Below are positions 1-64,000 of a DNA stretch of 64,000 nucleotides, piece after piece. The number at the start of each line of letters is the position of its first letter. The first letter of the stretch is position 1. The translations under genes were made by a program, and so were the position numbers. Under the pieces are notes generated by a model. The model ran no database searches and was not told where the DNA came from. It was given only the letters and a program-made list of their open reading frames with translations. The stretch comes from an uncultured Pseudomonadota bacterium (lineage in GTDB: Bacteria; Myxococcota_A; Polyangia; Fen-1088): NCBI GenBank assembly GCA_963774325.1, contig CAVZEF010000004.1, forward strand, positions 222,958 through 286,957, in the 5' to 3' direction.

Positions 1-593
1 CGTCGCTCGTCGAGCGCGACGCGGGCGGCGAGCTCGTCGGCCCGGACGCGCGAGCGCTTCGCCACCAGCGCGGGGCCGTACCCCTTGGCGCGAAGCTCCT
101 CGTCGCCATCCGCCTCGATGCGCACCACCTCGAGCTGCGAGCGCAACGTGGCCAGCAGCGATTCCTGCGCCAGCCGATCGCTCTCGATCTGGAGCTTCAG
201 CCGCTCGAGCCGGGCGGCGGCGGCGCGCGCCTCCCACTCGAGCTCCACGACCACCTGTTCGAGCTCGGGGTTGCTGAGCTCGACGACGACGGTGTCGGCC
301 GTGACCGCCACTCCCGGCAAGAAGGGGATGCGCTCCACACGGCCGGCGGTGGCGGCGGTGACCCAGCGGATCTCCTCGGGCACGAGGCTCCCGCTGCCGC
401 GCACCTGACGCATCATCAGACCACGCCTGACCGTATCGATCGACAGCGCGGCGCGCTCCACGGCCGGCGCGGCCGGGCGCGCGCGCGACAGCGCCACCAT
501 CCCCGGCGCCAGCGCGGCCAGCGCCGCGCCGGCCAGCGCCAGCCGGTGCCGCCCGCGCCGGCGATGTCGGGGGCGTGCAACGTCCATGCTCAT
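1..593 (-). CDS. HlyD/RND efflux periplasmic adaptor subunit (5' part; runs off window start)
   Basis: Manual minus-strand translation: MSMDVARPRH...N-terminal TM...SIDTVRRGLMMRQVRGSGSLVPEEIRWVTAATAGRVERIPFLPGVAVTADTVVVELSNPELE, typical of this adaptor family. ATG overlaps the PadR stop (ATGA). Confidence 0.85.
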   Translation of the reverse strand, partial: MSMDVARPRHRRRGRHRLALAGAALAALAPGMVALSRARPAAPAVERAALSIDTVRRGLMMRQVRGSGSLVPEEIRWVTAATAGRVERIPFLPGVAVTADTVVVELSNPELEQVVVELEWEARAAAARLERLKLQIESDRLAQESLLATLRSQLEVVRIEADGDEELRAKGYGPALVAKRSRVRADELAARVALDER

Positions 594-925
594 GCCGACT
601 GCATCACCTTCTGGATGGCGAAGCGCAGCTGCTCCCAGCCGGCCTCCTCCTTCTCGAGCTGCCGGCGGCCCGCCCGAGTCAGGCTGTAGTACTTGGCGCG
701 CCGGTTGTTCTCGGACTGCCCCCACTCCGACTCGAGCCACCGCCTGTCCTGCATCCGGTAAAGGGCCGGGTAAAGCGACCCCTCCTCGACGGTGAGGAGG
801 TCGTCGGAGCGGTCGTGGATCTGCTGCGCGATCTCGTAGCCGTGCAGCCGCCCCCTCGCCAGCACCTTCAGGATCAGCATGTCGAGCGTCCCTTGCAGCA
901 GCTCGACCTTCGACGGGTTGGACAG
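590..925 (-). CDS. PadR-family transcriptional regulator
   Basis: ELLQGTLDMLILKVL...LHGYEIA...VEEGSLYPALYR...WGQSENNRRAKYYSLT. The in-frame extension to CTG at 925 follows a GAGAGG; the ATG at 880 is the alternative start. Confidence 0.9.
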   Translation of the reverse strand: MSNPSKVELLQGTLDMLILKVLARGRLHGYEIAQQIHDRSDDLLTVEEGSLYPALYRMQDRRWLESEWGQSENNRRAKYYSLTRAGRRQLEKEEAGWEQLRFAIQKVMQSA

Positions 926-940
926 GGGCCACCTCTCTCA

Positions 941-988
941 CCTAGATGTTCTAGGGATATGGTACGCGGCTCACCTAGACTGTCAAGG
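941..988. promoter_or_regulatory. Putative PadR operator pair: CCTAGA-N3-TCTAGG (941-955) and degenerate CCTAGA-N3-TCAAGG (974-988)
   Basis: One perfect inverted repeat and one near copy 33 bp apart, immediately upstream of padR. Confidence 0.55.
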
Positions 989-1214
989 GGAGAGGGACCG
1001 CCGTTCGTCACGGTCACGCTCGACCTCTCGCCGCCGAGCTTCGATCTCTTCGAGGTCGCGGACGGCACGCGACAGGTGACCTCCGGAGGCAGTTCACCCT
1101 TCGACGTGTACGCCGCGAATCAGATCTTCGCCTTCGACGGCACCGGCCTGTCTCGCAATGCGGGACACGAACGCTGATCGAAGGTCCGGACACATTGAAA
1201 TCACCCTTCGAATC

Positions 1215-1619
1215 CTAACGCCTGCGCAACTCGGCCAGGATCGCGTCCAGCTTCTCGGCCAGCAGCGCGGTGCCGGCGCCGTCACCGTCGGCGGCACCGC
1301 GCGGCGCCTGCGCGCGTTCGTGGTCCAGGGCGCGCGCGGACAGCGCCGGACCGATGGTCATCACCATGGCGCCGATCGCCTTGCCGAGCGGGGTGACGGG
1401 AAAGATGTTGGCGTAACCGACCGACAGCGCCGTCGAGACGTAGTGCAGACCGTCCCAGTAGCTGCGCACCATTGGGTTTGCGCCGGACTCGGCCCAGTAA
1501 AAGAGCGCGGCGCCCCAGCCGACGAGCAAGCCCAGCTCCTCACTGGGCGAGGCGACGTAGGGCGCCGGCGGCGCATGATGCGCCGCCGCACCCAGGGCGA
1601 TGTCAGCCGCATCAACCAT
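1215..1619 (-). CDS. Two-TM potassium-channel-like protein (Ion_trans_2 type)
   Basis: TM - ESGANPMVRSYWDGLHYVSTALSVGYANIFPVTPLGK - TM pore architecture. Start overlaps the flotillin stop. Confidence 0.8.
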   Translation of the reverse strand: MVDAADIALGAAAHHAPPAPYVASPSEELGLLVGWGAALFYWAESGANPMVRSYWDGLHYVSTALSVGYANIFPVTPLGKAIGAMVMTIGPALSARALDHERAQAPRGAADGDGAGTALLAEKLDAILAELRRR

Positions 1620-3477
1620 CGGCGGTCACCCGACCCGCCTGGGTCACGATCGGCGGAGGCGGCACGGCAGCGGCCGGAGGAGCCATCGTGATCGCGGGCG
1701 GCACGGCGGCCGCCGGGGGCGCCGCCATCGCTATCGCGGGCGGCGCGCCGGAGTCACCCGCGAACGACTGGAACGCCGCCTTCAGCTTGTCGGCGTCGGT
1801 GAACTTCATGACCTCCTTCAACATCGGCAGCACAGCCGACGCCTCGATGATGCTCTTGGTGACGGGGCCAAGCGCCCCACCGAGCAGCGGGAACTGCGCG
1901 CCCGCCGAGACACCGTTTCCGTTCGAGCCCGCGCCACCGCCCGACATGCCGCCAAACTGCAGCACCTTGATCTCGCTGATCTTCTCGGCAGGCTTGACCA
2001 GCTCGCGCAGCATCGCGGGGGCGCCCTGGAGAAAAGTCAGGATCGCCTCTTGAAGTAGAATCTCCTTGGACTTCGAGTTCGCCGCCGCGTTCTTCTGGCG
2101 CAGCACCTCGGCCTCCTTGAGGCCGGCCTCCCGATTCGCCTCCGCGAGCTTGGTGATCGACAGGGCCTGCATCTCGGCGGCGTCCGCGTCCGCCTTGGCG
2201 CGAATCTTCACCGCCTGCGCCGCGCCCTCGGCCGACGCCTGCTGGGCCGCCGCCGACGCCTCCGCCTCGAGCCGCTTCTTGAACGACTCGACCTCGGCGG
2301 CGATCTTTTGCTGCTCGGACTCTCGCTGAGCGGCGACGATCGCGACCTGTTTCTGCCGCTCCGCCTCCGCCACCTGACCGACGGTGATGACCTCCTGGTC
2401 AGCCCGCTCTCTCAGCGCCAGCGCGGCCGCCTTCTGGGCGTCAGCCTCGGCCGACTCCTTGGCCTTGAGCGTGAGCGTGATCTGCTTGTCGACCAGCGCC
2501 GCCTCGATGGTCCGTTCCTTGTCCACCTTCGCGGCCTCGACCACCTTCTCCTTGCCGATGGCGGCGGCCTGCTCGGTCTGCTCCTTGCGCGAGCGCTCGA
2601 CGGCGATGTTGGCCTGCCGTTGCAGATCGCGGGCTTCGATGGCTTCGTTCTTGGCCAGGTCGGCCTTCGCCCCCGCCTCCTCTTCCTTGGCCTTGCCCTC
2701 GCGCATGATGCGGGTCTGCTGGGCGACGGTGATTCCCTGTTCGCGCGCGATCTCGGCGGTGCGCTCCGCCTCCTCCTGCATCTTGCGCTTCACCGCGATG
2801 TTCTTCTGCACGACGGTGTTGGTCACCGTTTCGCGACCCGACGCGCCGAAGATGTCGTCGCTGCGCAACTCCGAGAGCGGCGTCTGCGTGAGCTCGGTGA
2901 TGGTCACCGACTCGAGGGTGAAGCCGTTGCGCCCGAGGTCTTCGCGCAGCGCGTTCGAGACCTCTTGCCCGAAGTGCTCGCGGTTGAGGTGCAGCTCCAG
3001 AAAGTCGTTCTGCGCGGCCACCGCGCGGATGGCGCCGATCAGCTTCGGTTCCAGCAACTGCTGCGCCTTGGTCCGGATGGCGTCAGTCGAGGCGCGCCCC
3101 TCGTCGATCCCGATGGTGCGCGCCGCCTTCTTGATGTCGTCTTCGTTGGGCTCGACGCGGATGTAGAACTCCGCCGACAGGTTTGTCGAGATGAAGTCCT
3201 TGGTGACCAGGGCTTCGTGTCCCTCGCGCCGGATCGTGAGACCGATGGTCGACAGCGACATGGTCGCCGCCCGGTGCAGCACCGGGACGATCCAGCAGGC
3301 GCGGCCGATGAACACGTCGGTCGTGGCGCGCCCGATGCGCATGATGGCCTCGGAAGGTGAGGGTCGCTTGAGAAAGCGGGCCATCGCCCCGACGAACAGC
3401 AGCGCAAACACGGTGACGGCACCCACCAGCGCGAGCGCCATCTGCCACACCTCGACTCCCTTCAGTAGACCACTCAT
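1612..3477 (-). CDS. Flotillin/SPFH (YqiK/FloT-like) membrane scaffold protein
   Basis: N-terminal TM, SPFH domain (PSPSEAIMRIG...LVTKDFISTNLSAEFYIRV...NGFTLESVTIT), long Ala/Glu coiled coil, EKISEIKVL flotillin motif. Confidence 0.9.
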   Translation of the reverse strand: MSGLLKGVEVWQMALALVGAVTVFALLFVGAMARFLKRPSPSEAIMRIGRATTDVFIGRACWIVPVLHRAATMSLSTIGLTIRREGHEALVTKDFISTNLSAEFYIRVEPNEDDIKKAARTIGIDEGRASTDAIRTKAQQLLEPKLIGAIRAVAAQNDFLELHLNREHFGQEVSNALREDLGRNGFTLESVTITELTQTPLSELRSDDIFGASGRETVTNTVVQKNIAVKRKMQEEAERTAEIAREQGITVAQQTRIMREGKAKEEEAGAKADLAKNEAIEARDLQRQANIAVERSRKEQTEQAAAIGKEKVVEAAKVDKERTIEAALVDKQITLTLKAKESAEADAQKAAALALRERADQEVITVGQVAEAERQKQVAIVAAQRESEQQKIAAEVESFKKRLEAEASAAAQQASAEGAAQAVKIRAKADADAAEMQALSITKLAEANREAGLKEAEVLRQKNAAANSKSKEILLQEAILTFLQGAPAMLRELVKPAEKISEIKVLQFGGMSGGGAGSNGNGVSAGAQFPLLGGALGPVTKSIIEASAVLPMLKEVMKFTDADKLKAAFQSFAGDSGAPPAIAMAAPPAAAVPPAITMAPPAAAVPPPPIVTQAGRVTADG

Positions 3478-3481
3478 CGTC

Positions 3482-4183
3482 TCAGCTCCTTTTGTCGTGC
3501 TCGAGCTCGGGGCAAGCCGTCGCCCAGAAGAGCTGCTTGTCCCCGTCGTAACTGACCAAGAGCACCTTGGTCCCACGTGGCAGCGGCGCCTCACCAGCGC
3601 GCACGCAGCCGTGCAATAGAAGCTCGTTCCCGCGATCGTCATGGACCCGGATCTCGCCGAAGCGAGCGTCCAACGTCGCCGATGCCACGACGCCGACCTT
3701 GCCCTCGAGATCGCGCTTGGCGACAGCGCCGCGGCCACCTACGTCGACCAAGCGCGCCGCCAGCCGCGAGAACAATCGTACGCTGGCCAGGCCCACTACC
3801 AGCGACGACAGCGATACGGCGACGAACCACCACCCGTGGTACGCCCCGGCCGCGCGCACGAACAGCACGCGGTTGACGAAGATCCCGCTGAAGCCGCCGA
3901 AGAGGAACAAGGTCACCCAGACCACCATGAACGGAACGCGACCCACGCCCAGGAACGCGAGCGCGTCGTGCCACGCGGCGGTCATTCCGCCGCCAACGGC
4001 GTCGGCGTCGGCGTCGGCAGGCACATCCGCGTCGACGTCGTGATCAACGTCGGCATCGACGTCATGGTCGGCGTCGCCGCCCAGGAGGCCGATCGCCTGC
4101 AGGACGAAGAACACCCCGCACAGGCCCAACATCACCAGGAACGGCAAGTTCCACCAGTGATTCAAGAACGCCAGGAAACTCAA
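3482..4183 (-). CDS. YqiJ/NfeD-like membrane protein (flotillin partner, C-terminal OB fold)
   Basis: WWNLPF, acidic DHDVDAD repeat, LGVGRVPFMV TM hairpin, C-terminal GKVGVV...FGEIRV...GTKVLLVSYD. TTG start after GGAGG. Confidence 0.8.
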   Translation of the reverse strand: MSFLAFLNHWWNLPFLVMLGLCGVFFVLQAIGLLGGDADHDVDADVDHDVDADVPADADADAVGGGMTAAWHDALAFLGVGRVPFMVVWVTLFLFGGFSGIFVNRVLFVRAAGAYHGWWFVAVSLSSLVVGLASVRLFSRLAARLVDVGGRGAVAKRDLEGKVGVVASATLDARFGEIRVHDDRGNELLLHGCVRAGEAPLPRGTKVLLVSYDGDKQLFWATACPELEHDKRS

Positions 4184-4343
4184 TTCCCAACCTCCTCCCG
4201 GTGAAAGGGTACTCGAAAAAAAGAGCGGCGCCGCGCAATCGGGCAACCCCGCGCGAGCGTTGGGATCTCAGTCCGTGATAGCGTGCGGCCCGCTTGCGTG
4301 TGGCACTGCGCACCTGTAACCGTACGCGACCGAGGAGCACGCC

Positions 4344-5567
4344 ATGACCGAGACCCCCGAGGCCCAGAGGAGAGCGCGGCTGATCCGCGAGCATCGCGAG
4401 TTGCTCGCGCGCAAGAACGAGCTCGACCCGACCTTCTCCAATGGCTTGTGCGATCGCTATCGCTTTCCGGTGCTGACCGCGGCGCACACGCCGATCTTCT
4501 GGCGTTACGACCTCGACCTCGACGACAACCCGTTCCTCCTCGAACGGCTGGGCGTCAACGCCGTCTTCAACGCCGGCGCGATCGAGCACGCGGGCAAGAT
4601 CTTGGTTGTCTGCCGCGTCGAGGGCGTCGACCGCAAGTCGTTCTTCGCCGTCGCTGAAAGCGCCAACGGTATCGACGCGTTCAGATTTTGGGACTACCCG
4701 ATCCTGCTGCCGGAGACCGACGACCCCGACATCAACGTCTACGACATGCGCCTCGTGCGGCACGAGGACGGCTACATCTATGGTCTGTTCTGCACCGAGC
4801 GAAAAGACCCGGCCGCGCCTTCCGGCGACACCTCGAGCGCGATCGCGCAGTGCGGGATCGCGCGCACGCGTGACCTCGTCACGTGGGAACGGCTCGCCGA
4901 CCTGCGAAGCCGCTCGGCGCAACAGCGCAACGTCGTGCTGCACCCGGAATTCATCGACGGAAAGTACGCGTTCTACACGCGCCCGCAGGACAGCTTCATC
5001 GAGGCCGGCAAAGGCGGCGGGATCGGCTGGGCGCTGTCCGACTCGATCGAGCGCGCCACGATCGGCGACGAGCTGATCATCGACGAGAAGCGGTACCACA
5101 CGATCAAGGAGGCGAAGAACGGCCAGGGGCCGGCACCGCTCAAGACCGCGAAAGGCTGGCTTCATATCGCACACGGCGTGCGCAACACGGCCGCGGGCCT
5201 GCGCTACGTCCTTTACGCGTTCCTCTCCGACCTCGCGCACCCCGAGCGCGTCACGCACAGCCCCGGCGGCTACCTGCTGGCGCCGATCGCAGACGAGCGC
5301 GTGGGCGACGTCTCGAACGTGCTCTTCTGCAACGGCGCGGTGGCGCGCGCGAACGGCGAGATCCTGATCTACTACGCCTCGTCGGACACGCGCCTTCACG
5401 TCGCGACGACGACGGTCGACAAGATGCTCGACTACGTCACCGGGACGCCGCCCGACGGGCTTCGCTCGCACGCGTCGGTCGCGCAGCGCCATGCGCTCAT
5501 CGACAAGAACCTGGCCCTCATCGCCCGCGCGACGGACAGCGATCCGCTCCGCCGCGCACGAGGCTGA
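4344..5567 (+). CDS. GH130 4-O-beta-D-mannosyl-D-glucose phosphorylase-like glycosidase
   Basis: [76 protein letters not shown]. Confidence 0.9.
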
Positions 5568-5582
5568 GCGACCGAGCCAGCG

Positions 5583-6062
5583 TTACATCGACAGTGCCAG
5601 GTCGAAGCTGCCGTTCGTGATGCTCTTCGTGCCGCCGCTCGGCAGATCGAACACCACCTCGAACGTCCCGACGATCGGCGCACCACCGACGGCGCCGATC
5701 TGCGTGAAGGCCACCGTGCAGCTCTCGGCCTTGATCGTCGGCCCCGCGGGATTGTCGTTTCTGTAGCTGAGGAGCAGCGGCTTGTCGGGCGTCGTCTGGC
5801 CGCAGACGAACGTTTGCGCCGTGAACGGCGTCGGCGCCGCGGCGTAGATCGTGACGGCCGCGCTGTCGTTGACGCCGAGCATGTCGACGGAGTCCCTCCC
5901 CCCCATCGACAACCACGTCGCCTGTCCCCCGGTCGCGGTCATCATCACGCCGTCGTCGAGCCAGGTGAAGTGGTGGGCGCCGCCCAGCACGTTGCCGCCG
6001 CTGACGCAGCCGCCGAGCAGCGCCGACGCGGCGACAACCCACGCTCCGATTCGTGCCGTCAT
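5583..6062 (-). CDS. Hypothetical lipoprotein
   Basis: ATG at 6062, signal ending LLGG-C, beta-rich C-terminus (GTFEVVF...ITNGSFDL). Confidence 0.65.
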   Translation of the reverse strand: MTARIGAWVVAASALLGGCVSGGNVLGGAHHFTWLDDGVMMTATGGQATWLSMGGRDSVDMLGVNDSAAVTIYAAAPTPFTAQTFVCGQTTPDKPLLLSYRNDNPAGPTIKAESCTVAFTQIGAVGGAPIVGTFEVVFDLPSGGTKSITNGSFDLALSM

Positions 6063-6088
6063 CCGCTCAGCATAACCCTGTCCGCGGG

Positions 6089-6508
6089 CTACAGGTACCG
6101 CTGCTCCGCCGACCGGTCCCAGGCGTTGGCTCGCCCGTCCGCGTAGTGGATGGGGGCGCTGGCAAGCTCGTCGTCGCTCGCGTCGTCGAGGCAGGCGACG
6201 TTCACCGCGTGAAAGCTGCCGCCCATCTGGGGGAGCACCCCGCCCTCGGAGAAGGCGCGGACGCCGCACTGGTTGCAGAAGAACAGGTGCAGGAAAGGCT
6301 CGGCCCTGGTGGGCGGCGTGTGCCGGTAGTCGGTGAGCGACTCCTGGCCGCGCAACAGCCGAAACTCACCCTCTCTCGCGAACGCCATCCAGAACCGAGC
6401 CTTGCGGCAGAATGAACAGTTGCACCGGGTCGTCCCGGCCGCGAGGTCGAGCTCGCACTCGAACGCGACCGCTCCACAGTGACAGCTCCCGTGATAGGTC
6501 TTTTTCAT
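6089..6508 (-). CDS. GFA/CENP-V family protein
   Basis: YHGSCHCGAV, CNCSFCRK, FCNQCGV. Confidence 0.9.
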   Translation of the reverse strand: MKKTYHGSCHCGAVAFECELDLAAGTTRCNCSFCRKARFWMAFAREGEFRLLRGQESLTDYRHTPPTRAEPFLHLFFCNQCGVRAFSEGGVLPQMGGSFHAVNVACLDDASDDELASAPIHYADGRANAWDRSAEQRYL

Positions 6509-6584
6509 GACCGCTCCTACTGATTTCGTTTTACAACCAGTTGTCTTTTAAGATCGAACCGCCCAGACTGCAAGCAGGAAGTCG

Positions 6585-7007
6585 ATGGCGCCGCGCTCCT
6601 ACTGTCCCATCAACCTCGGCCTCGAGATCTTCGGCGACACGTGGACGCTCCTCGTGCTCCGCGACCTGATGTTCGGCGGCAAACGTCACTTCCGCGAGCT
6701 CTTGCAGTCCGACGAGGGGATCTCCTCGAACATCCTCGCCAACCGGCTCAAGCGCCTGGTCGACCGCGGGATCCTCACCAAGCGCGACGACCCGACCCAC
6801 AAGCAGAAAGCGATCTACAGCCTCACCGATCGCGGCATCGCCCTCCTGCCGATCCTGCTGCAGGTCGGAGCCTGGAGCCGCGTTCACCTGCCCGAGACGC
6901 GACGGTCCGATCCCCGGGTCCTGGCGATGAACCGATCGCTCGTCGAGAGTCGGGGAGCGATGCGGCGAAAGATGGCCGAGCTGCGCAAGGTCCACGTCGG
7001 CCGCTGA
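6585..7007 (+). CDS. HxlR-family winged-helix regulator
   Basis: CPINLGLEIFGDTWTLLVLRDL...HFRELL...ISSNILANRLK...YSLTDRG; divergent from the GFA gene. Confidence 0.9.
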   Translation: MAPRSYCPINLGLEIFGDTWTLLVLRDLMFGGKRHFRELLQSDEGISSNILANRLKRLVDRGILTKRDDPTHKQKAIYSLTDRGIALLPILLQVGAWSRVHLPETRRSDPRVLAMNRSLVESRGAMRRKMAELRKVHVGR

Positions 7008-7035
7008 CGGCGGTCGCAGGGGTCGGAGCTGGACT

Positions 7036-8659
7036 TCATCTCCGCGGGCGCGTGCGCAGGCCGTGCCGATCCAGGAACGCCTCCAGGCGTCCCGGATCGG
7101 CGTCGGGATCGGCCCAGGCGACGTAGCCGTCGGGGCGCACCAGGTAGAGCGCATCGCGACGCAGGCCCGCGCGATGCCGGCGCGATGCCGGCAGCGCGAA
7201 TTCGTGCAGCGGCAGCGCGCGCCGCGCACACGCCTCGCGCAGCGGGTCGCGCGCCCGCCCGTACACATGCACCTGCCAGTCGAGCGCCGCCAAAGGGGCG
7301 TGGTTGTCGGCGCCGGGCCCCGAACCCTCGGCGGGGCGGAGCCAGGGCAGCCGGTCGCCGCCGCGCACAGCGCCCGCGCGGCCCGCGCTGATCGCGCTCT
7401 GCCGGTAGTGGATCCCGATCTGCGCCACCGTGCGGAACATCAGCCGGCGCGTGAGCGCGAAGCGAAACAGCAGAGGGACCAGCGGCCGGCAACAACGTGA
7501 GGCGCACGAAACGCGACCACCGCGTCGGGCTGGTCGCGGCCGTGAAGGCGCGGTCGGTGGTGGCGACCAGGCGGCGCGCGAAGGCGATGCGTTCCGGCTC
7601 GTAGGTGTCGAGCAGCGCTTCATCGGCGCGCCCATCCAGCACGGCTGCCAGCTTCCACGCCAGGTTGACCGCGTCGCCGAGGCCGGTGTTCATGCCCTGC
7701 CCGCCCACGGGACTGTGCACGTGCGCCGCGTCGCCGAGCAAGAACGCCCGCCCGCGGCGAAACTGCGACGCGACCCGGTGGTGCACCCGGTAGGTCGAGA
7801 ACCAGCGCACCTCGGCGACGTCGATGTGCAGGCGGCGCAGCAGGTCCGGGCTGACGTCGTCCCAGCCGAGCGCGCGGCTCCCCGCCTCGGCCTCGACCGC
7901 GGCCGGCATGGTGCCGATGAGCCGCGCGCGCCCCACTTGCCGGCTGCCGGCGCCGCCCGCCGCGTCGACGTCGGCCAGCGGGAACACCGCGATCAGATCC
8001 TCACTGTCCAGCGCCACGTGCAGCTCGCCGTTCATCATCGGCCCGTGCGCGCGCACGTCGGCGACGTAGAACAGATGATCGTAGGTCCCGCCCACGAAGC
8101 CCTCTCCCAGCGCGGCGCGCACCGCCGAGTGGGCGCCGTCGCAGCCGGCGATGTAGCGCGCCGTCACCGGCGACGTCGCGCCGTCGGGCAGCCGCAGCTC
8201 GGCGCGCACGCTGCCGGTCTCCTGGACGAAGCCGACCAGCTCGACCGGCCGCTCGACGGTGACGCCCTCGCGCCCGAGCAGATCGATGAGCAAGCGTTCG
8301 TGCTCGTCCTGCGGGTACGTCGTCACATAGGGGAACGGGCTCAGCTCGCCACCGAGATCGCCGAGCACGACGTGACCGCGCTGGACGCCACCGGCCCACA
8401 GGTTGACCGCGGCGAACTTCAACCCGCGCGCGACGATCGGGTCGGCGACGCCCAGCTGCCGGTACTGCTCCAGCGTGCGCGCCTGCACCGCCAGCGCGCG
8501 CGAGGTCGTGCCCGGCTCGGCCGCCTTGTCGACGATGCGCACGCGCCGGCCGAGCCGCCGCAGCCACAGCGCCAGAAGGAGGCCGGTTGGGCCTGCGCCC
8601 ACAATCAGGACGTCCAGCACGTCAGGTGCGTCAGGCGCGTGCGTGTGGGGCCTATCCAT
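7036..8659 (-). pseudogene. FAD-dependent monooxygenase (PheA/TfdB-like) with one frameshift near 7485
   Basis: GAGPTG, GCDGAHS, LLGDAAHVHSPVGGQGMNTG in one frame; C-terminus (FRTVAQIGIHYR...GDRLPW...LYLVRPDGYV) in another. Real lesion versus assembly error is undecidable here. Confidence 0.8.
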
Positions 8660-9905
8660 GGTGGGGCCCTCGGCGGGCCTCCTTCGCGGCCACGCGCAGC
8701 GATCGACGGAGCTGCGTTTCGAGGAGGGTTCCACGCCGGGACTCCGCCTCGCGACGTTTGAGCAGCGCCAGGACCGCCGTCTCCGCGGGTCGCAAGTCCC
8801 GATTCGAGCGCGCGGGCAGCGCCATCGCACGCGCGAATGCGGTGCCGCGGGCCAGCGAGCCATCGAGGAATGCGCCTATCACCTCGGGGTGAACGTAGCA
8901 CTTGCGGCATACCGACGCCGTATTGCCCAGGCGCCGCGCGACCTGCTCGATCGCGCGCACCACGTCTCGCTTGCTCGGCGGGCGGTGGCCGGGCCGGACC
9001 CGCGCGCCGGCGGCCGCGCGCGCGTTGTCGTTGGCGCACATGGCGCACAGCGCGGTCGCCGCCAGCACGGTGCCGGCCCAGGTGCGGAAGTCCTTGGCGG
9101 TGAACTCGTCACCCGCGATGTCCCGGATGTATTCGTTGACCTCGGCCGAGGTGATCGTCGCCGGCTGGCCATCCTCGTCCAGGTACTGAAACAGCTCCTG
9201 TCCCGGCAGGTCGCGGCAGCGCCGGACGGTGCGCGCGATCGCGGTGTCGTGGATCGAGATCTGGTGGAAGACGCCGCTCTTGCCCCGAAAGTGAAATCGC
9301 ACCTCGGCCGGGCCGAAGGCCACATGCCGATCCTTCAGCGTCGTGAGGCCAAAAGATTGGTTGGCGCGCGCGTACTCCTCGTTGCCCACGCGGATGAACG
9401 TGATCTCCAGCAGGCGCACGACCGTCGCCAGCACTTTGCGGTGGGACAAACCCGGGGCGCGCAGATCGGCGGCCACGCGCCGGCGAATCGCCGGCAGCGC
9501 ACGCGCGAACGCGATCATCTTCGCGTACTTGGTCTCGTCACGGTGCTCGCGCCAGCGTGCGTGATAGCGGTACTGCTTTCGCCCGCGGCCGTCGCGGCCG
9601 GTGGCCTGGATGTGCCCTGCGGCGTGCGGGCAGATCCAGACGTCTCGCCACGCGGGTGGAATCGCCAGGCGGCGGATCCGGTCGAGCTGTTCTCGATCGC
9701 GTACGACGCGGCCCTGCGCGTCCAGGATCTCGAACGGCTCGACCCGGCGCTTGCCCTGCCGCGACGTCTTGCCGTTGCGCCGCCGCCGCAACCCCGGCTG
9801 CGAATCCTCGACGTGGCGCAACCCCGCCGCGCGGGCGGCCGCCAGCGGATCGTTCGCCTCGATCAAGGCGTCGGCGACCGGGCGCAAGGCGAGTGCGGGT
9901 GCCAC
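8652..9905 (-). CDS. DNA topoisomerase IB (bacterial, poxvirus-like)
   Basis: IPPAWRDVWI, GRKQYRYH, IRVGNEEY, FGLTTL, FRGKSG, AKDFRTW, LGNTASVCRKCYVHP (catalytic Tyr). Confidence 0.93.
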   Translation of the reverse strand: MAPALALRPVADALIEANDPLAAARAAGLRHVEDSQPGLRRRRNGKTSRQGKRRVEPFEILDAQGRVVRDREQLDRIRRLAIPPAWRDVWICPHAAGHIQATGRDGRGRKQYRYHARWREHRDETKYAKMIAFARALPAIRRRVAADLRAPGLSHRKVLATVVRLLEITFIRVGNEEYARANQSFGLTTLKDRHVAFGPAEVRFHFRGKSGVFHQISIHDTAIARTVRRCRDLPGQELFQYLDEDGQPATITSAEVNEYIRDIAGDEFTAKDFRTWAGTVLAATALCAMCANDNARAAAGARVRPGHRPPSKRDVVRAIEQVARRLGNTASVCRKCYVHPEVIGAFLDGSLARGTAFARAMALPARSNRDLRPAETAVLALLKRREAESRRGTLLETQLRRSLRVAAKEARRGPHHG

Positions 9906-9908
9906 CGC

Positions 9909-10214
9909 CTAGCGGTGACGCCAGCCGCCGTCGTGCCAGTCGTAGTGATCTTCGTGGCGGTCCCAACGCCCCGGCTCGTAGTCATATCCGCGACGCTCGC
10001 GCACGTAATGGCCGCGCGACCACACGTAGTGGTTGTGACGCCAGCCGTGGTGCCCACCCACCCAGACATATCCGCGCCGCGGAGCGTAGTGCTCCTCGAC
10101 AGGCGGCGGTGGGGCGTCGTGCCCGCCGTGAATGACGATGACTGCCGCCATCGCCGTCGGGCTGACGAGCCCAATCAGCAACAGACCCAAGAGTCCACTT
10201 TTCCATCTGGTCAT
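9909..10214 (-). CDS. Secreted YXWGXW/WXXGXW-repeat protein
   Basis: Signal peptide, APPPP, GYVWVGGHHGW...YVWSRGHY...YEPGRW repeats. Confidence 0.85.
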   Translation of the reverse strand: MTRWKSGLLGLLLIGLVSPTAMAAVIVIHGGHDAPPPPVEEHYAPRRGYVWVGGHHGWRHNHYVWSRGHYVRERRGYDYEPGRWDRHEDHYDWHDGGWRHR

Positions 10215-10376
10215 GTGTTGTTGGTAATCACCACCTGAAGCGCAGGTAGTGCTTGCCGTCGCTTTTCGCCTCTTCGCCGGTGGAGGCGGGGTATGCCCGG
10301 GTACGTCCTCAGGCCGCGCGACGGCGCGTTCGCCGCACGGCCGGCGCCGCGGACGATCGGGCGCGCGGAGTCTTCA

Positions 10377-11021
10377 TCAAGTCGCGCTCCGATAAATCTC
10401 GAGCTCTCCGCCCCGCCCAGGCTCGCACGTGAGCCACGACCGCGGCGGGAGAGGGAGGTGGACGCAGCAGACGCTGAGCTGCCTCGTGCGGGCGATGGGT
10501 TCGAGATCGTCGAGCACCTTCGCGAGGCGGGCGCCGCTGAACGGACAGTTGAAGAAGAACACCGAGCCGATGACCATGAAGGCCGCGATCGTCGCGGCGT
10601 CGCCTTCGATGCACGGTATGCGCGACAAGCCGAGTCGTGCCGAGAGGCCCTGGGCCGCGTGGACGAGCTCCGGTTGAATTTCGAGGCCGATCGCGCCGGC
10701 GCCCGTGAGCAGGTGCACGAGCGCGATCGCCCTCCCCGGCCCGGCGCCGACGTCGACGAACACGTCGGTCGATCGGACGGGCGCCTCGTCGACGATGCGC
10801 AGGAGGACCTCGACCGAGCACGGGAGATAGGGGACGCCGCCTGCCGGGAGCGCGGGACCGTCGCTGGGCAGGTCGTCGAGTCCGAGCACCAGATCGACCC
10901 AGGCGTCGCGCTCGCCCACGGGGACGCCCAGCAGGACAGCGCGGAACGCCGGCGGATCGTGGAGCCCGCGCTCGATCGATCGCCGCGCTGCCTGCGCCGA
11001 AGTCAGGTGTCGCGCTTCCAT
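10377..11021 (-). CDS. Class I SAM-dependent methyltransferase
   Basis: YLPCSV, VFVDVGAGPG motif I, GLEIQPEL, IEGDA, FFFNCPF; start uncertain. Confidence 0.8.
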   Translation of the reverse strand: MEARHLTSAQAARRSIERGLHDPPAFRAVLLGVPVGERDAWVDLVLGLDDLPSDGPALPAGGVPYLPCSVEVLLRIVDEAPVRSTDVFVDVGAGPGRAIALVHLLTGAGAIGLEIQPELVHAAQGLSARLGLSRIPCIEGDAATIAAFMVIGSVFFFNCPFSGARLAKVLDDLEPIARTRQLSVCCVHLPLPPRSWLTCEPGRGGELEIYRSAT

Positions 11022-11043
11022 GGCAGCCAACTTCTCGAAGGAT

Positions 11044-11433
11044 TCAATCCGCCGGCGCGTACTGTGCGATCCCGCCGCCGAAAGACCAGTCGATGGGCTC
11101 GTTCTCACTCAGGACCACCATCACGTCCTCGGCGCGCGTTCCGGTCGCGGCGTTCACATTGTCAGCGATGGCGCGGTAAAGGGCGCGCTTCTTCTCCGGT
11201 GCCCGCCCGCGGCGAAGCGTGATGTGCACCGCCAGGAAGCTCGGCGTGCGTGCGACGTCCAGGTAGCCGGGATCGAAGATGAGATCCTCCGGGCCGTGGG
11301 CCGTGATGATGTGAAACCGATCGGCGGGCGGGATGCCGATGGCGTCGACCAACGCCTTGTGGACCGCGTCGGAGACGTTGCGGCGGTAGCCAGCGTCACA
11401 ATGGGCGGGAACAGCAATCCGGACGAGAGGCAT
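11044..11433 (-). CDS. Tautomerase family protein
   Basis: N-terminal MPLVRI (catalytic Pro), GRAPEKKRALY, DWSFGGG. Confidence 0.9.
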   Translation of the reverse strand: MPLVRIAVPAHCDAGYRRNVSDAVHKALVDAIGIPPADRFHIITAHGPEDLIFDPGYLDVARTPSFLAVHITLRRGRAPEKKRALYRAIADNVNAATGTRAEDVMVVLSENEPIDWSFGGGIAQYAPAD

Positions 11434-11512
11434 GCGGCGACTCCTTTCGGCGAGGTGGAGACGCGGCCGATTCTAGCTCTGGCAGGCTGCGACGGCGGCA
11501 CGATAGTGCGCG

Positions 11513-12040
11513 CTATGGGACGTCGGGCGGGTTCGGAGGGTGGTTCAGCAAGTGGTGCACGACGTCACCGGTGAAATAACTGTCGGGATACTTCGAGAGC
11601 ATGATCCGGGCTTCGGCCTCGGCGTCCTCGAGCCGCCGCAGATTGAACAGGGCCTTGACGACGTTCCATTCGAATTCAGGAGCGTTCGGGCTGTCGGGAA
11701 ATCGCTTGACTGCCTCTCTTGCTATTTTGAGCGACAGATCCGGGTTCGACGCCGCCAGCTCATGAAGCTGCGCAAGCATCGATTCATCATCCGGCGGCTT
11801 GCGGGCGTCCGGTTCCGCCCGCGCAGCGGGTCGTGCCACTACGGGGGCGGGTGGGCGAAGCGCGACCTTCCGGTTGCCCAGCGTGGGCTCTGACGAGGCC
11901 GGCGTGGTGAGCGCGTCAGGCTCATCGGGTGGAGCTGAAACCGGCTGCTTGTGTTTCTTGAAGGCGAGGACGACCAGGAGCCCGATCACGCCGACGCAGG
12001 CGGCGGATATCGCGAACGTCACGGGTCTGGGCATCGCCAA
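11513..12040 (-). CDS. Membrane-anchored hypothetical protein with TPR-like C-terminus
   Basis: N-terminal TM, Pro-rich linker, helical repeats with RFPDS/KYPDS. Confidence 0.65.
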   Translation of the reverse strand: MAMPRPVTFAISAACVGVIGLLVVLAFKKHKQPVSAPPDEPDALTTPASSEPTLGNRKVALRPPAPVVARPAARAEPDARKPPDDESMLAQLHELAASNPDLSLKIAREAVKRFPDSPNAPEFEWNVVKALFNLRRLEDAEAEARIMLSKYPDSYFTGDVVHHLLNHPPNPPDVP

Positions 12041-12056
12041 TCGTGCGCGCCTGATC

Positions 12057-13421
12057 CTACTTGAGGCTCGGGATTTCGTCGCGCGTGACGGTGTACGAGC
12101 TCGCGTAGGCCGCTTGCATGCTGGCCACCGTGTTGAACGTAAAGCCGCTGATCACGGTATTTTCATAGGTGGCCCAGACATTCCACATGATCCAGGGCGT
12201 CGCGCCGCCCGGGAAAATAGAGCTCGGCTGCAACGCCGACCCGGTTTCGTGCAGGGCGATCGGCATGGTGCTGCCGAAGATGCTGGCGGCGGGGCTGTAA
12301 TTCCCCGATGCGGTGAAGGTCAGCAAGTCGGCTGGATGCGAGTATTCATCCGGTCCCCCGACGTCCACGTACGCCTTGCCTGGATAGTAAGCGGCGTTGG
12401 GACTGCCGCTGAATGGCATGAGCCAGACGATATTGGTGAGACCCTTGGTGCTGGTCAGATAGTTGAACGTGTACTTCCACAGGTTGACGAATTGAGGCCC
12501 GGTGGAGTTCTCGGCCCACCAGAACCACCCGTTCGGCTGGGTCTCATGAAAGATCGCCAATATCACCGGCACGTTGGCCGCTTTCATCGCACTGATCTGA
12601 ACCGCCACGTAGTCGAGCTTGGCATTGAGCGACGTGTTCTCTGGCGTGCCCGGCGTGATCACGCTGGTGAAGAAAGCGGCGCTGGGGTGAGTTGTCGGCT
12701 CGGCGCAGTTGGCGCCCGAGAAGCAGTCGTTTGCGCAGGTGAGACCGGACCCCGGCAGGCCCATGTGGTACCGGAACATGGTGATCCCGCCCGCGTTCCA
12801 GTAGGCGATCGCACGCGTCGTGGAAGCGCTCACGGTCGTGCACGACGAGCTGCTGCGGTACAGAAAATCGCTCCCCAGAATCGCCGGGGACTTGAGGCCG
12901 TTGTTGGCATACCAAGCAATGTCGGTGGGGTTGGCGTTCCAGTTCGCTTCCTGTTGGCCCGAAAGGATGTGGTTGCCTTTGATTCTGTAAAGGTAGCAAA
13001 GCAGGTTTTGCGCTTGCGGGGTCGCGTTCGGGCTCACCGGAGATACGCCGCACGTCGTGCCACTGCTTCCACCGGTGCCGGGCGAACCAGCGGCGCCACC
13101 CGTGCCCGACGCACCACCCACGCCCGTTGCCCCCGCCGCGCCCGTCGCTCCGCCCGTCGCACGACCTCGGCCCCCGGTGCCCGTGACACCACCGTCCGTG
13201 CCCGGTATACCGCCGGAACCGGTCGTTCCGCCGCTTCCGGTCGTGCCGCCAGAGCTCGTCGCTCCACCCGAACCCGTCGTCCCGCCGCCGCCAACGCTGC
13301 CTCCACTGCCGCTGGTCGGGGCACCGCCCGATCCGCCGGCGTCGTTTTCCGTCGACTCCGGCACTCCACAGGCACTGGCCACGAAGATGAGAACCAGGGG
13401 AATCAGGGGGCGTACTGTCAT
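12057..13421 (-). CDS. GH26 beta-mannanase-like lipoprotein with Gly/Thr linker
   Basis: FVASA-C lipobox, long GGTT linker, ILSGQQ, IFHETQPNGWFWW (acid/base Glu), YYPGKAYVDVGG, ALHETG (nucleophile). Confidence 0.85.
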   Translation of the reverse strand: MTVRPLIPLVLIFVASACGVPESTENDAGGSGGAPTSGSGGSVGGGGTTGSGGATSSGGTTGSGGTTGSGGIPGTDGGVTGTGGRGRATGGATGAAGATGVGGASGTGGAAGSPGTGGSSGTTCGVSPVSPNATPQAQNLLCYLYRIKGNHILSGQQEANWNANPTDIAWYANNGLKSPAILGSDFLYRSSSSCTTVSASTTRAIAYWNAGGITMFRYHMGLPGSGLTCANDCFSGANCAEPTTHPSAAFFTSVITPGTPENTSLNAKLDYVAVQISAMKAANVPVILAIFHETQPNGWFWWAENSTGPQFVNLWKYTFNYLTSTKGLTNIVWLMPFSGSPNAAYYPGKAYVDVGGPDEYSHPADLLTFTASGNYSPAASIFGSTMPIALHETGSALQPSSIFPGGATPWIMWNVWATYENTVISGFTFNTVASMQAAYASSYTVTRDEIPSLK

Positions 13422-13664
13422 GCGTGTTCTCCTTCGGGAGCGAAAGCGCGTCGTTGACTGACCTGGCGCGCCACGACAGCGCCCGGCAAGTCAGAAAAGG
13501 GCGCCGCCTGGCGGTGACCTTCAAAAGAGAAACGCCGATGTTCGCCTTTTGTGGTTTTACGACGCTGCCGTCTCATCCGTGGGTCACCGCCGGCACGAAT
13601 ACTTTGAAGGTTTCGCCCCTTCCGCGACCTATTACGGGCGCCCTCTTTGGGCCGGTGCATATCC

Positions 13665-14993
13665 ATGAAAACGATCTGGCGAATCCTCCCGGCACTTCTC
13701 CTCGTCGCGTCGGCCGGTTGCGACGACGGGAGCTCCGCGCCGCAGACCAATGCCGGCGACGCTTCGATGGAGCCCGGTGACGGCAGCTCCGGGGGCAGCG
13801 CGGGACAGCAAGCCGGAGGAGCGACCGGTGCCGGCGGCGTCGCCGGCGCCGGCATGGGCGGGATGACGAGCACCGGCACCGGCGGGATGACGAGCGGGGG
13901 CGCGGGCGGAATGACGGCCGCCGGCGGCGCGGGTGGCCGCGGCGGCGCGGCAGGAGCCGATGCGGGGATGGGAGGAGTCCCGGGTTCAGGAGGCGCCGGT
14001 GTCGGCGGCATGGGCTCGCCCTCCGTGCGCGTCGTGGGGAGAACCGTAGTGGGTCCGGGGATCGGGTCGCTCCAGTACGCGTGGCCGGGAGTGAACATTC
14101 ACGCCAGCTTCACGGGGACGCAGGCGTCCATGATGGTCAACAACGCCAGCGGCAACAACCGTGTGACCGTCGTCGTCGACGGCGGCGCACCGAAGACTCT
14201 CGCCCTGGTGTCCGGCCAATCGACGATCTCACTGGCGTCGGGGCTGGCCAGCGGAATGCACGAGCTCCTCATTTGGCGAAACACGGAGGCGTCGCCCGGC
14301 GACCTCACGACTTTCAGCGGCCTGACGGGCTTCGGCGCCGCGGGAGGTCTTCTGGCGCCGCCGGCCGCCCCGACGAGGCGCATCGAGATGGTGGGCGACT
14401 CGCTCTCGGTCGGCGCGGGCGTCGAGGGCGACGCGACCTGCACGGGCGGTATCGACGCCTACACCAACAACTATCTCGCCTATGGCTCGGTGGCCGCGCG
14501 GGCGCTCTCCGCAGATGTGGTCACCATTGCGTATTCGGGGATCGGCGTGTATCGCAACTTCGGCGAGACGATCCCGACGGCTGCTTCGTTGACCATGCCG
14601 AGGCGGTATCCATACGCCATCCCCGACACCGTGCTCTGGGACTTTTCGCTCTATCAGCCGCACGTGGTGGTCATCAACCTGGGGACGAATGACTTCGGAC
14701 CGGGCGATCCCGGCACCCCGTTCGAGACCGCCTACGTCTCTTTCGTGCAGAGCATCCGCGTCAAGTACGCGGGCGCTTACTTCATTCTGATCGACATGTA
14801 CGGGGGCATGCGTCTGACGCGACTCAACGACATTCTCACCACGCTGAAGAACGGCGGCGAGTCGAAGGTCGAGGTGCTGAGCCTCAATGCCGTGCAAAAC
14901 AATCTGGGCTGCAACCAGCACCCCAACGTCGCTGGCCAGCAAGGCATGGGGAACACTCTGGCCGCGCGCATCCGCGTGGTGATGGGCTGGTAG
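13665..14993 (+). CDS. CE2-like SGNH acetyl esterase lipoprotein
   Basis: ASAG-C lipobox, Gly linker, WPGV..F.GT jelly-roll, RRIEMVGDSL, INLGTND, CNQHP. Confidence 0.85.
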   Translation: MKTIWRILPALLLVASAGCDDGSSAPQTNAGDASMEPGDGSSGGSAGQQAGGATGAGGVAGAGMGGMTSTGTGGMTSGGAGGMTAAGGAGGRGGAAGADAGMGGVPGSGGAGVGGMGSPSVRVVGRTVVGPGIGSLQYAWPGVNIHASFTGTQASMMVNNASGNNRVTVVVDGGAPKTLALVSGQSTISLASGLASGMHELLIWRNTEASPGDLTTFSGLTGFGAAGGLLAPPAAPTRRIEMVGDSLSVGAGVEGDATCTGGIDAYTNNYLAYGSVAARALSADVVTIAYSGIGVYRNFGETIPTAASLTMPRRYPYAIPDTVLWDFSLYQPHVVVINLGTNDFGPGDPGTPFETAYVSFVQSIRVKYAGAYFILIDMYGGMRLTRLNDILTTLKNGGESKVEVLSLNAVQNNLGCNQHPNVAGQQGMGNTLAARIRVVMGW

Positions 14994-14995
14994 TC

Positions 14996-16045
14996 ATGCG
15001 TGGTCGTTTCGGCCTCTCCCAGGTTTTGATTTTGGGCGCGCTCGCTCTCGTAGCAGCCTGCGGAAGCAATCCGGGGCCAGGCAGCCCGGGAACCGGTGGC
15101 TCGGGCGCCGGTGGCTCGAGCGCTGGCGGTTCGGCCGCTGGCGGCTCGGCCGCTGGCGGCTCGGCCGGCGCCATGTCGAACGGCGGCACCATCGGAAGCG
15201 GCGGCGCCGCGGGATCGGGGGGAGCGGTCGGTGGAGGGATTGGCGGCAAGAGCGGCGAAAGCGCCAGCGGCGGACAATCGGGCGCTGGCGGTGTCACAGG
15301 GTCGGGCGGTGCCGCCGGAAAGGCCGGCACTGGCGGAGCCACCGGTGCTGGCGGGACCGCCCACACGGGGGCCTGGAACGTCATGATGCTGGGCGATTCG
15401 GTGACCGAGTCTACTTGCTACCCGCAGCTCACCTACCAGCAACTGAAGGCCGGGAATCACGCCAACTTCCAGTTGGTCGGGATGGAGACCACGAACCAGT
15501 CCTGCGGCGCCGGCGCTCCCGGCTCGGTCAAGGACGAGGGACACGCCGGCTACGGCGTGACGTACCTTCCCCAGAACAGCACCCGAAGCGCCTGCACAAA
15601 GAGCAGCGGATGCGGAAGCTATGCCGAGCTACAGAGCTGGGCTGCCGAGAAGCCTGACATCGTGCTCATGCACTACGGGACCAACGATGTCTGGGACGGC
15701 ATCGGGACCTCGACGATTCTGTCGGCATACGTGGCGGTGATTGCCGAGTTCCGCAAGCAGAACCCGAACGTCATCTTCTTCATCTCGAAGATCATCAAGC
15801 TGAGTCCGTCGGGCTGCACGGGCTGTCTCGCCAACGTGGCGGTGCTGGCCGCAGCGTTGACGCCGAGCTGGGCGTCGACCAACTCGACGGCCACGTCGCC
15901 GATCCGCATCATCGACCACTACGACAGCGCCTTCAATCCGACGAACAGCGCCGATACTGCCGACGGTGTTCACCCCACACCGGCTGGGGCCACCATCATG
16001 GCGACCGTCACCTTTGACGCGATCGCTGCCAGCGGATACTTCTGA
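14996..16045 (+). CDS. SGNH/GDSL hydrolase lipoprotein
   Basis: LVAA-C lipobox, linker, MLGDSVT, EGHAG, HYGTND, DGVHP. Confidence 0.85.
   Translation: MRGRFGLSQVLILGALALVAACGSNPGPGSPGTGGSGAGGSSAGGSAAGGSAAGGSAGAMSNGGTIGSGGAAGSGGAVGGGIGGKSGESASGGQSGAGGVTGSGGAAGKAGTGGATGAGGTAHTGAWNVMMLGDSVTESTCYPQLTYQQLKAGNHANFQLVGMETTNQSCGAGAPGSVKDEGHAGYGVTYLPQNSTRSACTKSSGCGSYAELQSWAAEKPDIVLMHYGTNDVWDGIGTSTILSAYVAVIAEFRKQNPNVIFFISKIIKLSPSGCTGCLANVAVLAAALTPSWASTNSTATSPIRIIDHYDSAFNPTNSADTADGVHPTPAGATIMATVTFDAIAASGYF
15121..15165 (+). repeat. 3 x 15-bp tandem repeat (CGCTGGCGGYTCGGC) encoding a GGSAA linker
   Basis: Read directly from the sequence. Confidence 0.85.
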
Positions 16046-16087
16046 GCGCGCTGGCCGTTCGGCTGGTGTCCGAGGACGCTGGGCGAA

Positions 16088-17689
16088 TCAGCCGAAGACG
16101 CCGGGCAGCGCGCCGGTGAACTGGTTGCTGTTGCCGAGCGAAGGCAGGGTCACACCGAAGACGGGCGCCAGCGCCAACCAGAAATCGTTGAACGGGCGAT
16201 TGCCCGTGCCGCCTGCCGAGCCGACGCCGGTCTGCATCGGTAGCGCCCCATTGGTCACCTTCAGGAACGTGCCGCCCTTGAGCCCGGTGTTCTTGCCGCC
16301 GAACACGAGCAGCGGCATGCCCATCTGGTTGTGGTCCCAGGCGCGCGCGACCTCCGTGAGATAAACCACGACGGTGTTGTCGAGCAGGGTGTTGCCGTCG
16401 ATGTCGGTGGTGGCGTCGAAGGCCTGCAACGCCGTCGCGGTCTGCTGCGAGTAGAAAAGGTTGATCTGGTTCAGCCAGTCGCGCGTCATGGTGTCGCCTG
16501 ACGGATCGCTGTGACTGGGCGGATGGTGCGGCGTCGATTGCAGATTGCCCTTGATGGTGGCGCCGTTGAAGGTACCGGGAAACACCACCCAGTTGGTTCC
16601 CGAGGACCACATGAACGTCGACACCCGCACCAGATCGCAAGCGAACGCCGCGCGAATCAACGACAGGTGGGCCTGGCCGAGCAACTGATGGGGGTGATTG
16701 TTGGGGTCGCTCGGCAAGTAGTAGTCGACGCCGCTCAGCTTGGTTCCGCCCGCCGGCGCGAGACCGCTGCTGGAGCCCGGGCCCGCGCCCGACTGCGTGA
16801 AGTAGGCCGGCGCCGCCGGCTTCATGCAACTCGAGCCGGTGGTTCCCGTACCGGTCCCGGTCCCGAGCGACGCGCGGATGCTCGCCTCCAGTTGCTGGAT
16901 CGCGGCGGCGTGGGTGTCCAGCTTGGGCTTCTCGCTGGCGGGAATCAGCGTCTGCATGCGCGCCAGGTCGCTGCGCATGAAATCCAGGATGCTCAGCCGG
17001 TTGGCCAGCAGCGCGGCGGTGTTGGTCCCGGTCGGCAAAGCGCCGCCGAAGATCCGGGTGAACGTGGTCAGCGGCTCGGTCTCCGCATACAGCGGCTGGC
17101 GCGCCAGGCTGATGTCCGGGTTCGCCGTCGGCGGCAGGTACGAGAGAACGCGCGGTGCGATCTCGTCGCGGTCCGACCGGATGTCGGCCGCCAGTTGCAG
17201 CGAGCCGAACATCGTCTGCTTGTTGGCCGGCGTCGCGGGGCCGCCCAGCGTCGGCGAGCGCGCGAGCAGGAGCTGGTCCATCGACGGTCCGCCGGCGCAG
17301 TGGTCTTGCTGGCCGATCTGCCCGAGAGTGGGGACACCGGACATGAGCGCGACCATGCCGCCTTCGTGGGTGTTCGGTCCCCCGCTGTTGCCCGCCGTCT
17401 TGGACGCGGTGACCAGGTTGAGGCCGTCAATCATCATCATCTTCGGCTTGAGGAGCGTGAACGGCGCGCTCTCGGCGGGCAAGGTGAACGACGTCGTGGT
17501 TGCGGTCGCGGCTGGACGCCAGGTGGAAAGGCCGGGCGCCGCGCCCAGCGGATGGTGAATCACCAGGAAGCGCAGCGGGGCCGAGATACCCTGCGCCCTC
17601 GCCTCGATGCTACGCAACAGCGGCAACAGCAGCGCCGCGGAGCCGCCGCAACTCTGCAAGAAGGATCGGCGCGCCATCTTGTAAGACAT
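16088..17689 (-). CDS. DUF1552-type protein with Tat-like signal
   Basis: MARRSFLQ twin-Arg signal, LRFLVIHHP, GGPSMDQLL, KLDTHAAAIQQLE, AAFACDLVRV, LLDNTVV, EVARAWDH. Confidence 0.8.
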   Translation of the reverse strand: MSYKMARRSFLQSCGGSAALLLPLLRSIEARAQGISAPLRFLVIHHPLGAAPGLSTWRPAATATTTSFTLPAESAPFTLLKPKMMMIDGLNLVTASKTAGNSGGPNTHEGGMVALMSGVPTLGQIGQQDHCAGGPSMDQLLLARSPTLGGPATPANKQTMFGSLQLAADIRSDRDEIAPRVLSYLPPTANPDISLARQPLYAETEPLTTFTRIFGGALPTGTNTAALLANRLSILDFMRSDLARMQTLIPASEKPKLDTHAAAIQQLEASIRASLGTGTGTGTTGSSCMKPAAPAYFTQSGAGPGSSSGLAPAGGTKLSGVDYYLPSDPNNHPHQLLGQAHLSLIRAAFACDLVRVSTFMWSSGTNWVVFPGTFNGATIKGNLQSTPHHPPSHSDPSGDTMTRDWLNQINLFYSQQTATALQAFDATTDIDGNTLLDNTVVVYLTEVARAWDHNQMGMPLLVFGGKNTGLKGGTFLKVTNGALPMQTGVGSAGGTGNRPFNDFWLALAPVFGVTLPSLGNSNQFTGALPGVFG

Positions 17690-19455
17690 CACAACGTACC
17701 TCCCGAGCGAGCACGAACGAATGGAGCCAGCGCAACGCGACTCAGCAGTGACGAGACTGTGCCGTCCGACTGGTCGAAGTCCGCGCGCAAGGCTTGCAGC
17801 TCGCAGGTGTTGGAGACGCGGATCATCGTGCCGATCGCGTAGCTGGACATCTTTTGAACTGCGCAGCCAGCCAGCACCTTGGTCGACTCCAGCCCCTGCG
17901 CCAGCTCCGGTGCGCCGTTCACGGTCATGGGCGCGAGGGGACCCACCTTGAACGTCACGGATGGCACGACGGGGCGTCCCACCTCGTCCACCGTGCGGTA
18001 GTTTCCGACGGGACCGAAGTTCTGCAGCACGCGCGAGTAGGGATCCATCTGGGAGTGGCACGCGGAGCAGACCACTGTCGGTGACATGCGTGCATCCGAT
18101 TTGGTGATCTCGCTGTCGCCCATGGCAATGACCGCCAGCGCGGTGGGCGTGGTCAAGTCAATGGGCGGCGGCAGCGGATCCTGGCAGACGACATCGTCGT
18201 GAATGAATTTTCCTCGCTTGACGATGGAGTTCGCGGCGGGGTCCGATGCCGCCCATAGAAAGGCCGGCTGGGTCAATATTCCGGCCCGAGTCTCGGCCGC
18301 GGGAAAGGTCGCCGCCGAGAATCCGGTGCCGGTGCCGGTGAACGGCAACCCGTACAGCGTCGCCAGCCGCCGGTTCACGAACATCTTCGGCGAGGTCACG
18401 AGGTCGGTGACCTTTCCTCCACTGGTGAACAGCACATCGGTGACGAACTGCTGCGCCGAGGTCAGCAGGTCCCCGACCAGGACCGTCTGGTCCTGATCGG
18501 CCGGCGCCAGCGCGGCGAGCAGCGTCGTGTCCTTGTTGGCCTTGTCGACCAGCTGCCCGACGTTGAACCAGTTGACGACGACGTCCGTCACGCTGGCTTT
18601 GGTCTCGGGAAGCGCCAGTAGCCGCGTGACCTCGGCCGCGATACCGTCGTCGGTCGCCAGACTGTTGGCCGCGGCCGCAGCCAATAGCGCGTCGTCGGGC
18701 GTCGAGTCGAGAAACAGGAACCCGAGCTGCGTCGCCACCTCGTACGACGTCAGCGTCGTATCGGGGAACCTTCCGCTGGCGTCGGCCACCAGCGTGCTCG
18801 GGCCGAGCTCGGTGCGGTAGATGAACGACGGGGAGAGGATCAACGCCTCGATCATCAGGCTGACGCCGGTGTTGAAGTCTTGCGTGGCGCCCTGGGTGTA
18901 GACCTTCATGAGGTTGGTCACCTCGGCGGCCTCCAGCGGTCGCCGAAAGACCTTGGCGCCGAACCGCTGCGCAAAGCGTGTGGCGCAGGCCGCCGGCGCC
19001 TCTCCGCTGCTGCAAGCCGCGATGGCCGTCAATCGCGGCCCAATCTGGGCCATCACGTTCTCAGCGGTCTGGTAGAGACCACCGAACAGGTACCCGGGCT
19101 GGACGGTCAGGTCGGCGCCGTTGATGAACGCGTAGGCTGACGAGCCGTCGGTGGTCGTCTCGCTGAGCGTCGGCGCAGCGCTCAGGCCCAGCAAATCACG
19201 CGTGGCATTGGCATACTGTTGCGACGATAGACGCCAGATGCGCCGCGGGATGGCCGGCAGCGCCGTGCAGGGCGCGGTACCGCTGCCGCCGCCGACCGAA
19301 CCGGCTCCCGTCCCGTTGCCGGTGCCACTCCCACCGTTGTCGCCGCCGGCAGCCCTGCCCACCATGTCCTGACTCACGGCACCAACGCACCCCGCGGCAA
19401 ATGAGAGCATTGCCGGCATTGCCACCAGGAGCCAAACGACACGACGTGGTTTCAT
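17689..19455 (-). CDS. DUF1592/DUF1588-type lipoprotein with one CxxCH haem motif
   Basis: FAAG-C lipobox, RRIWRLSSQQYAN, FRRPL, SPSFIYRTE, YEVATQLGFLF, RAGILTQ, IVKRG, CSACH, DPYSRVLQNF. Confidence 0.8.
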   Translation of the reverse strand: MKPRRVVWLLVAMPAMLSFAAGCVGAVSQDMVGRAAGGDNGGSGTGNGTGAGSVGGGSGTAPCTALPAIPRRIWRLSSQQYANATRDLLGLSAAPTLSETTTDGSSAYAFINGADLTVQPGYLFGGLYQTAENVMAQIGPRLTAIAACSSGEAPAACATRFAQRFGAKVFRRPLEAAEVTNLMKVYTQGATQDFNTGVSLMIEALILSPSFIYRTELGPSTLVADASGRFPDTTLTSYEVATQLGFLFLDSTPDDALLAAAAANSLATDDGIAAEVTRLLALPETKASVTDVVVNWFNVGQLVDKANKDTTLLAALAPADQDQTVLVGDLLTSAQQFVTDVLFTSGGKVTDLVTSPKMFVNRRLATLYGLPFTGTGTGFSAATFPAAETRAGILTQPAFLWAASDPAANSIVKRGKFIHDDVVCQDPLPPPIDLTTPTALAVIAMGDSEITKSDARMSPTVVCSACHSQMDPYSRVLQNFGPVGNYRTVDEVGRPVVPSVTFKVGPLAPMTVNGAPELAQGLESTKVLAGCAVQKMSSYAIGTMIRVSNTCELQALRADFDQSDGTVSSLLSRVALAPFVRARSGGTL

Positions 19456-19574
19456 GGCGAGTGAATCGACTATGCTCGCGCCAGCGCCAGATCCAAGGAG
19501 GGAACCAACTGATGTTTGTAGGATTCCAACATCCGCGTTGATTGCGTTACGCAACAACGCGCCAGGAGCGGCGT

Positions 19575-20891
19575 TCACCACGTTGCCGTGATGCCGGCGC
19601 TGGCGAAGTTGACGTTCTGCTTCTCGCCCAGGTACCAGACGAATTGGCCGCGGAAGAAGTCCAGGCTGAAATGAAGGTGGTCGCTGTGATGAAACACCAG
19701 TGCCGCCGACAGGCCGACCTGGTTCTTCACCAGGCTGGAGGTCGCGTCCGCGCGCTCCGAGTCGAGCAGGAATACACGGGAGATCCCGGCACCAACGTTG
19801 ACATCGAATCGCCCGACCAGGACCTGGGCCAGCGCCGAATAGCCGTCGAACGTTCGCAAGTTGAAGTTCTGATCGAACGTCGTGTTCGTGTCTTCGAGCG
19901 CGTAGCTCAAACCGAGGCCGCGCCCGTAGTGACCGGCGAGGCCCAGGTGGAAACGCCCCAGCTCGAGGCGGCCGCCGTAGCCGACGCCAGCCATGGTCGC
20001 GGTGCGCGTATCGGCGGGGCGGTACAGGCGTTGCGCCCCGCCGTTGACGAACAGGTGCAGCTTCAAAGAACCAGAGGAGTGGTCGAACGTCAGCTCCGAC
20101 TCCGGTCTGAAATCGCGAGTCGCCTCCCAGGCGCCGGCGATGGTCACCGGGTCGTACACGCCCACCGAGAGCCGCAGGCCCCCGATCTGCGGGGTGGCGT
20201 ACACCACTCCCGGCGAGAAAAAAGCGGCCAGAACGCCGAAACCAATCATTCCGCGGGTGGGGCCCGTGTTGTTGATGTTCCCGGGGAAGCCCAGCGAGAA
20301 TCCGTGTCCGTAGAGGAAGTCGTTTTCGGTCGCGCCGCGCGAAAAGAGATCCAGCGCACGACCGACGAGGAGGCTGCCCCAGCGACCGTCGAGCTGCAGG
20401 TATCCCTCGCGCGCGTCGGGGTAGACCGGCGTGGTCTTTCGCTGTGCGAGCTCCTCGATCGTGGTCCACAGGCTCAGGTGAACCAGGAGTCGCGTGTCTT
20501 CGCTGATCTGCGACCGAAGGCCGATGGCGAATACGTTCGGCACGAAACCGCTGCGCACGCGCATGCTGCGGAACGTCCCCTGTGCGCCCGCGATCGGCAT
20601 GCCGTCCGGTCCCAGCGACGGAATGCTGTCGCTGCCGACGTCCAGCCCGCCGCCGGGGCGGATGGTTTCGTTCGGTCCGTTGATCGGTTGCGGGTATCCG
20701 TCACCCCAACCATAGCTGAGGAAGCCGTTGACCCGGCCGCTGGTGTAGATCTCCCAGTCCTGGGTCTTCAGCAGGACCACCTCCGCGGAGGCGACGGCGC
20801 CGTATGAGACGATCGCGACCAGCGTGACGACGGCAACCAGGAGGCGGGGCACGCAGACCTCGGGCCTCCGAAACCAGCTGTTTCGGTTCAT
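19575..20891 (-). CDS. Outer-membrane porin (beta-barrel)
   Basis: Signal peptide, IYTSGRVNGF, RSGFVPNVF, REGYLQLDGRWGSLLVGR, alternating strands, C-terminal W. Confidence 0.8.
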   Translation of the reverse strand: MNRNSWFRRPEVCVPRLLVAVVTLVAIVSYGAVASAEVVLLKTQDWEIYTSGRVNGFLSYGWGDGYPQPINGPNETIRPGGGLDVGSDSIPSLGPDGMPIAGAQGTFRSMRVRSGFVPNVFAIGLRSQISEDTRLLVHLSLWTTIEELAQRKTTPVYPDAREGYLQLDGRWGSLLVGRALDLFSRGATENDFLYGHGFSLGFPGNINNTGPTRGMIGFGVLAAFFSPGVVYATPQIGGLRLSVGVYDPVTIAGAWEATRDFRPESELTFDHSSGSLKLHLFVNGGAQRLYRPADTRTATMAGVGYGGRLELGRFHLGLAGHYGRGLGLSYALEDTNTTFDQNFNLRTFDGYSALAQVLVGRFDVNVGAGISRVFLLDSERADATSSLVKNQVGLSAALVFHHSDHLHFSLDFFRGQFVWYLGEKQNVNFASAGITATW

Positions 20892-20913
20892 GTGTTACCA
20901 ATTGCAGTCGCGC

Positions 20914-21981
20914 TTACATCGCCGCGACTGAGTTGACCGTGATGTGAATGATCTGGGCGTGGTACGGCTGATTGGCGCCGTTGAGCAGGTTGATGCTCGA
21001 GACGGGCTTGCCCATGTACATCGTGGGCACCTTGAGAGCCGGTTCACTGGGAACGCTGCGGCTCGCCGTGCACACGCCGGCGTATACGCCTGGGCCGCAG
21101 TTGTCGACGGCATGACAATTCGAGTCGCCCATGAACAGATCGACGCTGCCGCCGCCAGGCACGGGGATGGTCTTCGTGTAGTGCAGGAGGAACGTCTCGT
21201 GGTCCTCGTACGGCGTCGTGGTCTGCGGGAAAGAGTTCAGGTAGTAGTGGTTGAGCTCGGCGCCCCCCGGGTTCCTGACCACGAGCTTGTAGACGTTGTA
21301 GAACTCCTGCGCGACCGGCATGCCGCCCCGATAGAAGGTGTCGGTCCCCGCGGGGCCCTGCGCGTTCGCAACCACGCCGGTCCCGGCGTCGCGCATACCA
21401 CCGGTGTAGTACTTCGCTTCGGCCACGCCGTTGACCGTGAAGGTCATGTTGTACAGGGTTCCCTGCGTTCCACCCAGCGTGAAGGTTTCGGTCTGAGTGA
21501 AGCCGCGCGCCTCGAAGCTAGCGGCGTTCTGGTTGGGGCACTGCGTGCCGGTGGGAATCGTGATGCAGTCCTGAGCGGCTTGCTGATAACAGGGCACCAG
21601 GAAGAACGAGCTGGCCAAAGTTTCCCCGAATTGATTGGGAATGCCCGCAACGCCGGTCACGGTGACCGACCCGCCCGCGCCGGAACCACCCATGCCAGTG
21701 GTGCCGCCGCTGCCGCTGTTGCCGCCCCCGCCTGCGCCGCCGGCGCTGGAGCCACCGCTGCCGGAGCTGCCACCCGTGGTGCCACTGCTACCGCCCACGC
21801 CCGCGCCGCCCGTACCCGCCACGGTCCCGCCGCCTGCGCCGGCGGTGGTGGCGCCACCGCTGCCGGTCGCGCCGCCCTGGCTGGTGGCGGCGTCCGTCTT
21901 GATCACGTCCGGTTGCGAGCAAGCGATGATGCCCGCCGTCAATGACGGAAGCAGTAATTGGACGAATATCCGTGGTTTCAT
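20914..21981 (-). CDS. Hypothetical lipoprotein with Gly/Ser linker
   Basis: IIA-C lipobox, linker, Cys-containing beta-rich C-terminal domain. Confidence 0.7.
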   Translation of the reverse strand: MKPRIFVQLLLPSLTAGIIACSQPDVIKTDAATSQGGATGSGGATTAGAGGGTVAGTGGAGVGGSSGTTGGSSGSGGSSAGGAGGGGNSGSGGTTGMGGSGAGGSVTVTGVAGIPNQFGETLASSFFLVPCYQQAAQDCITIPTGTQCPNQNAASFEARGFTQTETFTLGGTQGTLYNMTFTVNGVAEAKYYTGGMRDAGTGVVANAQGPAGTDTFYRGGMPVAQEFYNVYKLVVRNPGGAELNHYYLNSFPQTTTPYEDHETFLLHYTKTIPVPGGGSVDLFMGDSNCHAVDNCGPGVYAGVCTASRSVPSEPALKVPTMYMGKPVSSINLLNGANQPYHAQIIHITVNSVAAM

Positions 21982-22128
21982 GGGGGAATCCTCCTCGGCG
22001 GCGGATTGGCCGGTTCGCGATGACACTCGTCGATACGGCAACAATCGCACTCGCGACAATCTCCGCCCGGGGCCTCGCAAACAAGGACGATTCCCGCCTA
22101 TCTTCGTAGGATTCCGGTACGAACCCAA

Positions 22129-23370
22129 TCAAGTGGTGCGAATTCGCCGTTTCTTGCGCGTTCGGAGCGCGCCAGGCGTGATTCCCAATCGTTGGCGAAA
22201 CACCGCGCCCATGTACTCCTGATGGCGAAAGCCAGCTCGTTCGGCGATCTCGATCAATGGCAGGTCAGTCTCTTGCAGCAATTGGCGTGCGCGGCTGAGC
22301 CGTACCCGGATGATCTCGTCGTGGATGCTTCGCCCGAGCAGGTCGCGGAACAGGCGCTGCAACACGCTGCGCGAGATGGGCACCGTTCGCACGACGTCAT
22401 CCACCTCGATCTCCTCGCAGGCATGCTCGCGGATGAAGCGCAGCGACCGGGCCACATTGCGGTCGTCGACGGCCAACGAGTCCGTCGAGACGCGGGCGTG
22501 GATACCCTTGGGGGGCAGCAGAATCGGAGCCACGGGGGGCGAGCCCTGGTGCATCAACGAGTCGAGCAGCCGCGCCGCCTCGTAACCAACCTGACGGTGG
22601 CTGGGCCACACGCTCGACAGAGGTGGGTCACTCACCTCGCACAGCGGTTCGTCATTGTCGACCCCGACCACCCCCACGTCGTCCGGCACGATGATGCCGT
22701 TGCTGCGACACGCTTCCAGGGTGTGCGGGCCGAGCTGGTCGGAAGCAATCATCAAGCCCGTCGGCCTGGACAGACCGACCAACCACGCAGCCAGCTCCGG
22801 CCCGCTGTCTTCCCAGCTCTCCTGCCGAGCGGTTTGACGGGACACGAAGTGAGTTTCACAAGGAAACCCCGCGTCGCCGACCCGTCTGGCAAAGGCCAGA
22901 GCCCGCCTGTCGGACCAGTTTTCGCCACGGATTCCCAGGAAGGCAAAGCGGCGATAGCCTTGATCCAGCAGATGCTCGGCGCCGACCTGTCCGATGGCCT
23001 GGTCGTCGACGTGGACGATGGGGAATGGCAACCCATCCACAACGCCCAGCACGTCGATGGTGGGAACACCCGCCATCGCGATGGCGCGCGCCACCCGCGG
23101 GTTCTGGACCCGCGCGATGATTCCGTCGCCGCGCCATCCCCTCAGCCAGCGCGGGACCGATTGCTCCAGCGAGCGCGGCTCGTGCGCGATTGACCAGGGC
23201 CCCTCCTCACGCAGGTAACTCGCGATACCGCGCAGGATCTCCCGTCCCGGCGCCAGCGACGTCTCGATGATCAGAGCGACTCGCTTGCGACCGGGCGTGG
23301 GAAGGACACGAGGAAGCGGGCGGCGCACGGCCGCGTGAGCGTAAGCGACTTCGGTGGCCTCAATCGTCAT
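22129..23370 (-). CDS. XylR-type regulator (periplasmic-binding-like domain + AraC HTH)
   Basis: GREILRGIA, WRGDGIIAR, VGAEHLL, VPDDVGVVGVDND, PPLSSV, C-terminal AraC (IRLFIREHAC-like helix, LIEIAERAGF...FRQRLGITPG). Confidence 0.9.
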   Translation of the reverse strand: MTIEATEVAYAHAAVRRPLPRVLPTPGRKRVALIIETSLAPGREILRGIASYLREEGPWSIAHEPRSLEQSVPRWLRGWRGDGIIARVQNPRVARAIAMAGVPTIDVLGVVDGLPFPIVHVDDQAIGQVGAEHLLDQGYRRFAFLGIRGENWSDRRALAFARRVGDAGFPCETHFVSRQTARQESWEDSGPELAAWLVGLSRPTGLMIASDQLGPHTLEACRSNGIIVPDDVGVVGVDNDEPLCEVSDPPLSSVWPSHRQVGYEAARLLDSLMHQGSPPVAPILLPPKGIHARVSTDSLAVDDRNVARSLRFIREHACEEIEVDDVVRTVPISRSVLQRLFRDLLGRSIHDEIIRVRLSRARQLLQETDLPLIEIAERAGFRHQEYMGAVFRQRLGITPGALRTRKKRRIRTT

Positions 23371-23555
23371 GTTGCCGGCTTTCTACAAAGATTGCTGTGA
23401 ACCCTCTAAGCAAGCCTCGAAGAACGATCAATCGGCGAGCGACTATTACGTGTGATCCAGAGGTCTTGGAGTCCAGATGCGCCGATGGTGGCAAATGCTC
23501 TCAATGCGCCATTGATGGCACCGAGCGGTCTCTTTGACGGCTGATTCCGTATTGC

Positions 23556-24695
23556 ATGACCTGTCGGCGATCTTTGGTCTGTGCTACCCAATGGCGCATG
23601 ACTCAGCATCCACGACATGACGCTCGGACGGTGGGACGCTGGATGAGGTTCGGAGCGGCAATTCTTTTCGCGGTCTCGGGTTGCGCGGGGGCAGCAACGG
23701 GCTCGCCAGCGGCAAGCGGGGGCGCGAGCGGCTCCGGTGGCGCGAACGGAGCCGGAGGTGCGGCGGCGACTGGAGGCTCGGGGGCCGGCGGCCTTGCTGC
23801 TGGCGCAGGCGGAGCCGTGGCCGGAACCGGTGGCAACGCCCTGGACGCGGGCAGCGACGCGGGACTGGGCGCAAGGACGGATGGGGGCATGGGCGGTGCG
23901 GCAGGGTCGGGTGCCGGAGGAGGCGCCGGTGGGCTCGGTGGTGCCGCGGGAACGACCAACTGCGCCGGTCATGCGGTCGCTTTCAACGCGAACGTCCCCG
24001 GCAACAACGATCCGGCGATGGCGCGTGTGATGGTCGACTTCATGAACAGCGCCGACCTGCCGATCGGGAACGCCAACCGGACCATCGAGCTCTGGGCGTT
24101 CGTCAGGACCTCGAGCTGGGTAGGCGACGCCAACACGCTGTTCTTCTACGGCACCAACAATCGCGTCGCCGACGGGTTCGGTCTCGACTTCGGCGGGGTC
24201 CCGGGAACCATCGATCCGTTCACGAACGCGATCTTCGACAACGACAATCAGCCGAGCGGGCTCGGCACCTCCAGCGACCAGTGGGCGCACTTCGCCATGA
24301 CGTGGGACGGCACCACCGTTCGGGCATTCGTCAACGGGGTGGAGAAGGCGAGCAAAACCTCGACCGTCGCACAGAAGACGCTGATGACGGGGCGTACGCC
24401 GCTGACGATCGGAGGCTATGCCCCCGCATTCTTCAACGGCTACATCGATGAGCTCCGGGTCTGGAACGTGGCCCGCGCGGCGGCCGACATCGCCCGCACG
24501 ATGCATACGACGCTGGCCGGCAGCGAGCCGGGACTGGTCGGCTACTGGAAGTTCGACGAGAGCAGCGGCACCACCGCCGCCGATTCCACGTCCGCCGCCG
24601 GTCATACGCCGCACCCGGGCGTGTTGATGGCGAATAGCATCGGCAACTTGCCGGCATTCGTTGTCTCGACGGCGCCGATCAGCTGTATTCCATGA
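23556..24695 (+). CDS. LamG/concanavalin-like domain lipoprotein
   Basis: AVSG-C lipobox, linker, RTIELW, WAHFAMTWDG...FVNG, FNGYIDELRVWN, GLVGYWKFDE; start may be later. Confidence 0.8.
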   Translation: MTCRRSLVCATQWRMTQHPRHDARTVGRWMRFGAAILFAVSGCAGAATGSPAASGGASGSGGANGAGGAAATGGSGAGGLAAGAGGAVAGTGGNALDAGSDAGLGARTDGGMGGAAGSGAGGGAGGLGGAAGTTNCAGHAVAFNANVPGNNDPAMARVMVDFMNSADLPIGNANRTIELWAFVRTSSWVGDANTLFFYGTNNRVADGFGLDFGGVPGTIDPFTNAIFDNDNQPSGLGTSSDQWAHFAMTWDGTTVRAFVNGVEKASKTSTVAQKTLMTGRTPLTIGGYAPAFFNGYIDELRVWNVARAAADIARTMHTTLAGSEPGLVGYWKFDESSGTTAADSTSAAGHTPHPGVLMANSIGNLPAFVVSTAPISCIP

Positions 24696-25166
24696 CCTCC
24701 ACGCGCGGGCACGAATCATCCCTCATGTACAAGGGAGGCCCTCCGTCAAACCGGTACACGAAATCGAGGCGTGCTTCCGCGCATGGCGGTTCGCGTCGTG
24801 CGATGTAATTTTTTTGCGGGGGAAATCCTCAGAGATCACCGGTGCATCGATTCTCTTCACCGCGCGCTTCAACGTGCGACCAAACAAATTCACCCTTGAC
24901 TGTGTCAACGCAAAAGATCACCCTGATTGGGCAATGACAAGGTTGTGCACATGGTCGATTTGCCGGACGGGATGCGAATCCCTTCGGGCGGTCGTGTGCG
25001 TGCGTTTGGCCGGTCGCCAGGGTCAAAAGCACACCCCCGGATCAGTCCCGTGCTCGTATTCCCAAGAGTCCGGGACCTTGAATTTTGGGGATAGCACCGG
25101 CGATAGCAATATCGCTATGGGGTGGCCAATCGGGTAGCTCGAACTGACTGTTCGCAGCCCGAGACG

Positions 25167-25195
25167 AGGCCGCCCCCCAAAAGGGCGGCCTTTTT
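25167..25195 (+). terminator. Intrinsic terminator 10 nt upstream of the tRNA array
   Basis: AGGCCGCCC-cccaaaa-GGGCGGCCT followed by TTTT. Confidence 0.75.
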
Positions 25196-25204
25196 GCGTT
25201 TCTG

Positions 25205-25283
25205 GCCTCTCGCGCTGGGACGCAACGGTGCCTGTAAAGCACTGGCCCTTGGGGTTTGCCTGGTTCGATTCCAGGGAGGGGCA
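25205..25283 (+). tRNA. trnY: tRNA-Tyr(GTA), shortened D-arm, no encoded CCA
   Basis: Acceptor GCCTCTC/GAGGGGC, loop CTGTAAA, long variable arm, T-arm CCTGG-TTCGATT-CCAGG. Confidence 0.8.
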
Positions 25284-25331
25284 CGACTGCCTGAAGCCGA
25301 GGAGAACGACGAATGACAGACGGCCAATTGC

Positions 25332-25401
25332 TCGGGGATCGCTAATGGCAGGCAAACCGCCTTTGAAGCGGTTGGTTGAGGTTCGAATCCTCATCCCCGA
25401 A
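25332..25401 (+). tRNA. trnQ: tRNA-Gln(TTG), no encoded CCA
   Basis: Acceptor TCGGGGA/TCCCCGA, ACCGC-CTTTGAA-GCGGT, TGAGG-TTCGAAT-CCTCA. Confidence 0.88.
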
Positions 25402-25405
25402 CGCC

Positions 25406-25436
25406 TGGCGCTCGCGACGCCACTGATCTTTGACAA
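25406..25436 (+). promoter_or_regulatory. boxB-like hairpin + boxA-like antitermination site
   Basis: TGGCG-ctcgcga-CGCCA then CTGATCTTTGACAA, resembling rrn boxA. Confidence 0.55.
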
Positions 25437-25491
25437 CCAAATAGTCGACGTGAAGGAGGCGGGACGCCATTCCCGCCGACATCGCCAATAC

Positions 25492-25564
25492 GCCCTCGGC
25501 GAATGGATCGCGGCCAGCGCTACGAACGCAGGCTTCGGAGGTTCGAGTCCTCTCGGGGGTACCA
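25492..25564 (+). tRNA. trnR: tRNA-Arg(ACG) with CCA
   Basis: Acceptor GCCCTCG/CGGGGGT, loop CTACGAA, GGAGG-TTCGAGT-CCTCT; atypical D-arm connector. Confidence 0.82.
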
Positions 25565-25565
25565 C

Positions 25566-25634
25566 GCCGGCGAGCTTCGGCAGCCCGGCGCCCTCATGAG
25601 GCGCGCGGAGATGGTTCGACTCCCTCCGCCGGTA
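25566..25634 (+). tRNA. tRNA with CAT anticodon (Met or Ile2), degenerate, 69 nt
   Basis: Acceptor GCCGGCG/CGCCGGT, GCGCC-CTCATGA-GGCGC, T-loop TTCGACT with one stem mismatch. Confidence 0.65.
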
Positions 25635-25648
25635 CGGCACGCACGCAC

Positions 25649-25722
25649 GCACGATTGTCCGAGCGGATAGGACCCGGTCTTCCAAACCGGAGAGGCGAGT
25701 TCGACTCTCGCATCGTGCTCCA
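25649..25722 (+). tRNA. trnG: tRNA-Gly(TCC) with CCA
   Basis: GCACGAT/ATCGTGC, CCGGT-CTTCCAA-ACCGG, GCGAG-TTCGACT-CTCGC, T-CCA. Confidence 0.92.
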
Positions 25723-25729
25723 AGCAGAA

Positions 25730-25798
25730 GGCCGCCGCGGCTGCTGGTTGCTCCGCCGGGACTGGGGGTCCCGGCGTTCCAGCGGAAGGGCGGCGGCC
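25730..25798 (+). other. Long nested stem-loop between tRNA-Gly and tRNA-Thr
   Basis: GGCCGCCGC/GCGGCGGCC, CTGCTGG/CCAGCGG and CGCCGGGAC/GTCCCGGCG nested pairings. Confidence 0.55.
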
Positions 25799-25806
25799 GA
25801 ACACGT

Positions 25807-25881
25807 GCCCTCGAAGCGTTGCTGGCGACGCGCCGGTTCCGTAAACCGGAGAACGCGGTTCGATTCCGCGCGGGGGCTCCA
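25807..25881 (+). tRNA. trnT: tRNA-Thr(CGT) with CCA (C33 instead of U33)
   Basis: GCCCTCG/CGGGGGC, D stem GCGT/ACGC, CCGGT-TCCGTAA-ACCGG, CGCGG-TTCGATT-CCGCG. Confidence 0.85.
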
Positions 25882-25882
25882 T

Positions 25883-25958
25883 TCCAGGGTGGCAGATCGG
25901 TTCATGCGCTCGCCTGTTGAGCGAGACGAGGCAGGTTCGATTCCTGCTCCTGGAGCCA
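25883..25958 (+). tRNA. trnN: tRNA-Asn(GTT) with CCA
   Basis: TCCAGGG/TCCTGGA, CTCGC-CTGTTGA-GCGAG, GCAGG-TTCGATT-CCTGC, G73. Confidence 0.92.
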
Positions 25959-25989
25959 CGCGCCCGCCGGTTCGCCGGCCGTACTTTCT

Positions 25990-26064
25990 GCTCACGTACG
26001 CATCTGGTGAGGCGGGCCGGTTGTCTCCCGGCTGAGAGGAGTTCGATTCTCCCCGTGGGCGCCA
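25990..26064 (+). tRNA. trnD: tRNA-Asp(GTC) with CCA (pyrimidine at 37)
   Basis: GCTCACG/CGTGGGC, GCCGG-TTGTCTC-CCGGC, T-loop TTCGATT, G73. Confidence 0.87.
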
Positions 26065-26092
26065 CCGCCTTTTTTTCGTTCGTCAGTGCAAC

Positions 26093-26166
26093 TGGCCCGT
26101 AGCTCAACGGGTAGAGGCAGACCGCTCAAGTCGGTCGGGTTGCGGGTTCGAATCCCGCCGGGCCAA
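26093..26166 (+). tRNA. trnL: tRNA with CAA anticodon (Leu) but short variable loop
   Basis: TGGCCCG/CGGGCCA, TA-GCTC D-arm, GACCG-CTCAAGT-CGGTC, 5-nt variable loop, GCGGG-TTCGAAT-CCCGC. Confidence 0.8.
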
Positions 26167-26184
26167 CAACCAAGGAGATCCGTC

Positions 26185-26459
26185 ATGTCCGCCGCCGCCG
26201 TCCTGTTCCTGGATGCGCAATACCGTCCCCTTCGCGTCGAACCCTGGCAGCGAGCGATCGCCGACTTCTTCCTCGGCAAGGTCGAGGTGGTGGCGTACAG
26301 CCGCGATCGGACCATCCAGGGAGTCGACCGCCAGCTGGTCTCACGCTGGCATCGAGACCCATCAAGCCACGCTACTTGCCCGCCGTCACCGTTCGGATCG
26401 GCCGGGGCTCGATCCCGGAGGAGTGGAGGCCGTACTGGTCGACGACGATCGATGCCTGA
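26185..26459 (+). pseudogene. HNH endonuclease remnant with internal deletion of the nuclease core
   Basis: AAGGAG RBS. N-terminus VLFLDAQYRPLRVEPWQRAIADFFLGKVEVV; after a frame change AGLTLASRPIKPRYLPAVTV...IPEEWRPYW-stop. No CxxC/HNH motifs in between. Confidence 0.7.
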
Positions 26460-26517
26460 AGCCTCTGCACCCGACCGTCACGTCGACTCGCGACCCGCGG
26501 CAGCGTAGGTTGTTGCG

Positions 26518-27336
26518 ATGGCCCTGCGCAGCGTCTTCCTGGACGAGCTGGCGATCGACGACGAACGCTCGTTCGCGCATGTCGCGCTCTACGGCCGCCT
26601 CAAAGAGGCGCTGATCCGTTCGCGGCACCGGTTCTGCATTCCGCAGGCGGACACGCAGCTCGGCTGGGACCGGGCGCTGTTTCTGAACCTGACGTACTGG
26701 AACAGCGAGGCGAGCACAGACGTGCTGTGCGACCGGAGCATCCCGGCAGACGTCGTCGCGCACGTGGCGTGGCATCACCTGGTAGGCCAGGAGCTCGGCC
26801 GGCGAGCCGCAGCCGTCACGGAGGCGGGCTCACCGGTGCCGCCGTCGGCGGCGGCGTTGTTCTTCGCTGAATCAATCGCCAGCGCGTTCGATCTCTATCT
26901 CGTGGGCCGCTTGATCCCGAACGCGCCGGATTCGGGCTTCGTCACGACGCAGGTGCCGCTGATGGCGGAGCGCGCGCAGGAGGCGGGCTTGTCAGAGACG
27001 GCGTTCGCGGCTTTGCTCGAAGACGTCACTGCCGAGCCGGAGCGCGCGTTCGAGGACATGCGCGCCCTGCTCCTGGACACGGCCGGCGCGCTGCTGATCT
27101 GCCGCGGAGCCGAGGAGGCGGAGGCCGCGCTCGCCAGCTTCGACGGCCACCGCTTCGCGCCCCTGCTGCACCACTTCGAGCTGTCGAACTGGATCCTCTA
27201 CGCGCGCGCCTATGCGCCCCCGCCCTCGCGCCCCGACCCCGTGGTGCAACCGCTGGACGCGCTCCTCCGCAGCGCCCCCGTCGCGCTCGACTGGCTCGCC
27301 GACAACTGCATCGACGCGGCCCACGAGCGCCCGTAG
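26518..27336 (+). CDS. Hypothetical protein (helical; HVAWHH...E motif)
   Basis: 272-aa ORF with coding-like codon usage. Confidence 0.75.
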   Translation: MALRSVFLDELAIDDERSFAHVALYGRLKEALIRSRHRFCIPQADTQLGWDRALFLNLTYWNSEASTDVLCDRSIPADVVAHVAWHHLVGQELGRRAAAVTEAGSPVPPSAAALFFAESIASAFDLYLVGRLIPNAPDSGFVTTQVPLMAERAQEAGLSETAFAALLEDVTAEPERAFEDMRALLLDTAGALLICRGAEEAEAALASFDGHRFAPLLHHFELSNWILYARAYAPPPSRPDPVVQPLDALLRSAPVALDWLADNCIDAAHERP

Positions 27337-27433
27337 ACGGGCGGCGCCGGCGCCGGTCGAGCGCTCGGATGGGGGCATCGCGGAAGAGGACGGGCTGCTC
27401 GTAGCCGTGACGCCGGTTGATGCCGCCGAGCCT

Positions 27434-27745
27434 TCATCGGTTGGCGGGCGCGCCTTCGCCCTCCAGATCCTTTTCGATGCGCCGCATGTGCTGCTCCTGC
27501 TGGTGCTCCACTTCCTGGCGAACCCGGTCGGGCGTCACCTGCTGATCCGGATGGGTAAAGGCGGCGCTCTTGCGCGTGTCGTAGCAGCGCTGCGCGAGAC
27601 AAGCCCACCCGTCGTCGCAGTCCTGGTTGGACGCGCAGGCCTTCGGCGCCGGTGCTTCATGCGGCTTCGCGCGCGGGCAGGCCGCCGCGCCGAGCGCCGC
27701 CGCGAGGACCAACGAGACCAGGAGCGCGCTGGGCCGAGACGTCAC
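27434..27745 (-). CDS. Small Cys-motif lipoprotein
   Basis: LGAAA-C lipobox, CASNQDCDDGWACLAQRC. Confidence 0.7.
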   Translation of the reverse strand: MTSRPSALLVSLVLAAALGAAACPRAKPHEAPAPKACASNQDCDDGWACLAQRCYDTRKSAAFTHPDQQVTPDRVRQEVEHQQEQHMRRIEKDLEGEGAPANR

Positions 27746-28064
27746 GTGCGCGATTTTATCGGACGGCGACGGCGATTGGCAAACCGGCCGTCGGTTTTGT
27801 GAACCGAGGAGCAGCAGCTAGTTAGAAACCATGCTCTGCTCCGCATAGGTGATCGACGTCATGCGGAGCTTTGCCACCTGTGCGATATCGGGCTCGCGCT
27901 CTGGCGTCGATCTTCTTCCATCTCGCCTCGCCCACGATGCCGTGCTCGGTCAGCTTCCGCGCGACGTGCTGCTAGTGTCCTGTCTCAGAAATCCGCCTGC
28001 ATTCGGGCGCGCCTGCGGCCCGCTCGCTTCGTTGCTCGTCGCTTACGCTGGCGCTTCACGGTGA

Positions 28065-28358
28065 CGCGCGGGGGCCGAATGCCTGCGTTTCGAAAGCACC
28101 GACAACGACAACTTCAAGCTGGTCGTCAACGGTGCCGCCGTCACACAGACGCTGCCGCGGCCTGCCAGCACGAACGTCACCATCACCTGCCCCGACCGCA
28201 CCAGCTATTCCAATTCGAACCCGATCTCGCTGCTGTCCTGCGATCCGGGCGGGCCGCTTTCGGAGGGCTACAGCTCCAACGCCACCAGCGTGAGCCTCGT
28301 GCTCCAACTCTTTCGAAACAGCGCCGCCCCTCTGTCGATGTTCGACTGCACGCGGTAG
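28065..28358 (+). pseudogene. Start-less gene fragment (C-terminus of a probable secreted protein)
   Basis: Open frame LRFESTDNDNFKLVVNG...TITCPD...LLSC...MFDCTR-stop, preceded by an in-frame TGA at 28062-28064. Confidence 0.35.
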
Positions 28359-28712
28359 CGAAGTCGAACGAACCTATCTGCGAAGGCGACGGCGGCGCCG
28401 GTCGTCCTTGCCGACGGTCGATGATTTCGAGCTCGACGGCGCGCCGTACGCTGACCTCACCGCGGACGGGAATTCTGACGGCGGCCGTTCTTGGGAATCA
28501 GCAGGCGCATCGCCTTGAAAAACGCCTTCGCGGACTTGCTGTCATTCTTTGAAACCCATGTTTTTGCCATCGGATGAGCGTGCGCGTTCTCGACGGATAA
28601 CGCCATCTTTAGTTGTTTCCATGGCGCGGGCGGTCGGGACCAGTGCTTGTCGGACAGCTCGAGTCATCTAGACAGCCCGCGGATGAGATCCATCCTATAC
28701 TCGGCAAAAGCG

Positions 28713-31700
28713 ATGAAGCGCCCAGACAAGCTCGATCGGGAGCCGTTCAGCCCGCGCACCGTCGACAAGGGCTCGCGCCTCCGCGGTGCGCAGGTCACCA
28801 AGGGGGTCTGCCCCTATTGCGCGGTCGGCTGTGGCCAGCTCATCTACACCAAGGGCGGCCAGCTCATCGACATCGAGGGCAACCCCGACAGCCCCATCAG
28901 CGAAGGCACGCTCTGTCCCAAAGGGGCCGACACCTTCCAGCTCGCCGTGAATCCGCACCGGGTCACGCACGTGCTCTATCGCGCGCCCCACTCCGACCAC
29001 TGGGAGAAGAAGCCGCTCGAATGGGCGGTCGCCGAGATCGCGCGCCGGGTGAAGGACGTGCGCGACGCCGACTTCATCGAGCGGGGCTCCGACGGGCGGC
29101 TGCGGAATCACGTCCGCACCATCGGTAGCCTCGGCGGCGCCACCATCGACAACGAGGAGAACTACCTCATCAAGAAGCTCCTCGGCGGCGGCCTGGGCGT
29201 GGTGTCGATCGAGAACCAAGCTCGAATATGACACAGCGCCTCGGTGCCCGGTCTGGGCGCCTCGTTCGGCCGCGGAGCCGCCACCAACTACCAGCAGGAT
29301 CTGGCGAACAGTGACTGCGTCTTGATCATGGGCTCCAACATGGCGGAGGCGCACCCGGTCGGCTTCCGCTGGCCGATGCTCGCCAAGGAGCGCGGCGCGA
29401 CGATGATCCACGTCGACCCGCGCTTCACCCGCACCTCGGCGCTCGCCGACTTGCACGTCCAGATCCGCGCCGGCAGCGACATCGCTTTCCTCGGCGGCCT
29501 CGTCAACTACGTCCTCGCGAACGAGAAGTGGTTCAAGGAGTACGTCGAGAGCTACACCAACGCGTCGTCGATCATCGACGAGGCGTTCAAGGACACCGAG
29601 GATCTGGACGGCGTCTTTTCCGGCCTCGGCGACCGCGCCTACGACACGCAGGCCGGCCACTGGGCCTACGCCAAGGTGCCCGGCCAGGACGGGGGCGGCG
29701 GTAGCGGCAGCGGCGAGTCGTCGGCCGGCCATGGGCACGAGGGCGCCGCCCCGGGGATCGGACCGCCCGGCAGCGTGCCGAAAGACCCGACGCTCAAGGA
29801 TCCGCGCTGCGTGATGCAGATCTTGCGACGCCATTTCTCCCGATACACGCCGGAGATGGTGTCGAAGGTGACGGGCTGCCGCCCGGAAGAGCTCCTTCGC
29901 GTCGCCGAGCTCCTGTGCGCGAATTCGGGGCGCGAGCGGACCTCATCGATCGTCTACGCGCTCGGCTGGACGCAGCACTCGACCGGCGTGCAGATCATCC
30001 GCACCGCCGGGATCCTCCAGCTGCTCCTCGGCAACATGGGCCGCCCGGGCGGCGGCATCATGGCGATGCGCGGCCACTCGACCATCCAGGGCTCGACCGA
30101 CATCGCGACGCTCTACGACGTCCTGCCCGGCTACCTGCCCCAGCCGACCACCGACGACAAGCACCAGACCCTCGGCGAGTACTGCGAGAGCGAGGGAATG
30201 CCGACCGGCTACTGGGCGAACTTCAAGAAGTTCACCGTGAGCCTGCTCAAAGCGTGGTACGGCGACGCGGCGACCAAGGACAACGACTTCGGCTACTCGT
30301 TCCTGCCGCGGATCGACGACGACTATTCGCAGCTCCCCTACTTCAACCGGATGGCCAACGGCGAGATCAAAGGCTACTTCCTGTTCGGCCAGAACCCCGC
30401 CGGCGGCGCGCCCAACGCCGTCCTGCACCGCGCCGGCATGCGCAAGCTCGACTGGCTGGTGTGCGTCGATTGGTTCGAGACCGAGAGCGCGGTGTTCTGG
30501 AAGGACGATCCGAACGCGCCGCCGCCGTCGGAGATCAAGACCGAGGTGTTCTTCATCCCCGCCGCGGCGTCGCCCGAGAAAGAGGGCTCGCTCACCAACA
30601 CGCAGCGCATGCTCCAGTGGCACGACATCGCGCTCGACCCGCCCGACGACTGTCGCTCCGACGCCTGGTTCCTCTACCAGCTCGGCAAGAAGCTGAAGGA
30701 GCTCTACGCCGGCTCGACGCTCGCGCGCGACCAGGCGCTGCTCGCGCTCACCTGGGACTACGAGCGCAAGCACCGGCACGTCCTGCCCGACGGGACACCG
30801 AGCCGCATCGAAGGCGAGCCCGATCTCGAAAAAATTCTGCGCGAGGTCAACGGGTGCAAGCTCGATGACATCGACGAGCGCACCGGCGAGCCGCGGTTGC
30901 TGTCCGGCTTCGGCCAGCTCGCCGACGACGGATCGACGGCGAGCGGCTGCTGGATCTACTGCGGGGTGTACCCGGAGCCGGGGCGAAACCGCGCGCGCGA
31001 GCGCAAGCGCACCGGCCACCCGCTCGAGCCGGAGTGGGGCTACGCGTGGCCCGACAACCGCCGCATCATGTACAACCGCGCCTCGGCGGATCCCGAGGGC
31101 AAGCCGTGGTCGGAGCGGAAGAAGCTGGTGTGGTGGGACGAGACGGAGAAGAAGTGGGTGGGCCTCGACCGCCCCGACTACGACCCGCTCAAGCCGCCGA
31201 GCTACCGCCCGCCGCCCGACGCCAAGGGCATGGCGGCGATCGCCGGGAACCAGCCGTTCATCATGAAAGGCGACGGCCTGGGCTGGCTGTACGCGCCGAG
31301 CAAGGTGAAGGACGGGCCGCTGCCGGCGCACTATGAACCGATCGAATCGCCGGTGGGGAACCTGCTCTACCCGCGGCAGACGTCGAGCCCGACGGTGCGC
31401 ACCTTCGACGGGCCGCTCAACCAGCTCTCGTACGCGCCGACTGACGCGTATCCGATCATCGCGACGACGTTCCGCCTGACGGAGCACTATCTCAGCGGCC
31501 CGATGAGCCGGTTCAATAGCTGGCTCAACGAGCTGCAGCCGGAGATGTTCGTGGAGCTCGGCCCCGAGCTCGCCGCCGAGCGCGGCATCGAGCACGCGGG
31601 CTGGGTGACGGTGTCGACGCCGCGCGGAACCATCGAGGCGCGCGCCATGGTCACGCGGCGGCTGCGTCCGGTGCCGCTCGGCGGCGGCGTCGTCCACCAG

Positions 31701-31958
31701 ATCGGCCTGCCGTTCCACTGGGCGTTCGCGGGCGAGAGCGTCGGCGGCAACGCCAACGACCTCACCGCGCTGCTCGCGGACCCCAACGTGTCCATGCACG
31801 AGGCCAAGGCGTTCACTTGCCAGATCGCTCCCGGCCGCCTGCCCGCCGACAAGCGCCCGCACGCGACCAAACCGCTGGCCCTGCGGCCGACCGAGGAGCC
31901 GATCCCGGACACGCCCGAGTCGGCGCAACCCGAGGGGAGGTTCCGTCGTGGCCGTTAG
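28713..31958 (+). CDS. fdnG: Selenocysteine-containing formate dehydrogenase alpha subunit (Mo/W-bisPGD); UGA=Sec at 29229-29231
   Basis: CPYCAVGCG...LCPKG cluster; ENQARI-TGA-HSASVPGLGASFGRG continues in frame; GSNMAEAHPVGF, MRGHSTIQGSTD, TTFRLTEH; exact start uncertain. Confidence 0.93.
29232..29262 (+). promoter_or_regulatory. Bacterial SECIS element
   Basis: GTGCCC-GGTCT-GGGCGC hairpin 13 nt after the UGA, with the GGUCU apical motif seen in fdh SECIS elements. Confidence 0.8.
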
Positions 31959-32781
31959 ATCGCCGATCCTCGATCAGCTCATGCGCGGCATGGAAAAGGC
32001 GACACCGCCGCCGGCCAAGGCCGAGACCGGCTTCTACACCGACACGACGGTCTGCATCGGCTGCAAGGCGTGCGAGGTGGCGTGCAAGCAGTGGAACCAG
32101 CTCCCCGCCGACGGCCTCGAGTGGACCGGCAACAGCCACGACAACACCGGCGCGCTGTCGGCGCAGTCGTGGCGGCACGTGAAGTTCATCGAGCAGTTCC
32201 CCGAGAGCGGCGGGCCCGGCCGCTGGCTGATGATGAGCGACGTGTGCAAGCACTGCGTGAACGCGCCCTGCCACGAGGCGTGCCCGACCGGCGCGATCGT
32301 CTACAACGAGACCGGCAACGTCTACATCCAGCAGGACGTTTGCAACGGCTGCGCTTACTGCGTCGCCGCCTGCCCGTTCGGCGTGATCACGCGCAGCCTG
32401 TTCGACGGCCACGCCCACAAGTGCACGCTGTGCTACGACCGGCAGCGCGATGACATGGTCCCGGCCTGCGCCAAGACCTGCCCGACGGCATCGATCCAGT
32501 TCGGGCCGATCGAGGAGCTGCGCGAGCGCGCGCGCAAGCGGGTCGACACCCTCCACGAGCGCGGCGTGACCTCGGCCTATCTTTACGGCGATCGCGAGAC
32601 GGAGACGTACTCGGCGTTGAACTCGTTCTATCTGCTCGTCGACAAACCGTCGATCTACGGCCTCCCCGACACGCCCGTCCACCCGTGGTTGCACATGAAG
32701 GGTGACTACGTGCGCGCGTTCTCGAGCGGCCTGGTCGCCTTGCTGGTCGCTCTCGTCGCGCTCGTGGCCTTCCGGGTGTGA
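31948..32781 (+). CDS. fdnH: Formate dehydrogenase iron-sulfur (beta) subunit with C-terminal TM
   Basis: CIGCKACEVAC, CKHCVNAPCHEACP, CNGCAYCVAACP, CTLCYDR..PACAKTCP. Confidence 0.9.
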   Translation: MAVRSPILDQLMRGMEKATPPPAKAETGFYTDTTVCIGCKACEVACKQWNQLPADGLEWTGNSHDNTGALSAQSWRHVKFIEQFPESGGPGRWLMMSDVCKHCVNAPCHEACPTGAIVYNETGNVYIQQDVCNGCAYCVAACPFGVITRSLFDGHAHKCTLCYDRQRDDMVPACAKTCPTASIQFGPIEELRERARKRVDTLHERGVTSAYLYGDRETETYSALNSFYLLVDKPSIYGLPDTPVHPWLHMKGDYVRAFSSGLVALLVALVALVAFRV

Positions 32782-33587
32782 TGCGCGGCTACGCCGATTC
32801 ACCCTCCGTGAAGGCGCCGAACTGGCACGGGCTGGTCGTCGCCGATATCCTGCTCAACAACCTCTGCACCGGCCTGTTCCTGGTTGCGGCGCTGGGCGAG
32901 CTGGCCGCGCCGGCCACGTTCGCCGCCACCGCACGCGTCGCCTACCCGGTGGTCCTCGGGCTGCTGATCCTCGACCTCGTGTGCCTGGTGCTCGACCTCG
33001 GCGATCCGCTGCGCTTTCATCATATGCTGCGGGTCTTCAAGTTGCGCTCGCCGATGTCGGTCGGAGTGTGGTCGCTGGTCGCGTTCTCGCCGGTAGGTCT
33101 CCTCGGGGTGATGACGATCCTCGGCTTCGGCCCGGCGTGGGACGGCGTGCGCCGCGTGCTGGCAGCCGCCGGACTGGTCCCGGCGCTGGTGGCGGCGATG
33201 TACAAGGGCGTCCTGTTCAGCACCACCGCCCAACCGGGGTGGCGCGACGCGCGCTGGCTGGGCGGGTACCTCACGACGTCGGCGGTGCTCCTCGGCTGCG
33301 CCGAGCTCCTGGTGCTCGCGCTCGTTCTGGGTCAGCTCGCGGCGACCACCGCGCTCCGCAACGCGACCCTGGCCCTGCTGGTGGTGAACGGAATCGGCCT
33401 GGCGCTGGTCGTCAAGGACGTGCCTCTGCTCCGGCGCGCCGCCGCCGTCGCCGGCGTGGTGGGCATCGCGGCGCCGCTGCCGCTGCTCTGGTGGTCAGGC
33501 CCGGCGCCGTTCGCGGCCGCCACGGCGCTGATCGTCGCCGGCGCGCTGGTGGTTCGCCGCGCGCTCGTGCACCTGCCGCACCAGTAG
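32778..33587 (+). CDS. nrfD: NrfD/PsrC-type membrane anchor
   Basis: VKAPNW, LVLDLGDPLRFHHMLRVFKLRSPMSVG, YKGVLFSTTAQPGW; multiple TM; GTGA/ATG overlap. Confidence 0.85.
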   Translation: MMRGYADSPSVKAPNWHGLVVADILLNNLCTGLFLVAALGELAAPATFAATARVAYPVVLGLLILDLVCLVLDLGDPLRFHHMLRVFKLRSPMSVGVWSLVAFSPVGLLGVMTILGFGPAWDGVRRVLAAAGLVPALVAAMYKGVLFSTTAQPGWRDARWLGGYLTTSAVLLGCAELLVLALVLGQLAATTALRNATLALLVVNGIGLALVVKDVPLLRRAAAVAGVVGIAAPLPLLWWSGPAPFAAATALIVAGALVVRRALVHLPHQ

Positions 33588-33742
33588 CGTTTCGCGCCTT
33601 CCCGATCTCGCCGTCCATGCGGGCTCGAGGGGGGCGGGACTGACGCGAGAAGGACTCACGCGAGGGGGGACTCCCGACGGGCATCGCAATGATTAAGGTC
33701 GAGACAACCTACAGTCTTCTTCCCTTGATCAAGGAGTGCGCG

Positions 33743-34483
33743 ATGAAACGAGTACATCTAGGACTGCCTGTGACGGTGGCCATGATTTTTCTTGGCGGCG
33801 CTTGCAGCAGTAACAACAACGGTGGCGTCGGCGGTGCCGGCGGAAGCTCAACCGGTGGCCACGATGGCGGCGCGGGAGGTGCGGCGACCGGCGGCGCGGG
33901 CGGCGCAGGCACCGGCGGTGTCGGAGGCGGCGCGGCCGGCGGTCGACTGGATGCCGGACCCGACGTCCCCGCTGACGGCAATACGGATGCGCCAGTCGGA
34001 GACGCGCTCATTCCCGCGACCTTTACTCAGGTCTTCAACCAGATCCTGAACAACACCACCATGCCGACGGCCGCTACGTCACCGGGTTGCGCCAACTGTC
34101 ACGACGGCATGGCGGTCGATGGGGGAAACGCCAACCAGATCATCGTCCATTCGTTGAACTACCGGGACAAGGCCGGCGCTTATACGACGCTGGTGGGAAC
34201 GCAGATTCCGGCGGTGGGTGTGGACTCACTGCGCTGCCCGGGCATGGATGGCGGCGCCGCCATCAAGCGCGTGCGTCCTGGCAATCCCGATGAAAGCGTC
34301 CTGGTGCAGAAGCTGCGTCAGGGGTTAGGGATCGGCACCGCCTGCGACGGCGTCGGTATGCCACTCAACATTCCGCTGCCCAACGACGGCGGCGCGGATG
34401 CGGGGTTCACCACGCACGCGATCACCACTGACCAGCTGAACCTGGTGATCAGCTGGATAAACGCCGGCGCGATCAATAACTAG
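33743..34483 (+). CDS. Monohaem c-type cytochrome lipoprotein with Gly linker
   Basis: LGGA-C lipobox, CANCH, RVRPGNPDESVLVQKL, GMP, LVISWINAGA. Confidence 0.75.
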   Translation: MKRVHLGLPVTVAMIFLGGACSSNNNGGVGGAGGSSTGGHDGGAGGAATGGAGGAGTGGVGGGAAGGRLDAGPDVPADGNTDAPVGDALIPATFTQVFNQILNNTTMPTAATSPGCANCHDGMAVDGGNANQIIVHSLNYRDKAGAYTTLVGTQIPAVGVDSLRCPGMDGGAAIKRVRPGNPDESVLVQKLRQGLGIGTACDGVGMPLNIPLPNDGGADAGFTTHAITTDQLNLVISWINAGAINN

Positions 34484-34552
34484 GCGCCCGACAGCCTGCG
34501 GGCCGATCGTCATCGAGCGAGCCGGGAAATCTCCCGGCTCGCGAGGAGCCTC

Positions 34553-35212
34553 ATGAGAAGACTTGCTTTGCTGATCGTGATGATCGCCGCCCCGTCGGGT
34601 TGTTATGGACATCGTCATGGCCGCGGCTACGGGGGACCCGGCTACGGGCCCCCGGGCTACGGAGCGCCGGGGTCTGGGCCCGGCTCCGGGTATTACGGCA
34701 TGGCCGGCTGCGGCCTCGGCTCATTGCTCTTCTGGGGCGACAACGAACCAGTTGCCCAGGTACTGGCGGCGACCACCAACGGCACGTTCGCCACCCAGAC
34801 CTTTGGCATCAGCTCCGGCACGTCCAATTGCGTCTCCGGCGGCGTGCTGCGCGCTGAGCATGAGCAGGCGGCTTTCGCCGAGGTGAATTTCGAGGATCTC
34901 AAACGGAACATGGCCGCGGGAGGCGGTGAATACCTGCGCTCGTTCTCGACGCTGCTCGGCTGCGAGGAGTGGGCAAAACCGGCCTTCTTCAAGATGACCC
35001 AGGAACGATTCGACAGGATCTCACCCTCGGAGAAGGCCGGCCCGATCGAGCTGGTCGTGGCCACCAAGGCCGAGATCCGCGCCAATCCCGCCCTCGCGCT
35101 CGCTTGCAGCGACGAGCACGCGATCGCGCGCGCCAGGAACGTCCCCGCCCCCCGCAGCATATCGTCGCCGGTGGCGCGCCCCTTGTGGATGGCGGGCCGG
35201 GTCTCATTTTGA
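34553..35212 (+). CDS. DUF3015-like secreted protein
   Basis: YGMAGCGLGSLLF, QVLAATTNGT...TFGISSGTSNC, AAGGGEYL; GYG-P repeats at the N-terminus. Confidence 0.8.
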   Translation: MRRLALLIVMIAAPSGCYGHRHGRGYGGPGYGPPGYGAPGSGPGSGYYGMAGCGLGSLLFWGDNEPVAQVLAATTNGTFATQTFGISSGTSNCVSGGVLRAEHEQAAFAEVNFEDLKRNMAAGGGEYLRSFSTLLGCEEWAKPAFFKMTQERFDRISPSEKAGPIELVVATKAEIRANPALALACSDEHAIARARNVPAPRSISSPVARPLWMAGRVSF

Positions 35213-35216
35213 GGAG

Positions 35217-36362
35217 ATGACGCGCGCGGCGAAAAAGAAGCAAGCGAGCAAGGCCGGCCCGCTGCGGTTCGCGGTGATTGGGCAGGGGTACTTTGCCCAG
35301 GCTGCGGTGCTGCCTGCCTTCGCACAGGCGCAGGGCTGCCAGCTGCGCGCTCTTTTCTCCGAGGACCACACGAAGTTGCGCGCGCTCAAGCGGAAGTACG
35401 GCCTGACGGCGGCTTTCGGCTACGACCGGTACGATGAGTACCTGCGCAGTGGCGAGGTCGACGCCGTTTACGTAGCCGTACCCAACGACCAGCATCGCGA
35501 GTACGTGGAGCGCGCCGCGCGGGCCGGCGTGCACGTGTTGTGTGAGAAGCCCCTCGGCGTCGACGCGGACGACGCGGAGCGCATGGTCGCTGCCTGCGAG
35601 AGCGCCCACGTTCGTCTCATGACTGCCTATCGCTTGCACTTCGAGGCTGCGACGCTCGAGGCGATCGAACGCGTGCAGAGCGGAGATATCGGTCGCCCGC
35701 GCTTCTTCGCCAGCACATTCGCCCTGCAGGTGCGAAAGGACAATATCCGCACCAGCGCCGCGCGCGGTGGTGGTCCGCTTCTCGACCTGGGCATCTATTG
35801 CGTGAATGCGGCGCGATCGCTCTTTCGCGCCGAACCAACGGAAGTCATGGCGACCGCGGCCTCACGCGAGAGCGACCCGCGATTCAAAGAGGTCCCCGAA
35901 CAGGTCGCAGCGACGTTGCGCTTCCCAGACGACCGACTGGCGCAATTCACCTGCAGCTTTGGCGCCTACGATCACTCGTCCCTGACGGTGGTCGGTCAAA
36001 AGGGCCGCGTCTGCTTGGATCCGGCCTATGACTACGCCGTGCCTCTGACAGTCATGACCGACGTCGAGGGAAAGAAGCCGCGCGAGAAGACATTCGCAAA
36101 ACGCGATCAAGTCGCGGCGGAGCTCGTCATGTTCGCGCGCTCGGTGCGCGAAGGGCGCGATCCCGAGCCCTCGGGCCGGGAGGGATTGGCTGACCTGCGC
36201 GTCCTCGACGCGATCGCTCGTGCGATCGACAGCCGCCGCGTCGAGCGCGTCGTCTCTGGTCGAGACCTGGCGCTCGAGCGCCCGAAAAAGAATCAGCGCA
36301 TCGAGCGTCCGGCCCACGGCATGCCTGGGCTCGTGCACGCGCAGTCACCGGGTCGCGGCTGA
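35217..36362 (+). CDS. Gfo/Idh/MocA family oxidoreductase
   Basis: RFAVIGQGYFA, VDAVYVAVPN, HVLCEKP, GGPLLDLGIYC. Confidence 0.92.
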   Translation: MTRAAKKKQASKAGPLRFAVIGQGYFAQAAVLPAFAQAQGCQLRALFSEDHTKLRALKRKYGLTAAFGYDRYDEYLRSGEVDAVYVAVPNDQHREYVERAARAGVHVLCEKPLGVDADDAERMVAACESAHVRLMTAYRLHFEAATLEAIERVQSGDIGRPRFFASTFALQVRKDNIRTSAARGGGPLLDLGIYCVNAARSLFRAEPTEVMATAASRESDPRFKEVPEQVAATLRFPDDRLAQFTCSFGAYDHSSLTVVGQKGRVCLDPAYDYAVPLTVMTDVEGKKPREKTFAKRDQVAAELVMFARSVREGRDPEPSGREGLADLRVLDAIARAIDSRRVERVVSGRDLALERPKKNQRIERPAHGMPGLVHAQSPGRG

Positions 36363-36420
36363 GCGAAGGCCGCCGCGACAAATACGCCACGTCGTGCCAC
36401 GAAGACCGCACGAGGGAGCG

Positions 36421-36453
36421 ACGAACGCCGACCCCAAAAGGACCGGCGTTCGT
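36421..36453. terminator. Stem-loop between convergent genes
   Basis: ACGAACGCCG/CGGCGTTCGT 10-bp stem. Confidence 0.4.
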
Positions 36454-36467
36454 CGCGAAGAGTGATT

Positions 36468-36656
36468 CTACTTTTCCGTCTTGGTCTCGGACTTGGTCTC
36501 GCTCTCGGTCTTGGAACCGTCGGCATTCTTCTTCGATTTCTTCGTCTTCTTGGTGGTCTTCGTCTCGGTAGAGGGAGCGTCGTCAGCCTTCGCGATGGTC
36601 CACGTGGCGGGCAGCAGAAAGGCCAGGCCGAGGAAGATGGTGCGAACGAGATTCAT
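36468..36656 (-). CDS. Small secreted Lys/Thr/Glu-rich protein
   Basis: Signal peptide (AKA), TETKTTKK repeats, GGAGAG RBS. Confidence 0.75.
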   Translation of the reverse strand: MNLVRTIFLGLAFLLPATWTIAKADDAPSTETKTTKKTKKSKKNADGSKTESETKSETKTEK

Positions 36657-36794
36657 TGGTCTCTCCTTGATGTTGGGGAATGACAGCCGAGCAAGCTAGT
36701 GTCGAATCCCTACTCCGGAACCCCCCAGCCGTCGATCTTGCCGAGGGCGGAGGCTGCACTGGCGTCACCCGTGGGGGTGGATACTTTCTGAGCC

Positions 36795-37319
36795 ATGACA
36801 ACAGGCGATGCAGTCAAGGTATCCGACGAAGAGAAACGCGAGCACGTCAGGAAGCTCGTGGCGGGGTTCGATACCGCCATGCTGGTCACGACCGGCCTCG
36901 CGGGTGGCCTCCGCTCACGTCCGCTGAGCATTGCGAAGAATCGCGAGGACGACACGCTGTACTTTGCGACCGCGTTCGATTCGGAGAAGGTGCACGAGAT
37001 CGAGCGGAATTCGAATGTGAACGTGGTCTTGCAGGATGGCCGCCGATTCGTGTCGTTGACCGGTCGAGCGCGGATCGTTCACGATCGCGCGCTCATCCAC
37101 GAGCTGTGGTCCGAGTCGTGGAAGATCTGGTTTCCCGAGGGAGAGACCGATCCGTCGTTGTGCCTGCTGGCGGTCGAGCCGCTCGAGGCGGCTTACTGGG
37201 ACGGCGCGGGCGCGATCGGACTGAAGTACCTCTTCGAGATGGCGCGCGCCTACGTGACGAATACCCGCCCCCAATCTGACGACGACGAGCACCACACCGG
37301 CCACGTCAAGCTCCGATAG
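36795..37319 (+). CDS. Pyridoxamine-5'-phosphate-oxidase-like general stress protein
   Basis: MLVT..LRSRPLS, LYFAT, KVHEIE, LWSESWKIWFPEG..DPSL, AAYWD. Confidence 0.88.
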   Translation: MTTGDAVKVSDEEKREHVRKLVAGFDTAMLVTTGLAGGLRSRPLSIAKNREDDTLYFATAFDSEKVHEIERNSNVNVVLQDGRRFVSLTGRARIVHDRALIHELWSESWKIWFPEGETDPSLCLLAVEPLEAAYWDGAGAIGLKYLFEMARAYVTNTRPQSDDDEHHTGHVKLR

Positions 37320-37391
37320 GCGTTCCTATCTCGAATGCGTAGACTCACTCCGGAACGCAGCGCTTCGCTGGAGAGATGGAGGAGTCCCGCA

Positions 37392-37946
37392 ATGAACCGT
37401 AAGAGTCTGCTCGCGATCGGTACGACGATGGTGGGACTCGCTGTCCTGGGCGGCGTCGCCGCTTCTGCTCAGGACAAGTACACCGTGAAAGTGCCGGGCG
37501 GGCTCGCGTTCTCTGACTTCAGAGGATACGAAGCCTGGCAGGCCATCTCGATGAGCCGAAACGAAAAGGCGGTCGCTGTCATCCTCGGCAATCCGACGAT
37601 GATCGCCGCCTATCAGGCCGGCATTCCCGGCAACGGCAAGCCCGTGCCCGACGGGGCCAAGATGGCCAAGGTCCACTGGATGCCGAAGCCGAACGAGTTC
37701 TTCCCGGATGCGACGGTGCCGGGAAACCTCCTCAACGTCGACTTCATGGAAAAGGACAGCAAGAGGTTCGCGGACAGCGGCGGGTGGGGATACGCCGTGT
37801 TCGACTACGACGCTTCGTCCGACGCATTCAAGCCGGGCACCACATCTGGCAAACCGCCGCAGGGAAACGACGCCAGGTGCGGGTTCGCGTGCCACACGAA
37901 GGCAAAGGCGAAGGACTACGTCTTTACGGAGTACGGGAAGCGCTGA
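37392..37946 (+). CDS. Cytochrome P460-family protein (CX3CH motif)
   Basis: Signal peptide, FRGYEAWQ, VPDGAKMAKV, VDFMEKDSKRF..SGGWGYAVF, CGFACH..AKAKDYVF. Confidence 0.8.
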   Translation: MNRKSLLAIGTTMVGLAVLGGVAASAQDKYTVKVPGGLAFSDFRGYEAWQAISMSRNEKAVAVILGNPTMIAAYQAGIPGNGKPVPDGAKMAKVHWMPKPNEFFPDATVPGNLLNVDFMEKDSKRFADSGGWGYAVFDYDASSDAFKPGTTSGKPPQGNDARCGFACHTKAKAKDYVFTEYGKR

Positions 37947-37991
37947 GCCGCGGGCTCCTCCAGAGGACACTGGATCTGCCTCGGAGGTTCC

Positions 37992-39494
37992 ATGAGGCTC
38001 GCCCCCGCCTTTCCGAAGCCGTCGTTGCCGGTCGCTCTGGCTGAATGTGCGATGATCGCGCTGATGATGTCGGCGTGCGCCGGCGTGAAGGCCCCTCCGC
38101 CTCCCGCCGGGAGCGGCGATGCGTCAGGTGGCGCGGGTGGTGCGACGAGGCCGCCGACCGGCGCCGGCGGGACCGGCGTGACACTTCCGCCAACCGGCAA
38201 CGGCGCCTGCACCAACCTGCGCTGCCGCCAGGGGAGCTGCACCGGCGCCGGCTGCACGGCGACTCCGTGTCCCGGGGGTGGGACCACCTCGTTGAGCGGC
38301 ACCGTCACCGACCCGGCCGGCAAGGTCCCGCTCTACAACGTTGTGGTCTACGTCCCCAACGAACCCTTGCAGCCGCTGCACGAGGGCGCCGCCTGCGAGA
38401 CCTGCAACGGGAACGTCTCTGGCAAGCCGATCGCGGTGACGCTGACCGACACCGCCGGCCACTTCGAGATCGACGACGTCCCTGTCGGCGCCGATGTCCC
38501 GGTGGTCATCCAGATCGGCAAATGGCGCCGACAGCTCGTGGTGGCCAACGTCTCGGCCTGCGCCAACACCCCGATCACCAACGCGGACCTGACGCGACTG
38601 CCGCGCAACCAGAGCGAAGGCGACATCCCCAAGTTCGCCATCGCCACCGGGGGCTCGGACGCGCTCGAATGTTTGCTGCGCAAGATCGGCGTCGACGAGG
38701 CCGAGTTCACGAGCGACACCGGCGCCGGCCGCGTGCACCTGTTCCAGGGCTACCGCGCGTCGCCGACCGTCGCCACCAATGGCGCGAGCACGCCGCTCGA
38801 GCCCGTCGACCAGCTCTGGTCCAGCGCCGCCAGCATGATGAGGTACGACATCGTGCTGATGGCGTGTGAGGGGGACTCCGGCCAGTCCGAGGGACGCACC
38901 GCCGCCCAGTACCAGGCCGTGCGCGGCTACGGCGACATGGGCGGCCGCGTCTTCGGATCGCACTACCACACCAACTGGGTCCGCTCCGAGGACGGCGAGC
39001 CCAACGCCGGGTACCCGATGGTCGCGAAGTTCTCGTCCGGTGAAGGCACGTTGCCCGACGGATTTCTGTCCAACGTCGACACCAGCTTTCCGAAGGGAGC
39101 AGCGCTGCGCGACTGGCTGGTCAACGTCGGCGCGACGCCCACGCCGGGCCAGCTCGCGGTCAACGGCACCAAGCACCTGGTCGACGCCACCGTGCCCGGC
39201 GTGTCACAGCAGTGGCTCTACGGCCTGGACACCGCGAAGAAGACGAACGCCGTGCAGTATTTCTCTTTCACCACGCCCGTGGGCCAGAAAGAGTGCGGCC
39301 GGATGATCTTCAGCGACGTCCACGTCTCGCAGGGCGGCGGCGATCTGGCGGCCGTTCCGTTCCCCACCCGCTGCGGTCCGGCCGGCGGCGAGCTCTCGCC
39401 GCAGGAGAAGGCGCTCGAGTTCATGCTCTTCGACATCTCGTCCTGCGTGCAGAAAGACGACGCGCCGGTCCAGCCGCCGACGATCATCCCGTAG
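37992..39494 (+). CDS. Myxobacterial-type lipoprotein with carboxypeptidase-regulatory-like domain
   Basis: MMSA-C lipobox, SLSGTVTDPAG..PLYNVVVYVP, QIGKWRRQ, DALECLLRKIG, CGRMIFSDVHV, QEKALEFMLFD; start may be a few codons later. Confidence 0.8.
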   Translation: MRLAPAFPKPSLPVALAECAMIALMMSACAGVKAPPPPAGSGDASGGAGGATRPPTGAGGTGVTLPPTGNGACTNLRCRQGSCTGAGCTATPCPGGGTTSLSGTVTDPAGKVPLYNVVVYVPNEPLQPLHEGAACETCNGNVSGKPIAVTLTDTAGHFEIDDVPVGADVPVVIQIGKWRRQLVVANVSACANTPITNADLTRLPRNQSEGDIPKFAIATGGSDALECLLRKIGVDEAEFTSDTGAGRVHLFQGYRASPTVATNGASTPLEPVDQLWSSAASMMRYDIVLMACEGDSGQSEGRTAAQYQAVRGYGDMGGRVFGSHYHTNWVRSEDGEPNAGYPMVAKFSSGEGTLPDGFLSNVDTSFPKGAALRDWLVNVGATPTPGQLAVNGTKHLVDATVPGVSQQWLYGLDTAKKTNAVQYFSFTTPVGQKECGRMIFSDVHVSQGGGDLAAVPFPTRCGPAGGELSPQEKALEFMLFDISSCVQKDDAPVQPPTIIP

Positions 39495-39594
39495 TCGCCC
39501 ACCGGTGCGCCTCCCTTCGGTGCCCCGGCCCGCGCGACCGCTCGCTTCTCGACCAATGAGCCTTAGGTTGGTGGGCGCCACCAAAGGAGGCAAA

Positions 39595-40188
39595 ATGAAA
39601 ACCAAGCAACTGGAAGAGCTCTTGTTGCAATCGCTCGAGCACGAGATGGGCGGAGTCAAGATCTACGCGGCTGCGTTGACCTGCGTACAGAACGCCGACC
39701 TCAAGAAGGAATGGACCGAGTACCACGAGCAGACCCGCACCCACGTGACCGCGCTCGAGGGGGTCTGCAAGGCGCTCGACATCGACGCCAAGAAAGAGAC
39801 GCCCGGAAGAAAAGTCGTGCGCACCGTCGGCGGAGCGCTGGTCGAGGCCATGAAGCTCGCCAAGGACGCCGGCAATCCCGCCGCCGCCGAGCTGGTCGCC
39901 TGCGAGTGTGTGGTCCTCGCCGAGGTCAAGGATCACGCCGACTGGGAGCTCCTTGGTAAGTGCGCCGAGCACCTGGAAGGCGCCCAGAAGAAAGCCCTGA
40001 AGGACGCCTACGACGAGATCGAGGATCAGGAGGACGAGCACCTCTATCACACCAAGGGATGGTGCCGGGAGCTATGGATCCAGTCGCTGGGCTTGAAGGC
40101 CGTCCTGCCTCCACCGGAGGAGGTCAAGGAGGTCAAGACCGCCATCGGCGCGGCGCGGGCCGAACAATCGGCGGGCAGCCACCGCTGA
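39595..40188 (+). CDS. Ferritin-like (DUF892-like) protein
   Basis: GGAGG RBS, EHEMGG, ECVVLAEVKDHADWE, EDQEDEHLYH. Confidence 0.8.
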   Translation: MKTKQLEELLLQSLEHEMGGVKIYAAALTCVQNADLKKEWTEYHEQTRTHVTALEGVCKALDIDAKKETPGRKVVRTVGGALVEAMKLAKDAGNPAAAELVACECVVLAEVKDHADWELLGKCAEHLEGAQKKALKDAYDEIEDQEDEHLYHTKGWCRELWIQSLGLKAVLPPPEEVKEVKTAIGAARAEQSAGSHR

Positions 40189-40340
40189 CAATCACACGAA
40201 ACCGGATCGGCGTCCGACGCGCGGAGGTGTCTCATCCCCCGCGCGTCGCTCGCTATCGCGTCGACGAGCGACGGCGCGCGAAACGCCGGACGCGGACGAT
40301 TGTCGGCCGGCGTCCCCGAGTTAGAGCTCGGGCCGTAGCG

Positions 40341-40691
40341 CTACGGAGACGGAGGCGACTGGCAGGCCATGTCCGCCGGAAACGCCACCGCGGCGTCCGT
40401 CCCGGTGCCGGTGCACGTCGCTGCCTGGACCAGCGGCAGACAGGCGGCGGCGTCGTTGTACGCCTTGTCGCCCTGGGAGCACCCGAGCGTCACGAAGAAT
40501 CCACGGCAATCCGCGTCGGTATCGAAGGACACCGTCAATCCTCCTTGCGACACGGCGCACATGGGCCCGTCGAGGCACGAACACGCTTTCTGACAGACCA
40601 TCGTTCCGATCTGCTGGCAGACGCTCTCCGAAGAAGAACCGCAGGTCACCTGCAAGAGGCTGGCGATCACCAGCACGAGGAATTTGCGCAT
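40341..40691 (-). CDS. Small Cys-rich lipoprotein
   Basis: LQVT-C-GS signal, about 10 Cys in 116 aa. Confidence 0.6.
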   Translation of the reverse strand: MRKFLVLVIASLLQVTCGSSSESVCQQIGTMVCQKACSCLDGPMCAVSQGGLTVSFDTDADCRGFFVTLGCSQGDKAYNDAAACLPLVQAATCTGTGTDAAVAFPADMACQSPPSP

Positions 40692-40831
40692 GGCGCATTT
40701 TCAACCCCATTGCGGCCGGCCGTCAATTTGTCGTCGCCGGACTTCCCCTCCCGGTATGCGATCGCGATATTTCAGGACGTAAGGGTCTTTGACCGTCGCA
40801 GGCGCCACGCCGGAAGAACAAGGAGGTCGCC

Positions 40832-41290
40832 ATGTCCACGATCCATCTTCACCAAACGACCACCGCGACGCCCCAGCAGTTCATCGCGGCGCTCACGGAC
40901 TTCGGGCCCGGCCGCGGGAAGCTCTTCGGGAACAGCACCGACGACTACCTCGAGGTGCATGAGCGCGGCGTCAGCGAAGCCGACGTCACCGAAGGCTCGA
41001 GCGGTATCTGGGAACGCCTGCACTACGACTGGTCGGATCCCAACCACGTGGTCATGAAGACAATCGACTCCAACATCTGGGGAGGAAACTCGGGTCACAC
41101 GTATACCTTCACGCGCAATCTCGACGGAACGACCGACCTCGACGCGGTCGTGGTTCGCGACGGCAAGAACCTCAAGGGGCGCCTGCTCGGCGCCCTCGTC
41201 GGAAGCATCGGCAAAGGTCATCTGGCAAAGGCGCTGGCCAACACCGTCAAGGCCGTCGAGGCCCGCAATCACGGAATGACAGCCGGGTAG
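40832..41290 (+). CDS. SRPBCC/polyketide-cyclase-like protein
   Basis: GGAGG RBS, ALTDFGPGR, VTEGS..IWERLHYDWS, DSNIWG. Confidence 0.75.
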   Translation: MSTIHLHQTTTATPQQFIAALTDFGPGRGKLFGNSTDDYLEVHERGVSEADVTEGSSGIWERLHYDWSDPNHVVMKTIDSNIWGGNSGHTYTFTRNLDGTTDLDAVVVRDGKNLKGRLLGALVGSIGKGHLAKALANTVKAVEARNHGMTAG

Positions 41291-41363
41291 TCGGATCCGT
41301 TCGCGGTCGCGTTCGAAGACCGTGACGAGGACTCGGTCCTCGTTCACCTGCTAGGGTTGGGGA

Positions 41364-41948
41364 ATGGCGGCTCCACGACTCGCGACCATGGCGCGGCAGC
41401 TCACGCTGAGGCCCGACGGGACGTTGCGCCTCGCGGTGGTCGCGGACACGCACTCGGAGCCTCACCCGCAAGCAGCCGAGCACCTGGCGGCGCGCACGCC
41501 CGACGCCATCCTGCACGCCGGGGACATCGGCGATCGCGAGGTGCTCGACCACCTCTCACGCATCGCCCCCGTGCATGCCATTCGGGGCAACATCGACGTC
41601 CACGCGCCCGACCTGCCGGACGTGCTCACGCTCGATCTCGTGCGCAGCGCCGAGGATCCGCAACCGCTGCTGCGAATGCTTCTGGTTCACATCGGCGTTT
41701 ACGGCCCCAAGCTGCGCGCCGAGGTCGCGGCGATGGCCCGTGCGCACGGCGCGCAGGTCGTGGTGTGCGGGCACTCGCACGTGCCATTTCTCGGGCGCGA
41801 CCGCGGCCTCACGGTCTTCAACCCCGGATCGATCGGGCCGCGTCGGTTTCACCTGCCCATCGTCTTCGGCACCATCGACGTGACTCCCGCCGGCTTACGG
41901 CTCGCTCACGTCGATTGCGAAACCGGAGCGCCCTGGACCCCGCCGTAA
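41364..41948 (+). CDS. YfcE-like metallophosphoesterase
   Basis: [32 protein letters not shown]. Confidence 0.9.
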
Positions 41949-41997
41949 CAGGTCTCGTCGAGTTTGACCGCGCAAACGGAGCGCTCACCTTTCACTT

Positions 41998-43431
41998 GTG
42001 GGCACACAGGTGGAGCACTCGGGCTATGCACTTCCCGCACCTGGCGTGGCCGCGCCGCTCGATTTGCAGTTCCGGCCGGCGGCGCTGGGCAGGCGCGACT
42101 TCGAACAGCGCGCGAACGAGACCGGGCATCCGGTACACGTTCGCTTCGCGCTCGAGCAGGACGGGGGCGCGGTTTCGCGGTTCGAGGTGCAGCTCATGCC
42201 GGAGAGCCACCCCGACGCGACGGCGAACTTCCGCATGCTCGAGCGTCTGGTCAAGCTGGCGGTCTGGTCGCGCGGCGGGTACCGCATCACCCTCGACGCA
42301 CCGGAGGCTCTGGTCGAGCAGCTCCGCGTCCACTATCGCGACAGCGCGACCGGCTGGTTCGACTCCGAGATCGTCGGCTGCCGTGTCTACAATCATCCGA
42401 TCGAGATCGTGGCGGCGCACGAGCTGCCGCCGGAGCGGGCCGCGACCACGACGCTCGGCGGCCACCTCGACGGCTGCCGCATCGGCTTCGACCTGGGCGG
42501 CAGCGATCGCAAGGTGGCGGCGATCATCGACGGCCGCGTCGTCTGGAGCGAGGAGACCGAGTGGGATCCGTACTACCAGCCCGACCCCCAATACCACTGG
42601 GACGGGATCATGGACTCGCTTCGTCGGGCCGCCGACCACTTGCCGCGCGTCGACGCGATCGGGGGCAGCGCCGCCGGCGTCTACGTCGACAACCAGGTGA
42701 AGTTCGCCTCGCTGTTTCGGGGCGTGGCGCCCGACGTGTTCGAGGAGCGCGTCCGAAACATCTTTCGCGATCTCAAACATGCCTGGCACGACATCCCGTT
42801 CGACGTGGTGAATGACGGAGACGTCACCGCCCTCATGGGATCGAGGTCGATGAGCAGCGGCGGCGTCCTCGGGATCGCGCTCGGCACCAGCACCGCCGGT
42901 GGTTTCGTCACCGCCGACGGCCACATCACGCCCTGGCTCAACGAGATCGCCTTCGTGCCGATCGACTATCGCGCCGACGCCCCCCGCGACGAATGGTCGG
43001 GCGACATCGGCTGCTGCGTGCAGTACCTGTCCCAGCAGGCGGTGGGCCGGCTGCTGACCCCGGCGGGTATCATCCTCCCCCCTTCATTGCCGCTGCCCAC
43101 CAAGCTCAAGGAGCTGCAAGCGATGATGAAGGCGGGAGAGCCGCGCGCGCGCCGGATCTACGAGACGATCGGCGTGTACCTCGGCTACGCGCTGCCCGAG
43201 CTGGCGGCGGTCTACGATTACCGTCACGTGCTGCTGCTCGGACGCGTCACCTCGGGGCCGGGCGGCGACGTCATGCTGGACATGGCGCGCCAGGTGCTGC
43301 GCGTCGACTTCCCCGAGCTGGCGACCCGGCTGGATCTCCGCATGCCCGGCGAGCAGGACAAGCGTCATGGGCAGGCGATCGCCGCCGCCAGCCTGCCCGA
43401 GCGAGGAGAATCGGCGCTGGTGCACGCCTGA
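41998..43431 (+). CDS. ROK family protein with N-terminal extension
   Basis: IGFDLGGSDRK, IGGSAAG, VVNDGDVTAL, GIALGTS; start uncertain. Confidence 0.85.
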   Translation: MGTQVEHSGYALPAPGVAAPLDLQFRPAALGRRDFEQRANETGHPVHVRFALEQDGGAVSRFEVQLMPESHPDATANFRMLERLVKLAVWSRGGYRITLDAPEALVEQLRVHYRDSATGWFDSEIVGCRVYNHPIEIVAAHELPPERAATTTLGGHLDGCRIGFDLGGSDRKVAAIIDGRVVWSEETEWDPYYQPDPQYHWDGIMDSLRRAADHLPRVDAIGGSAAGVYVDNQVKFASLFRGVAPDVFEERVRNIFRDLKHAWHDIPFDVVNDGDVTALMGSRSMSSGGVLGIALGTSTAGGFVTADGHITPWLNEIAFVPIDYRADAPRDEWSGDIGCCVQYLSQQAVGRLLTPAGIILPPSLPLPTKLKELQAMMKAGEPRARRIYETIGVYLGYALPELAAVYDYRHVLLLGRVTSGPGGDVMLDMARQVLRVDFPELATRLDLRMPGEQDKRHGQAIAAASLPERGESALVHA

Positions 43432-43487
43432 CGGCAATCGTCACCACGTCATCAGGCAAGCAACAGGCCAGGACGCATGTTGCGCGG

Positions 43488-45106
43488 TCAAGCAGCCTGG
43501 ATAGCCTGCAACGTGAGACCGAACCGGGCGAGGTACTTGCGAAGGCGATCGGCGTCGTTCGTCGTGGCGCGCGCGGAGCGCGACGCCGCGAACAGCGCGC
43601 GGCCTGCCTCGGATAGCGAGCGCGCGGTCCGGCAGATGCGGACGACCTCCTCGAGCTGGATCCGATCGAAGCGATCGAGGGCAGAAAGGTGCGCGCTGTC
43701 GAGCAAGCGGTCGAGGATGCCGTCGGGTTCCTCCGCATGCTTCGCCGCATCCGGCTCGACGCGCCAGAGCGCGCGCAGGCGCTCGATCTCGTCGTCGACC
43801 TCGGAAGTGCTGATGCGGCCACCCTCGCAGAGAGTCGCCATGCGGCGCAGCGACGCGCCGAAGTCGCGAAAGTTCCCGCTCCAGCGCGCCTCCGCGGAGC
43901 GCGCGAAGGCGAGATAGCGCTCCCGCGCCTCGCGGCTCAGCGTCAGGCGCTGCTTGAGGTCGTCGCCGACGCGTTCCAGCTCGAACTCGAGGTTGGTCTC
44001 GATGTCTTCTCGGCGGTCCCGGAGCCCGGGGAGCAGGAAGGTCCACAAGTTGATGCGCGCCAGGAGATCCTCGCGAAACCGGCCGCTCGCGACCCGATCG
44101 GCGAGATCCCGGTTGGTGCCCGCGATCAGCTGAAAGTCGCTGTGCACCTCCTTGTCGGAGCCGACCGGGAAGAAGGTCTTGTCCTCGATGGCGCGCAAGA
44201 GCATCGCCTGTTCGTCGAGACCGAGCTCGCCGATCTCGTCGAGGAACAGGACGCCCTTGTCGGCCTTGCGTAGCATCCCGCCGCGCCCTCGGCGGCCCCG
44301 GTATAGGCGCCGCGCACGTGTCCGAACAGCGTCGACATCGCGGCATCTCCGCGGACCGTCGCGCAGTTGATCTCGACGAGCTCTCCGGCGACCTGCCGCC
44401 GGGTCTTCTTGAGCTCGTAGATGCGCCGCGCGAGCTGTGACTTGCCCGAGCCCGTCGGTCCGCACAGCAGCACTGGATCGCGAGACGCGATCGCAACCTG
44501 CTCGACGCGCTCGATGAGGCGGTTGTACGCCGCGTTCTTGGTATCGATGCCCGCCTTCAGGAACGACAACCCCTCCGTGCGCTCCTTCTGAAAGCGTCGG
44601 GCGATGCTGTCGTACCGGGAGAGATCGAGGTCGATGATCGTGTAGGAGCCGGCTGCGTTCCCGTCGGGCGTGGGCGGAGGCGACGTCTGGATGAGGCGCG
44701 CGGGGATGTGTCGCGACTCGACGAGCAGAAACAGCGAGATCTGCGCGATGTGCGTTCCCGTCGTGATGTGGGCCAGGTAATCCTCTCGCGTCGGATCGAA
44801 CGAGTAGCGGCGCGCGAAGTCGCGGAGCGCGCCATAGGTCTCCTCCAGGTCCCAGGGGTCCGCGATCTCGATGACGTCGAGCTCCACGGTCGTCTCGGGC
44901 GACACCTGCACCACGTCCGCTGCGATGGCCCGGGCGAGACCCGCGTAGCGCGAACCGTGTAGCAGAACGAGCCGATCGACCAGCAGATCCTCGTGCTGGC
45001 AGAGCGACACCGTCGGTCGCCAGCGTTCCCAGCGGGCAGGCCCGCGCTTTCCCTGGTCGAGGGTCGATCCGAGGAAGCCGATGACCGTGAGCCGGCGGCG
45101 CGACAT
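43488..45106 (-). pseudogene. rtcR: RNA-repair sigma54 activator RtcR with a single-base frameshift near 44288
   Basis: N-terminal GFLGSTLD..RWERWRPTVSLCQ, HITTGTHIAQI, GPTGSGKS, LFGHVRGAYTGA; other frame continues LFLDEIGE..DEQAMLLRAIE, NFRD, NDADRLRKYL. Confidence 0.88.
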
Positions 45107-45126
45107 TTATAGCATATCAATAGATA
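45102..45126. promoter_or_regulatory. AT-rich putative RtcR upstream activating site overlapping the rtcR start
   Basis: ATTTATAGCATATCAATAGATAAG containing TATC-N4-GATA, about 70 bp upstream of the sigma54 site. Confidence 0.45.
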
Positions 45127-45188
45127 AGCTGGGCCAGGAAGCCGGCGGTCGGGGCCGGCAGCCCGCGCTTCAGAAGCAGCGGTGCTCG

Positions 45189-45204
45189 TGGCACGTTCGC
45201 TGCA
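45189..45204 (+). promoter_or_regulatory. sigma54 -24/-12 promoter of rtcBA
   Basis: TGGCACGTTCGCTGCA versus consensus TGGCACG-N4-TTGCW. Confidence 0.85.
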
Positions 45205-45217
45205 AACTGGGTGGCTC

Positions 45218-46468
<1,251 letters not shown>

Positions 46469-46482
46469 GAGGACAAAGGACA

Positions 46483-47505
46483 ATGATCGCGCTCGATGGA
46501 TCGCAGGGCGAAGGCGGCGGCCAGATTCTCCGGTCGGCGCTCTCGCTCTCGCTGGTGACGGGGACGCCCTTCCGGATCGACAACATCCGGGCCGGGCGTC
46601 CCCGTCCGGGGCTGATGCGCCAGCACCTCACGGCCGTCGAGGCAGCCGCGGCTGTGGGCGGAGCCCGGACCACCGGTGCGGCCGTCGGCTCGCGCAGCCT
46701 CACGTTCGAACCGACCGGCGTACGAGCCGGCGACTATGTGTTCTCCGTCGGGACGGCTGGCAGCGCCACGCTCGTGCTCCAGACCGTGCTGCCGGGCCTG
46801 CTCACCGCCGATCGCCCCTCATCGCTGGTGCTCGAAGGCGGCACGCACAATCCGAGCTCGCCACCGTTCGACTTCCTCGCGAAGGCGTTTCTGCCTCTCG
46901 TCGCTCGCATGGGTCCCCAGGTCGAGGCGACGCTGGAGCGACCCGGGTTTTACCCGGCCGGCGGCGGCCGCTTTCGCGTCACCGTCGCGCCGACGACGGC
47001 TTTGACCCCGCTGGCTCTCGAGCAGCGGGGCGAGCTCCGTGCGCGACGTGTGCGCGCCGTCGTGGCGAGCCTGCCTCGCGCGATCGGTGAGCGCGAGCTG
47101 AATCGGTTCGCCGCGCGAACGCACTGGGACTCGTCGGCGTTCTCACTCGAGGCTGTGCCGAACTCGGTTGGGCCGGGCAACGCGCTAATCGCCGAGGTCG
47201 AGAGCGAGCACGTGACCGAGGTCTTCACGGGTTTCGGCGAAAAGCAGGTCCGCGCCGAGACCGTCGCCAACGTGTGCGCCGACGAGGTCCTCGCCTACCT
47301 CGCGACCGACGCACCCGTCGGCTCGCACCTCGCAGATCAGCTCGTGCTCCTGGTGGCCCTTGCGGGCGAGGGTATCTTCCGAACGACGACGCCGACGAAG
47401 CACACGCACACGCAGCTCGACGTCATCGCCCGCTTCCTGAGCACGTCGATCTCCTGTACCGAGGAAGCCGGGGGCACGTGGCGGATCGAAGCGCGGAGGG
47501 GATAG
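46483..47505 (+). CDS. rtcA: RNA 3'-terminal phosphate cyclase
   Basis: IALDGSQGEGGGQILRSAL, GLMRQH, GTHNPSSP, GFYPAGGG, HLADQL. Confidence 0.96.
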   Translation: MIALDGSQGEGGGQILRSALSLSLVTGTPFRIDNIRAGRPRPGLMRQHLTAVEAAAAVGGARTTGAAVGSRSLTFEPTGVRAGDYVFSVGTAGSATLVLQTVLPGLLTADRPSSLVLEGGTHNPSSPPFDFLAKAFLPLVARMGPQVEATLERPGFYPAGGGRFRVTVAPTTALTPLALEQRGELRARRVRAVVASLPRAIGERELNRFAARTHWDSSAFSLEAVPNSVGPGNALIAEVESEHVTEVFTGFGEKQVRAETVANVCADEVLAYLATDAPVGSHLADQLVLLVALAGEGIFRTTTPTKHTHTQLDVIARFLSTSISCTEEAGGTWRIEARRG

Positions 47506-47682
47506 GCGCGCGATGTGCACGATGATCTCGGTGTTCGTGCCGCGCACCGCGGACGTGGACGGGCGCGAGCAGATGACTCTCGCGTCCCTGGAGCCGCCGG
47601 CGCTCGCCCGCCTGGAGGAAGGTGTCATCTACGAGTTCGTCACCGGGCGCTGAGACACCTTGGTACGCGCGCGCTCACGTCA

Positions 47683-50463
47683 TCAGTGAACCGTGACCGC
47701 GGCGTTCACTGATACGACCGCGCTCGCGCGACAGACCTTCATTGCGGCTTCGAGCTCAGATGCCCCGATGGTCGCCAGATGATTCGGGACCTCATCCAGC
47801 GCCGAGGGGGGCCATCCGGCCTTCCATGCCGTGAACAGGGCGCGAGCGACCTCGGCGTTGGTTCCGTACCGCGCCGCCGTCGCCAGCGCCAGTCGCCAGC
47901 GTACGCGCTCGATCGCGGCCTCGTCGGCGATCGATTGACCGCCTGCCGTGAGATACGACTCGATCAGCGCCGTCCCGTCGACCACGGATTGGTCCTCGAT
48001 GTCGAAGATGCCCTTCAGGATGTTGCTACCGCCCCAGAGCTGGGTGTGGCGAACGTTGTGCCCGTAACTTTTGCCCTCGTGAATCCGCAGGTGCTCGAAC
48101 AATCGTTCTTCCATGAGCTCGCCCAGGAAATCGCCGACGACGGCGTCGCGCGGCGTACGCGCCGGCGGCAACAGACAACCGAAGGTGATCGATGCCGCCC
48201 GCTGTTCGCGCATCTCGTTGAACTGGATGGGCAGCGGTCCGACCCTGGGCCGCGGCTCGGCAGCAGGCGGCGCCGTCAACCGCGCGCGCGGCGCCGGGCG
48301 ATCACTCCACGACCCGCGAAGCTTCCAATCGGCCAGCGCGAGCGCCTCGCCCGGATCGACGTCGCCGACGATGATCAGCGCGCCGTTCTCGGGGCGTTCG
48401 ACGCGATTGATCCACGCCTCGACCTCCGCCTGCGATCGCTCCATGACATCGACGATCGGGATCGCGAGGCCGTACGGGTTGTCGCCCCAGAGGGCCGCCG
48501 CGAACCGCCGCCGGGCCCAGCTTCCCCGCGTCTTCTCGTCGACCATCACCGTCGACGACCACCGTTCGAAGCGTTCGTCCGGCCATTTGACCTGTAACGC
48601 CTTGGTCTTGTCGGCGAGATAGGTGAGCGCAGCGCCCGTGAGCGACGCGTACGTCGACAGCTCGTCGCGAACGTCGTCGTCGTCGGTCCGCTCCTGCGAC
48701 AGGAGGTCGTACTCGAGGGGCCCCCAGATGTTCTCGTACTGACGTCCGAACCGCGCCGCGAGCCAGATGCCAGGCGGCGCGTCCCGCGTGGGTGTCGAAC
48801 GGAACCCCAAGGTCACCGAGACGAACGGCAACCCCGGCCGGCGCATGGCGATGACCGTGAGCCCGTTGGCAAGCGTGGCCGCACGCGCGGATCCCGCCGG
48901 CGGTGTCGCGGCCGCAGCACGGACCTCGTCTGGTGAATGAGTCGCTGGCGCTGGGCGGGGACCGGCGTCGGCCGGTCGCGCTGACGGGGTCTCGTTCCTC
49001 TCGGGCGGGGCGCTGCCGTTCGCCAACGACGCCGCGGCCATCTGGGCCGGCGCCCGCGGAGGCAAGGACCATTGAAACAGGATCGAACGAGCGGCTGCCG
49101 GCGTCAGGTATCGGTCGGCCAGATCGGAGAGCTGGCCGACCGAGACGCGATTGACGGCCTCGATCAGCGGCCCCAACCCGGCGTCCCCGCCGGGTTGCGC
49201 ATGCGCCAGCTCCGCGCGCGCGATGGTCCGCGCCTGCAGCGCCTGCAGGCCCAGGACTTCACTCAGCGTGACCCACTTCAGCGAGGCTTGTTGAACGGCG
49301 CCGTAAAGACGGAGGCTCGACAGGGCTCGTTTGGACACGATCTCCACGGCGCGCTCACGCACGGTGTCGGCGCGCCCCGCCTCGCGCAGGACGACGATAC
49401 ACTCGAGGACGCTCCCGCGATCCTCGATCGAGGTGTTCACGATGCTGAACAGGGCGTTGGGCAACTCCCCCTGCTCGATCGCCACGGCGAGGGCCAGACT
49501 GATGACCTCGCCCAGAATCTTGATGGGCACGGCGTCGACAGCTCGCGTTCCCGGAAGCCACCAGCCGATCCGGAGATAGGGTTTGTCGTTGATCGTGCGC
49601 GCCCGCGCCATCGCCGGGCTGCCGTCGAGCGGCGGGAGGGTCGCGACCATGGGTCGCCGTTCCGGCGCGCGCGGCGCGGCGCGATCCCCGGCCAGCGCCG
49701 CCGGCATCATCTCGAAGAGGTGCGCGTCCCAGGCCCTGGGGATCGCGCCGCTCAGAACCAGCGTCATCTTCTGCGGCTGGTAGTGATTGCGTACGAATGC
49801 TCGGACCGCGGCCGCCGGCCACGCCGGGGCCGCCGCATCCAGATCGCCCGACACGGCCGCCGCGTAAGGATGCGGCGCCGGGAAGATGCGCGCCCAGAGC
49901 AGGCGCTGCTCGGCGAGCGCCATGTCGTCGCGGACGTTGCGCTCCTCGCGCAGGACCACGCGCTGCTTGGCCAGCTCGGCGGCCAACGTGTCGTCGTCAG
50001 CGGCTCCGAGCGGGTCGGCCATGCGCGAGAGCTCGACGGCCACCAGGCGATCGAGCTGGCTGCGCGGACCGAACGTCTGGAACTGGGTTTTCTCCAGCGA
50101 GGTGAAACCGTTGACGTCAATCCCGCCCAGATCGCGCAGGCGTTCCCAAGGAGCATTGGACGCAGCATCGGGAGCAGAGTCGCGCGCGCCCCGGTGCAGC
50201 TCGAACGCCAGGTGCTCGACCACGTGCGGAAGCGATCCGTGGAAAGCCGGGTCGTCGACCGCGCCGGCGTCGACCACCCAGACCACGCCCACAAGGCCGG
50301 CGCTCGGGTCTTCGTCGATCACCACCCGCAAACCGCTCGGCAATGTGTACTGCCGCGCCGGAAACGTGCGCGCCACGTCGCGCGGGCTCATCGTCGCACA
50401 CGGCGTCGAAAGAACGAGGAACGCACCCAAGGCCAGAAATGATCCGCGCCCTCCCACCATCAT
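47683..50463 (-). CDS. M16 (insulinase-like) zinc peptidase, tandem-domain
   Basis: TLPSGLRV, HVVEH inverted zinc motif, VNGFTS, second unit TLANGLTV; N-terminal lipobox-like STP-C. Confidence 0.85.
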   Translation of the reverse strand: MMVGGRGSFLALGAFLVLSTPCATMSPRDVARTFPARQYTLPSGLRVVIDEDPSAGLVGVVWVVDAGAVDDPAFHGSLPHVVEHLAFELHRGARDSAPDAASNAPWERLRDLGGIDVNGFTSLEKTQFQTFGPRSQLDRLVAVELSRMADPLGAADDDTLAAELAKQRVVLREERNVRDDMALAEQRLLWARIFPAPHPYAAAVSGDLDAAAPAWPAAAVRAFVRNHYQPQKMTLVLSGAIPRAWDAHLFEMMPAALAGDRAAPRAPERRPMVATLPPLDGSPAMARARTINDKPYLRIGWWLPGTRAVDAVPIKILGEVISLALAVAIEQGELPNALFSIVNTSIEDRGSVLECIVVLREAGRADTVRERAVEIVSKRALSSLRLYGAVQQASLKWVTLSEVLGLQALQARTIARAELAHAQPGGDAGLGPLIEAVNRVSVGQLSDLADRYLTPAAARSILFQWSLPPRAPAQMAAASLANGSAPPERNETPSARPADAGPRPAPATHSPDEVRAAAATPPAGSARAATLANGLTVIAMRRPGLPFVSVTLGFRSTPTRDAPPGIWLAARFGRQYENIWGPLEYDLLSQERTDDDDVRDELSTYASLTGAALTYLADKTKALQVKWPDERFERWSSTVMVDEKTRGSWARRRFAAALWGDNPYGLAIPIVDVMERSQAEVEAWINRVERPENGALIIVGDVDPGEALALADWKLRGSWSDRPAPRARLTAPPAAEPRPRVGPLPIQFNEMREQRAASITFGCLLPPARTPRDAVVGDFLGELMEERLFEHLRIHEGKSYGHNVRHTQLWGGSNILKGIFDIEDQSVVDGTALIESYLTAGGQSIADEAAIERVRWRLALATAARYGTNAEVARALFTAWKAGWPPSALDEVPNHLATIGASELEAAMKVCRASAVVSVNAAVTVH

Positions 50464-50566
50464 CGACCCGCGCACACGCCGACTGTCGCTGGACGAGCAC
50501 CGGCCGTCAAGCCACACGGTCGCAACGCGGATGACTCGCGACGATTGGAAGCGCCCGGCCGCGGGG

Positions 50567-51004
50567 CTAGCGCGGCTGGCGCGAGCCGCGCTGGTTCAAC
50601 ACCGACTGAGGGGCCCACTGCGGGAACTGCGGTAGGCCGTCGGCGATCCGGTCCCACGCCGCCTTGTCCGAGACCCAGGTGTGGGCGCGCGGCTCGGCGG
50701 TCAACGGCGTGTCGAGGCTGCCGAGGCGGATGCGGAGGACGTCAGGGGTCGCGGTCAGGTACGCGTAGATCGGCGACCCGCACGCCGCGCAGAAGGCGCG
50801 CAGCTTGCCGGGCGACGACTCGTACTCGCGCAGGGTGTCGCCCCCGCTCAGAAGCCGGAACCGCCCCCGCTCGACCGGCGCGTTGGCGGCGTGCGCGCTG
50901 CCGCTCGCCTTGCGGCAGCTCCGGCAGTGGCAATAGCCAAACTCACCGAGCTCGCCGTCGATCTCGTAGCGCACGCTCCCGCAGAGACAGCTCCCGTTGT
51001 GCAT
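50567..51004 (-). CDS. GFA family protein
   Basis: GSCLCGSV, CHCRSCRK, FCAACGSP. Confidence 0.9.
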   Translation of the reverse strand: MHNGSCLCGSVRYEIDGELGEFGYCHCRSCRKASGSAHAANAPVERGRFRLLSGGDTLREYESSPGKLRAFCAACGSPIYAYLTATPDVLRIRLGSLDTPLTAEPRAHTWVSDKAAWDRIADGLPQFPQWAPQSVLNQRGSRQPR

Positions 51005-51019
51005 GCCGCGATCCTAGCG

Positions 51020-52063
51020 CTAGAAGACGTCGAAGTCGCCGGAGCTGATCTGATAGCTCATGGCTCTGTACTGGCGGTGAATCATGCCCTTTTGCGAATC
51101 GAAGATGGTCACGAACTTGTCGGCCGAGCTCTGAACGTAGTCAAAGACGTAGATGGGTCGATCCCCGGCCGCGGCCAGCAACTGGTCCAGCTGGTACGGC
51201 GTCACGACGTAGTATCGATGGCGATAGTCCGCGAGCAACTCTTTCGGGACGTGGGTGCCAATGTACGGGCCGCCCCCGGACTCGAACTTGTACAACGTAT
51301 AGTCCGGGACGTACAACGTCGACGCCTTGAGCTGTTTCAGGGCTTCGTCGTCGTCGAATTCGTCGAAGAGCCAGCGGCGCCGCGACTGCTCCAGATCCCG
51401 CTGGACGGCGGTCAGGTAGAGCGCCAGTTGCGGAGGTGTCCAATTGAGGAACCGCGCCCCCGCGTAGAGCGGAATCAGATTGTCGTCACCGTTGGCAATC
51501 GAGGTGTTCAGGGTGTTGCGATCGGGGTAAAGCTCGATCCGACAGAACGTCGTCGGCTCGAGCTGTCCGTGCTCATCCGGGATCGAACGCTCCAGCGTCA
51601 GGTAGAAATGGGTATTGACGTAGGAGACGTGCGCGTCGTTGGGCCTGGCGACATTCAGAGTCGAGTGGAACTTTTCGACGCCGCCGATCACGAAGTACGA
51701 ATAGCGGCCGCGATCCGCATACGCGGCTCGCTCGCGATAGGGCACGAACAGAACCTTCGTCAGCCGCCACACCCGTCGAACGTCGGCCTCCAGTGCCGCG
51801 CGCCACCGCTCGTCGTCGTCCTTGAGGAAAAATACCGTCTCGCTCTGCTTCAATGCCGCGAGCTCGGCCGGCGAAAACTGGCGTTGGCTCATGTGCTCTG
51901 TGTCGCCTGGGTCGTTCCAGCCATGTCGCGACATGAACGCCAGCGCGAAGCAGCCCGGACACACAACCAGCAGCACACCCAGAACACCGAACCGCACCCA
52001 ATGGCGAAGGCGGCCCGGGGATGGCGCAGTGGACATTCGAGGCATCTTGTCTCGCCGCATCAT
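51020..52063 (-). CDS. Hypothetical exported protein
   Basis: 347-aa ORF with hydrophobic N-terminal segment (VCPG-C) and coding-like codon usage. Confidence 0.7.
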   Translation of the reverse strand: MMRRDKMPRMSTAPSPGRLRHWVRFGVLGVLLVVCPGCFALAFMSRHGWNDPGDTEHMSQRQFSPAELAALKQSETVFFLKDDDERWRAALEADVRRVWRLTKVLFVPYRERAAYADRGRYSYFVIGGVEKFHSTLNVARPNDAHVSYVNTHFYLTLERSIPDEHGQLEPTTFCRIELYPDRNTLNTSIANGDDNLIPLYAGARFLNWTPPQLALYLTAVQRDLEQSRRRWLFDEFDDDEALKQLKASTLYVPDYTLYKFESGGGPYIGTHVPKELLADYRHRYYVVTPYQLDQLLAAAGDRPIYVFDYVQSSADKFVTIFDSQKGMIHRQYRAMSYQISSGDFDVF

Positions 52064-52191
52064 TCGCCGATCCAGGGCAGAGCTGTCAACTTTTCCTCAC
52101 GCGCACCCTCCCGTCTCGGTCCCCACCCCCGCGCCACCCGCGCGCGCCCCATGAGTGGGTGCGCGCGGGTGGCCCCCGCCGCCCGCCGCCA

Positions 52192-53580
52192 TCAAAACAA
52201 GGGTGGGCTCGCCAGCGTCGCGAGCTCGAGCGCCTGCTGCGCGAACCAATCGCCCGCCGCGGGATCGACGATCCCACCCCACTCGGGATCGGTGGTCGAT
52301 CCGGAGACGCCGCGATTGCACGAACCGTCCGACTCGCCGGGAATCTTGATCCAGAGCTCGGCGTCGGCGAGCGGGATGCCGGTCGCCGCCGTCGGCCGCG
52401 GCCCCACGCCCCGACCGGGCGGGTTGCACCAGTTCTGCGCGTCCGGGTAGATCACCGCCGGCGTCCAGGGCCCCTGGCCGTTGCGGCTGGTGTCGATCAC
52501 GAAGTGCGTCGTCGCCGTCGCGCCGCCCATGAGTGCTGCCAATCCCGCGGTCACGCCCGCTGCAAAGTCGGGCGTGTAATTCACGGTGCTGTAGTTGGTG
52601 GCCGGGTCGTATTGGCTCGGGCAATAGTCGAAGTGACCGGCCGCCCAGGGCGCGCCCGCTGTCGCTGCGGTGATGCAGTCCGAGACCCACGTCCCGAACT
52701 GAGCATTTTGATCGGTCGGCTGATAGTTGGACACGTTGAGGAAGAATCCCTGGGCGCGCTGAACACCCGCGGTCACCAGCCGAAACGCCGCATCACCGGG
52801 GCTCAGCCAGGCGCTGTGCGTACCGTCGAGATAGACAGCCGTGCGCGGCGCCTTGGCCCCGATGCTGTCGACGGCGTAGTTGAGCTGCGCATAGCGCTCG
52901 CTCGGGCTGGCGCCCGGCGCGGCGACGACGTTGCCTTGCGCGTCGGTGATCGTCGGCTGGCACGAATCCGCCGCGCCGAAGATGGTCTTGTTGTACGGGA
53001 TGATGCCCAGGCTGTCCGGCTCGAGGATCACCACGGCTTTCCCGTCTCCGATGCCGCGCGCAAAGCCGTCGATCCAGGCCTCATACGCGACCGTGTCGAC
53101 GGCGCCGCCCGCCGAGAAGCCCGCGCAGTCACGAAACGGGACGTTGTACGCGACCAGCACCGGCACCCGTCGTTCCTGGGACGCCGCCCGCATGGTGTTG
53201 CGCACCCCCCGCTCGACCTCGACGGGTGAGCCCGAGGTGAACCACACCGCTTGTGGTATCGCCTCCATCGTTGCCAGACGGCGCGCATCCGCGAGGCGCC
53301 GTGCGCGAAGCAGCTCGACGAGCTGCGTCTCCGCGCCGGCGTCCGGCGGGCGCACGAAGAAGCGCGTGTCGGGCGCCAGACCGCGCGGGTCGCCGCACGA
53401 GGACTGCGATGTCGATTGCCCGTCCGTCGAGGTGAGCGCGGCGGTGCGCTGCCCCTGCGTTTCGATCGCCGTCGGGTCACCGCCGCAGGCGCCGATCCCG
53501 CATGCGACCAGCGCCGACAACGCCGTGGGAAAACGCCCTGCTACCTTTGTCCTCGCCCGACTCTCGTTGTTCATGTCCAT
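52192..53580 (-). CDS. GH6 cellulase lipoprotein (catalytic residues intact)
   Basis: GAGGAG RBS, GIGA-C lipobox, VAYNVPFRDC, ILEPDSL, YLDGTHS, IDTSRNG, WCNPPGRG, WIKIPGESDGSC. Confidence 0.92.
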   Translation of the reverse strand: MDMNNESRARTKVAGRFPTALSALVACGIGACGGDPTAIETQGQRTAALTSTDGQSTSQSSCGDPRGLAPDTRFFVRPPDAGAETQLVELLRARRLADARRLATMEAIPQAVWFTSGSPVEVERGVRNTMRAASQERRVPVLVAYNVPFRDCAGFSAGGAVDTVAYEAWIDGFARGIGDGKAVVILEPDSLGIIPYNKTIFGAADSCQPTITDAQGNVVAAPGASPSERYAQLNYAVDSIGAKAPRTAVYLDGTHSAWLSPGDAAFRLVTAGVQRAQGFFLNVSNYQPTDQNAQFGTWVSDCITAATAGAPWAAGHFDYCPSQYDPATNYSTVNYTPDFAAGVTAGLAALMGGATATTHFVIDTSRNGQGPWTPAVIYPDAQNWCNPPGRGVGPRPTAATGIPLADAELWIKIPGESDGSCNRGVSGSTTDPEWGGIVDPAAGDWFAQQALELATLASPPLF

Positions 53581-53633
53581 GGGTCTCCTCGTTTTCGTTT
53601 CCCCTCGCGGGATTGCGAAGCGAGCAGACGAAC

Positions 53634-53649
53634 AGCAACGAACGGACCA
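53634..53649 (-). promoter_or_regulatory. Putative sigma54 -24/-12 promoter of the GH6 gene
   Basis: Minus strand TGGTCCGTTCGTTGCT (GG-N10-GC, TTGCT), about 54 nt upstream of the ATG. Confidence 0.65.
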
Positions 53650-53711
53650 ACGCCGAGACGGCGGGATCGCGGTCATTCATGCCGCTACCGGCACCCGAAT
53701 CGGTGTCGGCC

Positions 53712-53739
53712 GACGTCTCGGACGTCCGCCGCGGACGTC
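53712..53739. promoter_or_regulatory. Three GACGTC palindromes, candidate enhancer for the adjacent activator
   Basis: GACGTC at 53712, 53721 and 53734, 63-90 bp upstream of the -24 element. Confidence 0.5.
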
Positions 53740-53764
53740 CACTCGGTCGCCGCGTGCCGGACCG

Positions 53765-56287
53765 CTACTTCTTCACGAGGGATGTCGGCGCGCTCGCGTC
53801 GATATCGAGAGGCGGGTTTGCGTTGCGGGCCAGCTCCAGGGCTTGATCCGGGAACCATTCGCCGATCGGTTCGCCGCTGCTCGGGAGGACACGCCCCCAG
53901 AGCGGATCGAACTGGTTCCGCGAGTCGCCCGCGATACCCCACGGGTTGTAGCGGCTGTAGTCCCAGGCCCGTGCCCCGCCGGCGATGTCACAGGATGCGT
54001 TGCAGATCCCAGGCATCTCTGCCCAGAGGTAGGCGTCGACCAGCGGCACGCCCGTGCTGGGCGTGGGAGGAAGGCCAACCCCGCGGCCGGGCGGCATGCA
54101 CCAGGCCCCGTAGTGCAGCACCTCGATGACCGGCGGCGGCTGATTGTACGGCGCGTGCCCGTAAACGCTGACGTCGAGCGGGCCGCGCCCATTGCGGTTC
54201 GTGTTGATGACGAAGTGGGTGAGCGCGTCGGTCGACGGCGGGTGAGCGGCCCGATCCACGTGCTCGACGTACCAGGCCTCCACCTTGGCCCAATCGGCTT
54301 CTTCGATCGGGGCGCTCGGTTCGGGTTCGCGCTCGTAGTGGGGCTGTCTGGGGCAATCTGCATAGCGGTTCGCCCCGGCGGGGGCCGAGGGCGCCGTGCG
54401 CACGTAGTAGATGCACTTCGCGATCGCGGTGCCGTACTGGATCGAGCGCCGCGTGGCCTGGAAGTTGCCGACGTTCAGGAAAAATCCCGCGGTTCGGCCC
54501 ACGCCGGCGCGCACCAGCCGATAGGCCGCGTCGCCGATCGGCAGCCAATCACTGTGTGTCCCGTCGAGATAAACTTCCGCGTTCGGGGCCTTGGCGGCGA
54601 GGACGTCGACGGCGTAGTTGAGCTGCAGGTAGCGATCCTCCGGCGTCGCGCCGGGAGAAGGGACTCGCCTGCCATCGGGACGCGCCTGCATCGGTTTGCA
54701 CTCGTCCTCCCCTCCGTTCAACCACCTCCCGTGGGGCATGAGACCGAGCCCGTTCGGTTCGAGCAGGACGATGACCGGCTCGTTACCGATTCCAGCGACG
54801 AACCCATCGATCCAGGCTTTGTAGGCCGCGGTATCGACCGCCCCCATGATCTCGTATCCGGCGCAGTTGCGAAATGGGCGCTGGGACGCCACCAGGACCG
54901 GCATCCGCCCTCTGCGTTCCGCTCGGGTGATGACCTCGCCGACCTGCGCGCGCACCTGCTCGGGCGAGCCGCTCACGAACCAGATCCCCGCCGGCGTGGC
55001 AACCATCGCGCTCAGCAGCGCGGCGTCGCGTGCGTCGTTGGCTTTCCGGAGGCTCGCGATCTGCGCGACCGCGCCCGGCGGCGGATCGGAGCTCAGGAAC
55101 CGCGTGTTCGGATCGAGCCGGTGGATCCGGCGCGCGGGCTGCCGCGCGACCGGGGGAGCGGCGGGGGCCGCGGCCTTCCGCACGGCCACGACCGCCACGG
55201 CCAACACCGCGACGAGCAATCCGGCGCCGAGCAACGCGCGGGAACGAAGGCGCCCGCTCGGCGCACGGGGCGTCGATGCGCGATTCTCAGCAGCCGGGCC
55301 GATGCGCATCGAACCGCTCGCCGATGCCGCGGCCTCGTGGTCATCACCCTCTGCTACCAACGTGGAGATCCTGTCGAAGCGGGCTCGTCCGGAATCCTCG
55401 GGCGGCGGCGGCCAGACCTCGCGGCGCGCGAACGGCGCCAGCGCGCGGCCCAGGGCCTCCGCCGATGAAGGTCGCAGCGCGAGATCCGAAGCCAGTACGC
55501 AGTCGACGATCTCTGCGAGGCCCGCGGGCAGGTCCGGCCGCACCGACGCGATCGGAACGGCTGCATGCGTGGCGATGTGATGCAGGATCGCGTTCTGCGA
55601 CCCGCCCGGGTGCGGCCGTTGCTGCGACACCAGCTCGTAGAAGATCGCGCCCAGCGCGTAGATGTCCGCCCGCGCATCGACCGTCTTTTCGCCGCGCGCC
55701 TGCTCCGGCGACATGTATACGACCGTGCCGATGAGCGACCCGGTGCGCGTTGCCGCGCTCGCTTCTTCCAGCGCTTGCAGCTTCGCCACGCCGAAGTCGA
55801 GGACCTTGACCAGATCGGTGCCGTCGTCGCGCCGGCTCACGAACAGGTTCTGCGGCTTGAGATCGCGGTGGACGATGTCGGCGGCGTGAGCCGCCGCGAC
55901 CCCGCGACAAGCCTGCAGGATGAGATCGGCCGCGCGTGTGACCGGCAGGCGGCCCTCGCGCTCCAGCAACGCCGCCAGGCTCTCACCGACCAGGTACTCC
56001 ATCACGATGTAAGGTGTGCCGTCGTCGGCGATGCCGAAGTCGACCGCCGCCGCGACGTTCTCGTTCTCGAGCGCGCCCGCTGCTTCGGCCTCGCGCTGAA
56101 ACCGCGCGAGGATGTCGCGACGTTCGGCGAGCTCCTGGCGCAGCAGCTTGATCGCGAAGCGCCGGTGCACGACCGTGTGCAGCGCTTCGTACACGAGGCC
56201 CATTCCGCCGCTGGCGAGCAGCCGGACGATGCGGTACTTCCCGCCGATGATTGCGCCGATCCGGCTCGTCTCCGCCAGGGCCTTCAT
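53765..56287 (-). CDS. Hanks-type Ser/Thr kinase - TM - degenerate GH6 domain fusion
   Basis: Kinase LASGGMG, AIK, HRDLKPQN, DFG, MSPEQ, DIYALG; TM LLGAGLLVAVLAVAVVAV; GH6 fold with PFRNC, EPNGL and PGICNASC. Confidence 0.92.
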   Translation of the reverse strand: MKALAETSRIGAIIGGKYRIVRLLASGGMGLVYEALHTVVHRRFAIKLLRQELAERRDILARFQREAEAAGALENENVAAAVDFGIADDGTPYIVMEYLVGESLAALLEREGRLPVTRAADLILQACRGVAAAHAADIVHRDLKPQNLFVSRRDDGTDLVKVLDFGVAKLQALEEASAATRTGSLIGTVVYMSPEQARGEKTVDARADIYALGAIFYELVSQQRPHPGGSQNAILHHIATHAAVPIASVRPDLPAGLAEIVDCVLASDLALRPSSAEALGRALAPFARREVWPPPPEDSGRARFDRISTLVAEGDDHEAAASASGSMRIGPAAENRASTPRAPSGRLRSRALLGAGLLVAVLAVAVVAVRKAAAPAAPPVARQPARRIHRLDPNTRFLSSDPPPGAVAQIASLRKANDARDAALLSAMVATPAGIWFVSGSPEQVRAQVGEVITRAERRGRMPVLVASQRPFRNCAGYEIMGAVDTAAYKAWIDGFVAGIGNEPVIVLLEPNGLGLMPHGRWLNGGEDECKPMQARPDGRRVPSPGATPEDRYLQLNYAVDVLAAKAPNAEVYLDGTHSDWLPIGDAAYRLVRAGVGRTAGFFLNVGNFQATRRSIQYGTAIAKCIYYVRTAPSAPAGANRYADCPRQPHYEREPEPSAPIEEADWAKVEAWYVEHVDRAAHPPSTDALTHFVINTNRNGRGPLDVSVYGHAPYNQPPPVIEVLHYGAWCMPPGRGVGLPPTPSTGVPLVDAYLWAEMPGICNASCDIAGGARAWDYSRYNPWGIAGDSRNQFDPLWGRVLPSSGEPIGEWFPDQALELARNANPPLDIDASAPTSLVKK

Positions 56288-57657
56288 CGGCCCTTGTCCC
56301 CGTCGCTGCGCAGGCTGTCGAGGTCGACGCCCTGCCCCTCCATGAGGCGATAGGCGCGCTGCCGGCTGATGCCGAGAACCGCCGCCGCGCGCGCGACGTT
56401 TCCGCCCGCGGCCCGCAGGGCCGAGATCAGCACGGGCAGCTGCATCGGTTCGGTTGCAGCGGAAACCGGCGGTGACCTCTCCGGCGTCTGGGCGCTGGCC
56501 TGCACAGGCGCAGCGGCCACGCTGGATCTTTCGGTCATGCGTTCGGGCAAATGCTGGGCCGTGAGAGTGACGCCCGATCCGTGCACCGCCATGAGCCGCC
56601 GCGCGAGCAACGCGAGCTCGCGCACGTTGAAGGGCCAGTCGTAGATGCACAGCCGCTCAGCGAGATCACTCTCGAAGGCGGGCACCCGATCGGGAGCGGC
56701 CGCCTCCAGCAAGCGCGCGAACAGCGGCAGGATGTCCTCCCGCCTTTGCCGCAGCGGCGGCAGGCTGACCGTGAGCCCGTCGAGCCGCGCGAACAAGTCG
56801 CTGCGGAAGCGTCCGGCGCGAACGGCGTCCATCAACGATTGCTGGCCGGCGACCACGACGCGAACATCGATCGGCACGGGCCGCGCCTCGCCGAGCGGTT
56901 GCACCTCGTGCTCCTCGAGCACGCGCAGCAGCTTGGCCTGCAACGGCATTGGCAGGTCGGAGACCTCGTCGAGCAGCAACGTTCCCCGGTCGGCGCTGCG
57001 GAAGAAGCCCGGGCTCGCCCGATCGGCGCCCGTGAAAGCGCCGCGGCGATAGCCAAACAGCTCCGCCTCCGCGAGGGCTTCGGGGAGCGCCGCGCAATTG
57101 ACGGCGATGAACGAGCCCTGGCGTCCGCTCCAGCGATGGAGGGCGTCGGCGACGCGCTCCTTCCCGGTACCGGTCTCACCCTCGATGACCACCGGCAGAT
57201 CGGTGACCGCCACGCGTCGCAGGGGCGCGAGCGCACCGATGAGCGCTTCGCCGCCCCAGAAGCCAGGCACGATCTCGACCACGTCGCCGGGAGCGGCGGT
57301 GACCACGCCGATCCAGCCGCCGAGCCGCAGCACGTCCTGCGGCGCGAGGGGCGCAAGCGGGATCTGGCGACCATTGACCCGGACGCCGTTCCGGCTGCCG
57401 AGGTCCACGATGGTCGTCACCGCTCCGGCACCCGGGCGCAGAACCGCATGCCGTCGCGAAACATCGTGTCCTCCCAGCTGAACGGCGCAGCCGGGATCTC
57501 TTCCCAGCGTGGTCTCGCCGTCGCGGTCCGATTTCAGCGCGACCGCCGGGACGCCGCTGTGCGGGTACCGCCAGGCGATCGAGAGCGCGTGCGTGGCTGC
57601 CGCCGTGGGCCCCGAGACCGCCTGGGTGATCGTCGTCGTGCCGCCCCCGTCGCTCAT
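56284..57657 (-). CDS. FHA-domain sigma54 enhancer-binding protein
   Basis: FHA (LGRD, VSRRH, GSRNG), GETGTGKE, GAFTGA, LLDEV, WPFNVREL, Fis-type HTH; stop overlaps the kinase ATG (ATGA). Confidence 0.93.
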   Translation of the reverse strand: MSDGGGTTTITQAVSGPTAAATHALSIAWRYPHSGVPAVALKSDRDGETTLGRDPGCAVQLGGHDVSRRHAVLRPGAGAVTTIVDLGSRNGVRVNGRQIPLAPLAPQDVLRLGGWIGVVTAAPGDVVEIVPGFWGGEALIGALAPLRRVAVTDLPVVIEGETGTGKERVADALHRWSGRQGSFIAVNCAALPEALAEAELFGYRRGAFTGADRASPGFFRSADRGTLLLDEVSDLPMPLQAKLLRVLEEHEVQPLGEARPVPIDVRVVVAGQQSLMDAVRAGRFRSDLFARLDGLTVSLPPLRQRREDILPLFARLLEAAAPDRVPAFESDLAERLCIYDWPFNVRELALLARRLMAVHGSGVTLTAQHLPERMTERSSVAAAPVQASAQTPERSPPVSAATEPMQLPVLISALRAAGGNVARAAAVLGISRQRAYRLMEGQGVDLDSLRSDGDKGR

Positions 57658-57755
57658 GCCCAACCGCCTTGATACCACGGTGCGGCCGCGCCGCTCAAAG
57701 GACGCCGGCGAGCCGATGCTATACTCGAGTCGTGTCCGCCCGCAGCACCGACCCC

Positions 57756-57944
57756 GTGATCAAGGGCCGTGATGGCCTATCGGACAGGATCGGACGGCGG
57801 CGGTTTGCTGAGGAAGTGGCGCGGAAACACGATGTCGACGCAGGCGACGTGGAACATGTACTCTCGAACTTGACCCTGCTGCCGATCGAGCGACTGCGGC
57901 GGAGCCTGAAGCGTGCCCGACTCGGACAGCCTGCCGGTAAGTGA
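57756..57944 (+). CDS. Small hypothetical protein upstream of a nucleotidyltransferase
   Basis: 62-aa helical ORF (NLTLLPIERLRRSL) overlapping the next gene. Confidence 0.45.
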   Translation: MIKGRDGLSDRIGRRRFAEEVARKHDVDAGDVEHVLSNLTLLPIERLRRSLKRARLGQPAGK

Positions 57945-58383
57945 GCAGGAGATCGAGCTCCTGCGCGAGCTCACGGACACCGGAGTCCCGTTCATGCTGG
58001 TCGGGCTCGGAGCTGCCGTCGTCCAGGGAGCAGATGCCGTCACCAAGGATCCAGACCTGTGGTTTCGCTCGATCTCACACCCTGGTCTCGACGAGGCTGC
58101 ACGCAAGGTCGGTGCGGTGTTCGTTTCGAGGAACAGCCCACCTCTGTTTTCGGGTGCGGGACTCGATGACATTGACGTCGTCATCCGCTGCGATGGTCTT
58201 CAGGACTTCGACGCCGAATACGCCGCGGCCATCGAAGTGGAGTTGACACCGAATCTCGTAATCAAGGTTCGACCCATCGAACGCGTGCTCGCCAGTAAGC
58301 GGGCGGCGGACCGCCCCAAGGACCGCGCAGTGATCCCGGCGCTCGAAGCGGCGATCGCTGCCATCAAAGAATCGTCCAGCTAG
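57913..58383 (+). CDS. Minimal nucleotidyltransferase-fold protein
   Basis: FMLVGLGAAVVQG..VTKDPDLW, IDVV, VLASKRAADRPKDRAVIPAL. Confidence 0.75.
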   Translation: MPDSDSLPVSEQEIELLRELTDTGVPFMLVGLGAAVVQGADAVTKDPDLWFRSISHPGLDEAARKVGAVFVSRNSPPLFSGAGLDDIDVVIRCDGLQDFDAEYAAAIEVELTPNLVIKVRPIERVLASKRAADRPKDRAVIPALEAAIAAIKESSS

Positions 58384-59225
58384 CGATCGATCACCTGCGG
58401 AGCCTGGATCCCGCGAATGATCAGCCGGCGTTCGTCCGCCGATACCTTGTCGAGGCCCTGCCCGAGCGCCTTGAAAGCAGCGCACGCCTCATCGTCGGTA
58501 GGGGCGCCGTTGCTGGCGACCTCGAGGTACGCAGCGCGCGGCTCCGGGTCCAGCGCGGCGATCATGTGAGTGATCGCCTGGTCGACGACGGCGCCGGGAA
58601 GGTGCGCCGGCGGCGAGCTGGCGTGCAGCTCCAGCTGGGCCGAGAGCGCGCTCGATCGGATCCAGATCAGCTGCTGGTCCTCTGGCAGACGCCGGAGGGC
58701 CGCCATCATCACCTCGGGCCGGATCCGCCCGGTCCAGAATCCGGCGCACAGCTCGGGCGAGGCTCCCGCGACGGCACGCTTGGTCGCAAAGAAGTCGCCG
58801 AGCGCCGCGTCCGGCAGGCGAGCCAGCCCGCCAGCGGACAGCTCGGCGAACAGCGCTTGCTGATTGTTCGCGAGCCCCTTGCCCGAAGCCGTCTGCGCGA
58901 GCGTGGACGCGCGTTCCTTCTCTAGCCGCGCGATGAGCGGGCGATCGCGCATGAACGCCTTCATCTCCTCCGCGAACACCTGGGCTGCGCGCTCGTTCCC
59001 GTAGAGTTGCAAGCCCGCCGTGCGCAACTCCCGATTGGCGCTCCACTCGTCCAGCCTGGGCGAGAGAAGCGGACCTCCCGCCCCGATGATCCCCGCCACC
59101 AGCACGACCGTGGTGAGGTTGGCCGCCTGTGGTTTCATGGGGACGATCCGCCGGGTGAGAAGCCATCCCAGCAGGCCGGCCGCCCCTCCCAGGACCCCGT
59201 AGACAGCCAGATGAAGAAGGTCCAT
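58380..59225 (-). CDS. Hypothetical membrane protein
   Basis: Two N-terminal TM helices followed by a helical domain with Cys pair. Confidence 0.65.
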   Translation of the reverse strand: MDLLHLAVYGVLGGAAGLLGWLLTRRIVPMKPQAANLTTVVLVAGIIGAGGPLLSPRLDEWSANRELRTAGLQLYGNERAAQVFAEEMKAFMRDRPLIARLEKERASTLAQTASGKGLANNQQALFAELSAGGLARLPDAALGDFFATKRAVAGASPELCAGFWTGRIRPEVMMAALRRLPEDQQLIWIRSSALSAQLELHASSPPAHLPGAVVDQAITHMIAALDPEPRAAYLEVASNGAPTDDEACAAFKALGQGLDKVSADERRLIIRGIQAPQVIDR

Positions 59226-59529
59226 GCAGTGCCGATCTAGGCCCGGGGCAGCGCCCGCGTAAAGCGCAATTCTGACATCCGATTCACTGGGCTTCCGGGA
59301 CGCGAGGTCACCGGCACGCGCTTCGATGCTGCCCGCTGGCGCACCGACCTGCCCGAGCGCGAAGCCGCCGCCAGCGCGCGCGACGATGCCGGTTGGGCGG
59401 GGTGAGTCGTGACCCGTGGAGGTGTCGCCTTTGGCAACGCCGGTGTCCTGATCGAGGTCGACCTTCACGGGGCGCGAGGCGACGGTCGTGGCATCCGCCG
59501 GCGGCGCGAGAATTGCTGGACCGGTCCCC

Positions 59530-60683
59530 ATGGCGCGGCGGTCGATCCTCCTACTCTTGCTGCTGATGGGCCTCCTGACGGCGTCCTGCCTGGACGACGG
59601 CCCGGTGTGCCCCGCGGGCTACGTGGACCAGGGTGACGCGTGCGTGGACGTCGACGAATGCGCGGCCGCCAGCGCCACGGCCATCTGCGGTCCTCACGCG
59701 GGCTGCGTCAACACGATGGGTTCATATCGATGCGTCTGTCTCGCGCCGCACTGGCAAGCGCGCGGCATCACCTGCGTGCCGGCCGACTGCGAGACGGAGA
59801 ACGGGGGTTGCGACGCGGCGTCCACCTGCAGCGGCGCCGGCGCCGACATCGTGTGCAGCTGCCCGCCCGGCGAGCTGAATATCGCCGGGAGGCTGCAGGC
59901 TCATCACCTGTTCGATGAACAACGGCGGCTGCGACGCCACGGCCACCTGTTCGGGCAGCGGTCCCGGAATCCAGTGTCGATGCCCCGACGGCTACAGCGG
60001 TGATGGCACCCGGTGCGTCTTCACGCTCTGCCAGACCAACAACGGTGGCTGCGATCCGAACGCCACCTGCGCCGGCTCGTCGTCGGGCGCCGTGTGCACC
60101 TGCCGCGCCGGCTATGTCGGCGACGGCATCACGTGCAATGAGCGCACGTGCGCGGTCAACAATGGCGGCTGCGATCCTCACGCCGCCTGCGCGGGCTCGG
60201 GCGCGCAGATCACCTGCACGTGCGACGCCCGGCTACGTCGCGAGCGGCAGCGGCTGCGAGCCGTGCGGGACGAAGTCGTGCCAGAAGTGCAACGATTGCG
60301 GTGACTGCTCGTCGGGGACGCTCGATACCTGCGCATCAGGCCAGTGCAGTGCCGTCGCGCCGCCCGATCCCGGCGCGCAGTCGTGCGAGGTGTGCAGCCT
60401 TTGTGGCTGCGCCTTGGGCACCACCGACGCCTGTGGCAGCGGCTGCAACGCGACTCCGCCCCCCGACGTCGGCTCGTCATGCGAGGCGTGCAACAGCTGT
60501 GGGGGTTGCAGCTGGGGCTTCACCGACGCCTGCGGCGCGGGCTGCGACGCCATCGCGCCGCCCGAACCGGGCACGCAGTCGTGCGAGGCGTGCAACAGCT
60601 GCGGCGACTGCGACCAGGGCTGGAGCGACAGCTGCGGCAACGGCTGCAACGCCATCGCCCCCGACGAGTGGGAGTGCAGCTGA
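59530..60683 (+). pseudogene. EGF-repeat / Cys-rich lipoprotein with two frameshifts (~59890, ~60230)
   Basis: LTAS-C lipobox, calcium-binding EGF (DVDEC..C.NTMGSYRC.C), CxxNNGGC repeats, CPDGYSGDG; repeat register continues across three frames. Confidence 0.75.
60280..60680 (+). repeat. Four ~33-34-aa Cys-rich repeats (CxxCxxCGxC...DxCxxxCxAxxPPxxGxxS)
   Basis: Visible in the translation of 60000..60683 and as DNA-level repeats (tcgtgcgaggcgtgcaacagc). Confidence 0.8.
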
Positions 60684-60762
60684 CACCCAAGCTCTGCCAC
60701 ACGAAGGCGGGGAAATGTGGGTGCTCTTGCAAGTTCGTGGGTGATCTGCCGATGATCCGGAG

Positions 60763-63723
60763 ATGCCCGAGCGTGCTGTTGACGCTCTCGACCCCGCACG
60801 AAAAAACCAGGAGGGGAATCCACCGCATCGCCTTCGCATCGCGGCGCTGCTCGATCACCTGAATGCGTTCAGCGGCGGCTATGAAGCGCAGCTGCGCGAT
60901 GCCCTGCACGCCAAGTGCAGCGAGGCGGGCCATCATCTGCTGCTGGTCTATGGCGGGCCGGTCGAGGCGCCGCAGCCGAGAGACGCGGCGGACAACGCCA
61001 TCTACGAGCTGCTTCGACCGGAGTCCGTCGACGGCATCATCGTCGTCTCGTCGTTGCTGTCGACCCACTGTGGCCCGAGCGGGGTCGCGAGGCTGGTCGA
61101 GCGATTCGGGCACGCGAAGGTGTGCAGCGTCGGCATCGAGCTGCCGGGGGTTCCGAGCCTGGTGCTCGAGAATCGGCCCGGCATGGAGGCGGTGGTCGAG
61201 CATCTGGTCCGCGATCATGGCCGTCGCAAGATTGCGTTTCTCGCGGGAACCCCCAACAACCCGGAAGCGAACGTTCGTTTCGACGCCTACCAGACGGTGC
61301 TGGCACGCCACGGCATCGCCTGCGATTCGACACTGATCGCGAGGGGCTACTTTCGCACCAACTCCGCCAAGGTTGCGATGCAGGAGCTTCTCGCGCGCGG
61401 CGTGGAATTCGACGCCGTCGTCGCGGCGAACGACGAGATGGCGACCGGGGCCATCGATGTCCTGCGCAAGCACGGCCTTCGCGTGCCCCAGGACATTCCG
61501 GTGACCGGCTTCGACGATCTCACGCTGGCGCGCCTGGGGAACCCACCGTTGACGACCGTCGCGCAACCGTTCGACCAGGTTGCGGACTGGGCCGTGCGTG
61601 CGATCGATGAGCTGATCACCGGTCGCGCGGTGCCGGCGTGCACCCGGGTGGCGGCGCGGTTCGTCCGGCGTGAGTCATGCGGGTGCGGATACGAAGCGTA
61701 CCGGGGCGACTCGCAGGCCTCTCACCCGATTCATTCCCCGGACACGGGGACCATGGTCGATCGCCTCGAGACTCTGCGGCCGGTCCTGGCGGGGCTTCTC
61801 GGCACCGGATTCTCGAGCGGCGCGGCGGCGGCGGAGCGCCTGCTCGATGGGCTTCGCGCCGAGATCGGCGGGCGGCGCGACGCGTTCCACCAGGCCATCG
61901 TCGGCCTCCTCGACAATGCCGGCACGGACAACGAGCGCCAGAGGATGCTCCACAGCGCGATCTGTTACCTCCACGACGAGCTGCGGGGCTGGTCGAGCGT
62001 CCAGGTCGAGAGCGTCCTCTTCAATGGACTGAACCTGGTCGCGCTCTCCAACACGACCAGCCAGATGGAGCATCGCTTGCTGCTCGACGAGAACTATCTG
62101 CGCCTGCTCGGAGTGGGCGAGCAAGCGTCGATCGCGTTCGATCTCGCGTCGCTGCGAGACGCGCTGGTGAAAGGGCTGCCCAACGCGGGCGTTCGCACCG
62201 CGTACCTGTCGTGCGTGGCCGGCTCGAACAGAAGCGTGCTGCGATCCGCTATGTGCCTCCGCGGCGGCGAGCTCCTGGACAACGAGAACCTCGAGTACGC
62301 GGCCAGCCGGCTGCTCCCGCCCGGCGCGCTGACCGACGACACCCGGGAGACTTTTCTGGTCCTCCCTCTCGCGTTCGAAGATCAGCTGCTCGGGATCATT
62401 GCGTTCAACTATTCCGATGGGATCAACGCCTATGCCGCGTTTCGCAATGAAATCGCGGCGGCGCTGAAGAGCATTCGCCTGCGAGAGGAGCTGGTGCAGA
62501 CCAGCATGCTGCACGAACGCAGCGTGCAGGAGCGATTGGCGGCAACCCGACGCATGGAGGCCCTGAGCGTGCTCGCGGGCGGTGTCGCGCACGATCTCAA
62601 CAACGCCCTCGGACCGCTGGTCGCCCTGCCGGACGTTATCCTCGCGCAGCTCCGCGAGATACCGATGGGCGGGGAAGCCGCGCGCGACCTGCGCGCCGAC
62701 ATCGAAGCCATCAAGGTGGCGTCGCTCCGTGCCGCCCAGACCATCAAAGACCTCCTCGCGCTCGGCCGCCAGGGGCGGATGGCCATGGAGAATCTCGACA
62801 TCAACCGCGTGATCAAATCGTGTTGCGCCAACAGTACCCTTCGCTTCCTCGAGGAGGGCAGGTCTCGAATCAACATGATCACGGACCTCAACCCCACGCC
62901 GCTCGTCGTCCGGGGATCGGAGTCGCAGCTGGCCAGGGCTGTCGACAACCTGATTCGCAACGCGGTCGAGGCCATCGGCGGCAACGGCGAGGTCGTCGTC
63001 AAGAGCGCCAAGGTCGACGTGCTCGAGCCACGCGTGGGCTATGAGACCGTTCCGGCCGGACGGTACGCGACGCTCTCTGTTTCGGATGACGGCTGCGGCA
63101 TCGAGCCGCACGAGCTCGGGCAGGTGTTCGAACCCTTCTTCACCAAGAAGCGCGCCGGTGAAACCTCGGGGTCCGGCCTGGGCCTTGCGATCGTTCACGG
63201 CGTCGTCAAGGAACACGAAGGTTTCATCGACATCTCCAGCACGCCGGAGGTGGGGACGACCATCACGCTGTACCTCCCGCACGTCGACGGCCTGGAGCGC
63301 CGCGAGCGCGTGCTGGCGGCGCCACGGGGAGACGCGCGCATCCTCATCGTCGACGACGAACCGATTCAGCTGCGGACCGGACGGCGCGTGCTCGTGCGCC
63401 TCGGATACCAGGTCGAGATCATGGAGAGCGGCCTGCGCGCTCACGAGCTCTTCAGCCGCGCGGCCAGCTCGGGTCAGAGCCCCTTCGACCTGGTCATCAT
63501 GGACATGGTGCTGGGCGAGGCGCTCGATGGCCTGCAGGTCATCGAACAGATCCAGCGTCTGTTCCCCGCGCAGAAGTTCATCGTCGTCAGCGGTCACGCG
63601 CCGACTGAACGTGTGGAGCTGGCGGTCAAGCGGGGCCTCACCTGGCTCGCCAAGCCGTACGACATGGAGAGCCTCGCCAAGGCGGTGCAAGGGGTCCTGC
63701 GAAGCGACGGCGAAGCCGAATAG
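60763..63723 (+). CDS. Hybrid sensor: LacI-type ligand-binding domain + histidine kinase + receiver
   Basis: RKIAFLAG, FDAVVAANDEMA, VPQDIPVTGFDD, PPLTTV; LAGGVAHDLNN, NLIRNA, DDGCG, FEPFFT, GLGL; ILIVDD, DLVIMD, KP; no evident TM; start uncertain. Confidence 0.9.
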   Translation: MPERAVDALDPARKNQEGNPPHRLRIAALLDHLNAFSGGYEAQLRDALHAKCSEAGHHLLLVYGGPVEAPQPRDAADNAIYELLRPESVDGIIVVSSLLSTHCGPSGVARLVERFGHAKVCSVGIELPGVPSLVLENRPGMEAVVEHLVRDHGRRKIAFLAGTPNNPEANVRFDAYQTVLARHGIACDSTLIARGYFRTNSAKVAMQELLARGVEFDAVVAANDEMATGAIDVLRKHGLRVPQDIPVTGFDDLTLARLGNPPLTTVAQPFDQVADWAVRAIDELITGRAVPACTRVAARFVRRESCGCGYEAYRGDSQASHPIHSPDTGTMVDRLETLRPVLAGLLGTGFSSGAAAAERLLDGLRAEIGGRRDAFHQAIVGLLDNAGTDNERQRMLHSAICYLHDELRGWSSVQVESVLFNGLNLVALSNTTSQMEHRLLLDENYLRLLGVGEQASIAFDLASLRDALVKGLPNAGVRTAYLSCVAGSNRSVLRSAMCLRGGELLDNENLEYAASRLLPPGALTDDTRETFLVLPLAFEDQLLGIIAFNYSDGINAYAAFRNEIAAALKSIRLREELVQTSMLHERSVQERLAATRRMEALSVLAGGVAHDLNNALGPLVALPDVILAQLREIPMGGEAARDLRADIEAIKVASLRAAQTIKDLLALGRQGRMAMENLDINRVIKSCCANSTLRFLEEGRSRINMITDLNPTPLVVRGSESQLARAVDNLIRNAVEAIGGNGEVVVKSAKVDVLEPRVGYETVPAGRYATLSVSDDGCGIEPHELGQVFEPFFTKKRAGETSGSGLGLAIVHGVVKEHEGFIDISSTPEVGTTITLYLPHVDGLERRERVLAAPRGDARILIVDDEPIQLRTGRRVLVRLGYQVEIMESGLRAHELFSRAASSGQSPFDLVIMDMVLGEALDGLQVIEQIQRLFPAQKFIVVSGHAPTERVELAVKRGLTWLAKPYDMESLAKAVQGVLRSDGEAE

Positions 63724-63773
63724 CTTCGCGCGAAGCGGCGTCGCAACGCAGAACGTACCGTCTCATTCCCGGG

Positions 63774-64000
63774 TCACTGCAGTCCGAACGCTGCCTTGAC
63801 CCGATTCAATCCCGACGCATTGGTCACGGTCAGCGACAGATTCGTGCCGGTTCCGCTCAGCGTCGTCAGCGACCAGGGATCGGCGGTCCGCAGCACCGGC
63901 CAGTAGCAATTGCCAATCCCGTTGTCGTGCAGGTACGTCGACAGCGCTGTGATGAAGGACGCGTTGTGGTCGCCGTCTCCCGCTCCGCTGTAGTCGCTGC
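63774..64000 (-). CDS. C-terminal end of a probable GH5-like glycoside hydrolase (partial)
   Basis: Manual translation: SDYSGAGDGDHNASFITALSTYLHDNGIGNCYWPVLRTADPWSLTTLSGTGTNLSLTVTNASGLNRVKAAFGLQ-stop. Confidence 0.55.
   Translation of the reverse strand, partial: SDYSGAGDGDHNASFITALSTYLHDNGIGNCYWPVLRTADPWSLTTLSGTGTNLSLTVTNASGLNRVKAAFGLQ

Follow-up and report, generated by a model that had tools for sequence, protein, structure and literature searches.

A receptor Ser/Thr kinase with a predicted non-hydrolysing GH6 ectodomain as a candidate sensor of cellulose fragments in uncultured Polyangia

The gene analysed here encodes a receptor Ser/Thr kinase whose ectodomain keeps the GH6 cellulase fold and has lost its catalytic residues. 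We propose, with a probability of about 0.6, that this pseudo-cellulase receptor kinase senses cellulose fragments and controls cellulase expression. Cellulose-fragment sensing that switches on the neighbouring cellulase is the reading we consider most likely, because the kinase gene is part of a conserved three-gene module with a sigma-54 activator and a cellulase. All coordinates below refer to the window, that is the whole stretch of DNA analysed (64,000 nucleotides).

The kinase-GH6 gene and its missing catalytic residues

The gene and its domains are arranged as follows.

53765..56287, minus strand: 840-aa receptor Ser/Thr kinase with a GH6-fold ectodomain (Pkinase, PF00069, 138.9 bits, and Glyco_hydro_6, PF01341, 122.5 bits, in one ORF)
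55433..56236, minus strand: Hanks-type kinase domain, aa 18-285, predicted active (motifs in the translation; dN/dS 0.07-0.16)
55181..55237, minus strand: single TM helix, aa 351-369, ALLGAGLLVAVLAVAVVAV (Kyte-Doolittle 19-residue maximum 2.85)
53828..55045, minus strand: periplasmic GH6-fold domain, aa ~415-820, without catalytic residues (PF01341, AF2, Foldseek)

The most likely start is ATG 56287, in an ORF that is open over 53765..56650, and the closest homologue starts at the matching place. Pkinase and GH6 are the only Pfam domains found in the protein, an architecture common to 91 full-length homologues; all carriers of such fusions are uncultured MAGs. In the kinase domain we found FAIK (K47), HRDLKPQN (aa 140-147), LDFGVAK and SPEQ (aa 193), motif statements that cover the window's protein alone, the regular-expression survey of homologues being too strict for the HRD and glycine loops. 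The TM helix, flanked by RLRSR and RK, is the sole segment above 1.6 on the 19-residue Kyte-Doolittle scale. The GH6 match lies far above the cut-off of 27 bits and spans profile positions 8-299 of 305. Moreover, an AF2 model of the ectodomain (pLDDT 81, pTM 0.86) adopts the distorted beta/alpha-barrel of GH6. Its top Foldseek matches are the bacterial endoglucanases 1UP0, 6FAO and 2BOD (E ~1e-17, TM 0.76-0.80 on target), and the best 45 PDB matches are without exception GH6 structures or scaffolds engineered from GH6. The model is of low confidence (pLDDT 56-79) in the loops closing over the active site, and what we say of pocket geometry comes from the alignment only.

The replaced residues fall into four segments of the ectodomain.

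54866..54886, minus strand: SQRPFRN, with S468 (TfCel6A Y73 / TrCel6A Y169) and N474 (D79 / D175, the proposed base) (alignment, codons)
54752..54754, minus strand: N512 (AAC) where the enzymes have the catalytic acid (TfCel6A D117 / TrCel6A D221) (alignment)
54203..54205, minus strand: N695 (AAC) where (V/I)DTSRNG has an invariant Asp, FVIDTSRNG having become FVINTNRNG
53996..54019, minus strand: E757-M-P-G-I761-C-N763-A764, against K-x-P-G-E-S-D-G in the enzymes (TfCel6A K259, E263, D265) (alignment, codons)

A preliminary description of this DNA had claimed that three signature aspartates of the kinase-fused domain are asparagine and that a tyrosine is lost as well, and both observations hold. 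By mapping the protein onto T. fusca Cel6A in gapless phmmer blocks (chains 2BOE/1TML), we could align Y73 with S468 (TCC, 54884-54886), D79 with N474 (AAC, 54866-54868), D117 with N512 and D265, the equivalent of TrCel6A D401, with N763 (AAC, 53999-54001). Further positions in these blocks pair S84 with E479, K259 with E757 and E263 with I761. The motifs thus read SQRPFRNC (aa 468-475), EPNGL (aa 510-514) and PGICNASC (aa 759-766), where the neighbouring GH6 gene has YNVPFRDC, EPDSL and PGESDGSC. N695 is a fourth Asp-to-Asn change, overlooked in the preliminary description.

The acid of TrCel6A is D221, and the proposed base, which works through a water wire, is D175, with 2-3% residual activity left in D175A (PMC6091422); in TfCel6A and mgCel6A, the acid is D117, with D79 as candidate base (PMC5968413). 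The kinase-fused domain has none of the marks of an active GH6 hydrolase that we looked for, namely the acid of EPD, the Asp of RDC, the Asp of PGExDG and the ring-distorting Tyr. We predict that this domain cannot hydrolyse its substrate, since it has other residues where the enzymes have the acid and the proposed base, the D265-type Asp, the Tyr that distorts the sugar ring and the Ser that positions the water. Each D-to-N change is a single GAC-to-AAC transition, the easiest replacement possible; the losses nevertheless exceed what chance would produce, because none of the four positions varies among the 25 closest standalone GH6 enzymes. Binding is another matter: TfCel6A Y73S has been crystallised with uncleaved cellotetraose (PDB 2BOF), so that Ser at the Y73 position is compatible with substrate binding. 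Also, the tryptophan-containing segments described earlier as retained are indeed present (GIWF, W436; YLDGTHSDW, W581; WCMPPG, W729; GEWF, W811). Over a set of 40 sensors and enzymes these Trp vary little or not at all, and the kinase-fused domain keeps both the sugar-stacking Trp platform and the YLDGTHS segment.

Selection, origin and remodelling of the kinase-fused GH6 family

Selection on the ectodomain was estimated against the closest relative. Over 388 codons (dS 0.4-0.6), dN/dS of the GH6 part is 0.12-0.20, as low as that of the activator encoded upstream and well below that of the linker (0.32-0.43); the values are 0.07-0.16 for the kinase and 0.07-0.15 for a partial sequence of the active neighbour. 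These values bear on whether the Asn residues could be neutral decay in a degenerating remnant of an enzyme fusion, the least probable of the explanations that we weighed. Seven different residues at the D265-equivalent position, the one-transition nature of each D-to-N change and the long branch (0.38) leading to the window's gene and its relative P0005 would all fit decay. Against it stand the dN/dS close to that of the kinase and of the active neighbour, a reading frame that stays intact in over 30 members of the clade (57-66% identity), and replacement residues that have become fixed. The view of the preliminary description that the domain is not decaying is thus upheld, and the GH6 domain of the kinase is, as far as codon comparisons can tell, a maintained fold under purifying selection.

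We then surveyed 102 kinase-fused GH6 domains, 34 of which lack the acid (clade A) and 68 of which fall outside that clade. First, Asp is found at the acid site in 0/34 members of clade A, which carry N (28), S (5) or E (1). Second, the D265-equivalent is V in 19, S in 8, A in 2, N in 2, and H, I or F in one each, a variety that looks like lost constraint on the identity of the residue rather than selection for Asn. Third, Asp is kept at the D79-equivalent in 31/34. The all-Asn pattern with Ser in place of Tyr is limited to the window's gene and P0005, which are 79-86% identical. A D-to-N change conserved among homologues is therefore seen at the acid site (28/34) and at neither the D265-equivalent (N in 2/34) nor the D79-equivalent, and the earlier idea that three parallel isosteric changes are a selected signature fails, the change at the acid site being the only clade-wide one among the three. 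Outside clade A, all three Asp are kept in 64/68 domains. This indicates that the fused sensor state preceded the loss of Asp, and that catalytic death is not needed for a sensor role; the ancestral fused protein may have coupled catalysis to signalling or served another function. The natural sensors extend from apparently active forms (Y/D/D/D) to fully dead ones (S/N/N/N).

In a careful tree, with which a quick tree agrees, the kinase-fused domains form one clade (UFBoot/SH-aLRT 100/99), and so does the acid-less group within it (likewise 100/99). The trees show a single origin of the kinase fusion from standalone Polyangia GH6 enzymes. Inside the fused clade, the minimum number of state changes is 10 for Tyr, 4 for the acid Asp, 2 for the base Asp and 2 for the D265-equivalent; among the 25 closest standalone enzymes it is 0 at all four positions. 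A recent duplication of the adjacent GH6 gene, suggested as the source of the domain, is not what we found: the two are 46% identical, and the neighbour falls in the standalone grade outside the kinase-fused clade. An early quick tree built from a length-biased sample had placed standalone enzymes inside the fused radiation, a result that was reversed once unbiased representatives were added. Also, a 722-aa frame on contig C3 considered as a second kinase-GH6 paralogue in the genome proved to be a standalone GH6 split by a frameshift, and it is not kinase-fused.

The cleft of clade A has not only lost residues but gained new conserved ones. Fixed replacements are G479 (32/34) and G607 (34/34), both from Ser, N695 (33/34), M731 from Asn (29/34) and R735 from Ala (32/34), and an Asp has been replaced by L/V801. 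In the region of TfCel6A 259-265, the K259-equivalent has become D/E757 (33/34), the D265-equivalent V, S or another residue (34/34) and a Gly A764 (34/34). The Asp of (V/I)DTSRNG that is N in clade A is D in 25/25 standalone enzymes and in 67/68 other fused domains. New acidic residues beside the old active centre raise the question of whether the domain could still be catalytic through relocated carboxylates, E479 for the Ser84-equivalent and D/E757 for the Lys259-equivalent, the latter being widespread in the clade. We consider this very improbable: E479 is confined to the window's gene and P0005, the acid, the proposed base, the D265-equivalent, the Tyr and the Ser are all gone from the window's protein, and we know of no GH6 precedent for such a relocation.

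With four Asp lost, the Lys259-equivalent turned into Asp/Glu and an Asn into Met, the pocket of clade A is so heavily remodelled that its ligand is perhaps not plain cellodextrin. What the ectodomain senses could instead be a different beta-glycan, an oligosaccharide that is modified or carries charge, or a partner protein, for instance the secreted GH6, the pocket then representing a new specificity. The swap of enzyme-invariant cleft residues for newly conserved ones fits new constraint better than simple inactivation, and at some loci the associated target is a GH6 of a different type or is missing within 5 kb. However, the Trp platform and YLDGTHS are kept, the conserved partner gene is always a GH6 and the promoter elements described below stand in front of that GH6. 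We therefore regard a ligand other than cellodextrins as unlikely, though it is the strongest of the competing explanations, and keep cello-oligosaccharides as the favoured ligand.

The adjacent activator, cellulase gene and candidate promoter

Four further features surround the kinase gene.

56284..57678, minus strand: FHA - sigma54 AAA+ - HTH_8 enhancer-binding protein (EBP, P0004; Pfam)
52192..53580, minus strand: standalone GH6 with intact Y/D/D/D, the predicted output gene (PF01341, 217.7 bits)
53634..53649, minus strand: candidate sigma-54-type promoter TGGTCC-N5-TTGCT (GG-N10-GC), with 2 mismatches to the consensus
53712..53740, minus strand: candidate enhancer with the boxes GGACGTCC, GGACGTCC and GACGTC, which lie 63-90 bp before the candidate promoter

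The EBP likely starts at GTG 57678 or ATG 57657. Its Pfam matches (FHA 54 bits, Sigma54_activat 190.8 bits, AAA_lid_14 and HTH_8) and the presence of GAFTGA, of the Walker A GETGTGKE and of the FHA residues GR/SxxH/NG in the translation identify it as an FHA-type activator. Its TGA stop overlaps the ATG of the kinase as ATGA, an arrangement that points to translational coupling of the two genes. In homologous loci of both clades, the EBP gene lies directly upstream of the kinase gene, usually with a 4-bp overlap, and an adjacent EBP is present in 14/14 loci with a complete fused gene (GTDB species genomes).

The standalone GH6, which groups with standalone enzymes in the trees, has a GAGGAG 8 nt before ATG 53580 and is likely a lipoprotein (MDMNNES...ALVAC-G). 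Standalone GH6 genes are found near the kinase in loci from both clades; within 5 kb of the fused gene, no GH6 was found at several loci (L013, L016, L018, L027, L005).

The sigma-54 hexamer deviates from the consensus (TGGTCC), and the match alone is at chance level, with 65 occurrences in the window versus 63 expected. Its setting is more telling. First, the only GGACGTCC pair within 40 bp in the 8.57-Mb genome, in which an RpoN box is present, is the site before the GH6 gene. Second, CGGACGTCCGC boxes recur at the matching place in L001, L003 and L004, and paired GACGTC boxes were retrieved by pattern search in L017, L028, L029 and L032. Third, 8 loci have conserved the box pair together with the candidate sigma-54 promoter before the target GH6, also where that target belongs to a different GH6 subfamily; a box pair fitting the search pattern is absent at some fused loci. 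A scan of the whole genome for paired boxes with a sigma-54 promoter, in search of a larger regulon, gave only the site before the GH6 gene.

These data also weigh on the idea that the ectodomain serves mainly to anchor or localise the kinase, holding it close to cellulose or to a periplasmic glycan, with other inputs setting kinase activity and the link with the neighbouring GH6 amounting to co-expression. Ectodomains of bacterial STKs often have no assigned role, and the sigma-54 match is weak by itself, as such a view would allow. We find it improbable nonetheless, since the EBP-kinase coupling extends across both clades, the boxes and promoter occur once in the genome and before the GH6, and, judging from the topology, an inner-membrane protein would be out of reach of insoluble cellulose beyond the outer membrane.

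Proposed circuit and relation to known systems

In the circuit that we favour, periplasmic cello-oligosaccharides would bind the dead GH6 cleft and this binding would switch the kinase on. Phosphothreonine, placed either on the juxtamembrane region of the kinase or on the activator, would be read by the FHA domain of the coupled EBP. The EBP would then bind the GGACGTCC boxes and fire the sigma-54 promoter of the adjacent intact GH6 lipoprotein gene, and the outcome would be a local positive circuit. We give an even chance to a combined account in which a receptor Ser/Thr kinase acquired a cellulase fold on a single occasion, catalysis was then lost repeatedly in different lineages, and the pathway runs from fragment to pseudo-GH6, Hanks kinase, phosphothreonine, FHA-sigma54 activator and cellulase promoter.

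One close functional parallel is provided by the RsgI anti-sigma-I biosensors of Clostridium thermocellum, with CBM3, PA14, GH10 or GH5 sensor modules (PMC6852018). Both are membrane regulators with a module of the carbohydrate-active-enzyme or CBM type on the outer side of the cytoplasmic membrane; RsgI uses it to link polysaccharide sensing to glycoside hydrolase genes (PMC6852018), as the present kinase would. However, RsgI signals through anti-sigma proteolysis that frees sigma-I, whereas here an FHA-sigma54 activator would read Ser/Thr phosphorylation. RsgI systems also belong to Gram-positive bacteria and are exposed at the surface, and the present module has a GH6 fold and is periplasmic in a diderm. 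The protein is not an RsgI, as it has no RsgI domain and its neighbour is an EBP rather than a sigma-I factor, but it may work in a biosensor-like manner.

A second parallel is the PknH-EmbR pair of Mycobacterium tuberculosis, in which the gene of a transmembrane Hanks kinase, whose sensor domain is extracellular, lies next to that of a regulator with an FHA domain that reads the phosphothreonine made by the kinase. Both pairs have a receptor STK gene adjoining the gene of an FHA-domain transcription factor; EmbR is of the SARP type and not a sigma-54 AAA+ EBP, the PknH ectodomain is not derived from an enzyme, and the outputs are arabinosyltransferases. For Myxococcus xanthus, Jelsbak, Givskov and Kaiser (2005, in PNAS) reportedly proposed that FHA-domain EBPs are controlled by Ser/Thr kinases and not by histidine kinases. 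Those EBPs are said to share the FHA - sigma54 AAA+ - HTH order, and the phylum, with the one described here, but to be developmental and without an assigned kinase or ligand, whereas here a coupled kinase, a candidate input domain and an output promoter lie together.

On the enzyme side, the ectodomain resembles T. fusca Cel6A, M. tuberculosis Cel6 and mgCel6A in fold, Pfam family and cleft Trp, and its ~100-aa insertion is common to a Polyangia/Actinomycetota GH6 subfamily. It differs from active GH6 endoglucanases, which keep the acid, the base, the D265-type Asp, Y73 and S84, both in the replacement of these residues and in its tether to a kinase via a TM helix. Similar substitutions are carried by engineered substrate-trapping GH6 mutants, according to their entry titles: TfCel6A Y73S (2BOF/2BOG), HiCel6A D405N (1OC5), TrCel6A D221A and D175A, and PcCel6A D170N. 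Those traps are single mutants made in the laboratory, whereas in the natural domain several changes of this type occur together and the pocket is altered further.

In the literature searched on kinase-GH6 fusions, pseudo-glycosidase sensors and the myxobacterial kinome, we found no description of this family. The logic of a carbohydrate biosensor is already known, and the pseudo-GH6 kinase would be a new form of it. To our knowledge, myxobacterial genomes encode Ser/Thr kinases by the hundred and FHA-type sigma-54 activators in large number, and for hardly any of them is a ligand, a cognate partner or a target promoter known. If the proposed circuit is correct, it would represent a carbohydrate-sensing Hanks kinase of a kind without report in the searched literature, and a myxobacterial FHA-EBP would gain an assigned cognate kinase, ligand domain and promoter. 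Since ligand domain, partner and promoter can all be recognised in a single locus, which dozens of uncultured Polyangia have conserved, the link from kinase to FHA-EBP is open to direct testing. In addition, the family shows natural stages in the conversion of an enzyme into a receptor, in a cellulase fold that is well understood, and the dead ectodomain could become a non-hydrolysing cellodextrin binder or a biosensor part. Finally, public databases annotate kinase-fused GH6 proteins as “endoglucanase” or “glycoside hydrolase family 6 protein”; for the acid-less clade a cellulase annotation is probably wrong, and such entries would inflate cellulase counts in soil metagenomes.

The kinase-GH6 fusion and its catalytic residues

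The region 53790-55120 belongs to a kinase-GH6 fusion gene located between an activator gene and a second GH6 gene:

53765..56650, minus strand: kinase-GH6 ORF, containing the region 53790-55120
56284-57678, upstream of the kinase: FHA - sigma54 AAA+ - HTH_8 activator (EBP), GAFTGA present
52192-53580, downstream of the kinase: standalone GH6 (217.7 bits), with a lipoprotein-type signal
53712-53740, upstream of the GH6 gene: candidate enhancer boxes GGACGTCC, GGACGTCC and GACGTC
53634-53649, 63-90 bp beyond the boxes: sigma-54-type promoter TGGTCC-N5-TTGCT, after which come a GAGGAG ribosome site and the GH6 start codon, ATG 53580

The fusion most likely starts at ATG 56287, since the closest homologue begins at the same Met, this ATG shares bases with the TGA stop of the EBP gene before it (ATGA), and related contigs have the same 4-bp overlap called. 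The 840-aa product comprises a Pkinase domain (138.9 bits; K47 in FAIK, HRDLKPQN, DFG and SPE present), a single strongly hydrophobic helix (aa 351-369) and a Glyco_hydro_6 domain (122.5 bits). Given that the kinase domain must be cytoplasmic, the GH6 domain would be periplasmic.

The preliminary description had claimed that the GH6 signature Asp residues are replaced by Asn. Translation and codon read-out recovered all the substitutions it listed, with AAC codons as described, and alignment to T. fusca Cel6A (TfCel6A) matched D79, D117 and D265 to Asn. By using gapless phmmer blocks against TfCel6A chains, we assigned Y73, D79, S84, D117, W231, R237, K259, E263 and D265 to S468, N474, E479, N512, W729, R735, E757, I761 and N763, respectively. 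The GH6 catalytic acid is D117 in TfCel6A (D221 in T. reesei Cel6A, TrCel6A) and the proposed base, acting via a water wire, is D79 (D175), while in TrCel6A Y169 is responsible for the pucker of the -1 sugar, and the nucleophilic water is positioned by S181 together with the backbone of D401 (PMC6091422; PMC5968413); D175A has 2-3% residual activity (PMC6091422). Since the equivalents of Y73, D79, S84, D117 and D265 are all replaced, the focal domain has none of the residues to which these published assignments give a chemical role in GH6.

The fold and the cleft Trp residues are retained. An AlphaFold2 model of the ectodomain (pLDDT 81, pTM 0.86, with low-confidence active-site loops) gave significant E-values only against GH6 structures in the PDB, the best being the bacterial endoglucanases 1UP0, 6FAO and 2BOD. 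Also as described, the Trp-containing segments are kept, the cleft Trp residues being invariant or nearly so across the 40 sensors and enzymes compared. The PDB matches include TfCel6A Y73S with uncleaved cellotetraose bound and GH6 D-to-N and D-to-A mutants made for ligand trapping; since the focal substitutions are of the same kinds, they are of a type that stops catalysis and permits binding. The ectodomain belongs to GH6 by homology, residue comparison found none of the catalytic features, and it is very probably not a hydrolase. Residual catalysis through the relocated carboxylates E479 or D/E757 is very unlikely, and E479 is not conserved in clade A, the 34 kinase-fused GH6 domains without a catalytic acid that include the focal one.

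Evolution of the fused domain

Searching with the GH6 part of the focal protein gave 510 matches, and 91 of the best 120 are full-length kinase-GH6 fusions. All carriers of the fusion are MAGs of uncultured Polyangia/Myxococcota. Unbiased standalone relatives came from 1.84 billion representatives searched without an index. We built a quick tree (173 rows) and a careful one (LG+C20 PMSF, 60 rows), both rooted on more distant GH6 sequences. Kinase-fused domains were monophyletic in both (100/99 in the careful tree), and therefore derive from one fusion event. Both trees also nest clade A (n=34, 100/99) within them and place standalone GH6 enzymes from Polyangia and Actinomycetota as their closest outgroups. 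The window's standalone GH6, 46% identical to the sensor domain, falls among these outgroups, which argues against a recent duplication of the adjacent gene, the origin raised in the preliminary description. The focal gene and its closest relative, P0005 (79-86% identity), share a long stem (0.38).

In the order Tyr / base Asp / acid Asp / D265-equivalent, all 25 closest standalone enzymes read Y/D/D/D. Outside clade A, 64/68 fused domains keep D/D/D and 24/68 keep the Tyr (otherwise N 18, S 15, F 8, H 2, Q 1). As this Y73/Y169-type Tyr is replaced in 44/68 of them versus 0/25 standalone enzymes, many sensors that look intact may already be compromised in catalysis. In clade A, Asp is found in 0/34 at the acid site (N 28, S 5, E 1) and in 0/34 at the D265-equivalent (V 19, S 8, A 2, N 2, H 1, I 1, F 1), and the base Asp and Tyr are kept in 31/34 and 29/34. 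Mapped on the tree, the Tyr must have changed 10 times or more within the fused clade, with minimum losses of 4 for the acid, 2 for the base and 2 for the D265-type Asp, versus zero changes among the 25 closest standalone sequences, to which this zero refers; a few distant standalone representatives show non-canonical-looking signatures, possibly through alignment errors. These repeated losses indicate that, as far as sequences tell, catalytic residues are specifically dispensable once the GH6 fold is tethered to a kinase. The three isosteric Asn, read earlier as a selected signature, are not conserved: among the kinase-fused domains compared, S/N/N/N is restricted to the focal gene and P0005, and represents a recent, lineage-specific end state reached via single GAC-to-AAC transitions.

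Selection and the remodelled pocket

We computed dN/dS against P0005, the single suitably close pair (dS 0.4-0.6), over the first 798 codons because the kinase-GH6 C-terminus is frameshifted in the relative's contig (GCA_009787525.1, L001:4500-4736). The neighbouring GH6 is fragmented there too (L001:5080-6365), both probably reflecting low assembly quality. Values were 0.12-0.20 for the GH6 part (388 codons), 0.07-0.16 for the kinase, 0.32-0.43 for the linker plus TM and, at the same locus, 0.13-0.22 for the EBP and 0.07-0.15 for a 189-codon fragment of the active GH6 neighbour. Alignment columns at least 90% conserved in standalone enzymes yet altered in clade A were mostly fixed to a new residue: S84-equivalent to G (32/34), the IDTSRNG Asp to N695 (33/34; the fourth replacement of Asp by Asn, absent from the preliminary description), WCN to WCM (29/34), K259-equivalent to D/E (33/34), the G after the D265-equivalent to A (34/34), S607 to G (34/34), N520 to G (30/34) and A735 to R (32/34). 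The dN/dS of the GH6 part and these fixed replacements contradict neutral decay, which is highly improbable, and uphold the earlier view that the domain is not decaying. Such a pocket, first remodelled and afterwards conserved, argues for a maintained binding function, with a ligand that would not necessarily be an ordinary cellodextrin. The depth of this remodelling favours binding of another ligand, or of a protein partner, an unlikely reading but less so than that of the ectodomain as a mere tether, which we find doubtful.

Genomic module and proposed signalling

Whether a contig carries a clade-A or a D/D/D gene, the EBP gene immediately precedes the fused kinase, and it is adjacent in 14/14 complete fused-gene loci of GTDB species genomes (co-directional in 12, divergent in 2). 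The kinase usually adjoins a standalone GH6, which belongs either to the same subfamily as the window's standalone GH6 or to a shorter one resembling cellobiohydrolases. Taken alone, sigma-54 hexamer matches are about as frequent in the window as chance predicts (65 vs 63 expected). The candidate promoter gains weight from three findings. First, boxes and promoter precede the target GH6 at the homologous loci L001, L003/L030, L004, L017, L028, L029 and L032, and persist where the target is of the other subfamily. Second, GGACGTCC pairs within 40 bp, like the box-box-promoter arrangement, occur exactly once in the 8.57-Mb genome, upstream of the window's GH6. Third, contig C2 of the source genome encodes an RpoN box.

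Starting from the observed parts, conservation, selection and linkage of this module, we propose, with a probability of about 0.6, that soluble cellulose fragments would reach the periplasm and fill the dead GH6 cleft, whose occupancy would switch the kinase on; the FHA domain of the co-translated EBP would read the phosphothreonine, and the EBP would assemble at the GGACGTCC boxes and open the sigma-54 promoter of the GH6 lipoprotein gene. A sensor without hydrolytic activity would keep its ligand rather than destroy it, which offers a reason why catalytic residues were lost repeatedly.

The pairing of a kinase with an FHA regulator resembles PknH-EmbR, and the Myxococcus FHA-EBPs, which are postulated to be kinase-controlled. 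By analogy, the functionally closest system would be the RsgI family of Clostridium thermocellum, anti-sigma-I factors that sense polysaccharides with displayed CBM, PA14, GH10 or GH5 modules (PMC6852018). The logic of a displayed carbohydrate module is the same, but RsgI uses proteolysis and sigma-I; given the different transduction, cell envelope and fold and the lack of the RsgI domain that defines the family, the kinase-GH6 protein is not an RsgI member. We found no description of kinase-GH6 fusions in the literature searched. Databases label them endoglucanases: nearly all fused homologues (P0006-P0124), including the 34 acid-less ones, are named "endoglucanase" or "glycoside hydrolase family 6 protein" by JGI and NCBI, likely a systematic over-annotation.

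Some loci depart from this organization. Paired GACGTC and TGGTCC-N5-TTGCT at L013:9080-9176, 3 kb downstream of a clade-A gene, precede an ECF sigma-70 (Sigma70_r2) gene and not a GH6, which may be alternative wiring or chance. L025/L060 (both CAVZVU010000005.1, ~2.49-2.50 Mb) have the order GH6 - kinase - EBP - GH6 with a kinase ORF of ~580 aa without a GH6 domain, and may represent an unfused or secondarily split version.

Other genes were recorded in the source genome:

C3:57393-58158 (L012:3249-5393), minus strand: further GH6 gene, not kinase-fused, split in two frames at ~C3:57778, either by a frameshift or through an error in assembly; 7 kb off is an intact GH6 of 395 aa
47683-50517, minus strand: 944-aa ORF matching only a Peptidase_M16 inactive domain
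60763-63723, plus strand: 986-aa hybrid sensor (Peripla_BP_3/1/4 sugar-binding-protein-like periplasmic domain, HATPase_c, receiver), another sensor of carbohydrate type, unrelated to the kinase-GH6 module and 4 kb away from it
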